16,837 bases of DNA from a virus (lineage: Duplodnaviria > Heunggongvirae > Uroviricota > Caudoviricetes). The position numbers were made by a program, and so were the translations under genes. The notes beneath the pieces were generated by a model. The model made no database searches and had not been told where the DNA came from. It saw only the letters and a list, made by a program, of their open reading frames with translations. The stretch lies in IMG/VR virus record IMGVR_UViG_3300038603_000024, positions 64,001-80,837 of that record; one strand, given 5' to 3'. This document shows positions 1 through 16,837 of this stretch, in pieces (position 1 is the stretch's first letter; every line of letters starts with the position of its first letter).

Positions 1-1
1 T

Positions 2-244
2 AAATGGCTGAAGGATCTTTTTGCATCCGCTGAAAGTAGCAAGATCTACACGTGGCGGATTGAGTATGGGAATGATCACTCTGTGACGGTTAAGAGTTGT
101 CTAGGTGAAGACTTGATGGGGATGTGTTTAGCTAAAGGACATTGGTTTGAATTCTCAGAGGAGGACTACCCTCACAAGACCTTTTTCGTGTCGCTCAAGG
201 GCGCGCGCATAGTCCGACTGATTAGCGTAGAGGATATGGATTAG
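2..244 (+). CDS. Hypothetical protein, 5'-truncated by the window edge (KWLKDLFASAESSKIYTWRIEYG...RLISVEDMD)
   Basis: Open frame from base 2 to TAG at 242-244, read by hand; no start codon inside the window. Confidence 0.65.
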   Translation, partial: KWLKDLFASAESSKIYTWRIEYGNDHSVTVKSCLGEDLMGMCLAKGHWFEFSEEDYPHKTFFVSLKGARIVRLISVEDMD

Positions 245-312
245 CATTTGCCCCTTGCGCTTTCTGCCACAGGTGGTATTGATAGGTATCCAAGCCAATG
301 AGGAGAAAAGAT

Positions 313-708
313 ATGGTCAACCAAAACAAAGAGGACGTGAATTTCGCCAAAAGTGTTAGCGAAAGCTTTGCCTTGCAACCCAAGCCGCCGGGACTTAAAT
401 TTGAGGAGCTTAGCATTGGTGAGGCAGCTTTCACGATTTACGGAGATGGCCGCATCAAAATCAGCAGTCAATTAACCCCCGACAAAGCCGCTAAAACAGC
501 GTGGGACGTATTTGTCGGCATGGTTTGCGAACACAATAAAATCGTTGCCGAACGTGAAGCTCTGCGATCTGAACTTAACTCAGTGCGGAGTAAGGTATTG
601 CAGGAAGTGGCTTCTTGGTATGATAGCAAGGGGTGGCTTCTTGATGAAATGGAAGTGCCCGATGCTATCCGCGCCCTCAAGTCTACCAACAAAGGAGAGA
701 ACCAATGA
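313..708 (+). CDS. Hypothetical phage protein with a C-terminal EREALRSEL...DAIRALK module
   Basis: AGGAGA RBS before ATG 313 (shorter than the ORF-track call); ATGA overlap with the next gene. Confidence 0.8.
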   Translation: MVNQNKEDVNFAKSVSESFALQPKPPGLKFEELSIGEAAFTIYGDGRIKISSQLTPDKAAKTAWDVFVGMVCEHNKIVAEREALRSELNSVRSKVLQEVASWYDSKGWLLDEMEVPDAIRALKSTNKGENQ

Positions 709-911
709 TGACGCATGAGCAGCTTCTAGACAAATGGTCCGACACTATCGACAAGTGGAACACCACCACGGAGAAGCTGGACAAAGCATACGACAGGCTT
801 TCATACGCCTATGAGTTGGACCGCATTTTGTCGTGCATGGATCTAGGCGAACATGAGGCAGACATCGCCCGGTGCATGCAGGGTTTGATGGGGAGGGGCG
901 GCGATGAATGA
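705..911 (+). CDS. Hypothetical protein, 68 aa
   Basis: AAGGAGA RBS; coupled overlaps at both ends. Confidence 0.75.
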   Translation: MMTHEQLLDKWSDTIDKWNTTTEKLDKAYDRLSYAYELDRILSCMDLGEHEADIARCMQGLMGRGGDE

Positions 912-1236
912 TTACAGCTTCTCAGTGCCGGATGGCATTAAAGATGAGATGCGTGATATGCGTAGCGCGATTGAACAACTTACTAGCTCTGCTCTTGATG
1001 CTTCTGTTCGCAATAAAGAAAGCCTTATCTTTGGTGAGTTATCAAAGCGTGTTGATGGATTCGATCTGGAAGCGTTTGATAAAAGCCGCTTGTCGGCCAT
1101 TCGCCGCACGGGCGGAGATAGGACAGTATATTGCTTAAATGGCAAGCCATTTATGGAGATTGTGGATTTGGACATATCCAATGATGGGGATCGTATGGTG
1201 TTCAATCAGAAGTACAGGGTGATTGACGATGAGTGA
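904..1236 (+). CDS. Hypothetical protein, 110 aa
   Basis: GGGAGG RBS; overlaps both neighbours in operon fashion. Confidence 0.75.
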   Translation: MNDYSFSVPDGIKDEMRDMRSAIEQLTSSALDASVRNKESLIFGELSKRVDGFDLEAFDKSRLSAIRRTGGDRTVYCLNGKPFMEIVDLDISNDGDRMVFNQKYRVIDDE

Positions 1237-1450
1237 CGACAAAATCACAGAGTTATTTCCTGGCCAATCCTCTGGCTCGGTTGACGCTATCGCAGAGCAG
1301 GCAGAGAACGAATGCGAGCGCCTCATGTGCATTGGCTTTACGGAGGACGGGCAACTGGTCATCAAGGCGAGCGGTAACTTCCCTGTGGCGGAGATGATGT
1401 TGGCAATGGAGCTAACCAAACAGATCATCATTGATGACGCGTTGGCGTAG
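1229..1450 (+). CDS. Hypothetical protein, 73 aa (MSDDKITELFPG...)
   Basis: ATG 1229 overlaps the end of the previous gene; acidic, protein-like composition. Confidence 0.75.
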   Translation: MSDDKITELFPGQSSGSVDAIAEQAENECERLMCIGFTEDGQLVIKASGNFPVAEMMLAMELTKQIIIDDALA

Positions 1451-1499
1451 GTATGTTTGGTCTATTAGGCATATTCACTGAGCAGTAAAGGAACACAGT

Positions 1500-1670
1500 G
1501 TGGATTTTTTTATCAGCTTCCTATGGGGTGGCGGTGCCGTGGCAGTATGGCGTACAGTGGGCGCGTTTGATGCTATCTTCTGGCCTGTTTATTTGGGTCG
1601 GTATATGGCGAAGATTGCCCTTCGTGACTTTCATGAGAGCAAGTCAAAAGAAAAGCCCCGCCAGTTATGA
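1500..1670 (+). CDS. Small membrane protein, 56 aa (MDFFISFLWGGGAVAVWRTVGAFDAIFWPVYLGRYMAKIALRDF...)
   Basis: Below the ORF-track cut-off; AAGGA RBS 7 nt before GTG 1500; hydrophobic N-terminal half, charged tail; stop codon lies in the terminator hairpin. Confidence 0.6.
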   Translation: MDFFISFLWGGGAVAVWRTVGAFDAIFWPVYLGRYMAKIALRDFHESKSKEKPRQL

Positions 1671-1682
1671 CGGGGTTTATTT
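1651..1682. terminator. Probable bidirectional intrinsic terminator
   Basis: AAAAG-CCCCGCCA-GTTA-TGACGGGG-TTTATTT between convergent genes. Confidence 0.7.
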
Positions 1683-1694
1683 GTTAAGTAAAAG

Positions 1695-1949
1695 TTAGGC
1701 TTCAAGTGACGCCATAAAGCATCCGATCAAGCCCAGGCCAATATATTCTTCAACCCGTTTTGCAATGTTTGGGTATCTCATTTCCAGAATCTCCACAGCT
1801 TTTGCTGTTGTTTGGCCGCCCATTTCCTCCCGGATAAGTTCGGCAACCTTTTCTCTCGCTTCATTAGTTACAAATTCCATAATAATCGGGTCATTGCGGT
1901 AATTAGCGATGTGCTTTGCGGCTACGGTGGCGATCTGTTCGTTTGTCAT
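1695..1949 (-). CDS. Hypothetical protein, 84 aa
   Basis: AAGGAGA RBS; has its own promoter at 1976-2004. Confidence 0.8.
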   Translation of the reverse strand: MTNEQIATVAAKHIANYRNDPIIMEFVTNEAREKVAELIREEMGGQTTAKAVEILEMRYPNIAKRVEEYIGLGLIGCFMASLEA

Positions 1950-1975
1950 GGTGTATCTCCTTCTCTCTGATTACA

Positions 1976-2004
1976 GGTTTAGCACCTGTCCAAACGGACG
2001 TCAA
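1976..2004 (-). promoter_or_regulatory. Sigma70-type promoter containing a perfect operator copy (1988-1999)
   Basis: TTGACG-17 nt-TAAACC; GTCCGTTTGGAC in the spacer. Confidence 0.65.
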
Positions 2005-2033
2005 CAGTTTATTTGACAAAAAATCGACGGCGC

Positions 2034-2062
2034 GTGACAGCCAGTGGGGCTTGTGTTATACT
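2034..2062 (+). promoter_or_regulatory. Sigma70-type promoter for the terS operon
   Basis: GTGACA-17 nt-TATACT with extended -10 TG. Confidence 0.6.
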
Positions 2063-2114
2063 CAGGGCAGACCGCACATGCGGGTATTTGTTTGTTTACA
2101 CAAGGCAAAAGGTA

Positions 2115-2285
2115 ATGACATTTCAAGAATGGAGCGATGAGCGCGGCGGGTGGTTTCTCACTCACACGGAAACGGTACTCAAGAAATGGTGGGGCGAGCT
2201 GCAAAGCATCAACCTGGATGACGAGGAAATCGCCACCATGTTTGATGACATGCTAGACGCGCTGGAACAAGAGTTTGATTCGTGA
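2115..2285 (+). CDS. Acidic hypothetical protein, 56 aa (MTFQEWSDERGGW...)
   Basis: AAGG before ATG 2115, downstream of the promoter; the longer ORF-track start overlaps the promoter. Confidence 0.65.
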   Translation: MTFQEWSDERGGWFLTHTETVLKKWWGELQSINLDDEEIATMFDDMLDALEQEFDS

Positions 2286-2293
2286 GTTAACCA

Positions 2294-3244
2294 ATGAGCA
2301 AGGCACTTAAAGGAACAGGCATTTACGCGCTCATCTGTCCTACGACAGGGGCGATTAAATACGTCGGGCAATCCCGTAACATGCGCCGCCGGTATCAACA
2401 GCACTGCACGGCATCGGATGCATCATCGTCTCGACCTCTCGCCCTCTGGCTGGCCGAACTCCGCCTAGACAAGAAGAAGCCCAAAGCCATTGCCCTAGAG
2501 CAGATCACAGACACATCAATCCTAGACTCAGCAGAGAAGGGATGGATTAACGCTCTCTCCCAACGCTTTGAACTCCTCAACATGACAGCAGGTGGCGCAG
2601 GAGCTGTAAAGGGCGAAGGAACAGGCCAATCCGCCCCAGTACGTATGCCAGATGACAGCGACGTAGAGGACGCCATCAAGCGCGCTGTACACAAGGTGAA
2701 GTCCAAGCCAAAGAACCCTGTATTACAGAGGCCAAAGTCTAGTAAGAGAACCGCTCCAACATCTGGGGCAACAGAGCTGCAACTCACTGCAAAACAAGAA
2801 GCTTTTGCCTTTGCCTACGTGGAAACAGGCAACGCATCCGAAGCGTACCGTAGGGCATATGACGTAAGCCCAGACACTAAACCAGAGTCGATTTGGTCGC
2901 TGGCATCACGTCTCCGTACGGACATTGTGGTCGCGTCAAGGATTAAAGAGATCCAGGACGAAATGTCAGAAATGGGCATGATTACGCTCAATTCTATCAC
3001 GAATGACCTAAAACATGCACGAAATTTAGCGGAAGAGCTGGAAAAGCCGGAAACTATGGTCAAAGCAACGACGGAAATCGCGAAGTTGCACGGTTTAACA
3101 GCGGAACGGGTAGAGATTACTGGCCGAAATGGCGGTCCTGTTGAGACAAAACAGACGACTGATGAGAAGGATTTGGCGCGCAAGCTGGCGTTTTTGCTGC
3201 GTCAGGGCGTGAATGCTATTGAGAAGGGCGATGGGGAGGAATAA
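2294..3244 (+). CDS. terS: GIY-YIG endonuclease domain fused to terminase small subunit
   Basis: N-terminus GIYALICPTTGAIKYVGQS..R..QH, later AEKGWI..LLN (GIY-YIG motifs); C-terminal half LTAKQEAFAFAYVETGNASEAYRRAY...VASRIKEI...EIAKLHG...VEITGRNGGPVE typical of TerS. Confidence 0.85.
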   Translation: MSKALKGTGIYALICPTTGAIKYVGQSRNMRRRYQQHCTASDASSSRPLALWLAELRLDKKKPKAIALEQITDTSILDSAEKGWINALSQRFELLNMTAGGAGAVKGEGTGQSAPVRMPDDSDVEDAIKRAVHKVKSKPKNPVLQRPKSSKRTAPTSGATELQLTAKQEAFAFAYVETGNASEAYRRAYDVSPDTKPESIWSLASRLRTDIVVASRIKEIQDEMSEMGMITLNSITNDLKHARNLAEELEKPETMVKATTEIAKLHGLTAERVEITGRNGGPVETKQTTDEKDLARKLAFLLRQGVNAIEKGDGEE

Positions 3245-3255
3245 CCCCTAACCCT

Positions 3256-3283
3256 TTGACTTTTACCGCGTATCTGGTACTGT
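3256..3283 (+). promoter_or_regulatory. Sigma70-type promoter
   Basis: TTGACT-16 nt-TACTGT with extended -10 TG. Confidence 0.55.
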
Positions 3284-3362
3284 GAATTGCGGTCCGGTGG
3301 TCGGGCTGCACGGCTCTGCGCGTTGTGGAGCTTTAATGAGAGCGAGATATTGGAGATATACG

Positions 3363-3773
3363 ATGAGTATTATTGCTGAGGATGAGCCTGTAGAGACTGA
3401 GGGCGCAAATCTGCTGGTGGAAATTCGAGACTGGGAGGATCTGTCTGACCTTGGCTCCAGGAAGCTGATTGCGGTTACTGAGATTAGGCGTAAGGCTTTG
3501 GAATCAGGCGCAGAAGTCGTAAAGCTGGTGGAATTTGAGAGCCAGTCGGGCGACAGTAAATACATCGGAGTTCTCTGCGGTCTCAAGATGAATCAGTCCG
3601 GCATTGAGTTTTGCAGCGTTGAGGCGGATCTGGACGAAGGGCAAGAACGCGATGAGGCAATTGCGAACTCCCTAGAGCGTATGCCGTGCATGATTTCTCA
3701 CAACGTCCGCTGGTCGCTTGAGGATCATCTGGTGCAATATCAGGCCAAATACGGTGAGCTAGACGACGAATAA
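3363..3773 (+). CDS. Acidic hypothetical protein, 136 aa (MSIIAEDE...)
   Basis: GGAGA RBS before ATG 3363; no family recognised. Confidence 0.75.
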   Translation: MSIIAEDEPVETEGANLLVEIRDWEDLSDLGSRKLIAVTEIRRKALESGAEVVKLVEFESQSGDSKYIGVLCGLKMNQSGIEFCSVEADLDEGQERDEAIANSLERMPCMISHNVRWSLEDHLVQYQAKYGELDDE

Positions 3774-3784
3774 TTACACAAATA

Positions 3785-3829
3785 GAACCACTGCTCCGGG
3801 GCGAGCATCCCTAAAATGCGGTGGTTTCT
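3785..3829 (+). terminator. Terminator-like stem with an internal hairpin
   Basis: AACCACTGC...GCGGTGGTT stem followed by TCTT; inner GGGG-CGAGCA-TCCC. Confidence 0.45.
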
Positions 3830-3887
3830 TGCACTATCTTGACAATTTGGCCGATATGGCTGTTATTTTAACCAGGAAGAGGGCGAT

Positions 3888-4100
3888 ATGATTTCATACG
3901 ACACGAATGCAACTGACTTTGGAAAGTCTTATGTCAGCCCTAAGCAGGTGGATTTGCCACGCCTGATGCTTAATCCTGCGCCGAATGGTGGTTGGGTGGT
4001 TAGCAAGGCACCTAATGATATGGGTGCGATTCCGGAAACCCTTGGCGCGTACAGTAGCACGGAGGACATGCTGGAGGCTTTGCGCCAAGCCCTTGGCTAG
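3888..4100 (+). CDS. Hypothetical protein, 70 aa
   Basis: GAGGG RBS; followed by a terminator. Confidence 0.75.
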   Translation: MISYDTNATDFGKSYVSPKQVDLPRLMLNPAPNGGWVVSKAPNDMGAIPETLGAYSSTEDMLEALRQALG

Positions 4101-4122
4101 GACTCCTCACATCAAAGCAACT

Positions 4123-4153
4123 GGGCCGCAAGCGATAAACCTGCGGCCCTTTG
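4123..4153. terminator. Intrinsic terminator between convergent genes
   Basis: GGGCCGCA-11 nt-TGCGGCCC-TTTGT. Confidence 0.65.
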
Positions 4154-4164
4154 TGTGTCTGGGG

Positions 4165-4437
4165 TTAGTTAACGCGTATGGCGTAAACCTCAACAGGGCC
4201 AGGGCCGAAGTGAGGATGCGTGATGGTTGTTTTTCGGTATCCTTCCCAAGGGCGGGTAATGCGCCTGCTAGTGTCGCCCTTTGACGGATATCCTCTGGAT
4301 AATTCAATCTGATCATATTCCCGACCCTCGAGGCGCTTGGCCCAATACGGCGTGGCAAGCCGGTATTCCTCAGCCTTCTCTCCGCTCTTGATCTGGTCGA
4401 AGTAAACGCCTTTTAGTGCTAAGTGCAGCGTCTTCAC
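4165..4437 (-). CDS. ASCH domain protein (PUA-like fold)
   Basis: LHLALKGVYFDQIKSGEKAEEYR contains the ASCH GxKxxExR motif; AAGGAGA RBS; GTGA overlap. Confidence 0.85.
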   Translation of the reverse strand: MKTLHLALKGVYFDQIKSGEKAEEYRLATPYWAKRLEGREYDQIELSRGYPSKGDTSRRITRPWEGYRKTTITHPHFGPGPVEVYAIRVN

Positions 4438-4697
4438 CGTCTCTCTCCTTGTGTCTGGGGTTGGGATTGATCCGCAGGCCGGTGCCAGCGCTCTTTATAC
4501 TTGTCGATGAAATCCGCCGGGAACTCGGTGCGGTATCCGCATCCGCAGGCGAATTGCTCGCCATCCCAGTGAAGTCGCGGCAGTCCGCATTTCTCATAGC
4601 TACCGGCGCAGTAGGGCGCATATCCGGGCCGTTTCATCAGGTTGTTTCGGACGATACTTCCGTAGTCGGTGGGGTCTTCAATGTCGCCTTGGGCCAT
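4434..4697 (-). CDS. Cys-containing hypothetical protein, possibly Zn-binding, 87 aa
   Basis: GAGGAGA RBS; PYC-x6-C...CGC pattern. Confidence 0.75.
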   Translation of the reverse strand: MAQGDIEDPTDYGSIVRNNLMKRPGYAPYCAGSYEKCGLPRLHWDGEQFACGCGYRTEFPADFIDKYKERWHRPADQSQPQTQGERR

Positions 4698-4732
4698 CTC
4701 ATCTCTCCTCAGTTACTGTGTTGCGGGTGGGG

Positions 4733-4957
4733 TTAGATTTGCGATACGATCCACTGATATGCTTCAGATACAGAGTCCGCGCCAGTCCCCGGCGTCTCAA
4801 ACACTACACTCCCATCGCTGTCAAAGACAAAGGTTTCTTGTCCATCTGCGGCCAAGCTGATCTCGTATCCATTGTGGAAAAACTTAACGTTTGTGGCATA
4901 CGGGAATACAGTCACCTCATGATCTGCGCGGATATCGTTATGTGGCTTACGTTCCAT
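4733..4957 (-). CDS. Hypothetical protein, 74 aa (MERKPHNDIRADHE...)
   Basis: AAGGAGA RBS before ATG 4957; promoter at 4981-5010. Confidence 0.75.
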   Translation of the reverse strand: MERKPHNDIRADHEVTVFPYATNVKFFHNGYEISLAADGQETFVFDSDGSVVFETPGTGADSVSEAYQWIVSQI

Positions 4958-4980
4958 ATCATCTCTCCTTTTCCTACCCC

Positions 4981-5010
4981 TTCCTAGCATGTGGCCGTTT
5001 GGACCGTCAA
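4981..5010 (-). promoter_or_regulatory. Sigma70-type promoter with operator (4993-5004, 11/12 match)
   Basis: TTGACG-GTCCAAACGGCC...TG-C-TAGGAA; the -10 element is weak. Confidence 0.55.
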
Positions 5011-5012
5011 TG

Positions 5013-5243
5013 CTAGATAACCAGGTTGCCCAAATAAAACTCTCGCCCGTCGTCAGCCACTGCCAGAAACTCCCTAGAAGTAACGCGCCCGTGTTCATTC
5101 TGATGCGTCCGCATGCGGTAGGTGTGGGCGAACGCATAGGGGCGGATAAAATCGCGCAGGGCGGTGAAGCTGTCGAAAATGCGCCACGCGGGCAGGGACC
5201 ACCCGTCCCTGCACATTTGCGCGCTGAACTCCGCCCGGATCAC
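5013..5243 (-). CDS. Hypothetical protein, 76 aa
   Basis: GGAGG RBS; GTGA overlap with the upstream gene. Confidence 0.7.
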   Translation of the reverse strand: MIRAEFSAQMCRDGWSLPAWRIFDSFTALRDFIRPYAFAHTYRMRTHQNEHGRVTSREFLAVADDGREFYLGNLVI

Positions 5244-5410
5244 TGGCGTACCTCCCAGATCAGATAGGCCAGTTCGTCGTCACCCTCAAGCTCGGCAAAG
5301 CCCTGCATCATTTGCAGATCCCCGACGTTTACACGGGACACCAGAAATTCGCGGGCGTCGGCCTCAGACTTGGCGAACTCGGTTTTCAGGGTGTTGAAAA
5401 GTGCGGTCAT
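5240..5410 (-). CDS. Hypothetical protein, 56 aa (MTALFNTLKTEFAKSEADAREFLVSRVNVGDLQMMQGFAELEGDDELAYLIWEVRQ)
   Basis: Read by hand; AGGAGG RBS; promoter at 5450-5478. Confidence 0.75.
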   Translation of the reverse strand: MTALFNTLKTEFAKSEADAREFLVSRVNVGDLQMMQGFAELEGDDELAYLIWEVRQ

Positions 5411-5449
5411 GATGTGGCCCTCCTGCGGCGCTGTGTTCCGTTGTCTAAC

Positions 5450-5478
5450 TTTATAGAGATGTCCGTTTGGACCGTCAA
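5450..5478 (-). promoter_or_regulatory. Sigma70-type promoter with a perfect operator copy (5461-5472)
   Basis: TTGACG-17 nt-TATAAA. Confidence 0.75.
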
Positions 5479-5502
5479 GAGAAAATGTGGGGGCTTTCTG
5501 AT

Positions 5503-5769
5503 TTATGTCACGTCGCGCCAGTCGTGGACGTAATTGCTAGAGTGCTTGGCTTTGTAATCCATGCCAAGGTAAATCCAATCCTCTAGCTCTGTGCTGTTAC
5601 GCCCTTCAATCTGCCACTCATGCCGTTGGAACTTGTGTCCATTGCAAATGCAGAACCAGATCCTGTAGGCGGGCCGCCCGTGGTATCCGAACTCATTCCA
5701 GTCGGTTATCCGACAGTCAGCGTCGGCGAAGTCTGTTGGCTCCAGGTTGTCACGGAGGAGGCCGCCCAT
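5503..5769 (-). CDS. Trp/aromatic-rich hypothetical protein, 88 aa
   Basis: TAATG overlap with the upstream gene; fills the operon gap. Confidence 0.65.
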   Translation of the reverse strand: MGGLLRDNLEPTDFADADCRITDWNEFGYHGRPAYRIWFCICNGHKFQRHEWQIEGRNSTELEDWIYLGMDYKAKHSSNYVHDWRDVT

Positions 5770-6011
5770 TACTGGGCAACCACTGGTGCTTCGTGAGTTT
5801 CGGCAGGTGCGACCATCCGGTAAGTCTTATTGCCAAGACCATCAACGCCGCTCTGCTCGATAAGGCCACGCTTTACGCCGATGCGAATAGCAGCGCTCAC
5901 AGTATTGGACCGGCCCATACGTGGCTGGAAGAATGCCGGGATGATGTCGTATCCCTGACGGCTGCTTTCGATCATCTCTGCCAGTTTAGCTTCGGTTGCT
6001 GCGGATGCCAT
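5769..6011 (-). CDS. Hypothetical protein, possible winged-helix DNA-binding, 80 aa (MASAATEAKL...)
   Basis: TAGGAG RBS; VSAAIRIGVKRGLIEQSG...KTYR resembles a recognition helix plus wing (weak). Confidence 0.65.
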   Translation of the reverse strand: MASAATEAKLAEMIESSRQGYDIIPAFFQPRMGRSNTVSAAIRIGVKRGLIEQSGVDGLGNKTYRMVAPAETHEAPVVAQ

Positions 6012-6056
6012 GTCTCTATCTCCTATCTCTGGGCGCTGTGCCCTCTCTCTGAGACC

Positions 6057-6085
6057 TGTATAAGTCCAAACGGACAGGGCGTCAA
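6057..6085 (-). promoter_or_regulatory. Sigma70-type promoter with a perfect operator copy (6064-6075)
   Basis: TTGACG-17 nt-TATACA. Confidence 0.75.
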
Positions 6086-6108
6086 TAGGAAAATGCACAC
6101 TCGCAAAG

Positions 6109-6136
6109 AAAAACGCACCGACCTAAGCCGATGCGC
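6109..6136 (-). terminator. Intrinsic terminator
   Basis: GCGCATCGGC-TTAG-GTCGGTGCGT-TTTT, right after the stop at 6143. Confidence 0.75.
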
Positions 6137-6142
6137 TGGGCG

Positions 6143-6364
6143 TTAGGTGAAGAACATCCACCCGTTATCTTCTTCGTCATCTTCGTCTACTCGCATCCAG
6201 CCAGGGTCTTTTAGCTTTTTCGCATCCCTATCGTTCACAATCACATAAGCGTCGGGGTATACTTGCACCTCGTCATGATAGCCGTAGATATTGCCGGTCA
6301 AGTTTCCGTTTGGCACATAATCTGACAGGATGTCTAGGGCCTGTTTCAGTTGATCAATAGTCAT
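6143..6364 (-). CDS. Hypothetical protein, 73 aa, acidic C-terminus ending WMFFT
   Basis: AGGAGA RBS; own promoter and terminator. Confidence 0.8.
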   Translation of the reverse strand: MTIDQLKQALDILSDYVPNGNLTGNIYGYHDEVQVYPDAYVIVNDRDAKKLKDPGWMRVDEDDEEDNGWMFFT

Positions 6365-6392
6365 CTCTCATCTCCTGGCTAGGTTACTTCAA

Positions 6393-6420
6393 ATAATAAC
6401 ACGATGGCAGCAGGCATCAA
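6393..6420 (-). promoter_or_regulatory. Sigma70-type promoter
   Basis: TTGATG-16 nt-TATTAT with extended -10 TG; preceded by the hairpin GGCCTCTT...AAGAGGCC at 6423-6457. Confidence 0.55.
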
Positions 6421-6467
6421 GCGGCCTCTTATGGTGTCATATTGTGAGCAAGAGGCCACATATGGCT

Positions 6468-6818
6468 TCATGCGTCGTCTCCGCTGAGTGCTGCTTTGGC
6501 ATATTGCATCCGCGCCCAGATTTCTTGCCCTACGGGGTGCGTGGGTAGATGGATACCCAGCGCGCGCCCGTCACCCATACATCCCGCTGTTGAGAGACGT
6601 TCCAGCGCCTCCCGCAGCCTGTCCACTTCCGCTTGCAGGGCGGTCACGGTGTCGGCGTGGTGGTACATTTGGCCGTGAGGATAATCTGGTGGATCTCCTT
6701 CCCAAAAGGTTCCGCAAGTCCAGTCGGGAATTTTTTCAGCCCCCTCGATCACTCGGAGTTCCTTGTCCTGTGGTACAATCAAATCCGGGCATACCCAAAT
6801 CCGTTCAGGCGCTTTCAT
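6468..6818 (-). CDS. Hypothetical phage protein with KAPERIW N-terminal module
   Basis: GGAGG RBS; module shared with 8537-8830. Confidence 0.8.
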   Translation of the reverse strand: MKAPERIWVCPDLIVPQDKELRVIEGAEKIPDWTCGTFWEGDPPDYPHGQMYHHADTVTALQAEVDRLREALERLSTAGCMGDGRALGIHLPTHPVGQEIWARMQYAKAALSGDDA

Positions 6819-6831
6819 CTCTCAATCCTCC
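6812..6831 (+). repeat. 20-bp direct repeat, copy 1 (CTTTCATCTCTCAATCCTCC)
   Basis: Identical to 6998-7017. Confidence 0.9.
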
Positions 6832-7004
6832 CATGTCAGCGCGTCAGCCCGGCCAGTAAACACCCGCCAAGCCAGCTTAATGCGACTTCCGAGGGAGGGA
6901 TACCCACAAGGCCGCGCAGGCATCCCGGTCTCACGGATCGTTGGCCCCTCGTTGATGTGCCGGATAAGGTTCTTGATGGTCCAGTTATTCGGTGCGTCTT
7001 TCAT
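6822..7004 (-). CDS. Hypothetical phage protein, 60 aa (PARPCGYPSLGSRIKLAWRVFTGRADAL)
   Basis: GGAGG RBS; C-terminal motif recalled from small phage proteins. Confidence 0.8.
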   Translation of the reverse strand: MKDAPNNWTIKNLIRHINEGPTIRETGMPARPCGYPSLGSRIKLAWRVFTGRADALTWED

Positions 7005-7017
7005 CTCTCAATCCTCC
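6998..7017 (+). repeat. 20-bp direct repeat, copy 2
   Basis: Identical to 6812-6831. Confidence 0.9.
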
Positions 7018-7382
7018 AGTGCTGCTTTGATATAAGACACGTGATGGTTCCAGGCTTTTCTTTTAAGGTGTGATAGAGAGTTCTTTGCGCTACTCACCGC
7101 GATCTCTGCGCCATAAAATGTCAGATGCCAGATTCCGTTTTGACCATAACCGCAAACTTCAATCGCATAGTCTCCAGAGGTATATCTAACGCCCTCATCC
7201 CTCCACACCAACGGCTTAACCTTCACCCCATCCGCGCTTTCACGGGCTTGACGGTAGGCGGTGAGAGCCAGAAGGGATGCAGCAAATGCGTTTGGCTCTA
7301 CATCCCTGCAATTAGCAATGTCGTCGGCAACCATTTCAAAGCGATTCGCCAGCGCATCCGCTGCTTTAATCAGATCGGTCAT
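7008..7382 (-). CDS. Hypothetical phage protein, 124 aa (AADALA...TAYRQARE module plus VKPLVW module)
   Basis: ATGA overlap; module shared with 8537-8830. Confidence 0.8.
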   Translation of the reverse strand: MTDLIKAADALANRFEMVADDIANCRDVEPNAFAASLLALTAYRQARESADGVKVKPLVWRDEGVRYTSGDYAIEVCGYGQNGIWHLTFYGAEIAVSSAKNSLSHLKRKAWNHHVSYIKAALED

Positions 7383-7606
7383 TGGGGGTGTCCTGAATGG
7401 CTTGCGCAGCAGTGATCCGGGCTGACCTCAACCTCGACATCACCAAAGAGACTGTAGCTTATCATCGTTGATGGATCTGCCGTCAGCGCGCTTAGAAGCT
7501 CTTTCATGGCTGGTGGCATTGACTGCGCCCAAAGGCAGACCCCTGGCTCGCCATCGCCACTTTCGCCGTAGTGCGCGCAGTTTTGACATGTCTTTTCTGC
7601 CATCAC
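7379..7606 (-). CDS. Cys-rich hypothetical protein (CxxCxH...C...CC..H)
   Basis: GTGA/ATGA coupling; metal-binding-like Cys pattern. Confidence 0.7.
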   Translation of the reverse strand: MMAEKTCQNCAHYGESGDGEPGVCLWAQSMPPAMKELLSALTADPSTMISYSLFGDVEVEVSPDHCCASHSGHPQ

Positions 7607-7986
7607 CCTTCCCCCTCTGCGCTGGTGAACTTGAGGGCGCGGAGGGCGTCAATCATGCAAGACACGGCGCAGCGCATGTCATTGCCGTACGTGGCGTCCA
7701 GATAGTTCAGCGCTGTTTCGTCATCAGGGCAAACGTACTCTACCGCCCCGCCCTCCCGTGCCGCCTGCAGCTGGGAGCGGAGGGCGTCGCGTTCGGATAG
7801 GAGGGCGGCAATAAAGTCAGCAGCTTCTCCCATATACACCCCTGCCATCCCCGTTGTGTAGCCCGGAGCAGATGGAACGGGGGAATAGGTAAGAACGTCA
7901 TCGTTTGCCCATTCTCGATTGAAGTCCTTTAGGGCTTTCACCAGTGCATTCTGATTGTCCGCCGCCTCTTTGCTTGTGTCAGTCAT
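7603..7986 (-). CDS. Hypothetical phage protein, 127 aa (MTDTSKE...SERDALRSQL...DALRALK)
   Basis: AAGGAGA RBS before ATG 7986. Confidence 0.8.
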   Translation of the reverse strand: MTDTSKEAADNQNALVKALKDFNREWANDDVLTYSPVPSAPGYTTGMAGVYMGEAADFIAALLSERDALRSQLQAAREGGAVEYVCPDDETALNYLDATYGNDMRCAVSCMIDALRALKFTSAEGEG

Positions 7987-8203
7987 GGTTTTCTCCTTTC
8001 GGCCAATCATCCGGGCGATACCCAGACAGGTAAGCGTTAATCAATCGCACCATCCGCGCGCTGGGCGGCTTGTAGCTCACGCACTCCGGGCTTGTCAGGT
8101 GCTTCTGCATTGTCCGCTTGGTTTCAATATCCAGCATTGTGCCAAGCTGTTCGACTGTCAGCCCCAGTTTAACGCGGGCTTGTTCGATCTGCTCTGGGGT
8201 CAT
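7979..8203 (-). CDS. Xre/Cro-like helix-turn-helix protein
   Basis: MTPEQIEQARVKLGLTVEQLGTMLDI matches the Xre HTH helices 1-2 pattern. Confidence 0.8.
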   Translation of the reverse strand: MTPEQIEQARVKLGLTVEQLGTMLDIETKRTMQKHLTSPECVSYKPPSARMVRLINAYLSGYRPDDWPKGENHD

Positions 8204-8544
8204 TGCTCGCCTCGTGCTTTTGCGAGGGCGGCGCGCTCCGCATCAAAGGGTCCGTGCCCTAGCCCTTCCATTGCTGTAATTACACCTTCCAACGCCTCAT
8301 ACAGATCCGGTGCGGCTGCGATGAGGCAAGTGTTAGCCTCTTGTGTTTTGATCATGTCAACGATCTTCTCTCGCTGATTGTTTCTGAAGCCCTTGGCGGA
8401 TCGTAGGTCTTCAAGAGTGTTCTGCGCTGTGCTTGAGGCAATCCGGTCGATGTGAACGATGTTTGGATCAATAGACATGCCAAACGGCCATTTCGAACTC
8501 ATTTTAAGAGTCCAAGGCCCTGGTGTGAATTTCGTATCAGTCAT
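8200..8544 (-). CDS. Hypothetical phage protein, 114 aa (TPGPW...LIAAAPDLYEAL...ALAKARGE)
   Basis: AAGGAGAG RBS; the TPGPW and AAAPDLLEAL modules are common in phage accessory proteins. Confidence 0.85.
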   Translation of the reverse strand: MTDTKFTPGPWTLKMSSKWPFGMSIDPNIVHIDRIASSTAQNTLEDLRSAKGFRNNQREKIVDMIKTQEANTCLIAAAPDLYEALEGVITAMEGLGHGPFDAERAALAKARGEQ

Positions 8545-8830
8545 CTGTTCTCTCCTTTGCTTGTTTGTATGCGGTGATGGCGGATATATCGGCGTCATCA
8601 TCATAACCGTTTGACCGCATCCATTCCGCTACAGCCTCTACGTGATCCGCCAGCGCATCAGCAGCCCGCAGCAATTCGTTATACAGGTCGGCACGGATGT
8701 ATGTAGTCTGATAGTCAGCTTGATAGCCAAGCAGTCCCAAGTTAACCTCTGTGGACGCTCCCGCGCTATACCATCCGCTGAAGCCATCAGGCCACGCCCA
8801 AATCCGTTCCGGTGCTTTCGTATCAGTCAT
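8537..8830 (-). CDS. Hypothetical phage protein, 97 aa (MTDTKAPERIW...AADALA...TAYKQAKE)
   Basis: ATGACTGA coupling at both ends. Confidence 0.8.
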   Translation of the reverse strand: MTDTKAPERIWAWPDGFSGWYSAGASTEVNLGLLGYQADYQTTYIRADLYNELLRAADALADHVEAVAEWMRSNGYDDDADISAITAYKQAKERTDD

Positions 8831-9005
8831 ATTCACTCATCTCCCGTACTGCATCAATAAGGCCCTCAATCGTGTCAATAGCCCCATTGACAACCGCTTT
8901 GTCTGTATCGGTTAGGTTTTTACGTGTCAGCATGTGACGCAGCGCATTTAGCAGCTGATAGTCGTCGCCAACGAACTGAGGTATATTATCCGGCTTCTCT
9001 GTCAT
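8823..9005 (-). CDS. Hypothetical protein, 60 aa (MTEKPDNIPQF...)
   Basis: TAAGGAGAG RBS; first gene after promoter 9031-9059. Confidence 0.75.
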   Translation of the reverse strand: MTEKPDNIPQFVGDDYQLLNALRHMLTRKNLTDTDKAVVNGAIDTIEGLIDAVREMSEYD

Positions 9006-9030
9006 CTGTTCTCTCCTTATCAACACTTCC

Positions 9031-9080
9031 ACCCTAAGTCCAAATAGTCACCCCGTCAACAGGAAAATGTCCAAATGAAC
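9031..9080 (-). promoter_or_regulatory. Leftward promoter with two degenerate operator copies (9038-9049, 9069-9080)
   Basis: TTGACG-17 nt-TAGGGT; GTCCAAATAGTC (9/12) and GTCCAAATGAAC (10/12). Confidence 0.6.
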
Positions 9081-9082
9081 GG

Positions 9083-9110
9083 TTGCCTTTGTGTCAATCT
9101 GTGGTAGAGT
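9083..9110 (+). promoter_or_regulatory. Divergent rightward promoter
   Basis: TTGCCT-16 nt-TAGAGT with extended -10 TG, followed by an AGGAGA RBS at 9123. Confidence 0.45.
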
Positions 9111-9134
9111 GCGGGGATAGATAGGAGACCTGAC

Positions 9135-9296
9135 CTGCACCAGATCCTAGCAACCACCTGCCTAGCTGCCCTAGCGTTCGCTCTATCCGTAGTGTGTGCG
9201 CAGGGCTTGTTTCACCTGTTGAGTAATGTGATGCCGGGTGTTTACCGTTCTGACGGTGGTGAGAGTGTCGAGAGAAGCCCTAGCCAGGATGAATGA
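9135..9296 (+). CDS. Possible CTG-initiated 53-aa hydrophobic peptide (MHQILATTCLAALAFALSVVCAQGLFHLLS...)
   Basis: AGGAGA 6 nt before CTG; about 25-residue hydrophobic stretch; non-canonical start, unverified. Confidence 0.35.
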   Translation: MHQILATTCLAALAFALSVVCAQGLFHLLSNVMPGVYRSDGGESVERSPSQDE

Positions 9297-9452
9297 GTTC
9301 GGGGTGGTGTGTCGTCCTGAGCTTTCACTTCTTGGCTAGGTCAACCACCTGTCAGCTAAACAGAAGGTGGGATGGGTGTACACAATTCGATCCAAATCAA
9401 AGCGGGATAAATACCTTGGTTGAATGGAACTCCGCCCCTTGCCCCGACAATG

Positions 9453-9482
9453 TATATAAATTTTTTTCAGAAATCTTGTCAA
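9453..9482 (-). promoter_or_regulatory. Leftward promoter-like sequence with no obvious minus-strand CDS downstream
   Basis: TTGACA-18 nt-TATATA in an AT-rich tract. Confidence 0.4.
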
Positions 9483-9636
9483 GCTCATAATATTCATAAT
9501 CATTGTCAAGCATTATGAGGTTCATTCATGTTACTGCAATATCAACCTCTTACACAGCGATAATCCGGCAACCTTTCTGACAAATCGTACTTTGCACCGC
9601 GCTGGGCGTTGTTCGTTTTATAGATAAAATCACCGC

Positions 9637-9664
9637 TTGATTGTTCGCGTCTTGGTGGTATAAC
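9637..9664 (+). promoter_or_regulatory. Sigma70-type promoter of the rightward operon
   Basis: TTGATT-16 nt-TATAAC with extended -10 TG. Confidence 0.65.
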
Positions 9665-9685
9665 AGAGAAAAAGGAGATAGAGAT

Positions 9686-10039
9686 ATGACACGACTACAA
9701 GCACTGAAGGAACTGGCGCGCAAGGTTGAGGTGGGGGAGGATGATGCGTGGCATGGCTGCGGCTATGTTTTTGGTGTTGAACTCGGCAGTTACATTCAGG
9801 GGGCCTGCAACGGCTCACTAGACGCCGCTCAAGCCCTTCACGAAGCTGTTCTGCCGAGGTGTACGCGTAGCGTTGATGCCACAGCCCCGGAATGTGGGAT
9901 AACTGTAGAACTTCACCCCGTAGATGGCAAAGGCAATCCAGTACCTAAGCCAATCATTAGCGCAGTTCTGCCGTGTGAATCCCGCGCTTGGCTGCTGGAT
10001 ATCCTAAAGGCGCTGATTGCACAGGAGGAAGGGGAATGA
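9686..10039 (+). CDS. Hypothetical phage protein, 117 aa (SLDAAQALHEAVLP...RAWLLDILKALIA)
   Basis: AAGGAGA RBS before ATG 9686; motif recalled from phage/prophage hypotheticals. Confidence 0.8.
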   Translation: MTRLQALKELARKVEVGEDDAWHGCGYVFGVELGSYIQGACNGSLDAAQALHEAVLPRCTRSVDATAPECGITVELHPVDGKGNPVPKPIISAVLPCESRAWLLDILKALIAQEEGE

Positions 10040-10230
10040 GTTGGGGAAAAGGTCGGTCTGGTGTTCATCAAGTAGACACCAATGAGATCAGAGATATGTT
10101 TGACGCTTGGAGAGGATACATGAAACATCCTGATTTGGCTGATCGTGTGAGCGACCTCATTGATGAGATTGAGAGACTTCGTAACCTTCAAGCCCTTCAA
10201 GAACTCATCACACAGGAGAGCGACACATGA
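10036..10230 (+). CDS. Hypothetical protein, 64 aa (MSWGKGRSG...LIDEIERLR)
   Basis: GGAGG RBS; ATGA overlaps. Confidence 0.75.
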   Translation: MSWGKGRSGVHQVDTNEIRDMFDAWRGYMKHPDLADRVSDLIDEIERLRNLQALQELITQESDT

Positions 10231-10514
10231 CACGCTGGGTATTCAACGAAGACGGCTGGACCGATTGGATCGACCATGACGGCAAGGGCTGTCCGTGTGT
10301 GGGGTGGTGGGCTGAGGTTGAGGACAACCTAGGTGAAATCGTCCAGGGTTTGGCCGGGGCTGGGGTGAATTCTTGGCTTTGGTATTTTGATGGTAAAACA
10401 TATCATTGCTTTCACGACCCCATCATCCGCTACCGCGTCCGCAAGCCCAAGGGAGCAGAGATGCTAGAGCAACTGGTACAGCATACAGATATGCCCATTA
10501 AGGAGATGGTGTGA
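10227..10514 (+). CDS. Hypothetical phage protein, 95 aa (WIDHDGKGCP...IIRYRVRKP)
   Basis: AGGAGAG RBS; W..HDG..CP and IIRYR motifs common in phage hypotheticals. Confidence 0.8.
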   Translation: MTRWVFNEDGWTDWIDHDGKGCPCVGWWAEVEDNLGEIVQGLAGAGVNSWLWYFDGKTYHCFHDPIIRYRVRKPKGAEMLEQLVQHTDMPIKEMV

Positions 10515-10798
10515 TGACTATGAATTTGATTTGCGATGAGCCGACCTGCGACCACAAAGAAGATGTTGGCGCGCTGTCAGAGGATATGATTGGAAAGCCC
10601 TGCCCGAAGTGCGGCGCTAACCTGTTGACACGTGAGGACTACGAGGAGGGTCTGAAATATCAAGCGGTGCTTGAGCTGCTCAAATCTGCGGGTCTGGCTA
10701 AAGATCCTGTTGACGGGGATGAGGGGGCTTTGATATCGGTCAACCCTCACGCAGGTACGTTGAATATTTCAGTTACAGGATTGGAGAGTGACGAATGA
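10511..10798 (+). CDS. Zn-ribbon-like protein (CDEPTC...CPKC)
   Basis: TAAGGAG RBS; two Cys pairs. Confidence 0.8.
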   Translation: MMTMNLICDEPTCDHKEDVGALSEDMIGKPCPKCGANLLTREDYEEGLKYQAVLELLKSAGLAKDPVDGDEGALISVNPHAGTLNISVTGLESDE

Positions 10799-10950
10799 CA
10801 GAAGAAGAGTTGCAAGTGCAAAGGTGCATTATTGCCATCCACGATTTAGGGACAAGGGAAGGCGCTACGAAAACAAAAGTCATGGCGCAGTTAAAGAAAG
10901 ATGGATTTACAGCGCGCCAAATTAAGAAAGCAGTGGAGCTAATGGAATGA
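10795..10950 (+). CDS. Hypothetical protein, 51 aa (MTEEELQVQRCIIAIHDLGTREGATKTKVMAQLKKDGFTARQIKKAVELME)
   Basis: Read by hand; ATGA overlaps at both ends. Confidence 0.75.
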   Translation: MTEEELQVQRCIIAIHDLGTREGATKTKVMAQLKKDGFTARQIKKAVELME

Positions 10951-11162
10951 CAGACTTTGACGAAACCTGGACAATCCCAGTCCCATCTGGCGTGGACGAT
11001 GCAACGCAATTCATCTACGCCGTGCGACGGATCATCGAGACGCAGCTCGTGGACATTCCTCCGGAACACGTGTATCATGCCCTTAAATATCTAACACAAC
11101 TGCAGGAGACGGCGGCTTTCCCGGCCCCGTTTTCTGTTTCTGTAGCACAGGGCACAATATGA
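10947..11162 (+). CDS. Hypothetical protein, 71 aa
   Basis: GGAG RBS; ATGA overlaps. Confidence 0.7.
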   Translation: MTDFDETWTIPVPSGVDDATQFIYAVRRIIETQLVDIPPEHVYHALKYLTQLQETAAFPAPFSVSVAQGTI

Positions 11163-11347
11163 CGATTGAAGGACCGTGGCGCGCTGAGGTTGGGCGCGTC
11201 ACAGACAAAGGTGAGTGGATTAGGACGGTCGAGAGCCACGCATTCTTTTCGGAGGATGAGGCTTTCGGCCATTTGTTCGTTCTGTCTGCCAGGCTGCAGG
11301 GGGACCGTAGGTTGCGCGCTCGTGTGCGTCGGGTTGAAACGGCTTAG
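11159..11347 (+). CDS. Hypothetical protein, 62 aa
   Basis: ATGA overlap; last gene before the convergence point. Confidence 0.65.
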   Translation: MTIEGPWRAEVGRVTDKGEWIRTVESHAFFSEDEAFGHLFVLSARLQGDRRLRARVRRVETA

Positions 11348-11371
11348 GCCAGGAGTTACCCCGGCCCTTTG

Positions 11372-11650
11372 TTATCTGACAATCTTGAGAACTGGTGCTT
11401 CTTTTCTTGGCTGGGTATCTTCATCAAGCTCTGGCACCGGGCCTCCTTGAAGCCATGCCTCGACCCTGGCTCTCCTGTCCATAGCAAGCGGAGATTTACC
11501 GACATCCCCGGTCATCTTTGCTTTCCGTCGCCCTATCCAGTTCATCGTTAAGACCCATCTACCAGCTACCCGATGGCTGAATGTGTCTCCATCATGATAG
11601 TCAGTGTAAGCGCTAACTGTCCCAATGTATGTTGACTTAAACCATTTCAT
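11372..11650 (-). CDS. Hypothetical protein, 92 aa (MKWFKSTYIG...)
   Basis: GAGGTG RBS before ATG 11650. Confidence 0.7.
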   Translation of the reverse strand: MKWFKSTYIGTVSAYTDYHDGDTFSHRVAGRWVLTMNWIGRRKAKMTGDVGKSPLAMDRRARVEAWLQGGPVPELDEDTQPRKEAPVLKIVR

Positions 11651-11660
11651 ATCTTTCACC

Positions 11661-12089
11661 TCACTTGCAATACTTCGGCATACGTCCACGGAACTCACCC
11701 ACACGCGCTTGTAGATCCGCATAGAACCCGTCACTGTCGCATCGGTTACACCGCCCGCACAGCCCCTCTGCAATCAGCGCTTTGCCCAGATCCAGCCCGC
11801 TACCCAACTGACACCGACCGACAGCCCTGTCATACGTCCTAGCGCCTGTCAGATCACACGTGACAACCTGACCCTTCACAAGGAAGCGCATGGCCCGTGT
11901 AGCGCGGTCTCCTAGCGCCGTTCCTGTCTCATCGCATGTCAGGCCCTGCAAGCGTACTGCCCGCCCGTTGACCTCGATTGTATCCCCATCGCGCACGTGC
12001 GTAACGGGTCCGGTGATTGTCCCGGCGGTTGCTGCTGTGCCCAAGCCAATGATGATTACGGCTGCTTTGGTTAACGTGTTAAGCATCAT
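11661..12089 (-). CDS. Thermonuclease (SNase) family protein with N-terminal signal peptide
   Basis: HVRDGDTI, VRLQGL..DE and TYDRAVG SNase motifs; TAAGGAGAG RBS before ATG 12089; hydrophobic leader ending AATA. Confidence 0.85.
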   Translation of the reverse strand: MMLNTLTKAAVIIIGLGTAATAGTITGPVTHVRDGDTIEVNGRAVRLQGLTCDETGTALGDRATRAMRFLVKGQVVTCDLTGARTYDRAVGRCQLGSGLDLGKALIAEGLCGRCNRCDSDGFYADLQARVGEFRGRMPKYCK

Positions 12090-12110
12090 CTCTCTCCTTA
12101 ATCTACACTC

Positions 12111-12139
12111 AACCTGCACTACGCAAGTCGGATCGTCAA
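12111..12139 (-). promoter_or_regulatory. Promoter for the SNase gene
   Basis: TTGACG-17 nt-CAGGTT; shares AGGTTGAGTGTA with the tRNA promoter. Confidence 0.45.
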
Positions 12140-12152
12140 CCCCTATTTGCGC

Positions 12153-12179
12153 AAAAGCCCCATCCGTTAGGACAGGGCC
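12153..12179 (-). terminator. Intrinsic terminator
   Basis: GCCCTGTCC-TAAC-GGATGGGGC-TTTT. Confidence 0.7.
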
Positions 12180-12201
12180 GTATTGCAGCGCTGGGCGGTG
12201 G

Positions 12202-12393
12202 TTACTTCTTGTCGCCCCAGTGCCCACGGTTGGGCGATATGCAGGCAATCCATCGCTCACACATAGCAAATGCTTCCTCTGCCGCCTCTAAATCGTGATC
12301 GATCTGCAGGGCCTTGCGTAGGCGATTGAAGTCACGAAGCATGGTTTCAACGCGGGCATTACCGACGAACTCTGATGTATCTTTGTCAGTCAT
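12202..12393 (-). CDS. Hypothetical protein, 63 aa (MTDKDTSEF...)
   Basis: ATGACTGA coupling to the GGQ gene. Confidence 0.7.
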   Translation of the reverse strand: MTDKDTSEFVGNARVETMLRDFNRLRKALQIDHDLEAAEEAFAMCERWIACISPNRGHWGDKK

Positions 12394-12751
12394 TAGTTTC
12401 GCTTTCATTCACCCATTTGCCGTTGCGCTGAACCTCGACAACAGTGCGTTTGGATTTAATCTCTTGCTCAGCATAGTCAGAAGCTTGTGCCAGCCTCCCA
12501 CTTCTTCGAGCCACTTCAATTTTATGCCAAGTTTTAAATCTGTCGCTTTCGGCCATGCGCTGGAATGCGATTTTCTTATTGTCATGTTGGCTGCGTGTAT
12601 CATCTGATACCCCTACGGCCCCGCTGTCCTTATGTGTGCAGCGGACTCCACTGGAAGTCTTATTGCGCTTTTGACCTCCTTTGCCTGATCCTCTGAAATA
12701 GTCAAATCGGCAATCAGCCGAAGTTACGGAAAATAGTAGTTCTTTACTCAC
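12386..12751 (-). CDS. Stand-alone class I release factor catalytic (GGQ) domain protein, peptidyl-tRNA hydrolase-like
   Basis: FRGSGKGGQKRNKTSSGVRCTHKDSG...DTRSQHDNKKIAFQRM matches RF1/RF2/PrfH/ArfB domain 3; GTGA-coupled start. Confidence 0.9.
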   Translation of the reverse strand: MSKELLFSVTSADCRFDYFRGSGKGGQKRNKTSSGVRCTHKDSGAVGVSDDTRSQHDNKKIAFQRMAESDRFKTWHKIEVARRSGRLAQASDYAEQEIKSKRTVVEVQRNGKWVNESETND

Positions 12752-12918
12752 TCTCTTTCTCCCTCTGTCATATCAACGCCATCCTTTAGCATCCTCCGCA
12801 CCTCATCGAGCGCAGCCTTTGCAGCGGCCTCTGCGTAGAGGGATAGCGTGGCGTCTTGATCGTGCACGTCCAAAATGGCGGCTTCAATCTCCAGGTATAG
12901 TCGCTCTAGGGGTGTCAT
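12748..12918 (-). CDS. Hypothetical protein, 56 aa (MTPLERLYLEIE...)
   Basis: TAATG overlap; GGAGG RBS. Confidence 0.7.
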   Translation of the reverse strand: MTPLERLYLEIEAAILDVHDQDATLSLYAEAAAKAALDEVRRMLKDGVDMTEGERE

Positions 12919-13325
12919 TAGTTGCCCTCCGACTTCATGGCGCTGATCTTGCCCCGCAGGTGAAGCATACATTCCGTCTGGCCTTTAACATACTCGTGCG
13001 AGCCAATGCGCTCAGATGTCAGGAACTCGTTGATGCAATTGATAGCGGCGTCTAGTCCTGCGTTGTGGGCGGTGTGTAGTTGGGTGCGGAGTTGGTCGCG
13101 CTCATCCTCCAAAGCCTTGGCTAGGGTTACTTTCCCGTCACGTCCGATGTATGCGTATCCGTCAACGGCTTTGCGCAGGGCGTCTCGTTCTGAGATGAGC
13201 GACTTCAAGGTGCAACTAGCGTCGCCCAATATGCTTTTCATCGTTGGAGAATGCCGCCACGCACCCTTTGCTAGATCACAGTCATGCGCCAGCCGTTCCA
13301 CAAACTCTTTGCTCGTATCACTCAT
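12918..13325 (-). CDS. Hypothetical phage protein, 135 aa (MSDTSKE...SERDALR...ERDQLRTQL)
   Basis: GAGGGG RBS; modules shared with 7603-7986. Confidence 0.8.
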   Translation of the reverse strand: MSDTSKEFVERLAHDCDLAKGAWRHSPTMKSILGDASCTLKSLISERDALRKAVDGYAYIGRDGKVTLAKALEDERDQLRTQLHTAHNAGLDAAINCINEFLTSERIGSHEYVKGQTECMLHLRGKISAMKSEGN

Positions 13326-13326
13326 A

Positions 13327-13524
13327 TCAATTCCCCTCACATAGCGGGACGCCATACTTCGCATTCAACTGCGCCCCTGTTTGTATCCACACATCTCCCA
13401 CAACCATTCTGTGGGCCGCGTTATTCATGTAGTCGTCACCTAGCCCCGGCCAGCGATCATTCAGATCCTGTGCCACCACCTTGTTAGCGGCTACTCTGGT
13501 GCCGGTGCCGGAGTAGCCGCCCAT
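13327..13524 (-). CDS. Small hypothetical ORF, start uncertain (may begin at the internal MNNAAH with an AGGTGA RBS)
   Basis: Stop abuts the next RBS; the ORF-track ATG lies inside a promoter-like repeat with no RBS. Confidence 0.4.
   Translation of the reverse strand: MGGYSGTGTRVAANKVVAQDLNDRWPGLGDDYMNNAAHRMVVGDVWIQTGAQLNAKYGVPLCEGN
13487..13520. repeat. 13-bp inverted repeat with an 8-nt loop
   Basis: GCGGCTACTCTGG-TGCCGGTG-CCGGAGTAGCCGC (12/13 Watson-Crick pairs plus one wobble). Confidence 0.85.
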
Positions 13525-13542
13525 TTGTTACGTGTCAAGGCG

Positions 13543-13749
13543 TCACAACAAATCATCTTCTACGTGTTCGATCCACTCTCTAAGGGTCATACAATTCAGT
13601 TTATCTCTGTAGACGATGTTGATTTTATCGGCATTGCACGTATCTGAGCATTCAAGGTCTTCAAAGTAAAAGTATCCATCACCCTTGATCAGTTCTACGC
13701 CGTGTTTTTTGATTGCTGCGTTTACTTTCTTGATGGTAGCTACGGTCAT
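13543..13749 (-). CDS. Hypothetical phage protein, 68 aa (VELIKGDGYFYF)
   Basis: AAGGAGA RBS before ATG 13749. Confidence 0.8.
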   Translation of the reverse strand: MTVATIKKVNAAIKKHGVELIKGDGYFYFEDLECSDTCNADKINIVYRDKLNCMTLREWIEHVEDDLL

Positions 13750-13795
13750 GTATCTATCTCCTTTGTTGATACCTTTATACACTAAACACACCACC

Positions 13796-13824
13796 TACAT
13801 AGCCGCCCATTTGCAGCGTGTCAA
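13796..13824 (-). promoter_or_regulatory. Sigma70-type promoter, duplicated at 13510-13538
   Basis: TTGACA-17 nt-TATGTA; 22/25 identity with 13514-13538. Confidence 0.6.
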
Positions 13825-13832
13825 CACCCCAA

Positions 13833-13940
13833 CTACACCACTCCATTGTTGGAGTTGATGTCCACAAAGTAATCCGCCCGGTCCTCTGCCATGCAGGCGG
13901 CAACGGTGAATGTCGCTAGTGCTAGGGCGTATCGCTTCAT
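13833..13940 (-). CDS. 35-aa lipoprotein-like peptide (MKRYALALATFTVAA-CMAEDRADYFVDINSNNGVV)
   Basis: TAGGAG RBS; basic N-terminus, hydrophobic core, lipobox-like VAAC. Confidence 0.65.
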   Translation of the reverse strand: MKRYALALATFTVAACMAEDRADYFVDINSNNGVV

Positions 13941-13950
13941 GGTCTATCTC

Positions 13951-14055
13951 CTAAAACGGCGGCTCTTCGTCTGCGCTCTTTGGCTTCCACACAAGATCCA
14001 CTTGATGCATTGCCAGCAGGTAGTCGCGCAGGGTGTAGATGTCGAATGGGTTCAT
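13951..14055 (-). CDS. 34-aa peptide (MNPFDIYTLRDYLLAMHQVDLVWKPKSADEEPPF)
   Basis: ATGA overlap upstream; its stop forms part of the next RBS (TAGGAG). Confidence 0.65.
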   Translation of the reverse strand: MNPFDIYTLRDYLLAMHQVDLVWKPKSADEEPPF

Positions 14056-14387
14056 TCTTCACCACAGGCCTTTGCTAGGACAGCACGGGCGCGCATCATG
14101 ACCTCAGGCGTAAGCTCAACGCCGCTGTCTAACGCATCGTAGAGACCCTTTAGCGCATCATGAGCCTCTAATGCAAAATCAGCCAGGTATTCATACTCTT
14201 CCCTTGCGTCACCTAAGTGATCCCAAGTGTCAGAAAAGCACCCTTCTTCAACCTCAAAATGCTCCTCAAGCTCACCGTTGGTCATATGCGCGCGCTCTGG
14301 GTAGTCGTCTCGCAAGCGGTCAAAGTAGTTTGAGTCAACTTTTTCCGGCCACCACCAAGGTTTTTGCGTGAGTTTGGTATCAGTCAT
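14052..14387 (-). CDS. Hypothetical phage protein, 111 aa (MTDTKLTQKPWW...ARAVLAKACGE)
   Basis: TAAGGAGAG RBS; promoter at 14414-14442. Confidence 0.8.
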   Translation of the reverse strand: MTDTKLTQKPWWWPEKVDSNYFDRLRDDYPERAHMTNGELEEHFEVEEGCFSDTWDHLGDAREEYEYLADFALEAHDALKGLYDALDSGVELTPEVMMRARAVLAKACGEE

Positions 14388-14413
14388 AACATCTCTCCTT
14401 ATCTGATACACCT

Positions 14414-14442
14414 ACAGTAGTGGCTAGGTCGTGTACTTGCAA
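14414..14442 (-). promoter_or_regulatory. Sigma70-type promoter
   Basis: TTGCAA-17 nt-TACTGT, directly after a terminator. Confidence 0.65.
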
Positions 14443-14443
14443 T

Positions 14444-14466
14444 AAAAAACGACCCCGAAGGGCCGC
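14444..14466 (-). terminator. Intrinsic terminator with a cUUCGg loop
   Basis: GCGGCCC-TTCG-GGGTCGT-TTTTT. Confidence 0.85.
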
Positions 14467-14471
14467 TTTCT

Positions 14472-15025
14472 TTACTCTGCTGCTACTGCTGCGGTCTTAG
14501 CGTCGTATTCCGCCTCTGCTAGTGACCGTACCGCGTGGGCTGCATCCAGGATGTGCGGGTGCTTCTCCGCAATGAACGCCATCACCATGCTAGAGACGTA
14601 TGCCTGCCGGTTGAGCGCGCGCTGGATGTTGTCAATAGCTTCGACGTGGCGCTGCTTTTGCTTTCGCATTTGTTCGTTAGCGTTGCGGTTAGCTTCCTTT
14701 GCGCGGTCGAAGTTGGCTTGCAGGCTGTTGATTTGGTCTTGTAGTTGGTTCAACTGGCCTTGGCTGGGCTGACTTGGATCAACAGTCTCGGCAGGCTCTC
14801 CGCCCAATTCCTCGATATGCTCTTTCAGCTCAGTGATGGTTCGTTGGCGGTGGATCATTGCGCCCATTGCAGACTTGCGCCAGTTAGGCTTTGACCCGCG
14901 CACAAGGCCCGAATCGTACAGCTCAACCTGAGCAGCGATATTCCGGTTCTCCTCCTCTAGCTGCTCAATCTCGGCCTCACACTCCTCGATAGTGTCGGGG
15001 AAAATTCCTGTTCGTCGTCATGCAT
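14472..15025 (-). CDS. Coiled-coil protein with a frame discontinuity at 14997-15004
   Basis: The open coding frame extends from GTG 14903 up to about 15017 (FPDTIEECEAEIEQLEEENRNIAAQVELYDSG); the RBS-linked ATGs at 15025 and 15021 are in the other two frames. Confidence 0.6.
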
Positions 15026-15037
15026 GTGTCTTTCTCC

Positions 15038-15289
15038 TTATCCTGTCCGCCAAATGCGAACACCTTTAACTCCGCCACGCATCATTTCGCGCGTCATATA
15101 ATTGCCAGACCCCAGATGATCCAGCGCCGCCGCTCGTGCCGCCCGAATAGCCAGCCCGTCTTCATGATCCGGGACAAAGAAGCTGTCTCCGATAGCCATG
15201 CGTTTGAACGGGTATCGGGACTTGCGACCTCCTCCGCGCTTTGGTGGATCAATGTTCTTTTCAATTACAAATTCGTCAGGTTCGGTCAT
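15038..15289 (-). CDS. Small phage DNA-binding-like protein, 83 aa (PPKRGGGRKSRYPFKRMAIGDSFFV...GVRIWR)
   Basis: Recalled widespread phage family with YPF..M..GDSF and GVRVWR motifs; AAGGA RBS 3' of the tRNA. Confidence 0.75.
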   Translation of the reverse strand: MTEPDEFVIEKNIDPPKRGGGRKSRYPFKRMAIGDSFFVPDHEDGLAIRAARAAALDHLGSGNYMTREMMRGGVKGVRIWRTG

Positions 15290-15304
15290 ATCGTTTCCTT
15301 TGCT

Positions 15305-15380
15305 TGGACCACCCTCCGGGACTTGAACCCAGATCTGAAGCTTAGGAGGCAACTGCTCTATCCGGTTGAGCTAAGGGTGG
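15305..15380 (-). tRNA. tRNA-Arg, anticodon CCU (reads AGG), encoded CCA
   Basis: 76-nt cloverleaf: acceptor CCACCCT/AGGGTGG, D arm GCTC/GAGC with A20, loop CTCCTAA, T loop TTCAAGT, 3' TCCA. Confidence 0.9.
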
Positions 15381-15403
15381 CTTGTCTCTCTTTCCGTACA
15401 CTC

Positions 15404-15432
15404 AACCTAAGATTTGATCCACAGCCAGTCAA
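15404..15432 (-). promoter_or_regulatory. tRNA promoter
   Basis: TTGACT-17 nt-TAGGTT. Confidence 0.65.
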
Positions 15433-15435
15433 CAG

Positions 15436-15473
15436 AAAAAGTCAAGCCCGCGAAGATTTCTCAACGCGGGCCT
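15436..15473 (-). terminator. Intrinsic terminator after the RNA ligase gene
   Basis: AGGCCCGCG-12 nt-CGCGGGCTT-GAC-TTTTT. Confidence 0.6.
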
Positions 15474-15478
15474 GTTTG

Positions 15479-16411
15479 TCAGATGCATTTGGCCTTGTAT
15501 GCGTTAATGGCCTTGGCGTTTAGGCTCTTCGCCACGTCTTTCCATTCTAGCCCCATCCCAGCCAGTTCGTCAGCGCTTTCTTTCTTGACGTCATTGCCGA
15601 ACCACCTTGCGAAGTCACCGATGCGCTTGAAGTCAAATTCACCGTCACAAGCTTCGGATGCCGCTTGTTGGATACGTGCGTCAGTAATGAAGGCATCGCA
15701 GAAGGCCAACACATTGGCAGGGATCTCTACCTTTGCAGTCGCTGCTGCTTTGGTTTTCTTAACCCGGTGAGCCTCACATTTCACCTTGCAAATCATTTTG
15801 GAATAGTCGTCACGACTTGCCCGACGTGGAGATAAGACAAATCCCTCCCCTGGTCCTGAAATATCCCACATCGCCTTAATGTATGGATCTTCCTTGCCAA
15901 TGCTTTCAGCTAGGTCGGACAGCTCCTGTGCTTTGGCCCCAACATCCTTGTCGTCAAAAAGGTTCAGCTCAAACTCTTTCATAATCGGCAGGACTTCAAT
16001 CCCATCGACATTAGGAACCATCTCACTGATAACTTCTGGGTCGCTGCACACTTCACCAGTGCTTAGGTCTTGGATCGCAAAGACAAAAAACATCTTCTTA
16101 GCAATGTTGCTTACTGCGTCACTCTTTTGGACGCCCGGTCCAGCCCACTCTCCGTAAACAGCACAGTTCATCGGGAAGTCGCTTGGGTTCAGAGTGTCCA
16201 CAAAGCCTGCAAAGCCAAAGTTGTCGTCGCCAACCTTAATGATCCGACTGCGAGATTGAGCGTAAAGTCCGCCCTCATCTCGAACAATTGCAGCGTTAGT
16301 CCCGTGCAGTTTGATTTTCGCAATAAAGTTTCGCTCAGTCATTCCGTATCGACGTGCATTCTTCACAAAGTGAGAAAAGCTTTCGACGCTTGGGTACTTA
16401 TGAAATTCCAT
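15479..16411 (-). CDS. rnl2: ATP-dependent RNA ligase, T4 Rnl2 family
   Basis: Motif I KIKLHGTN, Ia QSR, III VYGEW, IIIa FFVFAI, IV EGFVL, V CKVK; C-terminal domain ITDARI...IG...DVKKE. Confidence 0.9.
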   Translation of the reverse strand: MEFHKYPSVESFSHFVKNARRYGMTERNFIAKIKLHGTNAAIVRDEGGLYAQSRSRIIKVGDDNFGFAGFVDTLNPSDFPMNCAVYGEWAGPGVQKSDAVSNIAKKMFFVFAIQDLSTGEVCSDPEVISEMVPNVDGIEVLPIMKEFELNLFDDKDVGAKAQELSDLAESIGKEDPYIKAMWDISGPGEGFVLSPRRASRDDYSKMICKVKCEAHRVKKTKAAATAKVEIPANVLAFCDAFITDARIQQAASEACDGEFDFKRIGDFARWFGNDVKKESADELAGMGLEWKDVAKSLNAKAINAYKAKCI

Positions 16412-16463
16412 GTTAGTTCTCCTGCTTGTTAACTCTTGTCAGCTTCGGTGTAGGCGCTGGGCG

Positions 16464-16837
16464 TCATACTGAGATCGGCGCTTTAATGACTGGATGAGGG
16501 TCATACCTAATCAGCTCAAAGTCCTCATACTTGAATGCAAATATGTCTTTAACTTCTGGGTTTATGCGCATTTCCGGAAGGGGCTTAGAGCAACGTGACA
16601 GTTGCAGCTCCACTTGCTCAACATGGTTCAAGTAGATATGAGCGTCACCAATCGTGTGAATAAGTTCACCAGGCTTATACCCAGTCACTTGAGCGATCAT
16701 CATTTGCAGCAGCGCATATGAGGCGATATTGAATGGAACGCCCAAGAACATATCCGCAGACCGCTGGTACAGTTGCATATGCAGCTTCTCGCCAATAATG
16801 CGAACCTGCCATAGCGTATGGCATGGGGGCAAGGCCA
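16464..16837 (-). CDS. thyA: Thymidylate synthase, 3' part (5' end outside the window)
   Basis: LPPCH catalytic Cys, [24 protein letters not shown], terminal APISV. Confidence 0.97.

Follow-up and report, generated by a model that had tools for sequence, protein, structure and literature searches.

The window, meaning the whole 16,837-nucleotide stretch of DNA that was analysed, carries on its minus strand an ORF of 121 codons (12386..12751) which begins with GTG, ends with TGA and encodes a stand-alone GGQ release-factor-domain (RF-domain) protein of the PHROG 3122 family, as identified by profile matches, homologs and synonymous bias. A Shine-Dalgarno-like sequence, GAGGGAG, lies 7 nt 5' of the GTG (12759..12765, minus strand). 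The start shares the bases GTGA with the stop of the upstream gene and the stop shares bases with the ATG of the next gene. Pfam RF-1 matched residues 7–86 (E 2.8e-17), with GGQ at residues 25–27, RSQHDNK at 53–59 and a basic patch at 76–86. The first-pass annotation of this DNA had described a GGQ domain with a C-terminal extension and without a codon-reading domain; the ORF and every motif quoted were confirmed, and no N-terminal codon-reading domain was found within the ORF. That this ORF is more than a chance reading frame follows from its 671 close homologs (with at least 150 more distant clusters), from the presence of GGQ in 339 of 350 family rows and from comparison with a related phage contig, where 20 of 21 changed codons were synonymous among the best-supported differences listed. 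The gene is under purifying selection. Scans for promoters and terminators gave no signal above chance level. A perfect 15-pair hairpin lies in an intergenic gap at 13487–13520 of the window and is likely a terminator.

Judged by its genes, the carrier is a tailed phage, with phage markers accompanying the RF gene that include a terminase small subunit (in the window), ThyA, SSB, a primase and a GapR-like gene. The window belongs to a virus record of 27 kb, and an identical protein was also found on a 79-kb contig. Among sequencing runs the best matches were oyster metagenomes, from which this DNA possibly comes; no RNA data set was among the runs listed. The host is probably an alphaproteobacterium, as suggested by the GapR-like DNA-binding gene (PF10073; L323:8059-8313, plus strand), which is located upstream of the window on the same contig. 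Elsewhere in the window, the terminase small subunit (2294–3244, plus strand) was found to have a GIY-YIG nuclease domain fused at its N-terminus, and a 90-aa protein of PHROG 625 (4165–4437, minus strand; unknown function) appears ASCH/PUA-like by eye and has no Pfam match. Two genes downstream of the RF gene lies an ORF for a 141-aa thermonuclease/SNase-like protein of secreted type (11661–12101, minus strand; PHROG 452, E 1e-6).

The stop of the RF gene is overlapped by a 63-aa ORF with no PHROG match (12202..12393, minus strand); both are missing from related phages. In contigs of such phages from three studies the sequences on either side of this region are joined directly, from 12198–12211 to 12763–12790, the individual joints being 12211 to 12764, 12198 to 12763 and 12203 to 12790. 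Given these joins in close relatives, the RF gene and the 63-aa ORF make up an optional cassette. No conserved partner gene was detected when 2,833 neighbouring ORFs from 60 locus groups were clustered, the best candidate being a metallophosphoesterase present in eight groups. The neighbours of family genes vary: in cluster C phages the gene is flanked by DNA polymerase and RecA, in others it lies close to tRNA arrays, and in a close homolog it is adjacent to the terminase.

The gene itself is not a discovery. Positions 19–131 of the PHROG 3122 profile match residues 1–117 of the protein (E 3.2e-31), and the tail alone also matches this profile (E 7.8e-7), as do 77 of 79 family tails. Novelty of the gene was not borne out: it is an ordinary, routine member of a family annotated in hundreds of phages, for which SEA-PHAGES uses the name 'RF-1 (domain) peptide chain release factor' (Colt gp201, ScottMcG gp204, Nanosmite gp140 and EniyanLRS gp129). 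Gp201 of Mycobacterium phage Colt is a full-length homolog (50% identity over 118 residues) with the same tail and in the same clade, and the phage studied here differs from the mycobacteriophage carriers only in its host group (probably alphaproteobacterial) and its smaller genome (~80 kb). The family is almost purely viral, with 79 viral loci against two full-length bacterial-genome matches among those listed, one of them a provirus, and with ESM Atlas clusters that are 89–100% viral; 84 clusters at 50% identity score with E below 1e-30. No full-length member was found on plasmids. None was found as a chromosomal copy in 401 alphaproteobacterial genomes, in which only RF1/RF2-type cores scored (best 72.5 bits). 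The gene has been mentioned in passing beside tRNA arrays (PMC5966550; PMC8092301; PMC9583779), while the literature searched, whose coverage is incomplete, yielded no functional study of the family, and the passages reached by keyword in a release-factor survey (PMC6514570) and a jumbo-phage survey (PMC7824862) do not mention it.

The core of the protein (residues 7–67; 12551..12733, minus strand) is a release-factor domain 3 of RF1/RF2 type which lacks the ArfB alpha-i insert, as established by profile and fold comparison, and it contains the GGQ catalytic motif (12671..12679, minus strand). AlphaFold modelled the full protein with a mean pLDDT of 88 and a pTM of 0.70, as domain 3 followed by helices 70–84 and 86–99 and a hairpin at 106–115. 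Within this model the tail of approximately 54 residues reaches a pLDDT of 84–98, and when modelled alone it reaches 92. Tail helix A (residues 70–84; 12500..12544, minus strand) carries the conserved F72 and W75 together with the basic patch, and the model, covariation and superposition present it as a kinked continuation of helix alpha7. Helix B (residues 86–99; 12455..12496, minus strand) is amphipathic and net acidic according to the model and family charge. In the model and family alignment the protein ends with a terminal strand and beta-hairpin (residues 102–115; 12407..12448, minus strand) bearing the conserved N102 (here R), E106, G111 and W113; some family members stop short of the last strand. 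Conservation in the tail is high, with W75 in 346, F72 in 337, E106 in 332 and W113 in 313 of 350 family rows. The tail is thus predicted to be a folded, conserved family signature of two helices and a hairpin.

The tail had been described as one of mixed charge with a short basic patch. The charge balance stands, since from residue 67 there are 11 K/R and 10 D/E (net +1), with family mean charges of +2.6 for helix A, −1.5 for helix B and neutral for the hairpin; any picture of a loose extension does not, as the tail is conserved and predicted to be folded. Nor was support found for the basic patch as the recruiting element. The patch lies in helix A, which covaries weakly with the core, and among the distal residues those with strong conservation are acidic or aromatic. 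In the covariation analysis the contacts within the core were strong, and helix A was weakly linked (z 2.4–3.6) to the HxxSG turn and the N-terminal strand, its residues covarying with D42, L6 and F7; such a link is what would be expected if helix A continues helix alpha7. Searches with the tail against Pfam, PDB sequences, Foldseek, VIA-align (best Z 3.5) and the ESM Atlas gave no clear match, a result which does not demonstrate a new fold. No longer or fused proteins carrying the tail were found, which is a weak negative.

To place the protein among known release factors, a tree was constructed from 67 core columns, with MTRFR itself left out. This tree placed the family, including its mycobacteriophage members, in one clade (support 100/98, and 93/96 in a second sample), and grouped ArfB with alpha-i-less ArfB (99/93) separately from the phage family. 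By NCBIfam score the protein also falls outside ArfB, PrfH, RF1 and RF2, and the family is a separate, almost purely viral clade. A chromosomal group appears as sister to the phage family; its proteins derive mostly from PVC bacteria and end in a 100-residue tail unlike that of the phages, although this group was retrieved with the query's own motif and the pairing may be biased. Its members (L083–L160; e.g. L178:1453-1971, plus strand) are stand-alone GGQ proteins, mostly of Planctomycetota and Lentisphaeria and also of Myxococcota, which share the GGQKRNKT motif with the phage family and have a C-terminal domain of approximately 100 residues that is near-neutral and without a Pfam match, and which score below all NCBIfam cut-offs. 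The searched passages of release-factor surveys do not mention this chromosomal family.

Identity with RF1 or RF2 was rejected on NCBIfam scores far under the cut-offs. Domain 3 is alike (~45% identity over 60 residues, with a fold alike up to the switch loop), but the phage protein has no domains 1, 2 and 4 and no PxT or SPF motif. A split release factor was likewise rejected, as PCRF was found in none of 40 carrier contigs, nine of which are at least 90% complete. PrfH (TIGR03072), which has a near-neutral C-terminus and a role in recovery from attacks on translation, gave the best NCBIfam score for the domain (63.2 bits, over residues 9–78 only, against a cut-off of 166.65). The protein is nevertheless not PrfH, which has a recognition domain derived from domains 2/4 and an RtcB2 partner, both lacking here; there is no RtcB among the called genes near the RF locus.

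ArfB/YaeJ and ICT1 (NF006718) are likewise stand-alone GGQ domains with a C-terminal extension and no domains 1, 2 and 4; their tail is basic and disordered, whereas that of the phage family is neutral and predicted to be folded. The protein scored 29.8 against the NF006718 cut-off of 100, and its alignment to the ArfB profile shows a gap of ~24 residues where the alpha-i insert would lie between the last two strands, while alignment to the alpha-i-less profile is ungapped. The median net charge of the tail is −1 in the phage family, +13 in ArfB and +11 in alpha-i-less ArfB, that of the last 30 residues is −2 against +9 for ArfB and the best 20-residue window 3 against 9; the tails have no profile similarity. 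ArfB identity was rejected on these grounds together with the separate clade, which agrees with the first-pass annotation in that the tail is non-canonical and the protein is not nested within ArfB. It follows that recruitment must differ from that of ArfB. The same minimal design is seen in mtRF-R (C12orf65/MTRFR) and the 'classical' alpha-i-less bacterial ArfB, stand-alone proteins with an RF1/RF2-like domain 3 and a helical extension, but these have strongly basic tails (+6 to +15 in 12 examples from the phylum Desulfobacterota) and cluster with ArfB and not with the phage family. The alpha-i-less stand-alone GGQ proteins with basic tails at L303–L315 come from the phylum of a Desulfobacula genome, and the sole one scanned (L303, also numbered L174) scored 53.6 against the NCBIfam ArfB cut-off of 100; given this score, genes of this kind have probably been missed in ArfB surveys.

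An analogue of ArfB that acts on non-stop ribosomes, with helix B and the hairpin sensing the empty mRNA channel through hydrophobic or shape contacts, was also considered. It would suit the stand-alone GGQ domain, a tail similar in length (58 against 47 residues), the tmRNA found in some carriers and an AU test that did not reject a clade of the family with ArfB (p 0.36). ArfB depends on basic residues in its tail (PMC3950681; PMC8012679), however, and every characterised channel sensor (ArfB, SmpB, ArfA and the CgPrfH tail) is basic (PMC3950681; PMC8012679; 10.1101/2025.01.09.632186), so with the tail charge and ArfB score given above such an analogue is quite improbable.

Residues 4–97 of the model superimpose on ribosome-bound RF2 (5u9f, residues 228–318) with 89 aligned residues, an rmsd of 3.4 and Z 7.4, and a second ribosome-bound RF2 structure (4v67) gave 87 aligned residues, an rmsd of 3.1 and Z 7.5. 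The angle of the arm formed by the tail should be read with the pTM of 0.70 in mind, as the model may echo release-factor training structures and a Z of 7–8 is middling. The RF2 segment matched by the model stops directly before Trp319 of the switch loop. The terminal hairpin fits release-factor domain 4 poorly, with an rmsd of ~9 in full-length alignments. That the tail is a degenerate domain 4 was hinted at by spacing and one HMM run-on, and found no support in anchored shuffle tests or in profile alignment; no domain-4 sequence signal was detected in the majority tail (family −0.8 bits, against +7.5 bits for the PrfH positive control), and fold searches with the tail alone gave no clear match to domain 4. 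In three family members the distal tail is replaced, directly behind helix A, by domain-4 sequence of RF2 or RF1 type, namely in P0222 (L317:2142-2624; E 5e-22 against an RF2 tail profile), P0235 (E 0.006) and P0272 (L320:312-809; by inspection). All three are without domains 1 and 2. As the three lie at separate places inside the family tree, their domain-4 sequences look like later grafts, and they give a weak hint that the distal tail may occupy the place of domain 4.

The model was also found to match mtRF-R bound to the split large subunit (7a5h; residues 4–80, Z 6.2, rmsd 3.4), which raises the main rival to the reading preferred below: peptide release from split 50S-peptidyl-tRNA, either unaided or together with an S4-domain protein of the host (Hsp15/RqcP), in which the arm would contact H69, the P-site tRNA or the cofactor. 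Such a factor would share the minimal alpha-i-less architecture and would not need a tail for the mRNA channel, and the bacterial factor that acts on Hsp15-50S complexes is described as unknown (PMC9757039). The mtRF-R tail is nonetheless basic and homologous to that of ArfB/ICT1 (PMC3472500) whereas the phage tail is neutral, 70S-bound release factors align over a longer stretch than mtRF-R does, and no S4-domain or other conserved partner recurs in the 60 locus groups. Release from split subunits is considered improbable.

GGQ and its flanking catalytic-domain residues are nearly invariant over 350 rows with identities down to ~32%, and all of the activity that we infer for the protein is drawn from such conserved motifs only. 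It is very probably a GGQ-dependent peptidyl-tRNA hydrolase which acts on the ribosome. In eight of the 350 members GGQ is replaced by GGS or GGT (P0154, P0155, P0172, P0192, P0194, P0201, P0242 and P0246), four of which have the loop GGSGKDTS in common. These members, and the short, divergent sequences of other phage RF-domain families (PHROG 20323), would accord with a non-catalytic or weakly catalytic A-site binder, a decoy whose role would be to block or adjust termination, rescue or tRNA-targeting defence in the host, or to titrate PrmC. Against this, 97% of rows retain the glutamine, alongside N30, R37, R53, Q55 and N58 across a very long divergence, and a decoy is highly improbable.

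tRNA genes were found in 35 of 40 carrier contigs and in 18 of 40 contigs of control phages chosen by a single gene, ThyA (Fisher p 1e-4, uncorrected for relatedness and lifestyle). The median number of tRNAs per contig was 11 in carriers and 0 in controls, with ten or more in 21 and 5 contigs, respectively, and a tRNA lay within 6 kb of 22 of 55 carrier loci and 2 of 53 control loci. About half of the family loci are no closer to a tRNA than the contig average (18 above and 17 below it), and the phage studied has one tRNA in 27 kb. This tRNA-Arg(CCT) (15305..15380, minus strand) lies 2.6 kb upstream of the RF gene on the same strand and is regarded as context and not as an obligate partner. 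Beside it is an Rnl2-like RNA ligase gene (15479–16411, minus strand; PHROG 548, PF09414) which is not linked to the RF family across phages. A repair module of ligase and GGQ protein was rejected because RNA ligases are not enriched in carriers (Rnl2 in 9 of 40 carrier and 6 of 40 control contigs, RtcB in 4 and 2) and because in relatives the RF gene is lost independently of its flanks. tmRNA scored over its cut-off in four of 40 carrier contigs and one of 40 controls; Pth2, scanned in the carriers, did so in one of 40. PADLOC returned no match. Host tRNA cleavage as an anti-phage defence, and phage countermeasures to it, are established (PMC7824862; PMC12409363), and the tRNA enrichment in carriers fits the earlier proposal of rescue after host tRNA loss or cleavage.

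The earlier proposal that the factor strips ribosomes from host mRNAs fared less well. This, or termination at stop codons during a shortage or inhibition of host RF1/RF2, would agree with the reading of the mycobacteriophage gene as one of translational reprogramming (PMC8092301) and with a TGA at the codon for the invariant Trp75 in one viral locus (L322:6451-6603, minus strand). That locus has a second stop 11 codons on, however, and no element was found that tells host from phage mRNA or that reads codons. All three stop codons are in use in carriers, no suppressor tRNA turned up in the vicinity of the gene and temperate prophages carry the family gene too, so a role in takeover or back-up termination is very improbable.

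The reading preferred here, to which a probability of roughly 40% is given, is that of a codon-independent, arm-docked peptidyl-tRNA hydrolase that acts on 70S ribosomes whose A site has long been vacant, with the mRNA channel either filled or empty. It is based on a tail without the basic helices of a channel sensor, a predicted arm along the release-factor path and the link with tRNAs. The GGQ loop would enter the peptidyl-transferase centre as in RF1/RF2, and the two tail helices would make up a rigid arm that follows the course of the extended helix alpha7 in ribosome-bound release factors. This arm would bring the hairpin at its end, with E106 and W113, close to the decoding centre and H69, the site of the switch loop and domain 4 in release factors. 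For A sites left vacant for long, the factor would be in kinetic competition with incoming tRNA, and during infection it may free ribosomes that have stalled with nothing in the A site, for instance when host tRNAs are depleted or cut. With no basic helix for the mRNA channel, truncated mRNA would not be needed, unlike for ArfB, ArfA and SmpB. An intact domain 3 with GGQ, the lack of PCRF, a conserved non-basic tail, the tRNA-rich carriers and the optional nature of the gene in relatives are counted in favour. Counted against it are the GGS/GGT members, the uncorrected tRNA enrichment, the single tRNA in the phage studied and the poor hairpin fit; in addition, an unguarded hydrolase would risk cutting phage proteins, and no selectivity element was identified.

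The bacterial rescue factors characterised so far need a truncated mRNA (tmRNA, ArfA and ArfB), damaged 16S rRNA (PrfH) or a split subunit (RqcH). If the proposal is true, a small phage protein that frees peptides from 50S-peptidyl-tRNA, or from ribosomes stalled while their mRNA is intact, would close a known gap. It is rather unlikely that the family represents a separate rescue-factor class, a single GGQ protein with a folded arm at the decoding centre for ribosomes stalled mid-way on intact mRNA (at hungry or cut-tRNA codons) that needs neither mRNA cleavage nor ribosome splitting nor rRNA damage and that phages use generally against tRNA-targeting defences. Compared with the characterised rescue factors, the family is a variant with its own tail and possibly a new kind of stalled-ribosome recognition. 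The 'RF-1' label hides this distinct tail and its putative mechanism; the name implies RF1 function in proteins with no codon-reading domain. The presence of this large family in tractable mycobacteriophages makes the proposal cheap to test and, if true, it would add a protein-level counter-defence to what is known of phages and tRNA.
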